Shown here: positions 1-64,000 of the stretch, piece after piece | Layout of the letters: every line of letters begins with the position of its first letter | Numbering within the stretch: the stretch's first letter is position 1 | From: an uncultured Acidimicrobiia bacterium | Lineage (GTDB): Bacteria > Actinomycetota > Acidimicrobiia > Spongiisociales > UBA5794 | Reading direction: 5' to 3' | Length of the DNA: 64,000 bases | Assembly: GCA_963812375.1 (NCBI GenBank) | Contig: CAWEUW010000007.1 | Coordinates: forward strand, 560,535 to 624,534 | Notes under the pieces: model-generated | What the model was told of the DNA's origin: nothing | Seen by the model: the letters and a program-made list of their open reading frames with translations, nothing else | The model's database searches: none | Translations under genes and position numbers: made by a program

Positions 1-934
1 AATTCGTGGCGAGCCACCCACGGAGGTGGGCAAGCGAGTACGGGTTCTTCTTCTGCGGCATCACCACGCTGGTCCGGCTGTCGGCGTCGTCGAGCTCGAC
101 GAAGCCGAACTCGGCGGTGGCCCAGACCTGGAGATCCTCGGCGAACCGGTCGACGTTGATGAGGGTGGTCGTCGCCGCGGTGAGGGCTCGGTGGCCAGGT
201 CAGGGCCCACATCGCGTCGCGGGTGTGCTCGACGGCCCGTCGAACCCGAGGAGCTCGGCGAGGCGGGCCGATCGACGCCGAACCGGCTACCGTTGACGCT
301 TCCCGAGCCCGCCGGGCTGCGGTTGACCAGGGAGCGGGCGCAGGCGGCCCGTTGCAGGTCGCGCTCGACGGGGTAGGCGAAACCGAGGAGATAGTGCGCC
401 AGGGTGGTCGGCTGGGCCGGCTGCAGGTAGGTGTAGTCGGGCATGATTGTCGCCGGTGCACGGTGGCTTGCTCGAGCAACACGTCGGCGAAGCCGAGCAG
501 GCTCCCGCTCAGCCGTAGCAGCCGGGTGCGAACGGCGAGCTGCCAGGCGATGGTGGTCGCTCGCGGCGAGCCCTACCCAGGTGGACCAAGCCGGCGTCGT
601 CACCGAGCAGCCAGGCCAGGTGGGCGTCGCGATTGCTCTAGAGGTCTTCCACGGTGGGATCGAGGGCCAGCCCAGGTGGCACCGGGTGGAGATCCAGTAG
701 TGCGCCGAGCAACCGGAGCCCACGATCCGCATCGACGGCGCCCGCTTCGACCAGGGCGGCGAGGTGGCCGAGATCGGCGTAGCTGAGCCCTTCGAGCAGG
801 TAGGGAGCGGCAGCCAGCTCCTGGGCGAATGCCGTTTCGGCCAGTGCGCTGCTCGGCCCGACTGCGAACCTGGCGTCGACCCCGAGTGCCCCACTCGAAG
901 TGCTGCCGGTGGGGGGCACGAAGTCTTCGGTCAC
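1..934 (-). CDS. Argininosuccinate lyase-like fumarate-lyase family protein (frameshifted, runs off left edge)
   Basis: Pieces in different frames: N-terminus VTEDF...[13 protein letters not shown] (638-934), [19 protein letters not shown] and [17 protein letters not shown] (61-894), and at about 40-150 [29 protein letters not shown], the fumarate-lyase signature loop. Divergent from canonical ArgH. Confidence 0.8.
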
Positions 935-950
935 CTCGGGCCGGGCGGGC

Positions 951-2099
951 TCATGCCTCGAGCGCCCCGACCAGCGTCTCCACCACCCGTTCGATCTGGC
1001 CGGCGTCGAGCCCGTTGTGGAAGGGGAGGCGCGAGCGGACGGAGGAGATGTCGTCGGTCACCGGGCAGTCGGTGTCGCGGGCGGCGAATCGCCTCCCCGC
1101 CGACCGACGAGTGGAGGGGCACGTAGTGGAAGGTGGCCTGCACGCCATTCTGGGACATGGTGGGGAAGCACCCGGTCCCTTGTCGCCGCGTCGGGAAGGA
1201 GGACGTCGTCGCGTGGAACGCCGAACGGCGATCGGGCGGGACGACCGGCAGGCGCAGCCCCAACCGCTCCGCCAGCGGCTCGAGCAACGCCTGATAGGGC
1301 GTCATGCACGGCGCGGCGCTTGGCGAGGATCGTCTCCCGTGCGCTCCAGTTGGCCGAGGAGGTAGGCGGCGAGCAGATCCGGCAACCCGAACGACGCTCC
1401 GGTGTCGGGACCCACGAGTACTTGTCGACCTCACCCAGCATGAATGCCCGCCGGTTGGTCCCCTTGTCGTACAACACGTGCGCCCGGTCGATGTCGCTGT
1501 TGCGGTTGACGACCGGGCGCCACCCTCACCACACACGAAGTTCTTGGTCTCGTGGAAGCTAGCGACGAGAACCGGCCGAAGCTGCCCAGCGGCATGCCCT
1601 GGTACGAGCCGAACAAGCCGTGCGCATTGTCCTCGACCACGTCCACCCGCTCGTGGCCGCCGATCGGGGTGGCGCGAACCCCGGCGATGTCGCAGCCTAC
1701 CCCCGGCGTAGTGGACCGGGACCACGGCGCGCACCGAGTCGTCCATCAAGTCGGCCATATGCGCCGGGTCGATCCCGAGGGTGTCGCCCTCGATGTCGGC
1801 GGAACACGATACGGGCGCCGGCCCGCACGAAGGCCAACGCCGACGACACGAAGGTGAACGACGGGACGATCACCGTGTCGCCCGGCTCGAGGTCGAGGAG
1901 CAGCGCCGCCATCTCCAGGGCGCTGGTGCACGACGTGGTGAGCAGCACGTCGGCGGCACCGTGAGCCTCGGTGAGCAGATTCGACCACTTTCTGGCTGAA
2001 CATGCCGGACGCCGAGGTGTGCCCGCTGGCCACCGCGTCGCGCATGTACTCGATCTCGCGGCCTTCGATGGTGGGCCTGTTGAAGGGAATGCGGTCCAA
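951..2099 (-). CDS. wecE: dTDP-4-amino-4,6-dideoxygalactose transaminase (DegT/DnrJ/EryC1/StrS family), frameshifted
   Basis: MDRIPFNRP, LTTSCTSALEMAALLLDLEPGDTVIVPSFTFVSSA, SFHETKN (PLP lysine), DKGTNR...VDKYSW and FHYVPLHSS are spread over several frames and typical of WecE/RffA. Confidence 0.85.
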
Positions 2100-2168
2100 G
2101 GTTGGCTCCGGGGGGACAGGACGCCGCGAGGCTAGTAGCCACGACCGCGAAAACGTCGGGGATCGCTT

Positions 2169-3185
2169 TCATCGCGTCTTGGTGACCTTGGAGATGGTTC
2201 GGGGGCGGTCGGATCGAGGCCGCGGAGCAGGGTCAGACGGTGGGTGATCAGCTGGCTGGTGACGATGGCCACCACCGGGCTCAGCCACTCCGGGGTGGCC
2301 GGGTAGCGCACCGTCCACGGTGACGGCGCCCGGGTGGCGTTGTCGATGAGCAGGGCGTCGGCACCCAGCTCGACCACCCGCCGCGTGGAGGTCGGCGATG
2401 TCGTCGGCCACCGCCCCGGCAGCATTGAGCACGATCATCGGGAACCCTGGCTCGACCAGGGCGAGCGGGCCGTGGCGGAAGTCGGCCGAGGAGTAGCCGT
2501 GGGCGAGCAGCTGGGCCAGCTCCTGGAGCTTGAGCGCCAGCTCGAAGGCGGTGGCCAGGTGGTAGCCGCGTCCCACCACCGCCACCCGGTCGGCGCCGAC
2601 CAGGAAACGCAGCGCCGCCTCGTCGGGTGGGTCGGACAGTGCCCCGGCCACCCCGTCGGGTAGGGCGGCCAGCTCGGCATCGCCCTCACCCCGCCATGTC
2701 GCCGAGATCCTGGCCAAGGCGGCGAGCGAGGCGGTGTAGCTCTTGGTGGCGGCGATCGCCCGCTCCGGGCTGGCAGCGAGCGCCAGCAAGTGGTCGGCGT
2801 GGGCCGCGATCGGCGAGCTCGGCTCGTTGGTGATGACCAGCGTCGGGCGATTGCTCCGCCTCGCCTCGGCCATCACCTCGACCAGGTCCGGTGACGCTCC
2901 CGACTGCGAGATGGCGACCACGAAGGCGCCGTCGAGCCGGGGCGGGGCGTCGTTCGGCCCGTATAGGGCCGGGGCGGCGAACGCCGTGGTCCACCCGTTG
3001 CGGGCACCCCACAGGTATTGGGCGTAGCGGGCGGCATTGTCCGACGTGCCCCGAGCCACCAGGACCACGTGGGTGGAGGCGGCGACGCGGCGGTCGGCGG
3101 CGACGTCCTCAGCCGTCGGAAGCGTGGCGGCGAGCGTCCTGGCCACGACCTCGGGCTGCTCGTGGATCTCGTCCCACAGGGTCAC
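2169..3185 (-). CDS. SIS-domain sugar-phosphate isomerase/deaminase (GlmS C-terminal-like, probable glucosamine-6-P deaminase)
   Basis: MTLWDEIHEQP, ARGTSDNAARYA, ISQSGASPDL, ATKSYT, LELALKLQE, FRHGP; C-terminal SKVTKTR; one frameshift near 2350. Confidence 0.85.
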   Translation of the reverse strand: MTLWDEIHEQPEVVARTLAATLPTAEDVAADRRVAASTHVVLVARGTSDNAARYAQYLWGARNGWTTAFAAPALYGPNDAPPRLDGAFVVAISQSGASPDLVEVMAEARRSNRPTLVITNEPSSPIAAHADHLLALAASPERAIAATKSYTASLAALARISATWRGEGDAELAALPDGVAGALSDPPDEAALRFLVGADRVAVVGRGYHLATAFELALKLQELAQLLAHGYSSADFRHGPLALVEPGFPMIVLNAAGAVADDIADLHAAGGRAGCRRPAHRQRHPGAVTVDGALPGHPGVAEPGGGHRHQPADHPPSDPAPRPRSDRPRTISKVTKTR

Positions 3186-3224
3186 GTCGTCTCCCGGGGA
3201 TCGGTCATGCCGTGGCCGGTCGGG

Positions 3225-4749
3225 TCAGAGACCCGGGATCGGCACCGGGAGGCGGCCCGGGAACGATCCCGCCCCGAACAGGGCGCCGGCGAGGGCGGTC
3301 AGCGAGGGCTCGAGCAGCGAGTAGGTGCACAGATGCGTCGTTGCCCCGGGGTAGGCGGCCAGGTCGAACGGGGTGCGCATGGCGACGGTGATCATCCGGG
3401 GCACGGCGGCGATCAGGCGACGGGCGAGAGCTGCCTGGCCGGGGTGGACGTCGGCGGCGATGGTCCCGAGCACCGCCCGCATCATGGTCGCCGGCAGCGG
3501 CGACCGCCGCATCGATGTCAGCGGTATCGGGGTCGATGGGCACCACCATCTCGGAGACCGATCCCGCCTGGCCACGGAGCGCCACGGCGAGCCCGGCGGC
3601 CTGGAACGAGGAGGTGTCGGCCGGCGTGAGGTCGGTCGGGTGGGGCATCACCGCCAGGATTCGCTCGCCGCGGGACAGCGGGAGCGTTCCCCCGTCGCGC
3701 ACCAGGGTCAGCGAGCGGGCGGCGACCTCGGCGGCGATCGCCAGGTGCTCGGTGACCTCAGCCGCTCCAGCCCGGGTTCCCTCCTCGCCGCCAACCGCCG
3801 GCGCAGGGCGGTGAGCCGCCTGGTGGCGGCGGCATGGTCGGTCGGGTCGGAGTCGGCGATGGCGACGGTGCGCGGCCGCTGCCCGCTCCCGGTCGGTCAT
3901 GCACAGCAGGGCGTCGATGCCGGCGGCGACCAGCGAGGCGTTGGTGCCGGAGGCGGTGAAGGCCCCCATGTGGCGGTGCGTCGGAGATGACCACGCCGCC
4001 GAACCCGACCCGCCGCCGCACCACGTAACGCCGGACCGGGCTCGCCGATATGGGGGTCACCCGGTCGCCGGTGAACACCGGCACCGAGTAGTGGCCGATC
4101 ATCAGCAGGTCGACGCCGGCGGCGGCGGCCGCCCGGAAAGGGGCGAACTCGACCGCATCGAGCCGATCGTCGTCGAGGTCGAGCACCGGCAACGTGTCGT
4201 GGGGGTCGACCACGGCCTCGCCCTTGCCGGGGAAGTGCTTGGCGGTGGCGGCCACCCCGGCCTCCTGGTAGCCGGAGACCATCGCCGCCACCAGCGGGGA
4301 CGAGTCGGGGTCGTCGCCGAAGCCGCGGATGCCCAACGACGGGTTGTCCGGCCTGGTCACCACGTCGACGACCGGGGCGAGCACCACGTTGATCCCCGAG
4401 GGCGGCCAGCTCCTCGACCCAGGCCCGTCGCCACCCGCCGGGCGAGGTCCGGGTCACCGATCGGCCCCAAGGCCAGGTCGGCCCGGGAAACGGGGTGGTG
4501 ATCCCGGTGAAGGCGAGCGAGCTGACCACACTCCTCGTCGGCACAGATCAGGAATGGCAGGCCCAGGTCGGGCGAGTGCCTGCAGCGACGTGGTGAGGCG
4601 GCGGCACCTGCGTCGGCGTCGTCGACGTTCCAGTGGACACCGAGGATGAACCCTCCCGGTCGCTGCTCCGGGTGCGCCGCCACCAGCCATTCGGGCGGTT
4701 CGGGGCCTTCGAAGCCGAGGATGATGCGAGATTCGGGTGCCGTCGTCAT
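3225..4749 (-). CDS. GH3 glycoside hydrolase, beta-N-acetylhexosaminidase (NagZ-like) with C-terminal domain, frameshifted
   Basis: LAPVVDV, RGFGDDP, KHFPGKG...DPH, GVVISDA, C-terminal AMRTPFDL...YS...GRLPV. ATG at 4749 overlaps the permease stop. Confidence 0.8.
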
Positions 4750-5647
4750 CCCTTGACGGATCCGGCCAGCAGTCCCCGCACGAAGTACCGCTGGAGCCCG
4801 AGGAACACGATCAGCGGCACGACCATGGTCACGAACGCCCCGGCGGTGAGCAGGTGCCAGGCCTCGCCGCGGGTGCCGACCAGCTCGTTGAGCCGGCGGT
4901 GAGCACCGCCACCTCCAGCTCGGTGCCCAGGAAGACCAGCGCAACCAGCAGGTCGTTCCAGACCCAGAGGAACTGGAAGATCGCGAAGCGAGGCCAGCGC
5001 CGGCAGCGACAGCGGGAGGGCCAGCCGCGTGAAGCGGTGAAGTGCGACGCGCCGTCGATGAACGCCGACTCGAAGAGGTCGCCGGGCAGCTGGCGAGATG
5101 TAGTTGTACAGCAGGAAGATCGCCAGCGGCAGCCCGAAGCCGGTGTGCGCCAGCCAGACCCCGAGGAACGTGCCGTTGAGGTCCAGGCCGCTGTAGACGC
5201 GCAGCAGCGGGACCAGCGTCATCTGCAGCGGCACGACGAGCAGGCCGACCACCAACGCGAAGAGACAGCCCGCGCCGGGGAAGCGCATCCACGCGAAGGC
5301 GTAGGCGGCGAACGCGGCGATCGTCATCGGGATCACCGTCGCCGGGATCGTGACGATCAGGCTGTTGACGAACGCGTTGACCATGCCATCGGCTGGCCAG
5401 CACGTCCGACGTAGTTGGCCAGCGTCCACTGCGCCCTTCGAACGGGTGCGGCAACGCGGTCCACCAGCCGCTGGAGTGGATCGTCGACGGGGAGCGGAAC
5501 GAGCTGATCAGCAGCCCGGTGGTCGGCAGCGACCAGATCGCGGCGATGACCACGACGGACACGCGGACGAAGGTCCGCGTCCAGAGCGGCCACCGGAGCG
5601 GGCGAGGGACGGGCGCCTCGGGCGCGGCGACGACGCGGCGCGGTCAT
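4746..5647 (-). CDS. Carbohydrate ABC transporter permease (MalG/AglG-like), frameshifted
   Basis: WSLPTTGLLISSFRS, FVNSLIVTIPATV...AAYAFAWMRF, HTGFGLPLAIFLL, ending LQRYFVRGLLAGSVKG. Confidence 0.85.
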
Positions 5648-6794
5648 GCCCCGACCCCCTGGCGTCGCAGGTTCCGGATGTTGATCACCATGATCGGGAC
5701 ACGGCCAGGAACAGGATGACGGCGATGGCGCTGGCGCGGCCGTCGTTCCGGAAGCGGAACATCTCGTCGAACATCCGGTTGGCCACCACGTCGGTGTCGA
5801 AGTTGCCCGCCGGTGGTGACGTACACGATGTCGAAGACCTTGAGGATCGCGATGGCGATGGTGGTCGCCACGGTGATCAGCGATGCCCTTGATCGGCGGC
5901 ACGACGATCGGAAGAAGACCTGAGCTCGCTGGCCCCGTCGATGCGGGCGGCCTCCAGCACGTCGGTCGGCACGCCCTTGATCGCCGCCGACAGGACCACC
6001 ATGGCGAACCCGACCTGGAGCCACACCATGATCACGATCAGCGGCGAGGGTGTTGACCGGCGGCGTCTGGAACCAGGCACGGGCTCGCCGCCAGCGCCGA
6101 CCATGACCGCGTTGAGGAAGCCGATCTGCGGCTGCCCCGGGCGGCCGCCAGGCGTACACGAACCGCCAGATGACGCTGGCGCCGACCATCGAGATCGCCA
6201 GCGGCAGGAAGATGAACGTCTTGGCCAGTGCCTCCCGCCTGACCCGGTCGACCAGGGTGGCGAACACCAGGCCGATGGCACGCTGCCGCCGGTCCCCAGC
6301 ACCAGCCACAGGATGTTGTTGCGAAGGCCATGAGGTTCTCGGTCGCTGGTGAAAGCGCATCCGTAGTTGTCCAGCAGCCCGCCGTCGGGGCGGTCGGTGA
6401 CGCTGATGAACAGCGTCCGGACGGCGGGAAAGACCAGGTAGAAGCCGAGCAGGGCGCGGCCGGGAGCACGAACACAAGGCGGACGCCGCCCATCCAGGCT
6501 ACCGGAAGCTCGTCGACGAGCGTGGGCGAAGAACAGCGCCCAGATCCCGGCGATGCCCGACCACCAGGGCGACAGGGCCATGACCAGCTTGGGCGTCGGG
6601 TCGAGCCCGTACTGCTCCATCAGCGCTCGCCTGCTGGTCCAGCCGACGAGGTCGTAGAGCCGGCGAGGAAACGGGCGGTGGCTGCCTCCGCCTTGAGGAA
6701 GCCGGCGGCCAGCCACGGGCGAGAGCACGGCCAGCCCCGCCACCGCCAGGACGAGGCGGCGGCCGACTCGGGACGGCGGGACGGTCGTGGTCAT
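5644..6794 (-). CDS. Carbohydrate ABC transporter permease (MalF/AglF-like), frameshifted
   Basis: AKTFIFLPLAISMVGASVIWRFVY, WLQVGFAMVVLSAAIKGVPTDVLEAARIDGA (EAA loop), LKVFDIVYVTTGG. Confidence 0.85.
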
Positions 6795-6838
6795 GCGGCT
6801 CGCTCCGGTCGATCCGCGTGGCTCGAGGCGGTCAGGAT

Positions 6839-6867
6839 GGTCGGCGGCCGGTGTGCGCCGGCCGACC
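6839..6867. other. Intercistronic GC stem-loop downstream of the binding-protein gene (possible mRNA stabiliser/attenuator)
   Basis: GGTCGGC...GCCGACC inverted repeat between the SBP stop and the permease start; such hairpins are common after ABC SBP genes. Confidence 0.35.
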
Positions 6868-6892
6868 CCGGCGGCGCCCATCGACCGCGTCG

Positions 6893-8316
6893 TCAGGCCG
6901 CGGGCCAGCTGGCCTCGATGTCGGCGAAGACCCTCGGTGTCCTTCGCCGTCGGCGGCACCCAGTCGACCATGCCCTGCCAGAACGTGCCTGCGCCGACGT
7001 CGGCGACCATGGGGTCCGAGGCGTCGAACCGCAGCGTGTCGGCATCGGCCAGCGATCGCGGCCAGTGCGTCGTCGGGTAGGTGGTGTACCAGTCAGCGGC
7101 ACGGCCTTGTTCGGCGAGACGAATCCGCCGGCCTCGATCCATGCCTGTGCCGCCTCGGGCGTAGCCAGGTACTCGATGCAGGGCCCGAACCTCGGGACGG
7201 TCGTTGAACATGACGAACATGGTCGCCGCCGCCCAGCACCGGGTTGCCGAACTCCTCCTCGATCGGCGGGAAGTAGAAGAAGGCGCTGTCCTCACCGGGC
7301 ACGGTGCCTCTCCGGCCAGAAGTCGGGGATCCAGGCGGCCTGCTTGTGCATCCAGCACTGCGGGCCGGCCGCGTCGAACATCGGGGTCTGGGTGTCGCCG
7401 ACGATGTGGCGTTGATGGCGGTGTTGCCGCCGAACACGTAGTCGGGGGCGAACCAGATCTCTCGACATGTGCTCGGCGGCCTCGAGGACGTCGGGGTTGT
7501 TGAACGGGATCTCGTGGGCGACCCACTGGTCGTAGACCTCGGCGGCGCTGTGCGCAGCAGAATGTCCTCGATCCAGTCGGTGCCCACCCAGCCCGTAGCG
7601 TCGCCGTGCTCCATCGAGATGCACCACGGGTTGCCGTTGCCGTCGGCGACGATCTGGTCGGACAATGCGACCAGCTCGTCCCAGGTCGTCGGGATCTCGT
7701 AGCCGGCTTCGGCGAAGGCCGCCACCGGATACCACACGATCGACTTCAGATCGCTCTTGTAGTACACGCCGTAGAGGGTGTCCTCGAAGCTGCCGAGGTC
7801 GATGAAAGACTGGATGTAGTCGGTGGCGAGCTGGTCCATGTTGAACCAGTCACTCAAGGCGACAGCGCGCCTTCGGCTGGCGTAGCGCTGCATCACGCCC
7901 GGCTGGGCGATCTGGGCCAGGTCGGGGGCATTGCCACCGTCCACCCTGGTCGCTAGCACGGTCTCGTAATCGGTGATGCCCTCGTAGTTGACCTCGATGC
8001 CGGTCGCTTCCTCGAAGGGCGCCAGTGCGGCCTCAAAGTTGTCCGCCTCGGCGTCGATCCACTGGGCGAGCACGTCCACCGTGGTCCCGGCATAGTCACC
8101 CGCCTGGGCGGCTGCCAGGTTCGGGTACGGCCCGGCGGCCTCGGCCGCCGTCGTGTCCACCGCGCCGGTGGTGCCGGTCGGCGCAGCCGTGGTGCCCGGC
8201 GCCGCCGTCGTCGCCGGAGCACCGGTGGTGTCGCCGGCCTCCTCTGGCGTGTCCGCACATGCTGCGCCGATCACGGCGAGCACTGCAATCAGCAGGAACC
8301 ATCGGAATCTCCGCAT
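6893..8316 (-). CDS. ABC transporter sugar-binding lipoprotein (AglE-like family), frameshifted
   Basis: Signal peptide with lipobox IGAAC, Thr/Ala linker, then F...FEEATGIEVNYEG, PDLAQIAQPG, KSIVWYP, PWCISMEHGDATGWVGTDWIED, RFDASD. Confidence 0.85.
8131..8232 (-). repeat. Low-complexity TTxA/TTAAP linker repeats in the SBP lipoprotein
   Basis: DTTGAPATTAAPGTTAAPTGTTGAVDTTAA directly after the lipobox cysteine. Confidence 0.7.
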
Positions 8317-8342
8317 GGTGTCCATCCCCTTTCTTGTTGTGG

Positions 8343-9320
8343 TCATAGCGGTTGTGATGCGAGGTCGTCGTTGTCGGGTACCGATCCATTGATCGCCCAG
8401 CGGCGAGCGGCGAGTCCGGCGGCACCGATCGCCCCGATGGGCAACGACGGGTCGGTGATGGATATCCGTGAACTCGGGGACAGGTCGGTCGCCAACGGCG
8501 ACGCCGTCTCGATGGCGGTCATGGCGTCTCGGATGGCGGTCACCAGCGCCGGGGTGTGGTGGATGACGCCTCCGCCGACCACGATCCGCTCGACGTCGTG
8601 TGACAGGACCAGGCCGTAAAGGGCGCGGGCGAGAGCGGCGGCGATGCGATCGGCAGCAGGGACGGCGGCGGCGTCCCCGGCGGCGGCCGAGTCGAACAGG
8701 GCGGTCATCCCATTACCGTCACCGCCCCAGCGGGAGGCGGAACCCCCCGAGGCGATCGCCTCGAGGCATCCGGCGAGCCCGCAGGCGCATCGGGGCCCGG
8801 CCGGGTCGGCCACCACGTGCCCGATCTCGCCGGCGATGCCCCCCGAGCCGCGGTACAGGTCGCCGTTGAGCACGAAGCCGGCTGAGATGCCGGTGCCGAC
8901 GCTCACATAGGCGAGGCTGCGCAGCTGCGGATCGGAAGTGAGCGCGAGCGTGTAGGCGCCGTGGGCAGCGGCGCGGGCGTCGTTCTCCACATGGCTGGGC
9001 ACACCGAGCCGGTCGGCGAGGGCAGGCCCGATGTCGAGGGCGTCGTCCTCGATCCCGAGGTTGACGGCGTGGCGGGTGGAGCCGGCGGTGTCGTCGACGA
9101 TCCCGGGCACCCCGATCCCGACGGCAGCCACCTCGTCGACCGCTGCGTCGGCAATGGCGAGACGGCTCGCCTCCAGCGCCGTCGCCAGGATGGACTGCCG
9201 GCTGCCGTGGCCCGTTGGCAGGGTGGAGCGGCCGATGACGTCCACCTTCCCGGCCACGACGACTGCTTCCGTCGAGGTCCCGCCGACGTCGATACCGAGC
9301 AGCACCGGTGCCGTCACCAT
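8343..9320 (-). CDS. ROK family sugar kinase
   Basis: LLGIDVGGT (phosphate-1), VENDARAAA, VSVGTGISAG, GEIGH...CACGLAGCLE zinc motif; no HTH domain. Confidence 0.9.
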   Translation of the reverse strand: MVTAPVLLGIDVGGTSTEAVVVAGKVDVIGRSTLPTGHGSRQSILATALEASRLAIADAAVDEVAAVGIGVPGIVDDTAGSTRHAVNLGIEDDALDIGPALADRLGVPSHVENDARAAAHGAYTLALTSDPQLRSLAYVSVGTGISAGFVLNGDLYRGSGGIAGEIGHVVADPAGPRCACGLAGCLEAIASGGSASRWGGDGNGMTALFDSAAAGDAAAVPAADRIAAALARALYGLVLSHDVERIVVGGGVIHHTPALVTAIRDAMTAIETASPLATDLSPSSRISITDPSLPIGAIGAAGLAARRWAINGSVPDNDDLASQPL

Positions 9321-10438
9321 GGGATCCCCAGCTCGGAACGGAGCACGTGCAGGGCGGCACCGGCGAGCACGATGTCGTCGCCAAGCTTGCTCCAGGTGAC
9401 GGTGACGTCTTCGGCCACCTGGTCGAGCACCCGCTCGGAGATGGCGGCCCGGACGCGTGGCGCGAAGTCGTCGAAGGCGTTGAGCGGGCCGGCGAGGACG
9501 ATGTGGTGCACGTCGAGAATGGCGACGGCGGCGGCCAGGACGTGTCCCACGTGGTCGGCGGCTCGCTCGACGGCGGCCACCAGCCCGGGATGGTCGGTGT
9601 CGAGATGCCCATTGCCCTTCACCCCGGCCGTCTTCAGGATGTTGGGCACGCTGGCCACCGTCTCCAGGCAACCCCGCTTGCCGCACGTGCAGACGGCGCC
9701 ATCGGCCACGGCGAGGAGGTGCCCGATCTCTCCCGCCGCCCATGCCTCGCCGCGATGGATGGCGCCACTCAGGACGATGCCGGCGCCGACGCCGTCGCTG
9801 ATCTCGACCAGCATCAAGTTCGAGGCATCCCCCTCCTGCGCCCCGAACTCCGCCAGCGCCGCCAGCGATGTGTCGTTGCCGACGTGGGTGGGAAGCCCGG
9901 TCCGGACGGCGATGGTGTCGGCGAGGGCCACGTCGCGCCATCCGAGGTTGGTGGAGCGGAGGACGATGCCGGCGGGGTCGATGACCCCGGGGGCTCCGAC
10001 CCCGACTCCGAGCACCGGCGCCGGGGACAGCTCGACGAGCCGTGCCGCCAAGTCGGCCGCCCGGTCGAGTGCCTTGCGCCCGATGAGCCCGGTGGCTCGC
10101 AACGAGCGCCGGCGGAGCACCGCGCCGCGCAGGTCGTGGACGGCCCCGGTGAACGGCTGCCGGCTCAGGTCGAGGGTGACGATGCCCCGAGCAGCCGGTT
10201 CGAAGCGGAACATGGTGGGGGGTTTGCCGCCGGTCGACTCGCCGACCCCGACTTTGCGGAGATAGCCGTCATCGACCAGGTCACGGACGATGTCGGAGAC
10301 GCTGGCCCTGGTGAGCCCGGTGATCCTGGCGACGTCGGCGCGGCTGGTGGCCCCGGTCTCGAAGGCGATCTGCAGCACGAGCCGCCGGTTCTGGCGGCGG
10401 GCGTCCTGCCCGGTGTGCTTGGCGTTCCTCCCCGACAC
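9314..10438 (-). CDS. ROK family transcriptional repressor (NagC/XylR-like)
   Basis: N-terminal HTH SRADVARITGLTRASVSDIVRDLVDDGYL, GGKPP, ROK domain with GEIGH...CTCGKRGCLE; GTG start with GAGGGG RBS. Confidence 0.9.
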   Translation of the reverse strand: MSGRNAKHTGQDARRQNRRLVLQIAFETGATSRADVARITGLTRASVSDIVRDLVDDGYLRKVGVGESTGGKPPTMFRFEPAARGIVTLDLSRQPFTGAVHDLRGAVLRRRSLRATGLIGRKALDRAADLAARLVELSPAPVLGVGVGAPGVIDPAGIVLRSTNLGWRDVALADTIAVRTGLPTHVGNDTSLAALAEFGAQEGDASNLMLVEISDGVGAGIVLSGAIHRGEAWAAGEIGHLLAVADGAVCTCGKRGCLETVASVPNILKTAGVKGNGHLDTDHPGLVAAVERAADHVGHVLAAAVAILDVHHIVLAGPLNAFDDFAPRVRAAISERVLDQVAEDVTVTWSKLGDDIVLAGAALHVLRSELGIPW

Positions 10439-10450
10439 CGCCGCTCCCCT

Positions 10451-10490
10451 CTGAGCAACTAAGTATGGAGAGTAAACATACAAAGCTCAG
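10451..10490. promoter_or_regulatory. Putative ROK repressor operator upstream of the amino-sugar operon
   Basis: AT-rich imperfect palindrome CTGAGC-AACTAA-GTATG-N9-CATAC-AAA-GCTCAG just upstream of the repressor start. Confidence 0.5.
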
Positions 10491-10557
10491 GGCGTCAAGC
10501 GACTCTGCCCGGACTCGTTTCCCCTCCCCCGGACGGTCTTTCGTCGCCAGACGGGCC

Positions 10558-11189
10558 TTCCCCTCCCCCGGACGGGGGAGGGGTGCCGCCGTCAGGCGGC
10601 GGGGTGGGGTGCGGGTGTCGATGTCCCTTGCCGGACCCGAACGCGTGGGGGATCGTCACCCCGATCCGAGAATGGTGCGAACCCCGTCGTCCCGACCACA
10701 GAAGGCTTGAACCGAGGACGCCGTCGTTGTAACGCAGCACCATGAACCGCGACGACAGGGAGTGGATCCAGCATCGCGCCGCCGAGCTGCGGCGGGAGAT
10801 GCCCGAAGCCGAAGTCATGCTGTGGAGCCGGCTACGGGGGAGGGCGCTCGGTTACCGGTTCCGACGCCAGTACGTGGTGGGCAGGAGGATCATCGACTTC
10901 TATTGCCCGCAGAGACGGCTCGCAATTGAGGTCGATGGTCCGACTCACGATCCGTCCCGTGATGAGAGAGGCGACGCCTGGCTCGCGAGCAAAGGGATCC
11001 GGGTACTGCGCTTCGCCAACGACGATGTCTATCACAATCTCGACACCGTCCTCGGCGACATCGCTGTCGCTCTGCTCACACAGCCGGGGAAACGTCCCCG
11101 CAACCGAAGGGTCCGGTAAGACACCGCCACTTCACACACCCCACCCCGGCCACTACGTGGCCACCCCTCCCCCATCCGGGGGAGGGGAA
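10558..11189 (+). mobile_element. DUF559 cassette 1: endonuclease gene flanked by composite hairpin inverted repeats
   Basis: Left end 10558-10611 TTCCCCTCCCCC-GGAC-GGGGGAGGGG-T-GCCGCC-GTCA-GGCGGC-GGGGTGGGGTG. Right end 11137-11189 reverse-complements to TTCCCCTCCCCC-GGAT-GGGGGAGGGG-T-GGCCAC-GTA-GTGGCC-GGGGTGGGGTG. Same architecture at 54160-54760. Mobility is inferred, not shown. Confidence 0.65.
10742..11119 (+). CDS. DUF559 / Vsr-like PD-(D/E)XK endonuclease domain protein
   Basis: RAAELRREMPEAEVMLWSRLR...FRRQY...IDFYC...LAIEVDGPTH...DAWLASKGIRVLRF.N is the DUF559 family pattern. Confidence 0.9.
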   Translation: MNRDDREWIQHRAAELRREMPEAEVMLWSRLRGRALGYRFRRQYVVGRRIIDFYCPQRRLAIEVDGPTHDPSRDERGDAWLASKGIRVLRFANDDVYHNLDTVLGDIAVALLTQPGKRPRNRRVR

Positions 11190-11262
11190 CCTCGCGGGCA
11201 CTCCGTGGCCGCTGCTTCTCCATCCGGGGGTGGGGAACCTCGCGGGCAGTCCGTGGCCGCTG
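11173..11262 (+). repeat. Tandem 42-bp direct repeat (period 48) overlapping the right end of cassette 1
   Basis: CATCCGGGGGAGGGGAACCTCGCGGGCACTCCGTGGCCGCTG (11173-11214) vs CATCCGGGGGTGGGGAACCTCGCGGGCAGTCCGTGGCCGCTG (11221-11262), 2 mismatches. Confidence 0.85.
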
Positions 11263-11357
11263 TGAACCGCGAAGGCTCGGCTGCTGTTCCCTAGCAAGGC
11301 TCGGGTGGAATGAGCCAGGCGTTACGCTCGAGGCGGCGTCGGCGACGGGAGCGACCA

Positions 11358-11933
11358 ATGGATGTCTTGGTCAGCGCCTGTCTCGGGTTCGGTCTCGCCG
11401 CAGCCACCGGCCTCAGGGTCTTCATCCCGCTGCTGGCACTCTCGCTTGCCGCCCGCGCCGACGTCGTCACGCTGATCCCGAGCCTCGACTGGATCGACTC
11501 CGGCGGTGCACTCGTGGTGTTTGTCGTGGCGGCCGCCGTCGAGGTGGGCAGCTACCTGATCCCGGTGGTGGACAACCTGCTCGACACCGTTGCCACGCCG
11601 GCTGCCGCGGTGGCGGGGACCATCGTCATGGCCTCGGTCCTCGTCGATATCGACCCGCTGTGGGCGTGGTCGCTGGCGGTCATCGCCGGCGGGGGCGCCG
11701 CCGCCGCCGTTCAGGGCACGACGGTGGTGGCGAGGGCGGCGTCGACGGCGACGACCGCCGGGGCGGTGAACCCGGCGCTGGCGACCGGCGAGGCGGTCGG
11801 TTCGGCAGGGCTGTCGCTGCTGTCGATCGCCATCCCCGTCCTGGCGGCCATGGCGGTCATCGGGGTGCTCGCCTTCGCCGCCTGGAAGGTGCCGGGGTTG
11901 TACCGCCGGCTGTTTGGCAGCCGGGCGGCCTGA
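11358..11933 (+). CDS. DUF4126 family membrane protein
   Basis: GFGLAAATGLRVFIPLL, E...Y.IPVVDNLLDTVATPAA, ARAASTATTAG..NP..AT.E; hydrophobic helices. Confidence 0.8.
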   Translation: MDVLVSACLGFGLAAATGLRVFIPLLALSLAARADVVTLIPSLDWIDSGGALVVFVVAAAVEVGSYLIPVVDNLLDTVATPAAAVAGTIVMASVLVDIDPLWAWSLAVIAGGGAAAAVQGTTVVARAASTATTAGAVNPALATGEAVGSAGLSLLSIAIPVLAAMAVIGVLAFAAWKVPGLYRRLFGSRAA

Positions 11934-12002
11934 ACCCGCACCGTCCGACCCGGCGGACATCCGAGCCCATACTGCCGGGGCACCCGCTCGGCCGGAGGAA
12001 AC

Positions 12003-12446
12003 GTGCAGCCAGCGAAACCAACGATCCTCTTTCTGTGCACACACAACGCGGGCCGGTCCCAGATGGCGGCCGGCTGGATGCGCCACCTCGCCGGCGACCG
12101 TGTCGACGTGCTCTCCGGCGGATCGACGCCCGCCGAGCAGGTCAACCCGGCGGCGGTGGAGGCGATGGCGGAAGCCGGGGTCGACATCAGCCGTGAGCAT
12201 CCCAAACCGTGGACCGAACGTTCGCTCGGAATCGCCGACGTGGTGGTGACGATGGGTTGCGGCGACGCCTGCCCGGTGTTGCCGGGCAAGCGCTATGTCG
12301 ACTGGGAGCTCGACGACCCTGCCGGTCTGTCGACGGCGGAGGTCCGCCCGATCCGCGACGAGGTCGGACGGCGGGTGCGAGCGCTGCTCGAGGATCTCGG
12401 CGTCGAGTCGGTCGAGCTCGATCCTGGGCTGGGCGACGGCGTTTGA
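12003..12446 (+). CDS. arsC: Arsenate reductase ArsC (LMW PTPase fold)
   Basis: LFLCTHNAGRSQMA active-site loop, TMGCGDACP, DWELDDP. Confidence 0.9.
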   Translation: MQPAKPTILFLCTHNAGRSQMAAGWMRHLAGDRVDVLSGGSTPAEQVNPAAVEAMAEAGVDISREHPKPWTERSLGIADVVVTMGCGDACPVLPGKRYVDWELDDPAGLSTAEVRPIRDEVGRRVRALLEDLGVESVELDPGLGDGV

Positions 12447-12450
12447 CCGG

Positions 12451-13159
12451 TCAGCCGGCGGGCTCGGGCAGCCGTGCCCTCACGATGGCGTTGTGCATGC
12501 CGTCGGCCACGGGAGAGGTGAGGGCGACGGTGACGTCGACGAACCCGGCGGCGGCAAGGCCCCGGCGGTACTCGGACACCGACAGAGCGCCAGCGATGCA
12601 CCCGGCCCACTCGCCTCGCTCGGCGCGCTGCTCGGGGGAGAGATGGTCGTCGGCCACGATGTCGCTGACCCCTATCCGACCGCCCGGACGGAGCACCCGG
12701 GCCATCTCGGCGAAGACCGCCGGCTTGTCGGTCGACAGGTTGATCACGCAATTCGAGATGACGACGTCGACCGAACCGGAAGGGAGCGGGACGTCCTCGA
12801 TCCGTCCCAGCAGGAACCGGACGTTGTCCACGGCTTCGGCGGCGGCGTTGCGCCGAGCCAGTTCGAGCATCTCCGGGGTCATGTCGAGACCGATGGCGAC
12901 GCCGCCCGGTGCGACCCGCCGTGCCGACAGGATCACGTCGATACCGCCTCCCGAACCGAGGTCGAGCACGGTCTCCCCGGGCAACAGGTCTGCCACCGCA
13001 GTCGGGTTCCCGCAGCCCAGGCTCATCGTCGCCAGTGCACCCGCCTCGACGTAGTCGTCGGCGCCGCAGGTGGCTCCGCCGCAGCAGCCGGTCTCGCCGT
13101 CGAGCATCTGCAGTGCTGCACTGCGGTAGCGGTCGGCAACTCTCTCGTTCGGTGTCCAT
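12451..13159 (-). CDS. arsM: Arsenite S-adenosylmethionine methyltransferase (frameshift near 13140)
   Basis: CCGG...SLGCGNPTAVADL.PGETVLDLGSGGGIDV, GLDMTPEML, SNCVINLS.DK, CIAGAL; ATG overlaps arsR stop (TGATG). Confidence 0.9.
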
Positions 13160-13482
13160 CAGCATGCGCTCCATTCAGCAGTGGTGCGGGCCATGCCCAT
13201 CACCAATTCGGCAGCGGTCGGGAAACATTCGAGGCATCGCTCGTTGACTCGGTACAGGTTGGATGTGCCCTGCTCCTCGACGAGCACGAAGCCCACATCG
13301 GCCAGGTGCCTGAGGTGATGCGAAACCGTCGACTGGCCGACATCGAGCCTGTCGACGATCTCGCCGACCGACATCGGCCGGTCCTCGGTGGCGAGCAGGT
13401 TGAGCACCAGGATCCGGCTCGGGTCGCTCAGCGCCCGGAACCAGGTCGCCCAGGTGGCGGCGGCATCACGGGTCACATTCAT
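13159..13482 (-). CDS. arsR: ArsR/SmtB family repressor
   Basis: FRALSDPSRILVL...VGEI...QSTVSHHLRHL..GFV winged helix; C-terminal CLEC; directly upstream of arsM. Confidence 0.85.
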   Translation of the reverse strand: MNVTRDAAATWATWFRALSDPSRILVLNLLATEDRPMSVGEIVDRLDVGQSTVSHHLRHLADVGFVLVEEQGTSNLYRVNERCLECFPTAAELVMGMARTTAEWSAC

Positions 13483-13487
13483 CGATC

Positions 13488-13503
13488 ATCGACGATAGTC
13501 GAT
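13488..13503. promoter_or_regulatory. ArsR operator palindrome
   Basis: Perfect ATCGAC-GATA-GTCGAT inverted repeat 6 nt upstream of the arsR ATG. Confidence 0.7.
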
Positions 13504-13566
13504 AAAGCTGGACCGGTCAACTCCGGTCGATGCGTCGTGCGAATGCCGACCTGAACCAGCTGCTGA

Positions 13567-13906
13567 CTAGCGGCGGGCGCGGAACGCCCCGGCGCCGCCG
13601 CCGCCGAAGAGGATCCCGGCGCCGATGACGAACCCGAAGTCGTACCAGTTCCCGTTGTTGTGCACCTCGTAGAAGTTCACGTCATCGGTGAACAGCGAGA
13701 TGACGAACGTGACCGGGGCGATGAAGCCCTGCCACAGACCGAGCCAGAAACCGGCGATCTCGCCGCTGGCACTGGGGACACCGACGTCCGGGTTGGGACC
13801 GGGGGCGCAGGCCGCCAGCACCAAGGCGAGAAGTCATGACAGCCAGCACGCGGCCGGCGATCAGTCGTCTTCTGGCCTGGGCAGCACTCGGTGCGGGGGT
13901 CGCCAT
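13567..13906 (-). CDS. Small conserved membrane lipoprotein, unknown function (frameshift near 13830)
   Basis: Lipobox-like LAAC, then AGFWLGLWQGFIAPVTFVISLF...YEVHNNGNWYDFGF, a motif I recognise from conserved hypothetical proteins. Confidence 0.65.
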
Positions 13907-13968
13907 GACCCGACCTTAGCGGCGGCGACCACGGCATGTCCGGCGAACTGCACGGATTGGCCCGCTAT

Positions 13969-15216
13969 TCACGCCGCCGTCGAGGCCCCGAGGTGGGTGA
14001 CGAGCAGGTCGGTCAGGTCGCCGGCGTCGTCCTCGGCGCCGTGGATGAAGGTCGACTTGCGGCGCCGCAGCAGGTTCAGCCCGATGGCGTACAGGCCGGG
14101 GGCGTCGGTGACGACGCCGCCGTCGTGGCGGAGACGCCCCCGGCGGTCGAGCACGGGGACGTGGAGCCATGAATAGTCGGGACGGAACCCGGTGGCCCAG
14201 AAGATGGTCGAGATGGAGCCATCGGTCAGGTCCATCGACAGCGGCGGCGACTCGGCGACCCGGGTCGGCTCGGGCCGGTGCGGAGGATCGACTTCGCCGT
14301 CGATGCCGTGGTCGCCGGCCCATTCGTCGAAGGTGTCGAGCAGGCGACCCAGCTTGAGGTCGGCCAGGTTGCACTTGTTGCGCAGCGACCCGGAGAACAG
14401 CGCCGTGCCGCCGTTGACGGCGGCCAGCCGGCCGATGAGCCGCACCCCGCTGGTCGGTGAGGGCGTTGAGGTCGAGGGTGACGTGCTCCGGGCTCCCGAC
14501 GAGTTGCGGCGACGACAGGTGCCGGGCGCGCACGATGTCGTCGACCTCGTCGTGGCCCTCGTCGAGGATCCCGGTCCGGTCCAGCCACCACATGACGTCG
14601 CGGCCGCGGTAGGTCCGGGGCATCCTGACGTGCTCTCCGACCGCCAAGGTCACCGGCCGGCCGGAGCGGTGGATCTCGTCGGCGACCTGGATCCCGGTGG
14701 CCGATGCCCCCACCACCAGCACCCCGCCTTCGGGGAGCTGGCCGGGATTCCGATACTGGAGAGGGGTCACCATGGCGATCCCATCGGGAATCTCGGCGGC
14801 GAGGACTGGGCACTCTGGCCAGGGTGAAGCCGCCGCTGGCCAGCATCACCGTCGGGGCTTCCCAGGTCCCCTGGTCGGTCACCACCTCGTACCCGGCCGG
14901 GCCCGGGTCGCACCGAGGACACGGTGGTGCGGGTCCGCACCGGTGCCTGCGAAACGGCGGCGTACCGGTCGATGAAACCGATCACTTCGGGCATGGTCAT
15001 GAACCCGTCGGGGTCGTCGCCGTCGTAGTCGAGGCCGGGCAGCCGGCTCTGCCAGTTCGGTGTCAACAACCGCAGCGAGTCCCAGCGCTGGGTCTTCCAC
15101 GAGTTGGCCACCTCCCCGCGCTCGAGGACCACGTGGTCGATCGAGCGCCTGGTGAGGAAATGGCTGACCGCCAGGCCGGCGTGACCGGCCCCGATCACCA
15201 CCGTCGTGGTGCGCAT
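13969..15216 (-). CDS. NAD(P)/FAD-dependent oxidoreductase (flavin monooxygenase-like), frameshifted
   Basis: VVIGAGHAGLA FAD motif, ERGEVANSW...RWDSLRLLTPNW, second motif VLVVGASATGIQ, WATGFRPDYSWL. Confidence 0.85.
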
Positions 15217-15224
15217 CGCTGAGG

Positions 15225-15788
15225 TCAGTTGACCTCGACGGTGACGTTGGTGGGGTTGGTGACGGCGTCGAACACCGCCGAGCGCTTCTGCGACTGGGCG
15301 ACCAGGCCCTCGATCTCCTCGGGGGTGGCGTCGGCGTCGATGTCGTAGTGGACCCGGATCCCGGTGAACCCGTTGCGGACCTCCGGATCCCCACCGAGGA
15401 TGCCGAGGACGTCCATGTCGCCCTCGATCGTCGCCTTCACCGATCGCAGCTGGATGTCCCGGTTCTGGGCGACGGCGGCGATCCCGGCGGTCAGGCAACT
15501 GGCCAGGCCCACCAGCACGTACTCCACCGGGGTGGGGCCGTTGTCCTCGGAGGCGAACACCTCGGGATGGTCGGCATCGAAGGTGGAGGCTGTCCGGTGG
15601 GCCTGCTCGCCGCCCAGGCCGAAGAAGCTGTTCACCGTCGACTGGCTGTGCGTGCCGTTCAGCCACTCGGTGCTCGCCCGCCAGGTGAACTGTGCCGCCT
15701 CGGGGGCGTCGGTGAGGGCGCTCCGGGCGTCGAGGAGCGCCTGTACGTTGACTCCGTTGTCACATACCGGGGTGTCGGTAGTCGTCAT
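15225..15788 (-). CDS. OsmC/Ohr family protein
   Basis: PTPVEYVLVGLASCLTAGIAAVA, IEGDMD..GILG....RNGF, SAVFD..TNPT.V.V. Confidence 0.85.
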   Translation of the reverse strand: MTTTDTPVCDNGVNVQALLDARSALTDAPEAAQFTWRASTEWLNGTHSQSTVNSFFGLGGEQAHRTASTFDADHPEVFASEDNGPTPVEYVLVGLASCLTAGIAAVAQNRDIQLRSVKATIEGDMDVLGILGGDPEVRNGFTGIRVHYDIDADATPEEIEGLVAQSQKRSAVFDAVTNPTNVTVEVN

Positions 15789-16117
15789 TGCTTCTCCCTC
15801 TGTCTGTCGTAGTCGGTGCCGCCCGCGTCGGTGCGAGCGGGAGAACGCCACGGATCGCTCTCGGGCGGCCGGCGTTCGCTACGAGCTGTTGGCAAGGCTC
15901 TGCGGTGCCACCCGAGAGCACGGACAGGACGGCGATGCGGCTCCAGTGGGCGGCGGGGACGCATCTTGGCGGGTCATCCTGCCAAGTGATTCGTCCACCG
16001 GGGTTCTCTCCATCGCCGACGTCCGATATGGAAGTAGACCAGACGGCACCCGGGCCGCGTCAAAGCTGGAGTGGTCGATGCCTCCCGACGCCACCACGGA
16101 TTCGCCGCCCCAGACGC

Positions 16118-18256
16118 TCACCTCGGGTCGAGCCAGGCAAGCAGTCTCTCGCCGACGTGCGGGTTGGCGAAGTAACCCGAGTGGTCGACGCCGTCGGTGC
16201 CGCGGAGCTCGTGCGGCTCGGCGATGGGGAACCGGCTCGACCCGTTGGCGGCAAAGGTCCCGGCGGTGGGCACCACCAGGTCGTTCGGCTCGTGGAAGAC
16301 GCCGTCGACGAGGCGGTTGACGGCGAGCCTGCGCCAGCCGGCCACCTGCGGCTCGTAGTCGGCGGTCACCGCGTGGTACCGGGCGGGAGGCAGCGTCCCG
16401 GCGTTCAGCCAGCGGAGGAACTCGCCGCCGGGGCGCATCGCCCGCAACCCGTCGAGGCCGGCCACGGCGCCCACCGCCACCTGCTTGACCACCGTGATGA
16501 CGCCCTCGAAGACGTCGACGACGTGGGGCCCGGGGAGGAATTGGAGCATGTTGGTGTAGCTGTCGATCAGGTCGCCGACGTACTCGGGCTCGGCGAGGAC
16601 CGTCCCGGCGTTGGGCGACGCCACGAACACGATTCCGCCGACCGTGACCGGGCGTCGACGACCGGCCATGGCGCCGGCCTTCTCGGCGAGGATCCGGCTC
16701 ACCAGCCCGCCCCGTGAGTGGCTGACGATGTCGACATCGAGACCGACGCCGGCGGGGAGGTGGTCGTAGAACCACTCGACGTTGCGCCTCGGATCGTCGC
16801 TGAGGGTGAAGTGGTCGAAGGCGAACACTCGCCCGTCGTAGCGCCGGTGGAGCTCGCCGAGGAGCTCCTCGGGCATCGCTCCGAAGGCGGTGTGGGCCCG
16901 GGAGAACGTGCCGTGGACGAAGAGGAGCGACCGGCCGGCGGCGAGGCGCCCCCAATCCGGCTCGGGGGCGTCGTCGACGGTGTAGTCGTCCGGGGTGAAC
17001 GCCCGGAAGCGGTACGGACGGCGCTTCGCCTCCCAGGCGGCGGCGAACCGCTCGCCCACCTTGCCGAAGACGGGATCGAGCAGTGGGAAGGCGATCGAGG
17101 TGGCCACCTTTCCGCCGACCACCCTGACCAGTCCCCGGCCGATGGTCACCGCCTCGGTCGGGGGGACGAAGCGAGGGATGCGGTAGGTGCAGGTGGCTTG
17201 GTCGGCGGCGACCTGGAGCTGCCCGGTCGCCGTCTGCGGGAAGGCCCAGGTCACGACTCCGCTCTCGTCGGAGGCGAGCACGACCTGCCCGGACCCGGCC
17301 GGTGGCCCGGGCACCTCGATCTGCACACCGGGATCGCCCCGCGGCGTCGGCACGTCGGATGCCGCTTGCGGGGACTCGACGGTCTGGGAGATCTCGACCA
17401 CCCGCTCGGCTCGCATGTGCTGGACGGCCATCGCCCTCCGGGCGGCGTCGGTCCATCCCGCCACCCGGACGAGCACCTCGTCCGTGCCCTCGTGCACCTC
17501 GGCTTCGCCGTCGAGCCCGGGGCTCCGCACCGTGACCCGGTCGACCCGTACCGGCTTGCCGTCGGGGCGGAGCCGGCCGGGCACCATCACCGGGCCGGCG
17601 GGACGGCCGGCCAGCCAGGTGACCAGCAGGCCGAGCCCGACGGCGCCGGCGGCGGTCTGCGCGATCGGGCTGGTCAGCGGGTTGCCGGTGATGGCCACGT
17701 AACCCTCGCCGGAGCAGACCCCGTCGATCGAGCCGCCCAGGTGGTAGATCCCGGGTGAGCCGGCCAGCCCGTCCAGCCCTCCCTCGTTCAGCATGTGCGT
17801 CACGGTCGGCGACCCCTCCGATACCGGTCCCTCGTGGTAGAGAACGGGGATGCCGCCCATCTCCACCCAGACACGACCGGTGGCGCCGGGTGCCTCGGCG
17901 AACACCTCGAACTCGATGGTGTCGTCGACGTCGGGGTCCACTACGAAAGGCGACCTCGGCGAGGTGTCGGCGAGCAGCGCCGAACCGGAGCCCGTGGACA
18001 CCTCGACGACGCACACCGGCTCCTCCGACCCGGCCAGGGCCGGTAGGGCGAGCAGGACGAGTGCAGCCGTCACCCGACGGGAACGCCGGCTGCGCCGACC
18101 AGCCCACGATCCGCTGATCACCGCAGCGGCGAGCGGGGCACCGTAGGCCAGGCCGGGATCGAGCGGCCACACCCCGTACTGCTGGATGAGGACGGCGACT
18201 CCGGCTCCCCAGAGGGCGCCGCCGGCAGCGCCGATGAGCGAGCGACCGAGCCTCAT
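16118..18256 (-). CDS. Membrane-anchored multidomain protein with C-terminal alpha/beta-hydrolase (lipase-like) domain
   Basis: Uninterrupted 712-aa ORF from MRLGRSLIG. N-terminal hydrophobic helices, a beta-rich region, a third helix, then LFVHGTFS, SHSRGG nucleophile, VFVASPNAGT, NDLVVP and DHSGYF. Confidence 0.75.
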   Translation of the reverse strand: MRLGRSLIGAAGGALWGAGVAVLIQQYGVWPLDPGLAYGAPLAAAVISGSWAGRRSRRSRRVTAALVLLALPALAGSEEPVCVVEVSTGSGSALLADTSPRSPFVVDPDVDDTIEFEVFAEAPGATGRVWVEMGGIPVLYHEGPVSEGSPTVTHMLNEGGLDGLAGSPGIYHLGGSIDGVCSGEGYVAITGNPLTSPIAQTAAGAVGLGLLVTWLAGRPAGPVMVPGRLRPDGKPVRVDRVTVRSPGLDGEAEVHEGTDEVLVRVAGWTDAARRAMAVQHMRAERVVEISQTVESPQAASDVPTPRGDPGVQIEVPGPPAGSGQVVLASDESGVVTWAFPQTATGQLQVAADQATCTYRIPRFVPPTEAVTIGRGLVRVVGGKVATSIAFPLLDPVFGKVGERFAAAWEAKRRPYRFRAFTPDDYTVDDAPEPDWGRLAAGRSLLFVHGTFSRAHTAFGAMPEELLGELHRRYDGRVFAFDHFTLSDDPRRNVEWFYDHLPAGVGLDVDIVSHSRGGLVSRILAEKAGAMAGRRRPVTVGGIVFVASPNAGTVLAEPEYVGDLIDSYTNMLQFLPGPHVVDVFEGVITVVKQVAVGAVAGLDGLRAMRPGGEFLRWLNAGTLPPARYHAVTADYEPQVAGWRRLAVNRLVDGVFHEPNDLVVPTAGTFAANGSSRFPIAEPHELRGTDGVDHSGYFANPHVGERLLAWLDPR

Positions 18257-18433
18257 GACGGTTCCTCCACCGGTAGGGGCCTGGCCTCCACTGCCCACGA
18301 TACGCGTTGACTGGACCGCCTCGCCCGGTGCCCGATCGTGTCGTACCGGCTCGATACGGTGACCGGCGGTGGCGATCGGGCCGGGAGCGTGTGGCTGAGG
18401 CGATTGGACGGGAGGAGTACCGTGGATGGGACG

Positions 18434-18970
18434 ATGGCCACCCTGCAGGACGGCGAGCGGGTCCCGATGCCCTGGGACCAGTACGAGGCGCTGGGCGAGG
18501 ACGTCCGCGGCGAATACGTCGACGGGAGCTTCGTGGTGAGCCCTCTGCCCACCCTGCCGCATCAGACGATCTGCCTCGAACTGGCGATCCTGTTCAAGGG
18601 CGCACTGCCCCCCGGGACCAAGGTCGCCCAGTCCTGGGGTTGGAAGCCCGGACCCGACGAGTTCGGGCCGGACGTGATGGTCTTCGACGACAACGGTGAG
18701 GAGCGCCGCTACACGGGTGTTCCCCATCTCGCCGTCGAGGTACTGTCGACCGACCGGTCCGCCGACACCGTACGCAAGCTGCGGAAGTACGCCGAGGCGG
18801 GTCTACCCCGCTACTGGATCATCGATCCGGACGGGCCGGAGCTGGTGGTGTTCGAGCGCACCGACGCCGGGGCGCTGGTGGAGACTGCCCGCTACCGCGG
18901 CGCCGAGCCCGCCGACCTCGACATCGGGCCCGTCCGGGTGTCGTTCACCCCCGCCGAGCTCCTCGGATGA
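18434..18970 (+). CDS. Uma2 (DUF820) family PD-(D/E)XK endonuclease
   Basis: EYVDG...SP.P...HQ, PDVMV, AVEVLS...D...KLRKYAEAGLPRYWIIDP. Confidence 0.9.
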   Translation: MATLQDGERVPMPWDQYEALGEDVRGEYVDGSFVVSPLPTLPHQTICLELAILFKGALPPGTKVAQSWGWKPGPDEFGPDVMVFDDNGEERRYTGVPHLAVEVLSTDRSADTVRKLRKYAEAGLPRYWIIDPDGPELVVFERTDAGALVETARYRGAEPADLDIGPVRVSFTPAELLG

Positions 18971-19123
18971 CCCGACCGATGGTGCCGACCGGGCCGGTGG
19001 TGGCGCCGGCGCCGCAGGCGAAGGAACGAATGCCGCGCTGAGCGTCGTCTCCCGGCTTCCCGGTGCGCCACCACTACCGTACCGACAGGCCCTTGGCGAC
19101 ACCGAGCGAGACGAGTACGCCCG

Positions 19124-19878
19124 ATGCCCCTCATCACGGACGCGAGCGGGACGGTGTTCGCCGAGCTCACCGATCCCGGCACTGACGCTGGCCTGGTGGT
19201 GGCACTGCACGGCTGGGGACGTGATCGCCGTGACCTGATCGGGGCTGTCGGCGACCATCGGGTCCTGGCGGTGGATCTGCCCGGCTTCGGGACCTCGCCG
19301 CCCCCGCCGGACCCGTGGGGGAGCGCCGACTACGCCGCCGCCGTCGGGCGGCTGCTCGAGGAGCGCAGCCTGCACCCGGCGGTGCTGGTCGGCCACAGCT
19401 TCGGGGGGCGGGTCGCCGTCGTGCTGGCGGCGGACCGTCCCGACCTGGTGTCCGGCCTGGTCGTGGTGGGCACCCCGCTGCTCCGCGGGTCCGGGAGATC
19501 GGTCGCCTGGTCGCATCGCCTCGCCCGCTACGCCCACCGGATGGGGCTGATCAGCGACGACGCCATGGAGGCCCGGCGGCGGCGACACGGGTCGGCCGAC
19601 TACCGGGCCGCCACCGGCGTGATGCGCCAGGTGCTGGTGCGGGTCGTCAACGAGGACTATGCCGACCAGCTGGGTCGGGTCACCGCCCCGACGGGCTTCT
19701 GCTGGGGCGAGGACGACACCGCGGCTCCGGTGGCGACGGCGCGCCGGGCATGGGAGCTGGTGCGAAACCCGGTCTCGTTCGACGTCGTCGCGGGGAGCGG
19801 CCACGACGTCCACCTGTCCCGGCCCGAGCGGGTCCGGGCGGCAGTCGACGCCGTCGTCGCCGCCGGCACCGCTCGTGA
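19124..19878 (+). CDS. Alpha/beta hydrolase
   Basis: LHGWG, DLPGFG, GHSFGG nucleophile, WGEDDTAAP, GH. The likely natural TGA at 19876-19878 overlapping the next GTG is out of frame, so an indel is probable. Confidence 0.85.
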
Positions 19879-21433
19879 CCGCCGTCGACCTGGTAGCGGT
19901 CGCCGCAGGGCTGGTGGCGGTCACCGTCGGCGGCATCCGCTGGCTCAGAGTCGCCCAGCGGGAGCACTACCTCGCCGGTTCGTGCCTCGTCGTAGCGGCG
20001 CGGTGGATGCGGCACCGGCCGCCCAACAACGTCGTCATGCCGGCCACGGCCGCGGTGGCGGTGGCCGCGGTGGTCGGCGGGGCCATCGATGCAGGCTGGT
20101 CGGCACCGTGCGCCCTGCTCGCCTCGGTGGCGGCGACCGTGCTGCCCTGGCCGCTGCCGCTGCGCGGGAAGTCGGCCCCGCTGCGGTTCACCCGCCGGGC
20201 GCGGGTGCTCGCCCTGGTGGCCCTCGCCGTCGCCGTCGGTGTGGCGCTCGCGCTGTCGTTCGCCGTGGGTTGGCCGGCATCGCTGGCGTTGGTCGGTGTC
20301 GCCTCCTGGGGTGTCGTCGACCTGGCGTTGGCGGTCACCGCTCCCTTCGAGCGCCGGGCGATGGAGCGCCACCGCCGCCGCGCCGAGGGCCGGTTGCGCG
20401 CCGTCGCCCCCAGGGTGATCGCCGTCACCGGCAGCTGGGGCAAGACCTCCACGAAGAACCACATCGCCGACCTGCTCGGCCACGACACCGAGGTGGTGGC
20501 GTCACCGGCCTCGTGGAACAACGTCGGCGGCCTCTCCCGCGCCATCAACGAGCACCTGACCGACACCACCGCCGTCTTCGTGGCCGAGATGGGCATGTAC
20601 CGGCCGGGAGAGATCCGGGCGCTGTGCGACTGGGTCCGCCCCGAGATCGGGGTGCTGCTCGCCGTCGGGCCGATGCACCTGGAACGCGCGGGGTCGTTGG
20701 ATGCCATCGCCGCCGCCAAGGCGGAGATCCTCGAGCGGGTCCGGCAAGCGGTGGTGTGGGTCGACGACGAGCGGGTTGACCGGGCGGCCGCGCTCCATGT
20801 GCCTGCCGATGCCCGGGTGTGGCGGGTGGGCACGACGGGGCGAGGTGGGCTCGACGTCTCGGTGGCGACGATCGGCGACGAGCTGGTCTTCACCGACGGC
20901 GCCGGCGAGCTGGGCCGCCACCCGGTCGCCGGCGGGGCCCATCCCGCCAACCTGGCGTGTGCCCTGGCTGCAGTCCTCGCCCTCGGCGTCGACCGGGCGA
21001 CCATCGGCAACCGGCTCCGTCTGGTGACGCACGCCTCCGCATCGTGCCGTCGTCGCCCGGACCGACGTCGGTGTCACCGTGATCGACGACACCTTCAGCT
21101 CCAACCCGGAAGGGGCACGCACCGCGTTGGTGACGCTGCGCCGCGGTCGGTGATGGGGGCGCCACTGCAGTGGTGACGCCCGGGATGGTCGAGCTGGGTG
21201 CCGCTCAGGAAGACGAGAACCGGTCATTCGCAGCAGCCACCGCCGAGGCGGGGGCGACCCTGGTGGTGGTGGGCTGGACCAACCGCGGCGCCCTGACCGA
21301 GGGCGCCCGCACCGCCGGGGGGCAGGTGGTCGTCGTCGCCGACCGCGACGAGGCACGCACCTGGGTACGGGGGAACCTCGGCGACGGGGACGCCGTGCTG
21401 TGGGAGAACGACCTGCCCGACCACTACCCGTGA
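19875..21433 (+). CDS. MurF-like Mur ligase with N-terminal membrane segment (frameshift near 21040-21170)
   Basis: About 150 hydrophobic N-terminal residues with RWLRVAQREHY, then IAVTGSWGKTSTK P-loop, SWNN..G, FVAEMG, GPMHLER, IDDTFSSNP.G, VTPGMVELG, ENDLPDHYP. Confidence 0.85.
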
Positions 21434-21437
21434 GGGC

Positions 21438-22541
21438 TCAGGCCAGCTTCGAGGCGATCGATCCCGAGCTGCGCAGGGCGCGCCCATCACTGGTGGCGAC
21501 CCATTGCGGTCGCCGGGGGCCGGTCCGGCGGGCTTCGACGATCAGGTCCCGGTAGAGCTGGAGGCGGTCGACGCCGGCCGCCCGCCACAGGTGGTTGCCC
21601 CAGGCCCCGGGGATGGCGTTGACCTCGTTGAGCACCACCTGCTGGTCGCCGTCCCAGAGGAAGTCGAGCCGGGGGGCGCCGGTCAGCGGGAACTCGCCGG
21701 TGACGAGGCGCGCCGCCCGTTCGATGGCGGCGACGACCTCCTCGGGCAGCCGGGCCGGCAGCTCGCGGGGGGCGGCATCCATCCCGGTCCCGGTGAGGTA
21801 CTTGTCCTCGTAGCTGTAGGCGCCATCGCCCGACCGGAGCGGTCGCTCGATCGGCGACAGCTCGATCCCGTTGGCGGTGCGCACCGCGATGTTGAGATCC
21901 TCCCACCCCTTGAGGTACGGCTGGACGAGCATGCCGGCCTGCCCGGTGCCGGTCCGTCCCAGCGCCAACACCACCGACAGGTCGTCGACATCGACCTCCA
22001 CGCCGATCGACGATCCCCCGTAGCGTGGCTTCGCCACCCACGGCCGCGGCGGGAGCCGGTGGTCGTCGAGACCCTCGTCGGCGAGGACCGTCGGGATGGT
22101 GGGGACGTCGAGCGCCGCCATCACCGCACCCGAAGCCAGCTTGTCCATCAGCAGGGCGCACACTTCGGGGTGGGGGCCCGTCGACGGGAGGCCGGCGAGG
22201 CCGAGCAGGCCGCCGAGGGTGCCGTCCTCGCCGGGGCCGCCGTGGCAGCAGTTGAGGACCACGTCGAGGTCGACCGGGGTGTCCCGCAACCGCTTTCGTT
22301 CCACGAAGCCGCCCGGGACGACCAGGTCGAGCGGGATCGCACCCGGCGACCGGCAGGGTCAGGAACGAGGCGGCCTCGCTGTCGACCGGCACCCGCCACC
22401 AGCGGCCGTCCTTGCCCCAGTAGATGGCGGGCCACGTCGTCGCCGGCATCGCGCGAGGGTCCGGGCCGCCTGGAGCCCGGTGAGGATGCTGATGTCGTGC
22501 TCGGGGGAGAGCCCGCCGAACACGATCCCGGTGGCGGCCAT
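21438..22541 (-). CDS. D-alanine--D-alanine ligase-like ATP-grasp protein (frameshift near 22350)
   Basis: IVFGGLSPEHDISILTG, HGGPGEDGTL, MDK, KPRYGGSSIG, YSYEDKY, LNEVNAIPG, C-terminal SKLA. Confidence 0.85.
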
Positions 22542-22745
22542 GGGCGGGATGGTAGTGGGCCATGGCTGCCAGGCCGTGGCAGGTGAACGGCTCGCCGGAT
22601 GTCCCGGCCAGGTCACTCCTTGCCCGCCGTGTTCGACGGGTGTCCCCTCCCGATCTCGCCTTCGCCCGCTTGTCTCGGCCGTTCTCGGCGGCCGGTTGTG
22701 CGGCGACCGCGAGGGGTAACGTCTCGGGCAGGAGGTCGCGAACCG

Positions 22746-24584
22746 ATGGGTCGCGTGAAGGTCTGGGACGCCGTGCTGGGGCGGGTGATGCCTGACCCGG
22801 TCGCCAGGCGCCTCGACTTCGCCACCCAGCATCGATCGGCCGGGCAGGGACCACCCCCCGGGCTCGACTCCGATCTCGTGGCCGGCGTCTCGCTGCAGGC
22901 ATTCGGCAGACGGCCGGCGGCCATCTTCCACGCCCCGTTGTACTCGTACAAGGGAGGAGGCGTCTTCCGGGTGTGGACCGACCGATCGCCCCACCGCACC
23001 CTCGTCTACAAGGACGCCCGGCTCGCCCCCGACGCCTTCCCGGCCATCGCCGGCCTCGACGGCCGACCCGGCCTCCCGGAGTGGGACGTGTTGTCGAGCA
23101 CCGGTGGCGCCCTCGATGGGATACACCCGGCGATCTACGAGGCGATCGAGGTCGAGCCGGGGCTGCACTACCGCTACGTGATGGAGGACCTCGGTTGGTC
23201 GTACCGGCAGGTCACCACCAGGGCGGACGTCGGCGCTGCCATCGCCGCCCTGCCGGCGCTGCACACCGCCCTGGCGCGCTGGGCCAGTGAGCGCGGCGGC
23301 TACACCGAGCACGTGCGCTGCGACTCGACGGCGGCGCCTGCCATCCTCGACCACGCCCGGTCGGGCGCTCGAGGTGTTCCAGCAGGCCCAGCCGGACGAC
23401 GTCGTCGGGACGGTGCTGGCCGCCTGGAACGACGTCGAGAAGGCGACGATGTCGGTGACCGAGGCGAGCGCGGTCAGGTCGATGCTTGATCCACGGTGAC
23501 TTCAACCGGGGCAACCTCTTCCTGAGCCGAGCGGCGCCTGCCGTGCTGCAGGCGATCGACTGGGAGTGGACGGGAGTCGGTCCGCCCCACGCCGACCTGG
23601 CGTCGGTCCTCAAGTGGTCCCCGTGGGCGGTCCAGCGGGAAGAGGTCCGCCGCTTCTTCGCCGATGACCACAGCCTGGGGCACGACGAGCATTGGCGGGC
23701 CTACCTGTGGTGCCGCGTCGTGCGGAGCTTGCAGGACGCAGCCCTCCACGCCGCCCAGACGGCATCCGGGCTCGGGAGGACGGGGAGCTCCGTCCGCACC
23801 CACCTCTCCCTGGCCTTGGAGCACCTGGCGGCGCTGGACCACGTTCCCGTATGGCCGGCAGGCCGGCCGTCGGTCGAGGGAGCCCAGCCGGGACGCCATC
23901 GCGTCAGCGTCGTGGCGCCCCGGCACCGTGACGGCCACTCCGTGCGGGCGATCGGCGAAGCCGTCCGGGCGCAGAGCCACCCTGACATCGAGGTCGTCGC
24001 CGTCGAGCCGGGGATCTGCGGCATCCGGTCTCCCCGTGAGAGCCGCCCTCGAGGGCTCGACCGGCGACTTCATCCTGTGGGCGTCACCGGGCGATCGCTA
24101 CCACCCGGACCTGGTCGCCCGGTGCGTCCAGGCACTCATCGAGATCCCGGAGGCGGTGCTCGCCTTCCCCCACATCATCGAGGGCGACCGGGATGGCCGG
24201 TTCCTGGCGGATCGCCTCGTCGACGCCGTTGTCCGCGGCCCATCGCCGGTCAAGCGGTTCCGGCAGTGCCTCAGATCCGCCCATCCCGACGTCCCCTTGT
24301 CGGGTGTGGTCCGTCGCACCGCACTCGAAGCGTCCGGCTTGGCGGACAGAGACGACGTGTCGCCGCGGGCGCTCGCCCTGGCGCTCGCCGTGATCGGCAC
24401 CTTCCACGAGATCCCGGAGATCCTGATCACCCGGCCCCCGGTCGAGAGGGGGAGCGACGCAGGATCTGCGAGCCCGGGCGAGCTCGTCGCCGTGGTACGG
24501 AGGGCGCGGCTGTCGGTGACCCGGCGTGCCGCTCTCGGGGCGTCGATCCTGATCGAGCCCCTGCTGCCACGCCCTCGAGGGTGA
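22746..24584 (+). CDS. Aminoglycoside-phosphotransferase-family kinase fused to a degenerate GT2-like domain (frameshifts near 23370, 23480, 24040)
   Basis: LVYKD, YVMEDL, IHGDFNRGN, IDWEW (Brenner/DFG-like motifs). The same frame continues to VSVVAP...AQSHPDIEVVAV, then TGDFILWASPGDRYHPD..ARCV (GT-A pattern). Confidence 0.6.
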
Positions 24585-24694
24585 CGGCGCCGCGGCGACG
24601 TCGGAGACCGCGTAGACCTTCGGAGGCCCGCGGCCGCAGCCTCGTCTCCCCGCCCAGGCCCCGCCCCACGTGGCCCGGCCCGTATCCTCAGCGG

Positions 24695-25798
24695 ATGCCG
24701 AGCCGGCCCGCCGCCACCCAGCCGCCCGACTCCGGCCTCACCGACAGCCCCCGGCCCGTTCGGTCGACGCTGAAGAAGGCACTCGCCTACGCGGTTCCGG
24801 CGATGATCGCCGTTGCCCTGCTCGTCGGTGTGCTGCCCGCCCTGGCCGACTTCAGCGAGGTCTGGGAGGCCATCGCCGACCTCGACCGGGCCTCGGTGGC
24901 GCTGCTGCTGGCCCTGGCGGCATGGAACATCCTCACCTACCAGTTCTTGATCATGGCCGCCCTGCCCGGCCTACCCCTCGCCCAGGCCTTCATGGTCGGG
25001 CAGATCTCGACCGCGGTGTCGAACACCATCCCGGCCGGAGCCGCCGTCGGCGTCGGTGTCACCTACGCCATGTTCAGCTCGTTCGGCTACGGGGCGACCA
25101 CGATCGGGATCGCCGCCGCGCTCACCGGGTTGTGGAACACCTTCGTCAAGCTCGGACTGCCGATCGTCGCCCTGGCGATCCTCGCCATTCAAGGCAACCC
25201 TCATCCGGCGGCGTTGAGCGCCGCGCTGGCCGGGCTCGCCGCGCTGGTCGCCGCCGTCGTTGGGCTGGTCCTCGTCGTTCGTAGCGACCGGTTCGCCGGG
25301 TCCATCGGCGCGATGTTGCAACGGGCTGCGTCGTGGCTGGCGAAACCGTTCCGCAGGGGCCCGTACACCGGATGGGACGCTTCGCTGCGCGAATTCCGCG
25401 TCAGGACGGCGCAGGTGCTCCAGCGGCGCTGGCTGTGGCTGACACTCACGTCCATCCTGAGCCACGTGTCGCTCTTCGTCCTCCTGCTGGCGTCGTTGCG
25501 CGCCGTGGGGGTGACCGCTCAGGAGGTGTCGTGGGCAGAGGCCCTGGCGGCATTCGCATCGGTGCGGCTGGTGACGGCTCTCCCGATCACCCCCGGTGGG
25601 ATCGGGTTGGTCGAGATCGGCATGACGGGCGCCCTGGTCTTCGCCGGGGGAGGGCAGGCCGAGGTGGTGGCCGGTGTGCTCGTCTTCCGCGTGCTGTCGT
25701 ATGCCATCCAGGTTCCCATCGGCGCGGTGTGCTGGGTGTGGTGGCGGGCGACGGCGCGGAAGCTCTCCGCGGCCGTCGACGAGGAGGCGGCCGTCTGA
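24695..25798 (+). CDS. Lysylphosphatidylglycerol synthase TM / UPF0104 flippase-like membrane protein
   Basis: Multi-pass hydrophobic ORF with AVSNTIPAGAAVG, ALPITPGGIG.VE and VL.FR.LSY motifs. Confidence 0.8.
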   Translation: MPSRPAATQPPDSGLTDSPRPVRSTLKKALAYAVPAMIAVALLVGVLPALADFSEVWEAIADLDRASVALLLALAAWNILTYQFLIMAALPGLPLAQAFMVGQISTAVSNTIPAGAAVGVGVTYAMFSSFGYGATTIGIAAALTGLWNTFVKLGLPIVALAILAIQGNPHPAALSAALAGLAALVAAVVGLVLVVRSDRFAGSIGAMLQRAASWLAKPFRRGPYTGWDASLREFRVRTAQVLQRRWLWLTLTSILSHVSLFVLLLASLRAVGVTAQEVSWAEALAAFASVRLVTALPITPGGIGLVEIGMTGALVFAGGGQAEVVAGVLVFRVLSYAIQVPIGAVCWVWWRATARKLSAAVDEEAAV

Positions 25799-25832
25799 CC
25801 GTCAGCCGGCCGCCTCCCCGCCCCCTCCCAGG

Positions 25833-26481
25833 TCAGCCGCTGAAGCGGTTGGGGAACTGGCGGATGATCCCGCTGCTCAGCATGTCGGCCATCTCGAGCG
25901 CTTGGAGGTGGATCTCCTCGTAGGCGGCGATGTCGGCCTCGAAGTCGCCGGCGAGCCGAGCGGCGCCCTCGGCCAGGGTGAGGTCGAGGTGTTCGCGCAT
26001 CATCGCCCGCATCTCGTCCTTGGGCCAGAAGCGCGGGTTGGCTGCGTTGAGGAAGTCGGCGATCTCGTCGCCGTTGGCGTACCACGCCTCCAGCGCGGCG
26101 TCGAGGGCGTCCTGCATCGCCGGAGCGGGCTGCCACCAGGACGTCGACGGCGCCCAGGATGTGCTCACGGAGCAGGTCGGCGAGCGCCCGGCCGGCTGCC
26201 TGACCGTAGAACGGGGCGATGGCGCGCCCGATGTCGTCCTGGTTCTGGAGGAGCCGGTCGAGCGTCGGCGCCAGGTCGGGGAGGTCACCGGCGAAGCTGA
26301 CGATGGTGAGCCGGGTCCACGTGATGTGGTCCTCCCACAGCTTGCGCATGTCGTCGTGGAAGGCCTGCCGCGGGTTGGTGGCGTCGGCGGTGACTGCGGT
26401 GGCGACGGCGGTGCCACCGATGGCGAGTACCAGGGTGATCGAGGCGACGACGAGCAGCGAGCGGGATCGAAGTCGGGTCAC
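25833..26481 (-). CDS. Secreted all-helical protein of unknown function (frameshift near 26120)
   Basis: Signal peptide, MRKLWEDHITWTR...LLQNQDDIG.AI.PFYG...LLREHI, W..N..EIA.FL..ANP..W...M..HL.LT. Databases often give this family enzyme names that I cannot support. Confidence 0.75.
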
Positions 26482-26745
26482 GGGGGAACCTCCTTGCCAG
26501 GGCCGCCGTTCGGGCGCGCCCGGGCGACGGTCTATTACGAACCGTTTCGTCGTTAGTGGGTACGCATCGCCACGGAGGGTGGTTCGCCGCCTGCATCGAC
26601 ACCCGGCGCGGCCCGTTCGGTCGTGGCGTCCAGGGCACCGTGGTCAGCCTGGCGTGTCCGTCGTGGACCCGGGTTAGGATCGCGGGCCCGGGAGATCACA
26701 AGAAGTGGACCGCTTGCGGCCCAACCCCTCACTGGGAGGTGTGGC

Positions 26746-27159
26746 GTGGCCAAGGAGAAACCGGCGAAGGAGAAGCGTGCGCCGAAGGAGCGACCCTCGA
26801 AGGCCGTGGCTTACACCACGCTGTTCCCCGAGGAGTCGGTGGTGATGGAAACCACCCCTGGGCGCCTGGCGACGTTGCCGAAGGTCGCACTCACACTCGG
26901 GCTGTACGAGCTGTGGCGGCGGCGGAACACCGCCATCGTCACCGACAAGCGGATCATGTTCGGGAGCGGGATCGTCAAGCGCTCCGAGAAGTCGATCCCG
27001 CTGTCCAAGGTGATCGACGTCAGCTTCAGCCGCCGGGGCCTCAACTCCTACGCCGAGGTGACCGTCACCGACCGGGGGCAACGCAAGAACCGGTTGGTAG
27101 GGCCCATGTCTGCACCTGAAGCGCGCCGCTTCGTCAGCGAGATCCTCGCTCGCACGTAG
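26746..27159 (+). CDS. Bacterial PH-domain (bPH_2-like) protein
   Basis: GGAGGT RBS then GTG; VTDKRIMFGSGIVKRSEKSIPLSKVIDVSF pattern. Confidence 0.7.
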   Translation: MAKEKPAKEKRAPKERPSKAVAYTTLFPEESVVMETTPGRLATLPKVALTLGLYELWRRRNTAIVTDKRIMFGSGIVKRSEKSIPLSKVIDVSFSRRGLNSYAEVTVTDRGQRKNRLVGPMSAPEARRFVSEILART

Positions 27160-27181
27160 CCGGCGGATCTCGGCTCGATCG

Positions 27182-28318
27182 CTACGCGGGGAGTAATCGG
27201 ACCTCGGCTCCGGGTAGGTCGGCCCACCAGCGGTCGTAGCGGCGGTAAGCCCTGGGCTCTCGATCGGCGAGCAACGCCTGTAGGGCCCGCGCCTCGACGG
27301 CGAGCCCTTCCCAATCGTCGGCGCGCAGGCGACGGAACGCCGTGGCCTCGATGGAGCCGTCGACGGGGCGCCACACCCCGGCGACGTACCCGTCGACCAG
27401 CAGGGTCGGCAGGACGTCCCCGTTCGATCTGGCGATGGCGGCGCGGTGCTCTGGCGGGGTGAGGCGGGTTCGGTCGGCGTACGCCAGCAGGGTGCTGTCC
27501 CACATCGGGAGGAGCCGGGGCGGGGCCGGGGTTCCGGCGTCCGGCCGTGGTGCGCCGGGGACGTCGAAGAGCTCGACCCCGTCCGGCCCGTCCAGCTCCT
27601 CCAGCCTGCCGGTCAGACCGCGCAATGCGGTGCGGACCCGGGAGCGCGCCACCATGGCGAAGAGCGCCATGTCGGCGACCGAGGCCGGGCCGAAGCCCTC
27701 CAGGTAGCGCAGATGAGCGTCTGCAATGCCTCGTCGGCCTCGCCCTTGTCGCTCGACGTGGGCTGAGGACTGGCGGCGACGAACGAGGTCCGCGAGTCGA
27801 ACGACCAGGGACCACCGGTCGGGGCGCGCAGCAGCGGGGCGAACGTCCGCAGCGCCCACCACGGGCGCTTCGGGGAGACGTCGAGTCGCTCATCGAGCCA
27901 CGCCTCGATGTCGCCCCCGGTACGGGGGGTTGCGGCGAACTCGAGGAGAGCCGGGGACGAGTGCGTCGGCGTCAACGATGGTCAGTCCGCTGCCGGTGAA
28001 ACGGCGGTCGACCATCCGGGTTCGCAGGGACGGTTGCATGGCCAGGTGCATCGCCGGGCGGTCGTCGGGATGCACCACGTGCAGGGTGAACCGCATCAGC
28101 GTCGCCTTGACCAGCTTCCAATCGGCGAAGGCGGCGTCGAGATCGGCAGGGTCGAAGTCGGTGACCCGATTCCACAGGGCGAGGTACGGCGAGGCCGGTT
28201 GCTGTGCCTGCAGGGCGACGACGCGGCTCGTTGCCTCGACCACGTCGAGCGGCTGGCGTTCCAGCAGCAGCTGCCTGCCGAGAGTGGCCCGGTTGAGCTC
28301 GCCCGCAGTGACCGTCAC
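27182..28318 (-). CDS. AlkZ/YcaQ-like HTH_42 DNA glycosylase, frameshifted
   Basis: LNRATLGRQLLLER, LQAQ catalytic motif, LWNR, ATLMR.TLH, RYLEGFGPAS..D, P.PRLLP.WDS.LL, LVDG.VAG.W. Confidence 0.85.
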
Positions 28319-28351
28319 GGTATGCCGACCGGGGTGACGTTGTCCGGCACC

Positions 28352-28927
28352 TCAGAGAGCGCTGAGGAAGCCGAGCACGCGCTCTCTCAAGGTGGCGGCG
28401 GCGTCGGCGTCGTACGACGGCAGGCCGGCGTCGGCGAAGAGATGTTGGTCGCCCGGGTAGACGAACAGCTCGGCCTGGTCGGTCGACTCGACGAGCTCGC
28501 GGGCGGCATCGATATCGCCCTCGCCGGCGAAGTACGGGTCGGCATCCATCCCATGCACCTGCACGGGCACGCCGGCGGGCCATGACTCGCTGAACTCCGA
28601 CACGGGAACGAAGCTGTACATCAGGATGGCGCCGCGGGCTCCGGGCCGGGTCTGCGCCAGCTTCTGCGCCGGCAGCACACCCATCGAGAAACCGGCGTAG
28701 ACGAGCCCATCTTGGAGCGGTTCTGCTGCGGCGACGCCCCGGTCGATGAGAACCCCGAAGCCGATCTCGTCGGCGTGGGCCACGCCGTCATCGAGGTTGT
28801 CGAACGTCCGCCCTTCGTAGAGGTCGGGGGTGTGCACGGTGTGCCCGGCTCGTCGCAGCTCGTCGGCGAACTCGTGGAACCCCGACGTCTGTCCCTGTGC
28901 GTGGTGGAACAGCAGGACCTCGGCCAT
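28352..28927 (-). CDS. Dienelactone hydrolase family protein
   Basis: LLFHHAQG, PDLYEG, AGFSMG nucleophile elbow, YPG..HLF.D. Confidence 0.85.
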   Translation of the reverse strand: MAEVLLFHHAQGQTSGFHEFADELRRAGHTVHTPDLYEGRTFDNLDDGVAHADEIGFGVLIDRGVAAAEPLQDGLVYAGFSMGVLPAQKLAQTRPGARGAILMYSFVPVSEFSESWPAGVPVQVHGMDADPYFAGEGDIDAARELVESTDQAELFVYPGDQHLFADAGLPSYDADAAATLRERVLGFLSAL

Positions 28928-29011
28928 GTCCAGCACCCTCCTCCCGGGTGTCACTTGCGAGGCAGGTGGAATCCCGTCGCCATTGATCCAATACTCTAGA
29001 ATGATCGAAAC

Positions 29012-29581
29012 ATGTCGAGCAATTCCTCCTTCCCGGACTATGAGCTGGCGGAGCACATCGACGTGTCCCTACCGGGGCAGCTTCGTGCCTTCTCCGATCC
29101 GTTGCGGGTCACCATCCTCGACCTGTTGTTGGAGCGGGCCGCCACCGTTCGGGACCTGGCGGCTGCGGTGGGCCGTCCGAGGAGCACGGTCGCCTACCAC
29201 GTGAAGGTCCTCGTCGAGGCCGGGATGCTCAGGGTGGTGCGCACCCGGCGGGTCCACGCGATCGAAGAGCGCCACTACGGCCGCACCGCCCGGATGTTCG
29301 CCATCGGCATCGTCGACCTGCCCGGCGGCCCGGTGTGGGCGAATGCGATCTCCGAGGCGGCCACCGAGTCCGGGCCTGCTCACGAGGCCGACCGGCTGCG
29401 TACGGTCTCCCGCCATGTACGGATTCCCGACGAGCGCGCCGGCGAGTTCTGGGAGCGGGTCGAGGCGGTCGCCCGGGAGTTCACTCAACTGTCGCGCTCC
29501 GGCGACACCGTATACGGCTTCGTCGCCGGCCTCTATCCCACCGACCACCCTGCCCTCCCCGACCCGGGCCAGGTGCCATGA
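29012..29581 (+). CDS. ArsR-like winged-helix transcriptional regulator
   Basis: LRAFSDPLRVTILDLL...TVRDLA...RSTVAYHVKVLVEAG...EERHYGRTAR; divergent from the hydrolase. Confidence 0.85.
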   Translation: MSSNSSFPDYELAEHIDVSLPGQLRAFSDPLRVTILDLLLERAATVRDLAAAVGRPRSTVAYHVKVLVEAGMLRVVRTRRVHAIEERHYGRTARMFAIGIVDLPGGPVWANAISEAATESGPAHEADRLRTVSRHVRIPDERAGEFWERVEAVAREFTQLSRSGDTVYGFVAGLYPTDHPALPDPGQVP

Positions 29582-29645
29582 CGCCGAGCGCGCCCGCCCG
29601 GTCCCTGGAGCCGCTGAAGACGACTTGACCACGATGGTGTGCGGG

Positions 29646-30032
29646 CTACCTGCCGGCCGGTTGGAACAGCTCGATTACGTTGCCGGAGGGATCCTCCAGC
29701 AAGATCTGCGAGCCGCCCGGTCCGGTGACGATGTCGTTGCGAAACACGAGTTCGGCGCTTCGCAGGCGGGCGACCTCGGCGGCGAGGTCATCGACGATGA
29801 AGTGGATGCGGTTCCAGCCACCGGGACCCGGCTTGGCGCCGTCAGGCATGGGTCGTCCGGCGGAGCTGGCCGGGCCACTGAGCAGCAGCCGCAGGTTTCC
29901 TCTGGCGACGTCCGCAAACGCAGGGGCGGCGCTAGTGAGCAGCTCGAAGCCGAGGTGCTCTGTGTAGAAGCCGATCGACGCTTGAACGTCATCGACCATG
30001 TAGCGGACGTTCACCATCTCGTCCGGTTCCAT
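29646..30032 (-). CDS. VOC/glyoxalase/bleomycin-resistance family protein
   Basis: VRYMVDDV..SI.FYT..LGF, PGGWNRI.F.VDDL, GPGG.QILLEDPSGN.IELFQP. Confidence 0.9.
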   Translation of the reverse strand: MEPDEMVNVRYMVDDVQASIGFYTEHLGFELLTSAAPAFADVARGNLRLLLSGPASSAGRPMPDGAKPGPGGWNRIHFIVDDLAAEVARLRSAELVFRNDIVTGPGGSQILLEDPSGNVIELFQPAGR

Positions 30033-30086
30033 ATGGGTCCTCCTCCGGTTAGGGGGTCGGCGATGGGCGGGAGGGAGACGCCGGTG

Positions 30087-30941
30087 TCACTCGGTGCGGG
30101 CGAAGCGAGCCACGGCGACGGCCAGTAGGACCACCGAGGTGGCGATGACGATGGCGACCTGCAACGGCACCGGCACCGGCCACGATCCCCAGTAGATCCC
30201 GGGGTTGTAGACGGCGCGGACGTCGGCGGGAACGGCGAGGTAGTCGAACACTGCGGAACGCATCGGCTCGACGGCGTAGGTCATCGGATTGAGCTTGGTG
30301 GCGATCTCGAGCCAGCGGGGGAGGTTGTACAGAGGGAAGAGCGCCCCGGAGAGGAACATCATCGGGGTGATGACCAGCTGGACCATCGGCATGGCGGTCT
30401 GGATCTGCTTCACCCGGGCCGCCAGCAGCAGGGCGAGGGCGGTGATCATGAACGCCATGAGGAAGGCGAGCACGGCCAGCTCGACCATCAGCAGCAGGTT
30501 GTAGGGGACGCCGACGACCGGGGAGAGCGCCAGGATCACCAGGCTCTGCATCGTGGCGACGGTGGCGCCCCCGAAGCACTTGCCGGTCATGATCGACGCC
30601 GTCGACACCGGGGCGACCATCATCTCGCGCAGGAAGCCGAACTCCCGGTCCCACACCATCGAGATGCCGGAGAAGGCGGCGGTGAACAGGACCGAGGTCG
30701 CCAGCACACCGGGGAACAGGAACGTCTCGAAGTCGACGTCGCCGGTCCCGACGTCGACGATCGACCCGAGCCCGGCACCGAGGACGAACAGGAACAACAG
30801 CGGCTGGACCAGCGAAGAGACCATCCGCGACCGGTCGCGGGAGAAGCGGATCATCTCCCGCTGCCACACCACGAAGCCCGCCCGTATCTCGTGGGCGAGA
30901 CCCCGCGCCGGCCGGTGGGTGGCGGCGATGGTGGTGGTCAT
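30087..30941 (-). CDS. ABC-2 type exporter permease (DrrB-like)
   Basis: VWQRE...F.RD, FLFPG, DREFGFLREMMVAPV, NP.TYAV. Confidence 0.9.
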   Translation of the reverse strand: MTTTIAATHRPARGLAHEIRAGFVVWQREMIRFSRDRSRMVSSLVQPLLFLFVLGAGLGSIVDVGTGDVDFETFLFPGVLATSVLFTAAFSGISMVWDREFGFLREMMVAPVSTASIMTGKCFGGATVATMQSLVILALSPVVGVPYNLLLMVELAVLAFLMAFMITALALLLAARVKQIQTAMPMVQLVITPMMFLSGALFPLYNLPRWLEIATKLNPMTYAVEPMRSAVFDYLAVPADVRAVYNPGIYWGSWPVPVPLQVAIVIATSVVLLAVAVARFARTE

Positions 30942-30945
30942 CGGG

Positions 30946-31941
30946 TCACCTCCTCCGCCAGGCCATGGCGATCATGCGGTTGTTCAGCCCACCCTCCTCG
31001 ACGTCGCGGATGGTCGAGCCGGTGTGGGCGAGAAAGACGTCATCGAGGGTGGGCCGGGTCACGGTCACCGAGCGGATGGGGACGCCGAGGCCGCCGAACA
31101 GCCTGGGGACGAACCCGGCGCCATCGGGCACGGCGACGGTCACCGCTCCCTCGTGGATCGCCGCCTCCAGCCCGAACCCCGCTCGCAGCGCCGAGATGGC
31201 GGCGTCGTTGTCGTCGGTCTGGAGCTGGACCCGGTCCTTGCCGATGCCAGCCTTGAGCTCCTCGGGCGTGCCCAGGGCGACGATCTCGCCGTGGTTGATG
31301 ATGCCGATGCGGTCGCAGTGCTCGGCCTCCTCCATGTAGTGGGTGGTGACGAACACCGTGATGTCCTGGTTCTCGTGGAGCCCCCCCAAGTACGCCCAGA
31401 TCGAGGCACGCGTCTGCGGGTCGAGACCGATGGTGGGCTCGTCCAGGAACAGCACCTGCGGTGAGTGGAGCAGCCCGCGGGCGATCTCGAGCCGGCGCCG
31501 CATCCCGCCGGAGAAGGTGTTGACCAGATCGTCGCGGCGCTCCCACAAGCCCACCATGTCCAGGACCTCGCGCCGGCGGGCGGGGGCGGTGGCACGGTCG
31601 ACGCCATACAGCTCGCCGTGGAAGCGGAGGTTCTGGTCGGCGGTGAGGTAGCCGTCGAGCGTCGGCTCCTGGAACACGAGGCCGATGCGGCGACGAACTT
31701 CGGCGCGGTCGGCGGAGACGTCGAGCCCGGCTACCCGCGCCGTCCCTTCGCTGGCGGTGACGAGCGTGCACAGGATGCCGATCGTCGTCGACTTCCCCGC
31801 CCCGTTCGGCCCGAGAAAGCCGAAGATCTCCCCGGGCTCGACCCGCAGGTCGATGCCGTCGACGGCGACGATCTCGCCGTACCGCTTGACGAGCCCGCTC
31901 ACCTCGACGGCCGGTGGAGTCGATGGCCGGGTTGTCTTCAC
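30946..31941 (-). CDS. ABC exporter ATP-binding protein (DrrA-like)
   Basis: GPNGAGKST, FSGGMRRRLEIAR, LFLDEPT.GLDPQTR, TTHYMEEAE, TLDDVFL; GAGGAG RBS. Confidence 0.9.
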   Translation of the reverse strand: MKTTRPSTPPAVEVSGLVKRYGEIVAVDGIDLRVEPGEIFGFLGPNGAGKSTTIGILCTLVTASEGTARVAGLDVSADRAEVRRRIGLVFQEPTLDGYLTADQNLRFHGELYGVDRATAPARRREVLDMVGLWERRDDLVNTFSGGMRRRLEIARGLLHSPQVLFLDEPTIGLDPQTRASIWAYLGGLHENQDITVFVTTHYMEEAEHCDRIGIINHGEIVALGTPEELKAGIGKDRVQLQTDDNDAAISALRAGFGLEAAIHEGAVTVAVPDGAGFVPRLFGGLGVPIRSVTVTRPTLDDVFLAHTGSTIRDVEEGGLNNRMIAMAWRRR

Positions 31942-32009
31942 TCGCGGATGCCTCCTCGAAGGGATATCTAAGCCCCTCGGCGAGGCTGCGGTGACGCCGG
32001 CGGGGGGCG

Positions 32010-33582
32010 TCAGGGCGGTGCCGGACCGGGCCACGAGGCGTGGCCGTTGGTCTCCCGATCGAGGACGGCGACGGTGGCGTCGAACATCGTCCGGGCCGCA
32101 TCAGGGGTCTCGGCGATGGCGACGATCCCCAGCTTGCCGAACTCGGACATCGCCCCGAGGAGGTGGAACACCACACCGCGGTGCTCGGCGGCGTCGAAGT
32201 GCAGGCCGTTGCACACCGCGATGTCGATCAGGTCGTCGGGGGCGAGCCCCCGGTAGGAGGGGCTCTGCACGTTGTCCGATGCGACGTAGCAGCGTCCATC
32301 CCGCTGCGGGTGACATGAAGCCCGCATCCGAGTCGTACGACCCGTCGGTGAGGAACTGCAACATCAGGAAGGGCAGGGTCGTCCCTCCCTTGCGAAGGTT
32401 GATCTCGATCGCGGTAATGGTCCCAGGCGCCGTCCCGGGGCACGGACACGAAGTCGATGCTGTGCCGCCCGATGACGCCACGGCGGGCGAGTTCCCCGGA
32501 GACCTGCCGGGCGGCGTCGTGGAGGGCGACCCGGTATGCCGGGTCGCCGGGAACGTGCATCCCAGGTACGTCTGCATCGACCGGCCCCCCAACAGCTGGT
32601 CGTGGGTCGACACCAACTCGACCGTTCCCAGCGGGTTCACCCGGCACTGCACCGACGGGGACCTCGCAGCTGGGGATTCGATGAAGCATTCGGCGATGCC
32701 TCCCATCTCACCGAGCTTCGCCAGGTAGCTCTCCGGGTTCTCGGCGTCGGCCTCGAACGTGAGGCCGAGTGGCAGGCGGCGGCCGATCTGGTGACGGAGG
32801 TCGGTGCCGGCGTCGATGCCCGCGAAGCTGAACACGGCGTTCCCTTTGCCGGAGAAGCCTTCGTCGAGCTTGACGACCGCCCGGCCCAGTTCGGGGTGGA
32901 GGCGCTTGAGCCCGCCGAGCGCTTCGACCAGATCGTCCTGATCGCGCAGGTGCTCAAAGCCGTCCGGGAGGGCCACCCCGACGCTGCGGAACAGCTCCCG
33001 GCTGCCGCTCTTCGATCCGAGCGACGACAGGGCCGGATCGCACGTGTACATGGGGAGATCCAGCCGCACCGCCAGGCTTCGCTCGGCATCGGTGGAGGCG
33101 AAGCACGTCATGTGCGAGCCCTCCGGCGCCACCAGCTCGGCGGTGATGCGGTTCAGCAGGCGGGGACGGTCGAGGATCTTCGACGAGAGTGGTCGAGTCG
33201 TGCCGTCGTCACACGACAGCAAGCTGAGGCGGCGCTGCGCATGACGAGTCGGAACCCCGGGCAGCAGGTGGAGGTAGTAGTCGACGACCGCCGGGTGCAC
33301 CGGTTGGCTGGTCACGTAGATGACCTTGGTGCCGGGGAGCCGCAGCAGCATGAGCATGCACAGCATCCGCTCCTCGTAGTGGAGCACGCCGGAGATCTTG
33401 GCCAGCTCCGACTCGGGGAGGCTGAGGCTGGGGACCACGACCACCGTGCGTGGCTCGAGCGGGTCGGAGAACACCCTGTCGTGGATCTCGGCCATGCGGA
33501 GCTGGAGGCGGGCGAACGCAGCGTGTTCCTCCGGGCTCCCCATGGGAGGCGCCGCACGATCCGGCCGGTCGGTTCCCGTCAC
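32010..33582 (-). CDS. Peptide ligase PGM1-related ATP-grasp protein (frameshifts near 32300-32550)
   Basis: VVVVPSLS, HYEERMLC.L.LLR.P...IYVTS, LSSKILDRP, GSKSGSR..F, VVKLDEGFSG.GN, SPSVQ, EINLRKGGTT.P, VFHL.GA..E.GK.G. Confidence 0.8.
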
Positions 33583-33672
33583 GGCCCGACTATGGCCCCG
33601 AAGGAACTCGGCGCACACGGCCGAAAGACCCGGAACACCGCGTACTCGGCGTGAGCTCGGGAAGGTCGGACC

Positions 33673-34503
33673 TCAGATGAGGACTTCGGCGAGCTTCCGG
33701 TAGCCGGCCATCCGGTCGTCACCGACCACGTGGACCCCGACGTGGTCGGCGCCGGCGTCGAGGCGGGCCCGTAGCCCGGCGGCGACCTCCTCCGCCGTGC
33801 CGTGGAGGAACAGGGCGTCGATCAGGGCGTCGCTGCCCCCGCCGGCGATGTCGGACTCCGCCCACCCCTCGCGCATCAGGTTCCTGCGGTAGTTGACCCG
33901 GGACAGGTATGACGCAACGAAGGAGCGCCCGACCTCTCGAGCGTGTCCCGGGTCGGTGTCGAGCACCACCTTCTGGTCGGGCGCCAGCAGCGGGCCCTCC
34001 CCGATCACCTGGCGGGCGTACGCGTGGTGCCGGGGCGTGGTCAGGTAGGGATGGGCGCCCGCGGTCCGGTCGGCGGCGATGCGGAGCACCTTGGGTCCGA
34101 GAGCGGCGAGCACCATCTGCTCTCGGGGAACGCCGGCGGCGTCGAGCTGGTCCAGGTACTCGCCGATCTTGTCCACCGGGTCCCGGTACTCCTGGGTCGC
34201 CTCGGGATGACCGATGCCGACACCGAGCACGAACCGGTCCGGGTGAGCGGAGGCGATCCGGTGGTAGGAGGCGGCCACCTCTGTGGCATCTTCCCGCCAC
34301 ATGTTGACGATCCCGGTGACCACCGGGAGCGACTCGGTGGCGTCGATCAGTTCCTCGACCTGGCGCAGGTCGCCCTTCGGAGAGCCGCCGACCCACACCG
34401 ATCCGTAGCCGAGGCCTTCGACCTCTCGGGCCATCTCCGGGGTGGTGTTGCGCAGCATCTGCCAGAAGCCGAATTCGCCGAGCTGCACGGTCACCGTCCT
34501 CAT
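33673..34503 (-). CDS. LLM-class F420-dependent oxidoreductase
   Basis: E.LGYGSVWVGG, TGIVNMW, RFVLGVG.GH, AALGPKVL..A..R..GAHPY. Confidence 0.85.
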   Translation of the reverse strand: MRTVTVQLGEFGFWQMLRNTTPEMAREVEGLGYGSVWVGGSPKGDLRQVEELIDATESLPVVTGIVNMWREDATEVAASYHRIASAHPDRFVLGVGIGHPEATQEYRDPVDKIGEYLDQLDAAGVPREQMVLAALGPKVLRIAADRTAGAHPYLTTPRHHAYARQVIGEGPLLAPDQKVVLDTDPGHAREVGRSFVASYLSRVNYRRNLMREGWAESDIAGGGSDALIDALFLHGTAEEVAAGLRARLDAGADHVGVHVVGDDRMAGYRKLAEVLI

Positions 34504-34621
34504 CCGGGTTCCAGCCGTTCTAGCCAACACCGCGCCGAAATCCAACCGGCAGGTCCGCGGATCACGTGACGCTGTCGTGACGCTGCCCTGGAACGCTCCA
34601 CTCCGAGCCGAGGGAGACCAG

Positions 34622-35066
34622 ATGATGCACGTCGACATCACGATGGTGGAGCAGCTTGCTTTCAAGCTCGACTGCGACGCCTTCTACTACATCATAACAC
34701 GGCCGATGCGTTGCGGCTCGAGATGGACCGGCGGGCGTTCAGTGGAACAACGCCCCGCGGACGACCATCGAGTTCGTGGGATTCCGTGACAACGGCGACT
34801 GCATGACAGGGATGTGGGATCGGTCGGACGGCTCGATCGCCACCAGCCGAACCTGGACGTACGTCGTTCATGACGACGAAGTCCTGATCAGGGCAGGTGA
34901 TGGGTCGACCATCCGTGGCGTGTCTGGGCGAGGATCGTGCGACGCTCGCCATCGGGCCACACACGTACCTGGTTGGACACGGCGGCCTCTGAGCTCCTCA
35001 GAGCCAGACCGTCTCCGGGGTTTCCCGTGGCCACCGGATGGGAAGGAGCGTGCTCGTGAGCTCTGA
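34622..35066 (+). CDS. Hypothetical protein (possibly frameshifted, boundaries unclear)
   Basis: GAGGGAG RBS before ATG at 34622; protein-like segments in shifting frames (MHVDITMVEQLAFKLD..., TIEFVGFRDNGDCMTGMWD). No family recognised. Confidence 0.2.
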
Positions 35067-35077
35067 AGGAGGAGCGG

Positions 35078-35492
35078 ATGGATCAACGAGTAAGTGACGT
35101 GATGACCGCCAACCCGGTTTCGGTCCCCGACGATGCCGACCTGGTCAGGGTGGCCGAGATCATGCGGGACCGCGACATCGGAGACGTCGTGGTGCGGTCG
35201 AACGGGTCGGTCGTCGGGATCATCACCGATCGTGACTTGGTGGTGCGGGGGCTCGCCGAAGGCAATGTCCAGTTGTTGACTGCCCGCTACGTCTGCACCC
35301 GCGACCTGACCAGCGTGTGCAGCGAAGACAGCGCCTCCTCGGCCGTGGACCTTATGCGCGAAGGCGATCAGGCGGTTGCCGGTGATCGACGACGGTGAGC
35401 TGGTGGGCATCGTCACGATCGGCGACCTGGCCCAGGACCGCGACCCCGACTCGGCCCTCGCCGGCATCAGCCAGGCGCCGCCCAACAACTAA
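35078..35492 (+). CDS. CBS-domain protein (frameshift near 35365)
   Basis: VSDVMT.NPVSV, MRDRDIGDVVV...VVGIITDRDLVVR, then RLPVIDDGELVGIVTIGDLA; GAAGGAGG RBS. Confidence 0.85.
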
Positions 35493-36183
35493 TCAACGGG
35501 TCCGTCGGGACGGAGGCCGGGCGAGCCGGACGGCGGTGCTGCACTCCCGCCGGCATGGACCGTGCCATCGAAGACAGAAGCGACGATCGACGGCCTGGTG
35601 CGCGGTGACGCACGCCGAGCTGGACGAAGTTGTCCACCACGTCGACCCGCCACACGTCTCCGACCGCCTCGAACAGGCGTACCAGGTCCGATACCGGGTG
35701 GTAGTGGTGGCGTGGGGTGCCGCTGCCGTCGCGGCTTGGTGTAGTAGGACACGAGCAGCGTGCCCGATGGGGCAACGTGGCCCATCAGGTTCGCCGTCAG
35801 CCGGTGCGTTGCTTCAGCGGACAGGTCCTCACGATGCAGGTGCGAGATGGCCCGGCAGAAGACCACATCGAACGGAGCCTCCGTGGGGAAGGCCATCTCG
35901 GCGTTGCCTACGTAGAACTCGAGGTGCGGGTACCGGTCGCGGGCGACGGCGACACCACCTTCGGAGAGGTCGATCCCACACACGTCGAAGCCGAGCTCGG
36001 AGAACACCGACGTCCAGAATCCGTCACCACAGGCAACGTCCACCAACCTCGGCCTTGCCTCGCGCCGTGCGCCTTCAAGCCGAACGCCTCGACGTAGTGC
36101 TGCAGTGTCCATGCCACCCAGCGGGCGCGATCCGTGTCATATCCGAACCCGCCGGAGCGGTAGTGATCGTCGTAGTGGCCCAT
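35467..36183 (-). CDS. Class I SAM-dependent methyltransferase (frameshifted; 3' end uncertain)
   Basis: LVDVACGDGFWT motif I, GIDLSEGGV..AR, FDVVFC. Confidence 0.7.
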
Positions 36184-36342
36184 CGCCGACAAACTCCCCA
36201 AGTCTCGAAGCGATCGCGCCGAGAACGCTACCGGCTCCCGACCAAGGTCGACCGACTCGCCTTCCTCAGCGCTCACCGAATCGCGGCCGGCTTGGCCCGG
36301 GATGAGGCGGGACACGGGCATCGGCCGCCGGTGACGGCGCCG

Positions 36343-37362
36343 CTACCTGCGGCGCTCGGAGCGGGCGATGATCGCCCGCTGCGCCACGATGAAGAGGAGG
36401 AGCAGCGCCCCGATGATGATCTTCGTCCACGCCTGCTCGGCGCCCATGAACGAGATGGTCGTGATGATCGTCCCGTACACGAGCACCCCGACGAGGGAGC
36501 CCAACACGTAGCCGCTACCTCCCGTCAGCAACGTCCCGCCGATGACGACGGCGGCGATGACGTCGAGCTCGGTCCCGATGCCGTTGCGCGGATAGCCCGC
36601 ACCCGAGTAGGCGGTCAGCACCACACCGGCAAGGCCCCCGCAGAGGCCTGAGATCACGTACACCAACACGGTGGTGCGTGCGACCTTCAGCCCCATCAGG
36701 GCGGCGTGGGCGTTTCCTCCGATGGCGTATGTCGTACGACCGAAGCGGGTGAACCCCATCACGTACGCCCCGACCGCCATCACCGCCAGCGCCAGGATGC
36801 CGGTGGGAGAGACGTACCACTCCCCGAACCGGATCCTCGTCGACTGCAGCCACAGCACCGCCGTGTCGTCCACCCTGATCGACTCCAGGCTCACGACGAA
36901 GGCGAGCCCGCGGGCGAGGAACAGGCCGGCCAGAGAGGCGATGAAGGGTTGGACGTCGAAGAACACGACCAGGACCCCGATGAGGAGGCCGATGAGGGCC
37001 CCGACGAGCAGGACGGTCGGCACCGCGACCAGCGGCGACATGCCACCGGCGAGGAGCTTGGCCAGCCAGATCCCGGTGAACGCCATGACCGAGCCCACCG
37101 ACAGGTCGATGCCACCGGTGATGATCACGAACGTCATGCCGACGGCAAGGATCAGCAGGTAGGCGTTGTCGAGCAGCAGCGAGGACAGGTTGCGTCCGGT
37201 GATGAAGTCCCCGCGCAGCAGCACCTCGGCAGCGATGAGGAGGACGATGAGGATGGCGATGGCGGCGAATGTGGGGAGCAGCGTCGACCGCCGGCTGATG
37301 AACGTCCGGTACCGCACGGCGAGGCCGGTGGACTCCCGCCCCGTGCCCTCCAGGGTCGTCAT
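36343..37362 (-). CDS. Monosaccharide ABC permease (YjfF-like)
   Basis: NAYLLILAVGMTFVIITGGIDLSVGS, QPFI.SLAG.FLARG, T.FGR..YAIGGN, ELD.IAAVVIGGT.L.GG.G. Confidence 0.9.
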   Translation of the reverse strand: MTTLEGTGRESTGLAVRYRTFISRRSTLLPTFAAIAILIVLLIAAEVLLRGDFITGRNLSSLLLDNAYLLILAVGMTFVIITGGIDLSVGSVMAFTGIWLAKLLAGGMSPLVAVPTVLLVGALIGLLIGVLVVFFDVQPFIASLAGLFLARGLAFVVSLESIRVDDTAVLWLQSTRIRFGEWYVSPTGILALAVMAVGAYVMGFTRFGRTTYAIGGNAHAALMGLKVARTTVLVYVISGLCGGLAGVVLTAYSGAGYPRNGIGTELDVIAAVVIGGTLLTGGSGYVLGSLVGVLVYGTIITTISFMGAEQAWTKIIIGALLLLFIVAQRAIIARSERRR

Positions 37363-38405
37363 CCCGTCGCCTCCATCTCGGCGGTGGTGTCGGTGACGTC
37401 ATGGGAGCCCGACCGCCGGAAGAGGTTCCTGACCACCTGGTGCAGGCGCGGCGACTGGATCATGACCACGAGAATCACGACGACGGCGAAGAACACCGGG
37501 CTCTGGGCCGGTGGGACACCGAGGAAGAGGATCGTCGAGTTGAGCGTCTGGATGATCAGGACGCCCACCACGGAGCCGGCGATGGTGAACTTGCCCACCC
37601 ATCAGCGAGGTGCCGCCCAACACCACGGCGAGGATGGCGTACAGCTCGATGAACTGGCCGGCGGCGTTGGCGTCGGCCGCCCGGATGTTGGAGGCGTAGA
37701 TGATGCCGGCGATCCCGGCGAGCACGCCGCTGGCCGCGTAGGCCCACCAGATGATGCCCGCGAGCGCACCCCGGCGAGACGGCTGGCCTCGGGATTGATG
37801 CCGACGGCCTCGGTGAGGACCCCGAGTGCGGTGCGCCGCTCGATCAGCGAGATCGCGGTGATGGCCGCCACCGAGATGAAGAAGGCGAACGGCAGGAGCA
37901 CGTACCCGCTGGAGATGAACTGGAGCGGCGACTGTTGACGGTCGTGATGAAACCGTCCGTGATGAGGAGCTGCCACCCCTGCCCGCCAGCATCAGCACGA
38001 GCGTGGCGATGATCGGCTGGATACCCACCACCGAGACGAGAAACCCGTTCCAGACGCCGAGCACGAACCCGATCGCGATTCCGACCGCGATGGCGACGAC
38101 GACGGTGCCGAGTCTCTGGATCGGCGGCGCCGTCGATGATCGTCAGCGTCGACCGCGCCGGACACGGCCATGACCGCCCCCACCGACAGGTCGATGCCAC
38201 GGGTGGCGATCACCACCGTCATCCCAAGGGACACGAGCATGAGCGGAGCGCTGTTGCGCAGGATGTCGATGAGCGCGCCGTAGAGCTGGCCGTCGCTGCA
38301 CGGTGATGCTGACGAACTCGGGGCGGGCGATCGTGTTAAGCACCACCAGCGCGAGCAGCGCCACCAGCGGCCAGAAGAGCCGGTGCTTGACGCCAGCCTC
38401 CTCAT
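37359..38405 (-). CDS. Monosaccharide ABC permease (YtfT-like), frameshifted
   Basis: LVSLGMT.VIATRGIDLSVGA, IQPIIATLVLM.AGRG, EAVGINPEASRLAG, IELYAILAVVLGGTSL.G. Confidence 0.85.
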
Positions 38406-39961
38406 GCGGTGCTCCCCCACCCTCGTTGGCATGTCGTCGACCACGTCCGTCGATATCGACCTCGCCCGAGTCGAGCTCGCCGATCGCGCTGGCGGTCTCT
38501 CATGACGACGATGCGCTGAGCCAGTCGGAGCACCTCTTCGAGCTCGGCGGAGATGAAGATGACGGACAGCCCGCTCTCCGACAGCTCCGCGACCTTCGCC
38601 TGGAGGTCGGCCTTGGTGCCGACATCGATGCCGCGGGTCGGCTCGTCCAGGATGAGAGCTCGGGCGCCGTGGCGAGCCATCGGGCGATCAGCACCTTCTG
38701 CTGGTTACCCCCCGACAGGTTGCCGGCGACCATGTCGGATCGGCCGGTCGGACGTCGAGTGCCGCCATGTACTCGGACACGACCGACTCCTGTTCGGACG
38801 CCGGAGCCTCCGCCATCCCCTGACGCGCCTGGATGCCGAGCACGATGTTCTCGGCGACGGTGAGTTCGCCGACGATGCCCTCGGCGCGGCGATCCTCGGA
38901 CGAGAAGGCGATGCCATGCCCGATGGCGTGACGGGGAGTGGCCATCTTGGCCGGCTCGCCGTTCACCTCGATGGTGCCCGCAGTCGGCCTGGTCGGCGCC
39001 GTACAGCAGCCGGACCAACTCGGTGCGCCCCGAGCCGAGGAGGCCGGCGATGCCGACGATCTCGCCCTCGTAGACGTCGAGGTCGGCCGGCTCGAGCAGG
39101 CCGCCGTTTGCGCCGACGTCCGGTCGCCCGAGGACGGGCGTCCCGGTGCGGTCGATTTCGCGCGTCGGCGGTCTGCGGAGATCGCCTCGAGGTCCTTGAG
39201 CTCGTGGCCGATCATCTTGGTCACCAGGTCCTCCCGGGGCAAGTCGTCGGCGCAGGAACTCGCCGACCAGCTCGTCCGTTGCGCAGGACCGTGATGCGGT
39301 CGGAGATCTCGTAGACCTGGTCGAGGAAGTGGCTCACGAACAGGATGGCCACCCCGCGTCCGCAGGCCCGCGGATCACGGCGAACAGCCGCTCGACCTCA
39401 CCGCGGTCCAGACTCGAGGTCGGCTCGTCGAGGATGAGAACCTTGGCGTCGAGCACCATCGCCCGACTGATCGCGACGAGCTGCTGAATGGCGATGGAGT
39501 GGTTGGCCAGCAGCGACCGGGTGTCGATCGCGATCCCAAGGCTCGCCGAGGTGCTCGGCGGCCTCGCGGTGCAGTGGCCTTCCAGTCGATCCGGCCGGCC
39601 GCGGGGCTCGTGGCCGAGCATGACGTTCTCACCCACGGAGAGGTTGGTGCAGAGGTTGAGTTCCTGGTAGACCGTCGAGATGCCGGCTGACTGCGCATCG
39701 GCGGTGCTGCGGAAGACGCGGCTGGTCACCGGCCACTTGGATCGACCCGCTGTCGATCGGGTACACGCCGGTCAGCGCCTTGATGAGGGTGGACTTGCCT
39801 GCGCCGTTCTCGCCCATCAGCGAGTGAACCTCGCCGCGGCGCAGGTCGAAGTCGACGTTGTCGAGGGCGAGGACGCCCGGGAAAGCGGATGGTGATGCCC
39901 CGCATCTCGACGACCGGTGGCCGTTGTCAGCTGGCACGTCACCTCCTCGATCGGCCTGCAT
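38402..39961 (-). CDS. Monosaccharide ABC ATP-binding protein (YtfR-like, two NBDs), frameshifted
   Basis: [64 protein letters not shown]. Confidence 0.9.
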
Positions 39962-40051
39962 CCTCGGAGTCGGTGTCCGACCGGGGCTCGGAGGTTCCGG
40001 TCCCCGGCGCGGAGTGCCACGACCTGTCTGCGTCGGTAGACGGTCGATGGA

Positions 40052-41114
40052 TCAGTACGGGCGGGAGTCGATCACCTCGGCGGCCTGTTCCTGCGTGAAG
40101 CCTGGTCGGCGACGAAGTAGGCCTTGTCGACACGTCTCTCGTCGGCCAGGACGCACGTCAAGGTCGGCCGCCAGATCACCCAGCAGCGGGTTGCACTCGA
40201 CGATGTAGTTGATCTTGCCGTCGACGAGAGCCTGCATGCCGTCCTTGACGGCGTCGATGGAGACGATCTTGATGTCCTCGCCCGGCGTGCCGCCGGCGGC
40301 CTCGATCGCCTCGATCGCACCCAACGCCATGTCGTCGTTGTGGGCGTACAGCAGGTCGATGCCGTCAACCCCGAACTTCTGGAGGAAGCCCTCCATCACG
40401 GTCTTGCCACCGTCGCGGGTGAAGTCACCGGTCTGCGAGGCGATCGTCTCGATGCGCGGTGCCCTCGATGGCCTCGTTGAAGCCCTCGGCGCGGTCGTTG
40501 GCCGGGGCCGAACCGGTGGTGCCTTCGAGAACCACCATCTTCGTCGGGGTGTCGCCGAACTCCTCGGCCGCCCACTCACCGGCGGTGACGCCCTCCTTGT
40601 GGAAGTCGAGACCGACCCAGGAGGCGTACAGCTCGTCCGAAGCCGTCACGGTGCGGTCCTCGAGGACGACCGGAATGCCGGCGTCTTTCGCCTCCTGGAG
40701 CACGTCGTCCCAACCGTCCTCGACGATCGGGGCGATGACGATCGCGTCCACGCCCTGGTTGATGAAACTACGGACCGCAGCGATCTGCGCCGCCGGGTCG
40801 TTGTCGGCCGCGTTGAAGACCAGCTCGAAGCCGTTCTCCTCCGAGAACGCCGCCTTCATCGACTCCGTGTTGGCCGTCCGCCAGCCCGACTCCGAGCCGG
40901 TCTGGGCGAAGCCGACGACGACCGGCTCGCCCTGCTGCTGCCTCCGCTTCCGGCCGATCCTGTGGCTCGGTACTCGGCGCCGGTATCGGTGCTGCGGTCA
41001 CCGTGCCGCGGTCGTAGCCGGCGCGTCGGCGTCGTCGTCGCCCCCGCAGGCGGCGACCGCCAGAGCGAACGGCCAGCAGCATCCGAACGGCCCCGTCCAC
41101 TTCCTCGGTGTCAT
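40052..41114 (-). CDS. Monosaccharide-binding lipoprotein (YtfQ-like), frameshifted
   Basis: VAAC lipobox, VGFAQTGSESGWRTANTES, I..Q.VDAI.IAP.VE.GW, LEGTTGSAPA.DR..GF, AHND.MALGAI.AI, ECNP.LG. Confidence 0.85.
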
Positions 41115-41193
41115 TGCTCTGCTCCTCATCGGGGTCCCTTTTCGCTCATCCGATGGTGCCGAGTGACTCGCATCCCGCCGGACATCCCCATGT

Positions 41194-41219
41194 CGTTATC
41201 GTTAACGGGAACGCTAACA
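41194..41219. promoter_or_regulatory. Tandem LacI-type operator upstream of the YtfQ-like importer
   Basis: CGTTATCGTTAACGGGAACGCTAACA; its reverse complement matches 45192-45217 at 22/26 positions. Confidence 0.75.
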
Positions 41220-41294
41220 ACATGTGCTCGTGCCCTGTCCACCGGTTCGGAGGTCGCTACTTTCGCCGCCGGGCCAGGCGGTCGCGTTCCAGTG

Positions 41295-42790
41295 TCATGG
41301 CTGCGTCAGCCGGTAGGCGGCGTCGTTCCAGAGCAGCTCCTTGGCGAGCTGCCTGGCGTCGGTCCCCGCATCGATGACGACCAGCTCGACGCCGAGGATC
41401 CTGGCGTAGTCCTCGATGTGCTCGACGGTCACCGCCCGGCTGTGACACGAGTGGTGTGAGCCGCCGGCGAGGATCCACGCCTCGGCAGCGCTCGCCAGGT
41501 CGGGTTCCGGCTTCCACATCGACCGCGCCACCGGGAGGCCGGCATGCTCGCCGGTGGCGTGACGACCTCGACCTGAGCCACGGCCATGCGGAACCTGCTG
41601 ACCATGTCGACGACCGACACGTTGACGCTGGGTCCGGGCGGGCGTCGAAGACCAGCCTCACCGGGTCCTCCTTGCCGCCGATCGCCAATGGATGGACCTC
41701 ACATCGAGGTGTTCCGTCGGCGATCGAAGGGCACACCTCCAGCATGTGCGCACCGAGGGTCAGCGACCGTCTGGATCGAGGTGATAGGTGTAGTCCTCCA
41801 TGAAGCTTGTGCCGCCGTCGAGGCCGTGGGCCATGACCTTCATCGCCCGCACCATGGCCGCGGTCTTCCAGTCGCCTTCGGCGCCGAACCCGTAGCCGTC
41901 GGCCATGAGCCGTTGCGCGGCGATGCCGGTAGCTGCTTCAGGCCGTGGAGGTTCTCGAAGGTGTCGGTGAACGCGACGAAACCTCCCTCCTCGAGGAAGG
42001 ACGAAGGCCGAGCTCGATGCGGCGGCGTCACGGAGCGACCCCCGCCGGTCACCGTCGCTGCGGAGCTCCGGCGCATGTCGTAGGTGTCGTCGTACTCGGC
42101 GCACAGTTCGTCGACCTCGGCGTCGCCGAACTCGGAGATCCGCGTGGTCAGGTCACCCACGCCGTAGCCTTCGACGTCGTATCCGAAGACCCGCTGGAAC
42201 TCGACCTTGTCCCCCTCCGTGACCGCGACACTGCGCATGTTGTCGCCGAAGCGGGCGATGCGGGCGCCGGCGGCGTCGGCAACGGCGAAGGCGGCACGGG
42301 CCCACGAGCCGATCTTCTCGGCGACACGGGGCTCCGACCAGTGGCCGGCGACGATCTTGCGGCCGGGAGCGCAGGCGGCTGGCGATGTAGCCGAACTCGC
42401 GATCGCCGTGAGCGGCCTGATGGGCGTTCATGTAGTCGGCGTCGATGGTCGCCCACGGGATGTCGCGGAACGCCTGGGTGTGGAGGTGGAGGTAGGGCTT
42501 GTGGAGCTCCTCCAGCCCGCGGATCCACATGCGGCCGGCGAGAACGTGTGCATCCACAGGATGAGCCCGGCGCAACGCCGGTCGGCATTGGCCTCTCGGA
42601 CCACGTTGGCGATCACCTCGCCCGAGGTCATCACCGGCTTGTCGACGATCCTGAGGGGGATGTGGGGGCTGTCGTTGAGGCCCGACACGATCTGTCTGGC
42701 GTTGTCCGCGACCATCGCCAGCACCTCGTCTCCGTAGAGGAGCTGGCTGCCGGTGACGAACCAGAGTTCCGAGCCTCCTGGGTCGATCAT
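41295..42790 (-). CDS. araA: L-arabinose isomerase, frameshifted
   Basis: [80 protein letters not shown]. Confidence 0.95.
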
Positions 42791-43493
42791 GGCTTCCCCT
42801 GTCCGTAGTAGGCGTCGGTGCCGTGCTTTCGCTCGTGGTGTTTGGCCAGGATCCAGCCTTCGAGAGGGTCGGGCGGCACGCCGGTAAGCGCACCGGTGAG
42901 CAGCGGCCATGCGAGCGCAGGCCTCCAGCGCCACCGCGTTGTCGACGGCGGTGGAGGCATCGTCGCCCCAGACGAATGGTCCATGGCCGGCGGCGAGCAC
43001 CGCCGGGACATGGCGGGGGTCGATGTGGTGCGTGCGGAAGTGCTCCACGATCACCCGACCTGTATTGGCTTCGTACTCGTCGGCGACCTCGTCGGCGCGC
43101 AGCGGCCGGGTGACCGGCACCGCTCCGTCGAAGTGGTCGGCGTGCGTGGTGCCCAGACACTCCAGGGGCATCCGCGCCTGGGCGAACGCGGTCGCATGAG
43201 GGCTGTGGACGTGCACCATGCCGCCGACGCCGGGGAACTCCCGGTACAGCTCGAGGTGGGTGGGCGTGTCGATCGACGGCCGCAGCTCTCCGGCGACGAC
43301 GTCACCGGAGAGGTCGAGCACGACGAGTCGGCGGGAGTCATGTGCGGCGTAAGGGACGCCGCTCGGCTTGATGGCGATGAGGTCCCGTCCCGCCCGCTCA
43401 CGTTGCCCCAGGTGAGCGTGACCAGACCGCTCCTCCGGAAGGCGTGCGTTCTGAGCAGCACACGTACTCGCGGAGACGCGAGATGGCGGTCAC
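42787..43493 (-). CDS. araD: L-ribulose-5-phosphate 4-epimerase, frameshifted
   Basis: [60 protein letters not shown]. Confidence 0.9.
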
Positions 43494-43497
43494 CCGG

Positions 43498-45160
43498 TCA
43501 CCTCGTCCCGGATCGATGGAGAGCCTTCATCACGCCGTAGAGGTCCCGTGCACCGGGCCGGCCGAACGCGTCGTGCAGGTCTCGGTACAGCTCGTAGAGC
43601 TCGGCGTAGACGGCGACCGCAGCCGGGTCCGGGTCGACCACACGCTCGGGTGCGGGGACCATCGCCGCCTGGGCCTGCTCGGTGGACGGGTGCACACCGG
43701 CGGCGACGCTGGCGAGGATGGCGGCGCCGACGGCGCAGGTCTGCGACGTCCCCGCGAGCTCGATCGCTGCGCCCGGTGACATCGGCGTAGATCCGGACGA
43801 CAGGTCGCTCTTCTTGGCGATGCCCCCGCGTCAGCACGATCCGATCGGATGGGCACGCCGTTGGCCTCGAACTGCTCGATGATGCGCTGGGCGCCGAACG
43901 CGGTGGACTCGACGAGCGCCCGGTAGAACTCGGCGGGCGTGGTCGACAGCGTCATCCCGACCATGCTCCCGAGAGCAGGGGATCGACGAGGACGGACCGG
44001 TTGCCGTTGTGCCAGTCGAGGCCGAGCAGGCCACACGCGCCGGGCCGAGCTGCGCGGCCTCGGCGTCAGCTCGTGCGAGCTGCGCCCCGGTGCCGTACTG
44101 CGCCGGTGCGAGGGTGGCACGAACCAGTTGAAGATGTCGCCCACCGCCGATTGCCGGCCTCGAGACCGTACATGCCGGGCATGATCGAGTCGGGGACGAT
44201 GCCGCACAGACCGGGGATGGCGGCCAGCTTCTGCGAGAGCGCGCCGCATCATGTCGCAGGTGCTGGTGCCGATGATCTTCACCAGCGTGCCCTGGCCACG
44301 CCCGGCGCCAACGGCGCCGATGTGGGCGTCGAACGCACCGGCGGCGACGGTGATACCGGCTTCCAGACCCAGCTCCTCGGCGAGCTCGCCGGTCAGACCT
44401 CCGATGGACGTGTCGGCGGCCTGCGCCACGGTCGAGTAGCGGAAGCTGCCCATCCCGGGCTCGATGCCGTCGAGGAAGGCGACCGACGGCAGTCCACCCC
44501 ACTCCTCGTCGTACATCGCCTTGTGGCCGGCGGGGCAGATTCCACGGGCCATGGTGGCCGGGTCCAGCCGTCCCGCCAGATATCCGGGAACGAAGTCGGC
44601 GAGCTCGACCCATCCGTGCGCCGCCTCGCGGACGTCGCGGTCGGCGCTACGCAGGAAGTGAGCAACTTCGCCCAGTACCACTCACTCGAGTAGGTGTCGC
44701 CGCACGGCCCCAGGTAAGGAAGCCCGTCGCGGAGCACCTTCTCGTTGATCTCTCCCGTCTCGACGTGGGATGTGTGGTCCTTCCACAGCCAGGTCAGGGC
44801 GTCGACGTCGTCGGCGAAGCGCTCCTGCAGCGCCAGGGGGATCCCTTGGGCGTCCACCGGTATCGGGCTCGAACCGGTCGTGTCCACCCCGATACCGACC
44901 ACGCGGGCGGCGATCGAAGCCGTTCGCCTCGGCGGCCGCCAGACAGCGTTGCACCGAGAGGCGGAGGCCGTCCACATAGTCTTGCGGCGACGGCGGGCGA
45001 GATGGCGGTTCCCCGACACGGTCACCGCACCGTCGGTGCCGTGGCGGTAGACGTACTCTCCTTCGCCCAGTTCGTCGCCGCTGACGGTGTCGACGACCAC
45101 GGCGCGGACGCTCGCCGTCCCGTAGTCGATGCCGATCGTCGCCGGGTCCGTCGCTCCCAT
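43498..45160 (-). CDS. araB: Ribulokinase (FGGY family), frameshifted
   Basis: [44 protein letters not shown]...[30 protein letters not shown]. Confidence 0.9.
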
Positions 45161-45191
45161 CGTCCTGAACCTTCCGTAGGCGGCTCGGTAC

Positions 45192-45217
45192 TGTTAATGC
45201 TCCCGTTAACGATAACA
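45192..45217. promoter_or_regulatory. Tandem LacI-type operator between araB and the LacI regulator
   Basis: TGTTAATGCTCCCGTTAACGATAACA; contains a GTTAACGATAAC core; 16 bp identical to the site at 41195-41210. Confidence 0.75.
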
Positions 45218-45287
45218 TCTCAACACAAATCGGGTAGGCTGACAATGCCGTTCCTCTCAGAGCGGTTCAGCCGACGGAGAAGCGGGG

Positions 45288-46327
45288 ATGGTGGAGCCGC
45301 ACCACAGAGTCACCATCAAGGACGTGGCGGCGTACTGCGGAGTGTCGACGCAGACGGTGTCCCGGGTCATGAACGACCGCCCCGACGTCGCCGCCGAGAC
45401 GAGAGAGCGGGTCGAGAGGGCCATCGCCGTGCTCGGCTACCGGCCCAGTGCCGTTGCTCGGACACTGGTGGCTAGGCGCAGCAACGCCATCGGCGTTCTC
45501 CTCGCCGGGACGGGATACACCGGCACCGTGCTCACCCTGCAAGGCATCGTCGACGAGTCGGTCAACCTCGGGCTCACCGTGCTGATCGCCGAGCTACCCG
45601 AAGGGGACAGCCTCGACGATCCCCGTCCTGCGATCTCCGCCCTGGTCGAGCGCCACGTCGACGGCATCATCATGTCGGTTCCTGCCATCGGCCATGCGGT
45701 CGACCGCATCAAGGCGGTGCTTCCCGAGCATCGAGAGCCGGTGGTGTTCGTCAAGGTGGGTGTGTCCGAGCGGCACTCCAGCGTGTTCATCGACAACGTC
45801 GCCGCCGTTGAGGAAGTCATCGATCATCTCGTGTCGATCGGCAGAACCCGCATCGCCCACATCTCCGGTCCGTCCAACTGGCATGAAGCACGCGACCGCC
45901 GCCGGGTTGGGAGGGGAGGCTGGCGGTTCACGGCTTGGAGACGGAGGAGGCCATGTGCGAGGAGGGCGACTGGTCTCCTCGTAGCGGAGCCATCGCCATG
46001 AGAGCCCTTCTCGACCGCGTCCCGGATCTCGACGCCGTGGTGGCCGCCAACGACAGGATGGCGCTCGGGGCGATGCACACCCTCCGGGCTCGAGGACTCC
46101 GCATTCCCGAGGACGTGGCGATCACCGGATTCGATGACATCGACGAGGCCGCGTGGCTCACTCCACCGCTCACCTCGGTAGCGCAGCCCCTCGCCGAGAT
46201 GGGCAGGCAGGCCGTCCGCAGGCTGCGGGCGGAGTTCGACGGCAACACGTCACCGCCCGTCGCCATCACGCTGAGCGCCGAACTGATGATCCGCCAGAGC
46301 ACGATCGGCGTTCCCCCACCTCGGTGA
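45288..46327 (+). CDS. LacI family transcriptional regulator (arabinose locus), frameshift near 45910
   Basis: VTIKDVAAYCGVSTQTVSRV.N HTH, Y.P...AR.L, ND.MA.GA, IPEDVA.TGFDD, PPLT.V.QP..EMG. Confidence 0.9.
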
Positions 46328-46451
46328 CGGGCCCTGAAGTCGACGACGCGAGCCACCGGCTGAAGTGGTGAGCCTACGTAGGCGTAGTGGACATCTCGGA
46401 AACCATTGAGACCCAACGGTGTCCGGCCGGAATCGGTGGGGCTCGAGGGGA

Positions 46452-46503
46452 GGTCAGGGGCGGGGTCGAACGGCCGGACCTCCGGTTTTCCAGCCGGGCA
46501 CTC
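46452..46503 (-). mobile_element. Degenerate duplicate of the 3' part of tRNA-Phe (attR-like site)
   Basis: GGTCAGGGGCGGGGTCGAAC is identical to 49113-49132, and the match continues with about 6 differences to 49163; direct orientation, downstream of the tRNA. Confidence 0.8.
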
Positions 46504-46642
46504 GGTTATCCGAAACCCGTTGATATCAAAGGGTCTGTTGACCATGGATCGGACCGGACGGCGGAGATCTACAACGTGAACGCCGACGGGAAGATCACCC
46601 ACCGCCGGCCGTTCTCGGACGTCACACCCAGGCCATCATCGA

Positions 46643-47490
46643 CTACTTCGGATCGCCGGGCTGAGCCGCTGCCCCTGATGGCACCGGCGTCGAGCTGAAC
46701 AGCTCGTAGCCGTCGAAGAAGCATTCGAGGAACCGGCCCTCGGATATGTCGGTGAGGGTAACCCAGTCATCCCGGCCGTCGAGGCGGCCGATCTGAGAGC
46801 CGTGGCAGGCGAGGGCCGCCCGCTTGGTCGCCGCCAGGTCGCCGATGGGAACGGCCCAGTCGAACTCGCTCCACGCCGGCAGAAGCGCCAGCGACCGGCG
46901 CCATTGGCCCGGGGTCAGCCGGCCCCGTCGGTTGCGGGCGACATCGGACCACCGCACCCATGGCCAGTGGTTCCACAGCCAGACGGGGTACTGCCGTACC
47001 TGAGGTTGCGGGTGAGCTCCCCGCACCGCGGCGGCCACGACCCGGAACGCGGCGGCGTGGTCGCGGTGTGGCTCGGTGGCGGCGGTCACCAGCACCTCGA
47101 TGGGCCGGCGTTCGGCCAGGATCTCTCCCAGGGCGGAGCCGGCATCGTCGACGTGGCGGGCGAGTCGGCCGTCGGGTCGGTCGAGGAAGGTCACCGCATC
47201 CTCGGCGACCCCGAGTCTGGCGCATGCGGCCAACCCTTCTTGACGCCGGAGGGCGCGAGCCGATCGGATCCGAACTGGGGGTGGGAGGCGGCGCCGTCGG
47301 TGAGGAAAACGACCGCCACCTCGGCGCCGAGACGTCGCTTAGCCGCGATCAACACGCCACACCCCAGGGTTTCGTCGTCGGGGTGAGGCGCCACCACGAC
47401 CGTGGGCACCATCAACTCGGTCGGCGACGCCACCGTCGCCCGGCGCGCCAGCACCGCCTTGGCCACCCTCCGGGCCACCGATCCACTCAT
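46643..47490 (-). CDS. PIG-L/LmbE family deacetylase (frameshift near 47235)
   Basis: VVAPHPDDETLGCG, FLTDG..SH, FLD.PDG.L, PH.DH, YPVW, KRAAL.CH.SQ. Confidence 0.9.
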
Positions 47491-47516
47491 CGTCTCCCTC
47501 TCGGTCGAAGGCTCAT

Positions 47517-48665
47517 TCAACCGGCTGACCGGCGGCGAGCGGCCACCACCTCCTCGTACAGGTGCGCCAGACGTGCCACCTGGACGCCGAGGTTGAAGTC
47601 GGCGACGACCCGGGCCCGACCTCGCGCCGCCATCGTCCGCGCCATGTCGACGTCATCCAGGATCGCACTGACCGCGGCGGCGAACTCGTCGGGATCCGTC
47701 GGGTCGACCAGGAAACCGGTTACCCCGTCTTCGACGTACTCGGCGGTCACCGGGAGCCGGGACGCCACCACCGGGGTGCCGGCGGCCATCGCCTCGAGAG
47801 GGGCCAGCCCCAATCCTTCCACCCTGCTGGGGAACACCAGGACATCGGCGAGTTGGAGCAGCGGCACCACGTCGTCGACCCAACCCAACAGCCTGAAGTG
47901 CTCGCCGAGCCTGTGTGCTTCCAACGATTCGGCCAGCTGGCGGCGCGTCGGGCCGTCGCCGCAGACGACCAGCACGCTGTCGGGGGCCTGGCGCCGGACG
48001 AGGTCCATCATCGGGACCAACGTCTCGGTCCGCTTCAGCGGCACCAGCCTGCCGACGTACAGGACAATTCGCCGGCCTTCGAGCTGGAGCCGGTCGGCCA
48101 GGGCGGCCAACTCGGCTTCACCGGCGGGCGTGCCGAAACGCTTGACGTCGACGCCGTTGTGGAGCACGACCAGCGGACACGACACCATCGGGGCGTATTG
48201 GTCGGCGACGGCCTGGGACACCGCGACGGCCCGAGACACACCGCGGTTGTAGGCGAGGCGGAAGTGCATGCGCCGCCTCAGCCCCCGGTACCCGGCTCGA
48301 GTCGCAGTGGGCCAGAACCCGTGGATGTGGGTGACCTTCGGGACGCCGGCGAGCCGCGCCGCCGGGTGACCCACCAGCTTGGGGAGCATCTCGTGGGTGT
48401 GGACCAGGTCGACACCCGTAGCGCGGATTCGGCGTGCGATGTCGATGACGGTGAGCGGCGACCGGCCCGGCCGGTGGTCGAGGAACGTGGTCTCCATGCC
48501 GGCGGCCCGATAGGGACCGACCATGTCGTGAGGGGGACGCAGGTACACCAGGCTCATCTCGACGTTATGGGCTGGCATCCGCCGGGCGAGCTCGACGATG
48601 AGGCGCGGCCCGCCGCCGTCGGCGAGGTTTAGCTGCACATGAAGCACCCTGATCAGGCCGCTCAT
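47517..48665 (-). CDS. GT4 glycosyltransferase
   Basis: GGG, V.AVS..VA, LHNGVD, VGRL.P.K, GDGP, PSR.EG.GL..LEAMAAG.PVVAS, G.TGFLV.P. Confidence 0.9.
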   Translation of the reverse strand: MSGLIRVLHVQLNLADGGGPRLIVELARRMPAHNVEMSLVYLRPPHDMVGPYRAAGMETTFLDHRPGRSPLTVIDIARRIRATGVDLVHTHEMLPKLVGHPAARLAGVPKVTHIHGFWPTATRAGYRGLRRRMHFRLAYNRGVSRAVAVSQAVADQYAPMVSCPLVVLHNGVDVKRFGTPAGEAELAALADRLQLEGRRIVLYVGRLVPLKRTETLVPMMDLVRRQAPDSVLVVCGDGPTRRQLAESLEAHRLGEHFRLLGWVDDVVPLLQLADVLVFPSRVEGLGLAPLEAMAAGTPVVASRLPVTAEYVEDGVTGFLVDPTDPDEFAAAVSAILDDVDMARTMAARGRARVVADFNLGVQVARLAHLYEEVVAARRRSAG

Positions 48666-48781
48666 TGCGGACCCCCCATCTCCCTCGATGTCAGAGTAGC
48701 CAACCGACCAGGATCTGGGTCGAGACTCACATCTGCGAAGCCGGTTGCCTAGCCTTCACCGCCACCGTCGGGGAGGTCGCG

Positions 48782-49000
48782 GTGCCGGTGACGCGGATCG
48801 GTTCGTACAACGTCGAGAACATGTTCGACCGGGCCAAGGCGATGAACCACGAGTCCTGGGAGGTGAGCGGCCCGCTCCTCGCCGCCCACAGCGCGGCTCA
48901 ACGAGTTGATCCGGGCCGACATCTAAGACCAGCCGACGAAGGACGAGATGCTCGGCCTGCTCGACAAGCTCGACCTGCTCCGCTCCGGGGCCGCACAAGG
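48782..49000 (+). pseudogene. N-terminal fragment of an endonuclease/exonuclease/phosphatase (EEP) family gene
   Basis: GGGGAGGT RBS, TRIGSYNVENMFDRAKAMN (EEP YNVEN motif), then indel and stop; truncated just before the tRNA-proximal arm. Confidence 0.55.
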
Positions 49001-49111
49001 ACGAGGAGCGCGCGAAACGCTGCGAAATACCGAGTGAGGTCGTAGGTGGAGCCGAAGCCGGAAAGCATTGCCACAACGGTTTGCGGGGCGGGATCGTTGT
49101 GGCGCTTGGGG

Positions 49112-49184
49112 TGGTCAGGGGCGGGGTCGAACCGCCGACCTCCGGTTTTTCAGACCGGCGCTCTACCAGCTGAGCTACCTGACC
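49112..49184 (-). tRNA. tRNA-Phe (GAA)
   Basis: Minus strand GGTCAGGTAGCTCAGCTGGTAGAGCGCCGGTCTGAAAAACCGGAGGTCGGCGGTTCGACCCCGCCCCTGACCA; anticodon stem CCGGT/ACCGG with GAA; CCA not encoded. Confidence 0.97.
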
Positions 49185-49215
49185 GGGTTCGGAGGGCTCC
49201 CTCCGGGGATATGGG

Positions 49216-49290
49216 CGGGAGCGACGGGATTTGAACCCGCGACCTCCGGCTTGACAGGCCGGCGTGAACTCCAGGCTTCACCACGCCCCC
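49216..49290 (-). tRNA. tRNA-Asp (GTC)
   Basis: Minus strand GGGGGCGTGGTGAAGCCTGGAGTTCACGCCGGCCTGTCAAGCCGGAGGTCGCGGGTTCAAATCCCGTCGCTCCCG; anticodon GTC. Confidence 0.97.
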
Positions 49291-49368
49291 ATGGCGTCGA
49301 CCCGCGGTCGGTCCGGGTCAGCGGGAAGTATAGGCGGCACCCGCCCGATGCCCGCAGGGCCGGTCGCC

Positions 49369-50545
49369 TCAGACCGGCGACCAGACCACCCAGGCACCCT
49401 CGGTGACGAACGTGCTCTCGCCGCTCTCGACGTCGTAGCGCCAGATGCCCTCCCGGTCGTCCATCTCCCCGGGAAAGGCGAACGAACCACTGTCGGGGGA
49501 CCACAGCGTCATGCTGCGGGCGTACTGGTCGTGGAACGGCATGTAGTCCTCGACCCAGTGCGGCGACGGGGCGAACTCGGGCCCCTCCACGAGGCCGTCC
49601 TCCTCCGACCAGACCGACCAGCGGACCCGTCCCGGCGCCGGGCCCATTCCCATCACCAGCAGCTTCTCGCCGTCGGGGCTCCACATGAACACCGCCACCG
49701 GCTCGCTGGTCACCTCGGTGACGGTCCCGTCGGCGAGGTCGACGACCGAGAGCGTGTTGGGCTCCAGCATCTCCTGGACCAGCGCCGCCGAAACGGCATC
49801 GGGACCCCCCGGGAGCAGGCTGAACACCGCCAGGCGCTCGCCGGCGGGGTCGGCGACGAACGACACCAGGCCGTCGGTTCGGGCGATGACCTCGGTGTCG
49901 CCGCTCCTCGTCGGCGAGGACGATCTCGCTGGCGGTCCCATCGTCGCCGCCTGAGATGGTGAGGATGCCCTGGTCGATCCACTGCGGGGCCTGGTAGATC
50001 CCCGGGTCCACACCGACCTCGTCGATCTCGCCGTCGAGGTCGATGAAGTCGAAGCGATCTCTCCCGACATGGCTGGCCACCCGTTCCCCGTCGGGCCGCC
50101 AGTCGAAGTAGTAGGAGCTCCCGGTGTCGAGCGTGGAGATGGTGACACCGTCTTCTTCGATGGTGGCGGTCTCGAAGGCGAGCCCGGAGCCGTCGTTGCG
50201 CAGCAGCCCGAGCCGGTCGCCCACCGGCGCCCACGACAGGTAGAACGGGTTGGCCTCGACCTCGGTCAACGAGACCTCGCCCGAGGCGACATCGGCGACC
50301 GCCAGGGCGAAGCTCGAGCTACTCGTCGATCCCCAGGCGATCCGGGTGGCGTCGGGGGACCACACCGGCTGGAAGGCGGACGTGCCCTCCTCACTGAGCA
50401 CGGTCAGGTCGGAGCCGTCCGGTTCGACGGTGACCACCCGGCCCTCTCGGTCGACCACGACCAGCCGGTCCACCGGCGCCGAATCCCCACCGGAACAGGC
50501 GGCGACCAGAGCCAGCGCCAGCACCGCGGCCAACCTTCGCATCAT
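49369..50545 (-). CDS. TolB-like/PD40 beta-propeller lipoprotein (frameshift near 49920)
   Basis: MMRRLAAVLALALVAAC lipobox; repeated P.WSPD / WAP.G / WRPDG / WSPDG blades. Confidence 0.8.
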
Positions 50546-50729
50546 CCCTCCCGGCTCGGAGCCTACCGACCGGCGCCTCTGGCATCGGGGGCGCGGCCGA
50601 TCCGGCAGCCGCCGAGGGTACGGGGCGGCGCGACGATCCGGTTCGGGCGGTGGCCGGCGCGCCGGGAACGCAGCGTCGATGCGGCGGTCATGGCCCCCGG
50701 CAAGAGGCGCCTGCGTACACTCGCCGGAC

Positions 50730-52217
50730 ATGGCGCAGACGTTCTCCGAGGCGTTCGCCGACGCCGGGCCCCGGCCCCACTACGTCGCCCTGCTGCGCCG
50801 CCTCGACGAGATCGGGCCGGAGGAGCTCAACGAGCGGGCCAAGCGCATCGACTCGATCTTCCGCGCCACAGGGATCACCTTCGCCGTCGCCGGCCGCGAG
50901 GAGGGGCTGGAGCGGACCTGGCCGATGGACATCGTCCCGAGGATCATCCCGGCGCACGAGTGGGACGTGATCGAGGCCGGGCTGATCCAGCGGGTCGACG
51001 CCCTCAACCGGTTCCTCGACGACCTCTACGTCGGCGGGCAGGAGATCATCGGCGACGGGATCATCCCCCGCTGGCTGGTCGAGTCGGCCGACGGCTACCT
51101 GCGTGAGGCCCACGGCATCCCGGCCACCAAGGGCGCCCGGTGCGTGGTCGCCGGCATCGACCTGGTGCGCGACGCCGAGGGGACGTACCGGGTGCTCGAG
51201 GACAACCTCCGGGTCCCCAGCGGGGTCTCCTACGTGCTGGAGAACCGGGTGGCGATGAAGCGGGTGCTCCCCACCGCCTTCGCCCACCACGCGGTGCGCC
51301 CGGTGAACCACTACGGCAAGCTGCTGCTCGAGGCGCTCACCAGCATCGCCCCACCCGCCGCCGGCGACCCCACCGTGGTCGTGCTCACCCCCGGGGTGGC
51401 CAACTCCGCCTACTTCGAGCACGCCTTCCTCGCCCGGCAGATGGGGGTCGAGCTGGTCGAGGGCCGCGACCTCGTCGTCGAGGACCACGTCGTCTACCTC
51501 CGCACCACGGAGGGTCTGTCCCGGGTCGATGTCGTCTACCGGCGGGTCGGTGACGAGTTCCTCGACCCGGTGGTGTTCCGACCCGACTCGATGCTCGGGG
51601 TGCCCGGGCTGATGGCGGCGGCGCGGGCCAACAACGTCACCATCGCCAACGCCGTCGGCAACGGCGCCGCCGACGACAAGGCCGTCTACGCCTACGTCCC
51701 CGACATGATCCGCTACTACCTGGGAGTCGAGCCGATCCTCCCCAACGTGACCACATATCTGCCATGGGATCCCGACCAGCGGGAGATGGTGCTCGACCGG
51801 CTCGACCAGCTGGTGGTGAAGCCGGTGGCCGAGTCCGGCGGGTACGGCATCGTCATCGGGTCGCAGGCGTCCGACCAGGAGCTCGCCGAGGTCGCCGCCG
51901 CCGTCTCCGCCAACCCGCGGGGCTACGTGGCCCAGGAGGTCGTCCAGCTGTCCACCTCCCCGACGCTGGTCGACGGGGTGCTCCAGCCCCGCCACGTCGA
52001 CCTGCGGCCCTTCGTGCTCAGCGGGGAGCGGATCGAGGTGATCCCCGGCGGTCTCACCAGGGTCGCCCTGCCCGAGGGCTCGCTCATCGTCAACTCGTCA
52101 CAGGGCGGCGGCTCCAAGGACACCTGGGTGCTCGACCACGCAGGGTCGCCGCCGGGAAGCCCGCGGCGGGATGAGCCCGATGCCGAGGAGGTAGCCCGTG
52201 CTGGCCCGGCACGCTGA
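50730..52217 (+). CDS. Circularly permuted type 2 ATP-grasp protein
   Basis: GITF...ER..P.D..PRII, G..QRV.ALN.FL.D.Y, GIDLVRD..G...VLEDN.R.PSG.SY.LENR, VVLTPG..NSAYFEH.FLA..MG, DDKA.Y, KP...SGGYG, PRHVDLRPF, PGGLTRVAL..GSL.VNSSQGGGSKDTWV. Confidence 0.95.
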   Translation: MAQTFSEAFADAGPRPHYVALLRRLDEIGPEELNERAKRIDSIFRATGITFAVAGREEGLERTWPMDIVPRIIPAHEWDVIEAGLIQRVDALNRFLDDLYVGGQEIIGDGIIPRWLVESADGYLREAHGIPATKGARCVVAGIDLVRDAEGTYRVLEDNLRVPSGVSYVLENRVAMKRVLPTAFAHHAVRPVNHYGKLLLEALTSIAPPAAGDPTVVVLTPGVANSAYFEHAFLARQMGVELVEGRDLVVEDHVVYLRTTEGLSRVDVVYRRVGDEFLDPVVFRPDSMLGVPGLMAAARANNVTIANAVGNGAADDKAVYAYVPDMIRYYLGVEPILPNVTTYLPWDPDQREMVLDRLDQLVVKPVAESGGYGIVIGSQASDQELAEVAAAVSANPRGYVAQEVVQLSTSPTLVDGVLQPRHVDLRPFVLSGERIEVIPGGLTRVALPEGSLIVNSSQGGGSKDTWVLDHAGSPPGSPRRDEPDAEEVARAGPAR

Positions 52218-53151
52218 GGACCTCTATTGGATGGGTCGCTACATCGAGCGGGCCGAGGACACCGCCCGGCTGCTCGACGTGACCTACCACAACATGCTGG
52301 AGGTGGCGCCCGGCGAGGCGACCGCCGGTTGGGGTGAGCTGCTCCAGGTGCTCTTCGTGGACAGCGGCTTCGACGGCGACGTCACCGACTCGCAGGCGGT
52401 GACCCACTACGTGGTGCTCGACCCGGACAACGCCGCCTCGATCCGGTCGTCGGTGAGGCGGGGCCGGCACAACGCCCGGGGCCTGCGCGACCGGATCTCC
52501 ACCGAGCTGTGGGAGTCGATGAACTCCTTCTACCTCGAGCTGAACGCCCGGGACGTGCGCGCCGAGCTGGCCCGCCACCCCTACGAGGTGTACCGGTGGG
52601 TGCGCAACCAGTGCCAGCTCCTGTCCGGCGTCGCCTCCGAGACCATGCCCCGCGACGACGGCTACCGGTTCCTCGTCCTGGGCAGGTGGCTGGAGCGGGC
52701 CGAGATGACCTGCCGCCTGCTGGCGGTGCGCTACAAGGCGCTCGGCGGCACCCGGGAGATGGAGTTCCACTGGTGGGCGGGCCTGCTCAGCTCGGTGTCG
52801 GCGTTCGAGGCCTACCTCAAAGAGCACCGGGCCTCGGTCGACCCGGCCCGGGTCCTCGAGTTCCTGCTGCTGTCACCCGGGTTCCCCCGCAGCATCCTGT
52901 TCTGCCTGCGCGCCACCGAACAGCAACTCGACACGCTGATCCCGGCTGAGCAGAGGGTGAGTGCCCAGCGGCTCCTGGGAAGGGTGCGCGCCGGGGTCGA
53001 GTACTGCGATGTCGAGGACCTGGTGGTCGAGGGGCTGGGTGAGTTCCTCGACCACCTGCAGGTGGACATCTGGAAGGTGGGTGAGGCGATCGACGCCCAC
53101 TTCTTCCGCCATGGCGCCGATCTCGACCTCCACGCCTACATGTCGACGTGA
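52198..53151 (+). CDS. Alpha-E domain protein
   Basis: MLAR.AE.LYWMGRY.ERAE..ARLL, AR..R..IS.E.WE..N, GR..ERA..T.R, FPRS..FCL. Confidence 0.92.
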   Translation: MLARHAEDLYWMGRYIERAEDTARLLDVTYHNMLEVAPGEATAGWGELLQVLFVDSGFDGDVTDSQAVTHYVVLDPDNAASIRSSVRRGRHNARGLRDRISTELWESMNSFYLELNARDVRAELARHPYEVYRWVRNQCQLLSGVASETMPRDDGYRFLVLGRWLERAEMTCRLLAVRYKALGGTREMEFHWWAGLLSSVSAFEAYLKEHRASVDPARVLEFLLLSPGFPRSILFCLRATEQQLDTLIPAEQRVSAQRLLGRVRAGVEYCDVEDLVVEGLGEFLDHLQVDIWKVGEAIDAHFFRHGADLDLHAYMST

Positions 53152-53182
53152 GCCGCCCGAAGGCGAGGCACCGGTGAGTGGA

Positions 53183-54076
53183 ATGCGCCTGGAGATCCGC
53201 TACGTCACCGACTTCCAGTACCCCGAGCGGGTGCGGGAATCGCACAACGTGCTGCGCGCCCGGCCGGCCACCGACGCCCACCAACGGTTGATCTCCTATC
53301 GGGCCACCGTCCATCCCACCGCCCGGGTCTTCTCATACGTCGACTATTGGGGCACGTGGGTCGATGTGTTCGGGGTCCGCCGGCCGCACGAGCGGCTGAT
53401 CATCGCCGCCGACTCGGTGGTGGAGGTGGCGGAGCGCCCGGGGCCGGACGCCTCGTACCCGTTTGCGGCGTACCTCTCCGAGGAGGTGCGCACCGCCAAC
53501 TGGGCCTACCTGCAACCCAGTCGGCATGCCGGCTTCGGCGTGGCGACGCAGTCGTTGACGCGGGACGCCGTCGCCGGGGTGGACGACGGGCTGGAGGCGG
53601 TGGTCGCCATCCACGACGCGGTCCGGGGCGCCCTGGAGTACACGAGCGGGGCGACGTACGTCGGGATGGACCTGGCCGAGGTGGTCGCCGCCGGCAAGGG
53701 GGTGTGCCAGGACTACGCCCACCTGGCGCTCGCCCTGTACCGGACCGCCGGGATCCCGGCGCGCTACGTCTCCGGCTACCTCTATTCCGAGGACCAGTCG
53801 TCGGGCGCCGCCCCGGACAGCGCCGAGATCGGGGTGCAGACCCACGCCTGGGTCGAGGTGCTGGTGCCGGGGTGGGGGTGGTGGGGGATCGACCCGACCA
53901 ACGCCACGCCGGTGTCGTCGCGGCACGCCAAGATCGGCCACGGCCGCGACTACGACGACGTGATGCCGCTGCGGGGCACCTATCACGGGGAACCGGAGCA
54001 TGTCCTCGACGTCGCGGTGCGCATCAGCAGAGAGACGCTCTCCGCCTTTCAGCAGGCCCAGGCGCAACAGCAGTAG
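53183..54076 (+). CDS. Bacterial transglutaminase-like protein (N-terminal domain plus core)
   Basis: I.Y.T.F.Y...V.ES.N.LR.RP, GVCQD.AH (Cys), ARYVSGYL, THAW.E (His), DPTN (Asp), GRDY.DV.P..G. Confidence 0.92.
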   Translation: MRLEIRYVTDFQYPERVRESHNVLRARPATDAHQRLISYRATVHPTARVFSYVDYWGTWVDVFGVRRPHERLIIAADSVVEVAERPGPDASYPFAAYLSEEVRTANWAYLQPSRHAGFGVATQSLTRDAVAGVDDGLEAVVAIHDAVRGALEYTSGATYVGMDLAEVVAAGKGVCQDYAHLALALYRTAGIPARYVSGYLYSEDQSSGAAPDSAEIGVQTHAWVEVLVPGWGWWGIDPTNATPVSSRHAKIGHGRDYDDVMPLRGTYHGEPEHVLDVAVRISRETLSAFQQAQAQQQ

Positions 54077-54104
54077 TCACCCCGGCTCTCGCATCCCCGT
54101 GACC

Positions 54105-54141
54105 TTTCCCCTCCCCAGGATGGCGTTCCCTCCCAAGGATG
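54105..54141 (+). repeat. Partial outer-half copies of the left repeat of cassette 2
   Basis: TTTCCCCTCCCCAGGATGG (54105-54123) and TTCCCTCCCAAGGATG (54126-54141) precede the full left end. Confidence 0.75.
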
Positions 54142-54159
54142 CCTTTCCCGGGCGGGCCG

Positions 54160-54760
54160 TCCCTCCCAGGATGGGGAGGGGGCCGCCGTCAGGCGGCGGG
54201 GAGGGGTGTTCCAGCGAGATCACCTGACCGAGCCCGAAGCGTCGCCGACATCCCCACCCCGAGGTCGGTGGCCTTGAACCGTCGCCGCCTCTGCGATATG
54301 CAGCAGGGATGGACGTCGACGACCGTGAGTGGATCGTGACTCGAGCCGCCGAGCTGCGTGGGGCGATGCCCGACGCCGAGGTCATTCTGTGGAGCCACCT
54401 GCGACGGCGGGCTCTCGACGGGTACCGGTTCCGCCGCCAGTACATCGTTGGGCGGGTGATTCTCGACTTCTACTGCCCGCAGCGGCGGCTCGCCATCGAG
54501 GTGGACGGACCGACCCACGACCCCACCGACGACGGACAAAGGGACGCGTGGCTGGCAACCAGGGGGATCCGGGTACTGCGTGTCGGCAACGACGACGTGT
54601 ACCGGCACCTCGATGCTGTGTTGGCCGACATCAGGGTCGCCCTGATGGTTCAGCCGGGGAAACGTCCCCGGAACCGGCGGGAACGGTGAGCTTCAGCGGA
54701 AGGCGAGTACCCCTCCCCGGCCACTACGTGGCCACCCCTCCCCATCCTGGGGAGGGGAAA
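54160..54760 (+). mobile_element. DUF559 cassette 2: endonuclease gene flanked by composite hairpin inverted repeats
   Basis: Left 54160-54208 TCCCTCCC-AGGAT-GGGGAGGGG-GCCGCC-GTCA-GGCGGC-GGGGAGGGGTG. Right 54708-54760 TACCCCTCCCC-GGCCAC-TAC-GTGGCC-A-CCCCTCCCC-ATCCT-GGGGAGGGG-AAA. Confidence 0.65.
54309..54689 (+). CDS. DUF559 / Vsr-like endonuclease domain protein (paralog of 10742-11119)
   Basis: Same motifs; by manual alignment about 95 of 126 positions are identical (~75%) to the first copy. Confidence 0.9.
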   Translation: MDVDDREWIVTRAAELRGAMPDAEVILWSHLRRRALDGYRFRRQYIVGRVILDFYCPQRRLAIEVDGPTHDPTDDGQRDAWLATRGIRVLRVGNDDVYRHLDAVLADIRVALMVQPGKRPRNRRER

Positions 54761-54886
54761 CCGCGTTCCGGGGAGGGGAAACCCACTCTCGGGGACGGGG
54801 CACCCGTTCCGGGCCGACCGGGAGGGCGACGCGGGTTGGCGGCGGCGGATACGATGCGGGCTGCCCGCCATCGTGGAGGATCCTCA

Positions 54887-56843
<1,957 letters not shown>

Positions 56844-56920
56844 GCCGTCGCCCGGCGGCCGATGGGTCTGATCGAAGAGGTTCGCGCCGAGTGCGAGCCC
56901 TCGACGCCGGCGATCTCCCG

Positions 56921-59900
56921 CTAGGCCTCGACGCCGATGATGATCCGGTTGGTGGCGACGTTCTCCCGGTATGAGCGGCGGACTTGCGGGTCGCCCAACC
57001 GCGACGAGGTCTCCTCGATGTGCTCTCTGGCCATATCGGTGACGTCTGCCGCCGCGGCGGCATCTCCTTGGGCATCCAGGACCTGCCGGCACGCCAGCAA
57101 GCGCATCCACCGGATCCTCGATGCCGCCGGCGCCGGTATGCCGGATGTGGGCGACGACTTCATCGACCAGGCTCCGCGCCTCGTCCTCCCTTCCCAGGGC
57201 GTGCAGGGTCACGGCGAACCCTGCCTTCGCCTCGACCTCCCGTCCCCGGTTGTCGAGCTCTGCGTGGAGCTCGAGCGCCCGCCGGTACGCCGCTTCGGCC
57301 TCCTCGAAGCGCCCCTCCCCGAACGACAAGTGGCCCAGCCGGGCCAGGGCGGCGGCGTTCTCGGTGGGGAGGCTGGCGGCGGTTGCGGTGGCCACCGCCT
57401 GCTCGGCCAGCGACCGGGCCTTGGGGGTGTCGCCGGACGCCTCGGCCAGATCGGCGAGCATCTCGAGAACCTGGGCCTCACCCTGCTGGTCACCCTCCTC
57501 GACGAACAGGCGGCGTGACTCCGAGAGCCGGGCCTCCGCTTCATCGAACCGTCCGGTGCGCAGCGCGATGAAGCCGCAACCTTGGTGGGACGACGCCTCG
57601 CCCTCGAGGTCGTCGATCTGAAGGGCGATCTCCAAGGTGCGGGCGAAGGCGTCGGTGGCGGCGTCGTAGTCGTGCTGGGCCAGCGCCACCAGGGCCACGT
57701 TGTTGAGCACGCGGTTCTCGCCGAGAAGGTCGCCCATGGCCCGCTTGGCGGCCAGGGCCTGGTCGAAGCTGGACCGGGCGGTGGCGTAGTCCCCACGGTC
57801 GAAGGCGAGGATGCCCGTGCTGTTGAGCACCCGGCTCAGCCCGCTCCGGCCGGAGACGAGCCGCCAGCGCCGGGCGCTCTCCCGGTAGTCGGCTTCGGCC
57901 TCGTCCCACCGGCCGGTGAGGTGATGGGCCACGCCCCGGTTGTGCTGGGCGTTGGCCGCCAGGGTCTCGTGGCCGCCGGAGACGGCGAGGTCGAGCGCCT
58001 CGGTCAGCACGGGCAGGGCCTCGGTGGGGTTGCCCTGATGCCACAGCGCGATTCCCAGCGCGAGCAGGGCGCGCGCCACCAGCTCGGGGTCGTCGAGACG
58101 CCGCGCCATCTCGGCGGCTTCCTGGGCATGGGCCTCGGCATCGGCCTGCCTGCCGGTGTCGGTGGCCTGCTCGGCGCGCGCGTAGGGCGACATCGATCCG
58201 CTTGCGATCGTCGGCAAGGCGGTCGGCCAGCCGTGCCAGGGCGTCGAGATCCTCGGTCTCCGCGGCTCGATCCCCGAGGATGCCGTGGATCTCCTGGCGG
58301 GTCCCGGCCACCTCGTATCGCAGCTCGAGGTCGTCTTCGTCCGTCAGCCCCTCGGCCTTCTCCAGCAGCGCCAGGGCCTCGGTGTTGGCATAGCGGCCGG
58401 CGGCCGACCTTCCCGCCCGCAGGTACCAGGTGGCGGCCTCGCCGGCCTGTCCGGCTTCGTCGTGGTGGGCGGCGACGAGGGCGGCGAACTCGTCGGCGCG
58501 GGCGGTGGCCTCGACGACGGCGCTCAGCCAGGCTGCTGCCCTGGCGTGGTAGTCCCGCCGCACCCGGCGCAGCACCGACCCATAGGCCACCTCGCGCAGC
58601 ACGGCATGCTTGAAGACGTACTCGTCGGCGTCGGCGATGCTCGACATCTCCCTTCCGTACACGAGCTCGCGGGTGCGGAGCTCGGTCAGGGGGCCGGCGA
58701 CGTCGCCGCCGTCCCCCAGCGCCGCCACCGCCCGGTCCCAGAAGCTGCGCCCGATGACGGCGGCACGGTGCAGCACGGACTTCTCCTCGGGGTCGAGCAC
58801 GTCGATCCTCGCCTGCAGGACACCGACGAGCGTCTCCGGGACCCGGACCGTGGTGAGCCGGTCGTGGGCCACGCTCCAGGCGTCGGTGCCCTTCACCACG
58901 ACCCCGTCCTCGATGAGCATCTTCACCAGCTCCTCGACGTGGAAGGGATTCCCCTCGGCGGTGCCGGCCACGGTGTCGCGCAGGTCGTCGGGGAGGTCGG
59001 GTACCTCCCGCAGGATGTCCACGACCAGGCGCCGGCTGTCCCGGGCGCTCAGCGGGAGCAGGTCGACCCTCCGGTGGCGCCGCTCGCCGGCCTGCCACGA
59101 GGGGCGTCGGGCATGGAGGGCGGGTCGGGCGCCGCACACCACCAGGATCCGCGCCTCCACGGGCTCGGTCACCAAGCTTGCGGCCAGATCGAGCGAGGCG
59201 TCGTCCGCCCAGTGGATGTCGTCGAGGACGATCACCACCGGGTCTCCGGCTGCGAGCTGGTGCACCCACTCGGTGAAGGCGGCCATCCCCTGCTCCCTGG
59301 CCGCCTGCGGCTCAAGGTCGACGGGCAGCGACTCGGGACCCAGGTCGAACCCGAGGAGGTGGCCGATGAGGGCGGACCGGTCGCCGTCGAGCCCGAGCGA
59401 GGCGATGGGGCCGCCGGCGTCGCCGAAGCCGGCGGCCAGCTTGTCCCGTAACACGGGAGGGGGATCCGTGTCGAGGATCTGGAACCGGAAGGCGATGGTG
59501 TCGCGCAGCAGGGAGAACGCGTCGCCGTCGGCGCCCTGGCGGGCCCGGCCCTTCACGTACACGATCTCGTCGGGGAGGAGATCGAGCCAGGCGACGAACT
59601 CCTCGAGCAACCGTGACTTCCCCATCCCGGCGTCGGCGACCACGGTGACCATGCCTGGTTCGCCCTCGGCGGCGGCGTGGAAGGCCTCCTGCAGGCGGTG
59701 GAGCTCGGCCTCCCGGCCCACCATTGAGGTCTCCACTCCCTCGACACCACGGGTGGGGGACCGGAACGAGCGGGGCTTGGCTCGTTCCACGACATAGGCC
59801 CGCACCGGGTCCGACTTGCCCTTGAGGTCGAGCGGCGGCACCTCCTGCACGTCGAAGATGCCACGGACGTGGCGGAAGGTGGAGTGGGCGATGAGGATCC

Positions 59901-60486
59901 CGTTCACGGGAGCTGCGGCCTGGAGCCGGGCGGCGACGTTGATGGGGTCTCCAATCGCCACCCACTCCTCCTCGCGGCGGTCGCCCACCGCCCCGATCAC
60001 CACCTCGCCGGTGTTGACGCCCACCCGCATAGCCAGCTCCGGACCGCCCTCGCTGTCCAGGGCCTGGTTGAGGTCGGCCAGCGAGCCCACCATGTCGAGG
60101 GCGGCGAGCACCGCCCGCTCCGGGTCGTCCTCGTAGGCCTGGCGCATACCGAACACCGCCATCACCGCGTCGCCGATGAACTTCTCGACCACGCCGCCGC
60201 GCGCCTCGATCGCCGCCGTCCAGAGAGCGAAGTAGCGGTCGAGCACCTCGCGGACATCCTCGGGGTCGAGTCGCTCCGACATCTCGGTGAAGCCGACCAG
60301 ATCGGCGAAGAGGGTGGTCACCTGCTTGCGCTCTTCGGCCACCGGCGAATCGAGGGCAGCGATGCGCTCCCGCAACGGGCCGACCCCCGCGTCGACGACG
60401 GCATCGCCCAGGGTCTCCCGCTGCGCTTCCAGCGCCTCGATGGCGGCGCGCAACCGGGCTCGCTCGTCCGAGGGCCCGGCGGTCAC
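56921..60486 (-). CDS. Class III adenylate/guanylate cyclase fused to STAND AAA ATPase and TPR repeats (frameshifts near 58200, 57130)
   Basis: LFADLVGFT, EKFIGDAVMAVFG, GDPINVAARLQ; VGREAEL, ADAGMGKSRL, LDDIHWAD, GNPF..EEL, F.HA.LREVAY; multiple TPRs. GTG overlaps the upstream stop (GTGA). Confidence 0.9.
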
Positions 60487-61521
60487 CTGGTGCGCTCCAC
60501 CATGTACGGGATCATCGCGGTGAGGAAGCGGCGGGCGGGCGAGTCCGGCACCCCGGCGAAAGCGACCTGGAAGGAGACGGTGGCCGAGGCGGCGATGCCC
60601 CGGGCGAACTCGGCGGCGAAGGCAAGGCTCCCGTGGTCGTCGATCCAGGCCCGCACCGTCTCGACCTCGGCGGCGGTCCGCTCCGACCGCGGCTTGGCGA
60701 GGAACGCCGCCAGCTCGACCCGCTCGGTCGGGTCGGCGGCGGCGAGCAGGTGGATGAGGACGAGGGTGCGCTTGCCCTCCCACAGGTCGCCGTTGAGCTC
60801 CTTCCCGTAGCCGGCGCCCCCGGTGAGGTTCAGGACGTCGTCCTGGATCTGGAAGGCGGCGCCCAGGTTGAACCCGAAGCCGATCAGCGGCTCCAGGTCG
60901 ACGGCGCCACGGCCGCCGATGAGCGCGCCCATCCGCAGCGGCAGCACCGTTGTGTACCAGCACGTCTTCTTCATGATCAGCTCGAGGTAGTCGTCCGGGT
61001 CGAGGTCGAGCCGGTTGTCGATGCGCCAGCCGAGCTCCAGCGCCTGGCCTTCGACGGTCTGTCTCCCCATGAAGGCGAACTCGCCGACGACGCGCTCGGC
61101 GATCCGGGGCCCGAGCCGGCGTCCGGCGTCGTGCACCGCTTGCAGGGCGTACACGGCGAGGGCGTCACCGGCGTTGAGCGCCAGCGGCAGGCCGTAGCGG
61201 CGGTGCAACGCAGGGCCGCCCCGGCGCAGCTCGCTGTCGTCCTCGATGTCGTCGTGGACGAGGAACGCGTTGTGGAGCAGCTCGATGGCGGCGGCGACGG
61301 GGAGAGCGTCGGCGGCGTCGCCCCCGAACGCTTCGCAGGTGGCAAGGCACAGGGCCGGTCGGAGACCCTTGCCGGGGCGCCCCGGGTAGTCGGCCACCGG
61401 TGCACCCAGGTAGACGTCGGAGCCGTCCGGCAGGTACCGGGCGATCGCCTCTTCGGTGATCCTGCGGTAGGCGACGAGCCGCTGCTCGAACCAGGTGCTC
61501 TTCGACGGTGGCTGCGACCAT
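60483..61521 (-). CDS. Trans-polyprenyl diphosphate synthase (GGPP synthase-like), frameshift near 61490
   Basis: GKGLRP.LC, ELLHNAFLVHDDIED..E.RRG (FARM), GD.L, EGQ..E, KT..Y, FQI.DD.LN (SARM), EGK.TL. Confidence 0.9.
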
Positions 61522-61675
61522 CGGGAGAGGCTACGCCGTCAGGCGGAGACGCTGTGCTGATGGCTCTACGCCTGACGGCCCATCGCTGTGCGAGGGGTGA
61601 GCTCCAACCCCCGTCGCCGAATCAGCGCCTGGGGGCGGTACCCGTGCGATCGGCCGGCCGCCCCGCCGACCTTGC

Positions 61676-62233
61676 TCAGCTGCGCCGTCGGTGCCCGACA
61701 CCGTCGGCGACGGCGTTGAGCCTGGCGTCCCGGTGTGGCCCGGGTGCCTTGCGCTTGTTGGGCATCACGTCGGGAGGCTGCATCTGGCGAGGGATCAGGT
61801 GGCCGTGGTCGGCGGTGGCCGCGATCAGATGGCGTGCCGGAACCGCCGGGATCCCCAGGGCGGCGGCGGCGGCCCGGGTGCGCTGCCGCTTGTCGCCGTG
61901 CGAGAACGGCAGGGCCACGGCGACCACCGAGGCGTGCTCGGCGCGCATGCCGTGGGCGTGCAGCTCGATGCTGCCCCACAACGCCACGGCCCCGTTGACG
62001 AGGTCATGGGTCATCGAGGCGGCGCGAGGGTACGGCTGGTACCGGGCGTAGAAGCCGCAGGTGCACCCTTTGGCCGGCACCGGCTCGTCGTGGGGGCGGG
62101 AGGAGAGGCACACGGCGGTGTGCTCGCCCTCGTGCCAGCGGTGGGCGGCGTGTGTCGACCACAGCCCCGATCCGATCACCCGGAACTGGCGGAAGCCGAT
62201 GACGACCCCGATGAAGTCGGGCGCCGCGTCCAT
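61676..62233 (-). CDS. Conserved hypothetical protein with Cys/His motif (C...H...P..GCTCGFYA)
   Basis: GFRQF, AVC...PH..P...CTCGFYA, V.GAV.LWG.IELH.HG.RAE.A; a pattern I recognise among uncharacterised actinobacterial/phage proteins. Confidence 0.7.
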   Translation of the reverse strand: MDAAPDFIGVVIGFRQFRVIGSGLWSTHAAHRWHEGEHTAVCLSSRPHDEPVPAKGCTCGFYARYQPYPRAASMTHDLVNGAVALWGSIELHAHGMRAEHASVVAVALPFSHGDKRQRTRAAAAALGIPAVPARHLIAATADHGHLIPRQMQPPDVMPNKRKAPGPHRDARLNAVADGVGHRRRS

Positions 62234-62246
62234 CGACGTGCCCGTC

Positions 62247-62420
62247 TCAGCCGGTCGGTTGGCGCGGTTCGGCGGGTTGCCGGGCAGGCTCCGGCTCGAC
62301 CTTGGCCGGTGGGGCGGGAACCGGCTGGCGCACCGGCTCGACGACGATCGTCTTCGACGGTCCGTCGAGCGAAGCGCTCAGTGACCGCTCCTCAGGCGGC
62401 GGGCTGCTCTCAGTACCCAT
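62247..62420 (-). CDS. 57-aa Pro/Glu-rich peptide (absent from the ORF track)
   Basis: Manual translation MGTESSPPPEERSLSASLDGPSKTIVVEPVRQPVPAPPAKVEPEPARQPAEPRQPTG*; GAGGTG RBS 4 nt before ATG; stop 13 nt before the next ATG. Confidence 0.6.
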   Translation of the reverse strand: MGTESSPPPEERSLSASLDGPSKTIVVEPVRQPVPAPPAKVEPEPARQPAEPRQPTG

Positions 62421-62495
62421 GGGGCACCTCGTTCACAGATCGGGAGTGTGGCTCTACCAGGATACGCCCCATAGGCCCACAGGGGTTCGGCCAGT

Positions 62496-63056
62496 TCAGC
62501 GGTCCGGCCCCACCGCCACCCGGAGGGCGAGCACGGCACCGGGATGCCCGTCTGCGGTCACCACTCCTTGGTAGTCACCGGGCCGGGCCCCCGGGTGGGT
62601 CCTCACCAGCACCGTTGCCGAGCGGCTGGTGCCCGCCGGTACCGTCCCGAGCGACCGAGGTGAGAAGGTGACCGCAATGGCCGGGATGCGCCCCATCTGG
62701 CCCACCAGGTCGGAGGCGGCCAGGGTCAACGTCGCCGGCGCCCCGGTCGTGTTGTGTACCCACAGGGTCGCCGTGCCCTCGCCGCCGGGCTCGGGCACCG
62801 CCACCTCCAGCCGCTCCCCGCCCCGGTCGCCTGGGGCGGGCCCAGCGGTCAGCTCGGCAAGGTCCTGGATCACCCGCAGCATCGCCACCGTCGCCTCCAC
62901 GACGTCCCCGGCGAGCCGGTCGAACCGACCATCCCCACCGGTGTCGAGCGGCGCCACCAGCCGGGAGAAGCGGTGGGCGACCTCGGCAGCCGTCTCTATG
63001 CCGAGCCGGCGCACCTCGTCAATCAGCCGGCGCCCCGTTCCAGAGTCGCCGGTCAC
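62496..63056 (-). CDS. Hypothetical protein (helical N-terminus, Ig-like beta C-terminus)
   Basis: GTG overlaps the oxidoreductase stop; ...TATLWVHNTTG...V.F.P...VP.G.SR...V.V....A.PG.Y.G; no family recognised. Confidence 0.6.
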   Translation of the reverse strand: MTGDSGTGRRLIDEVRRLGIETAAEVAHRFSRLVAPLDTGGDGRFDRLAGDVVEATVAMLRVIQDLAELTAGPAPGDRGGERLEVAVPEPGGEGTATLWVHNTTGAPATLTLAASDLVGQMGRIPAIAVTFSPRSLGTVPAGTSRSATVLVRTHPGARPGDYQGVVTADGHPGAVLALRVAVGPDR

Positions 63057-64000
63057 CGCGAGGCACCGCCTTCGAGGATGGCCCGGGCGGCGAGCACGCC
63101 CGACCTGGTGGCGGCCTCGACACACCCCGCGTTGAGCCCGCAGTCGGTCCAGTCCCCGGCGAGAACGAGGTTGGCGTAGCCGGAGTCACCGGGACGGATC
63201 CGATGACGATCGGACCCGGGGAGGGACTGGACGTACCGGTCGGACGGGTCCGTGTTGGCCCGCCAGTACTGGTGCTCGAACCGGTCTGCTCCAGTCGGGC
63301 CGCCGGGCCCGGTGTGGAGCAGGTCCCACCGGAACCGTCCGGCACCGTCCACGGCGCCGGGCCACAGCGCCCCCACCGAGCGGTCGAGGAAGTCGACCGC
63401 CGACCGGCGCACGGTCTCAAGGTCGGCGTGCTCGTCGCCGGTGACCTGCCGCTCGTCCATCGACCCGCAGAAGTAAGCGAGGGCGCCGGGGCCGCCCACC
63501 GGCGCCCACCGTTCCCTGGGGAGCAGGTGCCCCATCGATGCCCACGTGTCGAACGGGTCGGCGAACCCGCTCAGCGTCACCCCGGGAGGCCCCGGCCAAC
63601 CGAGCTGGTCCTCGTCGGAGTCGAGCCACACCTGGAAGGACTGGGTGGCCACCGTGCCCAGCCGGTCAACCATCGCCGCCCAACGACGGTCGGTGGCCAC
63701 GATCTCGGGGCAGACATGGGGGATCATCCCCGCCGACACGGCGAGCACCGCCACGTCGAAGTCGGCGTCGGCGCGCAGCACCACCGTGCCCGAGTCCACC
63801 CGGGGCGCGTGGTGCGACTCGAGGTCGCCGGCCTCCGCAACGTCGATCTGGCTGTGGTCGGGACGGTCGGGCCAGCAGGGGAGACCCTTGACGACCACCA
63901 GGGGCTGGTACCGGGCGGTGTCGGAAGCTCGGCCGGCCTGGCGGCCGAGGACGATCTCCCCGACCGCATCGCCACGGTCGGCGAGCCTGACCTCGTCGAG
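63053..64000 (-). CDS. FAD/NAD(P)-dependent oxidoreductase, amine-oxidase/carotenoid-desaturase-like (C-terminal part; runs off right edge)
   Basis: DFD..VLA.S, TVATQS.Q.WL, QYWRAN.DPSDRYVQS.PG, NL.LAGDW...G.N.GCVEAA..SG..AA. Confidence 0.8.
   Translation of the reverse strand, partial: LDEVRLADRGDAVGEIVLGRQAGRASDTARYQPLVVVKGLPCWPDRPDHSQIDVAEAGDLESHHAPRVDSGTVVLRADADFDVAVLAVSAGMIPHVCPEIVATDRRWAAMVDRLGTVATQSFQVWLDSDEDQLGWPGPPGVTLSGFADPFDTWASMGHLLPRERWAPVGGPGALAYFCGSMDERQVTGDEHADLETVRRSAVDFLDRSVGALWPGAVDGAGRFRWDLLHTGPGGPTGADRFEHQYWRANTDPSDRYVQSLPGSDRHRIRPGDSGYANLVLAGDWTDCGLNAGCVEAATRSGVLAARAILEGGASR

Follow-up and report, generated by a model that had tools for sequence, protein, structure and literature searches.

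The window, the whole 64-kb stretch of DNA that was analysed, carries at positions 10742-11119 (+ strand) an intact gene for a 125-aa DUF559 (Vsr-like) protein (Pfam PF04480, E = 9e-30), bracketed by inverted ends of about 50 nt, each of which combines a C/G-tract hairpin, a short GC hairpin and a GGGGTGGGG block. An initial annotation had described such a gene between two inverted hairpin ends, and all of these parts were recovered by sequence inspection, repeat search and Pfam. The locus (copy 1) is a genuine cassette of nuclease gene plus repeats whose layout resembles REP/RAYT and, judged from sequence, belongs to a set of three small cassettes that have diverged but remain intact.

The left end (10558..10611, + strand) was assigned to a triplex-motif-type repeat on the basis of its sequence and of inverted repeats I1 and I12. 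It consists of a C-arm, CCCCTCCCCC (10560-10569), followed by the loop GGAC; a G-arm, GGGGGAGGGG (10574-10583); an inserted hairpin B1, GCCGCCgtcaGGCGGC (10585-10600); and the third block, GGGGTGGGG (10601-10609). The right end (11139..11189, - strand) is of the same repeat type with its parts in inverted order: CCCCACCCC (11139-11147), the complement of the third block; hairpin B2, GGCCACtacGTGGCC (11148-11162); and the hairpin CCCCTCCCCC-atcc-GGGGGAGGGG (11164-11187). The repeat search paired 10558-10592 with 11155-11189 as a 35-nt inverted repeat (89% complementary) and the two tails as a perfect 12-nt inverted repeat. Folding of the ends as single-stranded DNA (ViennaRNA, DNA) gave two hairpins side by side and a 9-nt tail left unpaired (z = -6.0 for the right end), which is all that this fold can show, as it cannot model triplexes.

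Further repeat material lies around and within these ends. A partial C-arm copy, TTCCCCTCCCCCGGACGG, at 10519..10536 (+ strand) is an exact direct repeat of 10558-10575 (family D3) and falls within the segment that differs from the congeners (10502-11311). Degenerate copies of a 48-nt unit (B2-like hairpin plus C/G hairpin; families D1 and D2; no strand assigned) occupy 11195..11260, as a complete unit and the beginning of a second one, which continue the right end in tandem (48-nt spacing, 83% identity); a similarly doubled right end is found in two gene-less elements, C11a and the G004 element. Inside the 3' end of the open reading frame, a subterminal 20-mer, CAGCCGGGGAAACGTCCCCG (11081..11100, + strand), contains the small palindrome GGGGA-aacg-TCCCC. 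It is identical at 20/20 positions between copies 1 and 2, although their coding sequences are 75% identical, and a discernible remnant of it survives in three gene-less elements (C11a, C11b and G004:2006145-2006422). The 20-mer is probably a cis element of the right end.

A putative promoter for a leaderless mRNA was placed at 10707..10741 (+ strand), with TTGAAC (10707-10712), a 17-nt spacer, TAACGC (10730-10735) and 6 nt to the ATG, because all three paralogues share this geometry (TTGAA[C/A], 17 nt, TAnnGn, 6 nt, start codon) while the surrounding spacer is only 46% identical. A scan of copy 1 for E. coli-type consensus promoters and terminators returned no match.

Copy 2, the paralogue with a common end design that the initial annotation had also described, encodes 126 aa at 54309..54689 (+ strand; 76% amino acid identity to copy 1 by tblastn; Pfam E = 3.6e-29). 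Its left end (54157..54208, + strand) has the C/G hairpin, the B1 hairpin and a GGGGAGGGG third block, and its right end (54711..54760, - strand; 90% identical to that of copy 1) has the third-block complement, the B2 hairpin and the C/G hairpin. A comparison of copies 1 and 2 gives 82-90% identity for the ends, 46% for the spacer and 75% for the coding sequence. Copy 3 lies on another contig (C6:73984-74376) with a repeat doublet upstream only; in both copy 3 and G001b, the two repeat units are upstream and none is downstream. The neighbours of copy 1 are two ROK-family genes (an HTH-domain regulator and a likely sugar kinase) and a DUF4126 gene, and those of copy 2 are transglutaminase-like and acetyl-CoA synthetase genes.

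Hairpin B1 was on the 5' side of the gene and B2 on the 3' side in all five elements compared, two full and three gene-less (C11a, C11b and G004:2006145-2006422). The gene-less elements are about 77% alike and are internal-deletion relics at single loci and not amplified MITEs; we think that these gene-less pairs are decayed cassettes. Inverted arms about 530 bp apart could in principle flip the DUF559 segment as a programmed switch, and a bacteria-wide screen found DUF559 proteins 14-fold enriched among predicted programmed-inversion targets (PMC9881135). Any gene between inverted repeats would, however, give that enrichment; inversion would leave expression unchanged, as the putative promoter is part of the segment; there is no recombinase gene nearby; and the orientation of the gene relative to the B1 and B2 ends is constant in all copies compared. 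We therefore consider a switch very improbable.

The DUF559 protein

The copy 1 protein matched PF04480 with 103.2 bits (cut-off 20.6) over profile positions 4-108 of 109, and copies 2 and 3 scored 101 and 113 bits, respectively. The catalytic motif (D52 / E63-x-D65 / H69) is intact in copy 1, and these residues are invariant in a 14-sequence alignment. Profile searches matched PDB 3HRL (E = 2e-33) and the homing endonuclease I-Bth0305I (3R3P, E = 3e-4). An AlphaFold2 model (pLDDT 88.8) had as its top Foldseek matches 3hrl (TM 0.85), 3r3p (TM 0.77-0.79) and Vsr (1vsr and 1cw0, TM 0.41-0.44). The copy 1 protein is thus predicted, from its motif and modelled structure, to be a nuclease of the Vsr-like PD-(D/E)XK fold; in the model its 125 aa form a single domain, with two helices at the N terminus and no evident extra DNA-binding or strand-transfer module. 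Comparison of copy 1 with its paralogues gave dN/dS values of 0.19-0.24, and dS among the three paralogues is 0.9-1.5; purifying selection acts on the protein and on the ends.

A YcjD-Vsr profile match has been reported (PMC1189080), and the protein here shares its fold family with Vsr, but in sequence and structure it stands much nearer to 3HRL and I-Bth0305I, and no cognate cytosine methyltransferase is nearby. The methyltransferase gene at 12451-13107, near copy 1, is of the small-molecule type and lies beside ArsR- and ArsC-like genes, and the neighbouring genes of the DUF559 copies include no DNA methyltransferase or recombinase gene. The initial annotation was thus right that the copies have no cognate methyltransferase, and a Vsr-type repair role with a cognate methylase was rejected because no DNA methyltransferase is nearby.

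I-Bth0305I, an EDxHD homing endonuclease, is the closest characterised enzyme (Foldseek probability 1.0). It is a multidomain homodimer of a phage group I intron that cuts the intron-less allele (Taylor et al. 2011, PMC3239194). Common to the two are the catalytic motif E-x-D ... H-D and a selfish way of life with a patchy distribution, whereas the protein here is a free-standing single domain encoded intergenically between structured repeats. No recognisable uninterrupted target allele of the homing type was found at the orthologous cassette-less sites.

The repeat family in this genome

Our generic motif finder located about 94 repeat units in this genome (8 in a reversed-genome control), and strict C/G hairpins numbered 36 (none for the reversed pattern). 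A 72-nt repeat family accounts for 54 dispersed, intergenic copies. The general pattern is CCCCTCCCC N3-6 GGGGAGGGG [loop] GGGG(T/A)GGGG, in which loop 1 has 3-6 nt and loop 2 is a GC hairpin of 16-17 nt in the DUF559 ends and a stretch of about 37 nt that includes GGCCgaaGGCC in the 72-nt family. Both copy 1 ends contain the three blocks (C-arm, complementary G-arm and second G-rich block). Among asymmetric arms near DUF559 genes the third block was the mirror of the arm in 90 cases and a direct copy in 41, which gives modest support for a mirror rule, modest because near-symmetric arms satisfy both rules.

This architecture is that of the BoxC/PIT/TMECO repeats. The TMECO pattern is CCCTCNCCC N3-6 GGGNGAGGG N3 GGGNGAGGG (Holder et al. 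2015, PMC4666352, citing earlier BoxC and PIT work). Published and present repeats alike have three blocks, with a C-rich arm, a pairing G-rich arm and a second G-rich block in which A may be A or T, and alike occur between genes, scattered in tens of copies, at sites that are variable among close relatives. They differ in that the published loops are short (N3-6 and N3; 1-6 nt in the ITxF search), against 16-17 or about 37 nt for loop 2 here, and in that the published hosts are proteobacteria or cyanobacteria and the host here is an Acidimicrobiia MAG. Because of its loop limit the published search would miss the repeats described here, and because of the length of loop 2 we treat them as a variant and not as a member of TMECO. 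The ends are accordingly not the new, element-specific design that the initial annotation took them for: they belong to a genome-wide family that is a variant of a published class. Holder et al. searched for mobility genes near triplex-motif repeats without finding any, and they name no associated protein, with mention of neither ycjD nor an endonuclease (PMC4666352).

Placement of the repeats is uneven. Within the 64-kb window, units occur only at the two DUF559 genes; of the six gaps that flank the three DUF559 genes five hold a repeat, against roughly 2-3% of gaps genome-wide; and DUF559 is the only small gene in this genome enclosed by inverted repeat pairs. The initial annotation had named abundant repeats, placed at random relative to DUF559 genes, as evidence against an element: the abundance holds and the random placement does not. 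It had also proposed a search for solo end-repeats, of which there are about 90 in the genome; we think that these are related units persisting on their own. Solo repeats are 78% identical to each other and 92% to their orthologues, with only 1.2% of pairs above 90%. Among the 54 units of the 72-nt family, 15 (C-arm side) plus 17 (tail side) are no more than 80 nt from a stop codon, compared with about 6% of random positions, and the two sides (15 vs 17) show no orientation bias relative to gene ends.

C/G-tract hairpins are easy to find in this high-GC genome, and the arrangement could be no more than a small gene that happens to lie beside ordinary GC-rich terminator hairpins. The control counts for strict hairpins (36 vs 0) and units (94 vs 8), the occupancy of 5/6 flanks and the cross-phylum P of 3e-34 given below all stand against this reading; it is rejected by the statistics, and we regard its probability as negligible.

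Presence and turnover among congeners

The gene is patchy, with DUF559 in 15/41 relatives, and five paralogues (61-76% amino acid identity) occupy as many different loci in two congeners. At each of the four testable loci another congener has no cassette, and the flanks there are up to 98.6% identical. The cassette-less orthologous sites hold unrelated sequence or other cassettes and not a clean junction, and each of the three DUF559 sites is a variable hot spot where congeners have other cassettes. The empty orthologous sites sought by the initial annotation were therefore found in part: the cassette is absent, but unrelated sequence stands in its place. Across three cassette sites and ten solo-repeat sites compared with G003 and G004 we found no target-site duplication and no clean empty site; all of the compared sites are replacements by unrelated sequence, which leaves termini and duplications undefinable there.

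One congener, G004, is a complete genome in a single 3.25-Mb contig without a short DUF559 gene, in which 46 copies of the 72-nt family were found in the 2.8 Mb examined, compared with 54 here. About 9/43 orthologous repeat sites differ between the two genomes, and the solo sites are roughly symmetric, with about 9 filled only in this genome (G000) and about 7 only in G004; gains and losses are unpolarised. The G004 count and the symmetric sites speak against a strict dependence of repeat number on a resident gene. G004 retains a decayed gene-less cassette, and therefore is likely to have had the gene in the past. Two further genomes without a short DUF559 gene, G027 and G038, contain 165 and 82 canonical motifs, respectively, which is weaker evidence as both are fragmented MAGs.

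The arrangement resembles the REP/REPIN-RAYT system in that a single small nuclease-type gene stands between inverted units of a structured repeat that is dispersed in the same genome, in the occurrence of doublets and singlets, and in repeats whose sequence is lineage-specific and whose architecture is conserved. It differs in the enzyme, a PD-(D/E)XK Vsr-like fold unrelated to the HUH/Y1 transposase of RAYT, in the several diverged gene copies per genome, and in the normal number of repeats in the gene-less congener G004. No match to a Y1/HUH/RAYT transposase (PF01797) was found in this genome, which is 65% complete; the initial annotation had noted the lack of a transposase in its two copies, and at that completeness no member of the HUH/Y1 class was found genome-wide.

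IS200/IS605 elements use a Y1 HUH transposase for single-strand excision and for insertion beside a short target. They share with the cassettes left/right-distinct subterminal hairpins, the lack of target-site duplication and short gene-less derivatives; the enzyme here belongs to an unrelated class, and signs of recent transposition are lacking. Compared with classical IS and MITE elements, terminal inverted repeats are present and near-identical recent copies are absent. A true transposon, in which DUF559 would be a RAYT- or IS200/IS605-style transposase that cuts subterminal hairpins and moves cassette and solo repeats by excision and reinsertion, would account for the terminal inverted repeats, whose left and right hairpins differ, the short gene-less derivatives and the different loci in different genomes, and there is no other transposase candidate in the genome. 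It is nevertheless improbable: the sites compared gave no target duplications or clean empty sites, near-identical copies are missing (dS 0.9-1.5; solo repeats 78% alike), the gene-less elements are single-locus internal-deletion relics, and the repeats persist without the gene in G004. We know of no Vsr-like nuclease that performs strand transfer alone, and TnsA needs TnsB.

Of the new mobile element class proposed by the initial annotation, cassette absence at orthologous sites and gene-less derivatives are borne out, while the paralogues are old and neither target-site duplication nor clean empty site was seen. Its RAYT-like layout likewise stands as a non-random placement of a nuclease gene between inverted structured repeats; the transposase role stays conjectural because of the old paralogues, the lack of duplications and clean empty sites, and the 46 copies in G004.

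Association across phyla

The DUF559-repeat layout recurs in relatives, with a lineage-specific repeat sequence and a conserved architecture. For a wider comparison we collected 80 DUF559 loci from many phyla with a five-sequence genus alignment, as the 14-sequence alignment was too diverse. The strict motif lay within 300 bp of DUF559 in 58/80 loci, a 61-fold density excess, and was present in 56 of 127 DUF559-adjacent gaps (44%) compared with 12 of 545 other gaps (2.2%; Fisher P = 3e-34). A bracketing inverted repeat outscored all of about 55 same-locus control placements in 24/69 testable loci, where about 1.2 would be expected. The initial annotation had suggested a check of DUF559 flanks for enrichment of paired hairpin ends, and the repeat is strongly enriched there both in this genome (5/6 gaps) and across the 80 loci. 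One arm architecture is common to Hymenobacter, Armatimonas, Longimicrobium, CPR bacteria, Betaproteobacteria and Planctomycetota; in E. coli K-12 a canonical TMECO lies about 170 bp downstream of ycjD. Motif orientation relative to the gene is mixed across phyla (72 tails-in, 40 tails-out). Only five DUF559 relatives were found on viral contigs, one of them with a motif nearby, with no sign of routine phage carriage. A literature search returned no published description of the DUF559-repeat pairing, in agreement with the initial annotation, which knew of none.

The repeats may instead spread without DUF559, the gene landing, like other small accessory genes, as a passenger in repeat-rich gaps prone to recombination, or they may serve the gene in cis as insulating terminators or as hairpins that stabilise, with the substrate of the nuclease elsewhere, for example in repair or defence. 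The abundance of repeats in the gene-less G004, and in G027 and G038, favours such an account, as do the link of triplex motifs to local genome rearrangement (PMC4666352), the variable hot spots with other cassettes at the three DUF559 sites, and the solo units that often abut gene 3' ends. However, the Uma2 and VapBC cassettes at those same hot spots lack such repeats, and to give 44% against 2.2% of gaps a hot-spot effect would need high specificity for one gene family across phyla. The B1/B2 asymmetry and the subterminal block retained in gene-less derivatives resemble element ends and not terminators, and PIT elements showed no promoter or terminator activity in the published tests as far as these are cited in PMC4666352. 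On balance we judge this account somewhat unlikely.

The reading that we prefer, and hold tentatively as a quite plausible one, is that gene and repeats form a functional pair in which the nuclease acts on the folded repeat and the cassette spreads in a homing-like manner. In this scheme the folded repeat, as hairpin or triplex, would be the target at which the nuclease makes a nick or a cut; repair of the resulting break would use a cassette-bearing copy as template, a homing-like gene conversion in which the repeat arms would serve as recognition site and homology; and over long times the cassette would be kept and occasionally spread, and its ends homogenised. We infer both the action of the protein on the repeats and this copying mechanism.

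Since the same pairing recurs across phyla, the DUF559 enzyme may be the missing partner of triplex-motif repeats. A more far-reaching form, which we regard as rather doubtful, is that the DUF559 family comprises the cognate structure-specific nucleases of BoxC/PIT/triplex-motif repeats throughout Bacteria, maintaining and spreading both cassette and solo repeats by nick- or break-induced copying.

DUF559 is among the larger bacterial protein families of uncharacterised role (21,879 protein clusters at 50% identity match the copy 1 protein), and BoxC/PIT/triplex-motif repeats have been recorded since the 1990s, in hundreds of genomes, with function, origin and partner protein unexplained. The cross-phylum link merges these two puzzles into one question, whether a small nuclease binds or cuts the repeat that frames its gene. 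Should the nuclease not act on the repeat, the tight linkage would still need explaining. Should it do so, the pair would be a new enzyme-repeat system with a REP/RAYT-like layout and an unrelated nuclease, a natural reader of hairpin or triplex DNA that would account for genomic instability at triplex-motif repeats. In the far-reaching form there would be, next to REP/RAYT, a second and independent symbiosis between nuclease and repeat, with a different fold and possibly with recognition of non-B (triplex) DNA.

Organisation of the DUF559 cassette

The window (C7:560535-624534 of a 3.03-Mb, 70% GC, 12-contig assembly, G000) contains at 10558-11189 the layout described in the initial annotation, a DUF559 gene between hairpin inverted ends. 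The left end consists of a C-arm CCCCTCCCCC (10560-10569), a loop, a G-arm GGGGGAGGGG (10574-10583), a hairpin GCCGCCgtcaGGCGGC (10585-10600) and a tail GGGGTGGGG (10601-10609); the right end (11139-11187) has these parts in inverted order, with a different inner hairpin, GGCCACtacGTGGCC. Each end was folded as single-stranded DNA into two neighbouring hairpins with a free 9-nt tail. The ORF between them (copy 1, 10742-11119) encodes a full-length DUF559 domain (E = 9e-30). The paralogue already reported (copy 2, 54309-54689) is 76% identical to copy 1 and its ends match; a third copy (C6:73984-74376) is 61-65% identical. Neighbouring genes are ordinary, and no transposase, integrase or DNA methylase was found near the DUF559 genes, as had been claimed; the methyltransferase near copy 1 belongs to an ordinary arsenic-resistance-like cluster (12003-13482) of an LMW phosphatase-type ArsC-like gene, a SAM methyltransferase (ArsM-like) and an ArsR-family regulator.

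By sequence comparison, the cassette has defined, constrained ends. Identity between copies 1 and 2 is 82-90% in the ends, 46% in the spacer and 75% in the coding sequence. In both copies and in three gene-less elements (C11:176693-176967, C11:336374-336615 and, in the congener G004, 2006145-2006422), inner hairpin B1 (GCCGCC..GGCGGC) lies on the gene's 5' side and B2 (GGCCAC..GTGGCC) on its 3' side. The gene-less elements retain a remnant of a 20-nt subterminal block at the ORF 3' end (11081-11100 in copy 1), which does not differ between copies 1 and 2, and are therefore internally deleted cassettes. All three paralogues share the geometry TTGAA(C/A) - 17 nt - TAnnGn - 6 nt - start codon, which points to a promoter inside the cassette that would drive a leaderless mRNA; we infer it from geometry only, since a scan with an E. 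coli-type consensus gave no match at the DUF559 gene.

The protein looks functional and is a predicted nuclease, with dN/dS of 0.19-0.24 among paralogues and D52, E63, D65 and H69 invariant in the alignment. Among solved structures, both sequence profile and fold place it nearest to 3HRL and to the catalytic domain of the homing endonuclease I-Bth0305I. DUF559 is a very large family: at E ≤ 0.001 the copy-1 protein matches 21,879 clusters (50% identity). Some near relatives of the 125-aa protein also occur inside far longer proteins (262-1214 aa) or as 2-3 matched stretches per protein (P0001, P0003, P0006, P0028, P0086, P0103), which points to DUF559 modules arranged in tandem or inserted in frame.

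The ends as a triplex-motif repeat

A strict C/G hairpin pattern gave 36 matches in G000 and the reversed pattern gave 0. Iterated nhmmer search recovered a 72-nt unit, TTT-CCCCTCCCC-loop-GGGGAGGGG-TGG...GGCCgaaGGCC...-GGGGAGGGG, in 54 copies, and a generic finder (C-arm, G-arm, third G/(A or T) block) recovered 94 units vs 8 in a reversed-genome control. The top-scoring 72-nt copy genome-wide (61.7 bits; C6:73858-73928) lies directly upstream of the putative copy-3 promoter. The end design, initially taken as new, thus belongs to a genome-wide repeat of a published class: from their three-block sequence, we assign the cassette ends to the BoxC/PIT/TMECO "intrastrand triplex motif" class of Holder et al. 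2015 (PMC4666352; pattern CCCTCNCCC N3-6 GGGNGAGGG N3 GGGNGAGGG). Those authors described the motif as abundant, intergenic and tied to local rearrangement, found no associated mobility genes, and mentioned neither ycjD nor an endonuclease. In contrast to their motif, the second loop here is a 16-nt GC hairpin (DUF559 ends) or about 37 nt (72-nt family), a variant that the published search, with loops of 1-6 nt, would therefore miss. A second, unrelated dispersed family of about 100-120 nt, containing ...GCGATGGGGTAGGGGCCCCATCTGCGG(G)AGGAG..., occurs outside the window at C11:336620-336740 and C11:81080-81130, and in G004 at 2354525-2354570, with at least 18 BLAST matches in that genome.

Association of the repeat with DUF559

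The repeat is present in 5/6 gaps flanking the three DUF559 genes and in only a few per cent of gaps genome-wide; within the window it is confined to DUF559 genes, and inverted repeat pairs in G000 enclose no other small gene. The short gene has a scattered distribution, with 15 carriers among 41 genomes (G000 and 40 relatives), and lineage-specific hairpin repeats flank it almost everywhere in the relatives. Across 80 DUF559 loci from many phyla, a bracketing inverted repeat beat all ~55 control placements of the same locus in 24 of the 69 testable loci, and the strict motif lay within 300 bp of the gene in 58/80 (61-fold density excess). Aligned arms share the hairpin-plus-G/T-tail design in Hymenobacter, Armatimonas, Longimicrobium, Fimbriimonadales, Bacteroidales, CPR bacteria, Betaproteobacteria and Isosphaeraceae. 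The association is specific: the repeats are abundant but not randomly placed, the strict motif occupying 56 of 127 DUF559-adjacent gaps vs 12 of 545 other gaps at the same loci (odds ratio 35, P = 3e-34). No account of this pairing turned up in literature searches; a table row in PMC9881135 gives DUF559 a 14-fold enrichment among the predicted targets of inversion.

In E. coli K-12 (NC_000913.3:1351150-1351420), a canonical TMECO, CCCTCGCCC-ctctg-GGGAGAGGG-tta-GGGTGAGGG, lies about 170 bp downstream of ycjD, whose product is classed as Vsr-like in PMC1189080. A degenerate, ~45-nt partial duplicate of the ycjD 3' end lies between them, and the stop codon comes right after a CCCTCTCCC arm.

Orthologous sites, age and mode of spread

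Evidence on mobility is mixed. Between them, two congeners have five DUF559 paralogues, each at a different locus. Segments 10502-11311 and 54078-54844 were compared with congener loci L131-L134 (flanks 89-98% identical). The cassette was missing from another congener at every testable locus, as a mobile element would predict, but by replacement, not clean insertion. At site 1, both G003 and G004 have a Uma2 (PD-(D/E)XK) nuclease gene, which in G003 is interrupted by an in-frame stop; at site 2 (flanks 97-98% identical) there are 86 bp in G003 and, in G004, a VapBC-like toxin-antitoxin pair; site 3 in G004 holds 90 bp of another repeat, the GCGATGGGGTAGGGGCCCCATCTGCGG family (flanks 98.6% identical); and the locus of the second copy in G001 is a ~17-bp gap in G000. 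Judging by their occupants, sites 1 and 2 act as places where small selfish genes are exchanged. None of the other occupants has triplex-motif repeats, which thus move together with DUF559. On the gene side facing the end of G001 contig C72 (L002 / L051) lie low-complexity A/G-rich sequence and an rRNA-like stretch, probably an assembly chimera.

No target duplication was found at the compared sites, and the paralogues are old (dS 0.9-1.5). With such hallmarks lacking and sites differing by replacement, the RAYT-like transposition first proposed, with DUF559 as transposase, is a special case that we consider improbable.

Solo repeats are also old (paralogues 78% vs orthologues 92% identical) and persist without the gene. 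The 72-nt family numbers 46 copies in the 2.8 Mb examined of the single-contig G004, which lacks short DUF559 and has about as many lineage-specific repeat sites as G000; G027 and G038, likewise without short DUF559, have 165 and 82 canonical motifs. This persistence keeps alive the main rival, that the repeats arose independently and that a cis role or a hot-spot effect accounts for their linkage to the gene, which we regard as possible but rather unlikely. G027 and G038 are fragmented MAGs in which many units, among the matches listed, lie no more than about 100-300 bp from a contig end. Such repeats evidently break assemblies; a 400-bp gene flanked by them could easily have been lost, and its absence is weak evidence.

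The most economical reading, which we favour tentatively, is that the nuclease recognises the folded ends; nick- or break-induced copying, a homing-like conversion of the cassette, would be likelier than cut-and-paste transposition because the closest characterised relative is I-Bth0305I and transposon hallmarks are absent. The nuclease gene and its structured ends form a discrete cassette that selection maintains and whose location has shifted over evolutionary time.
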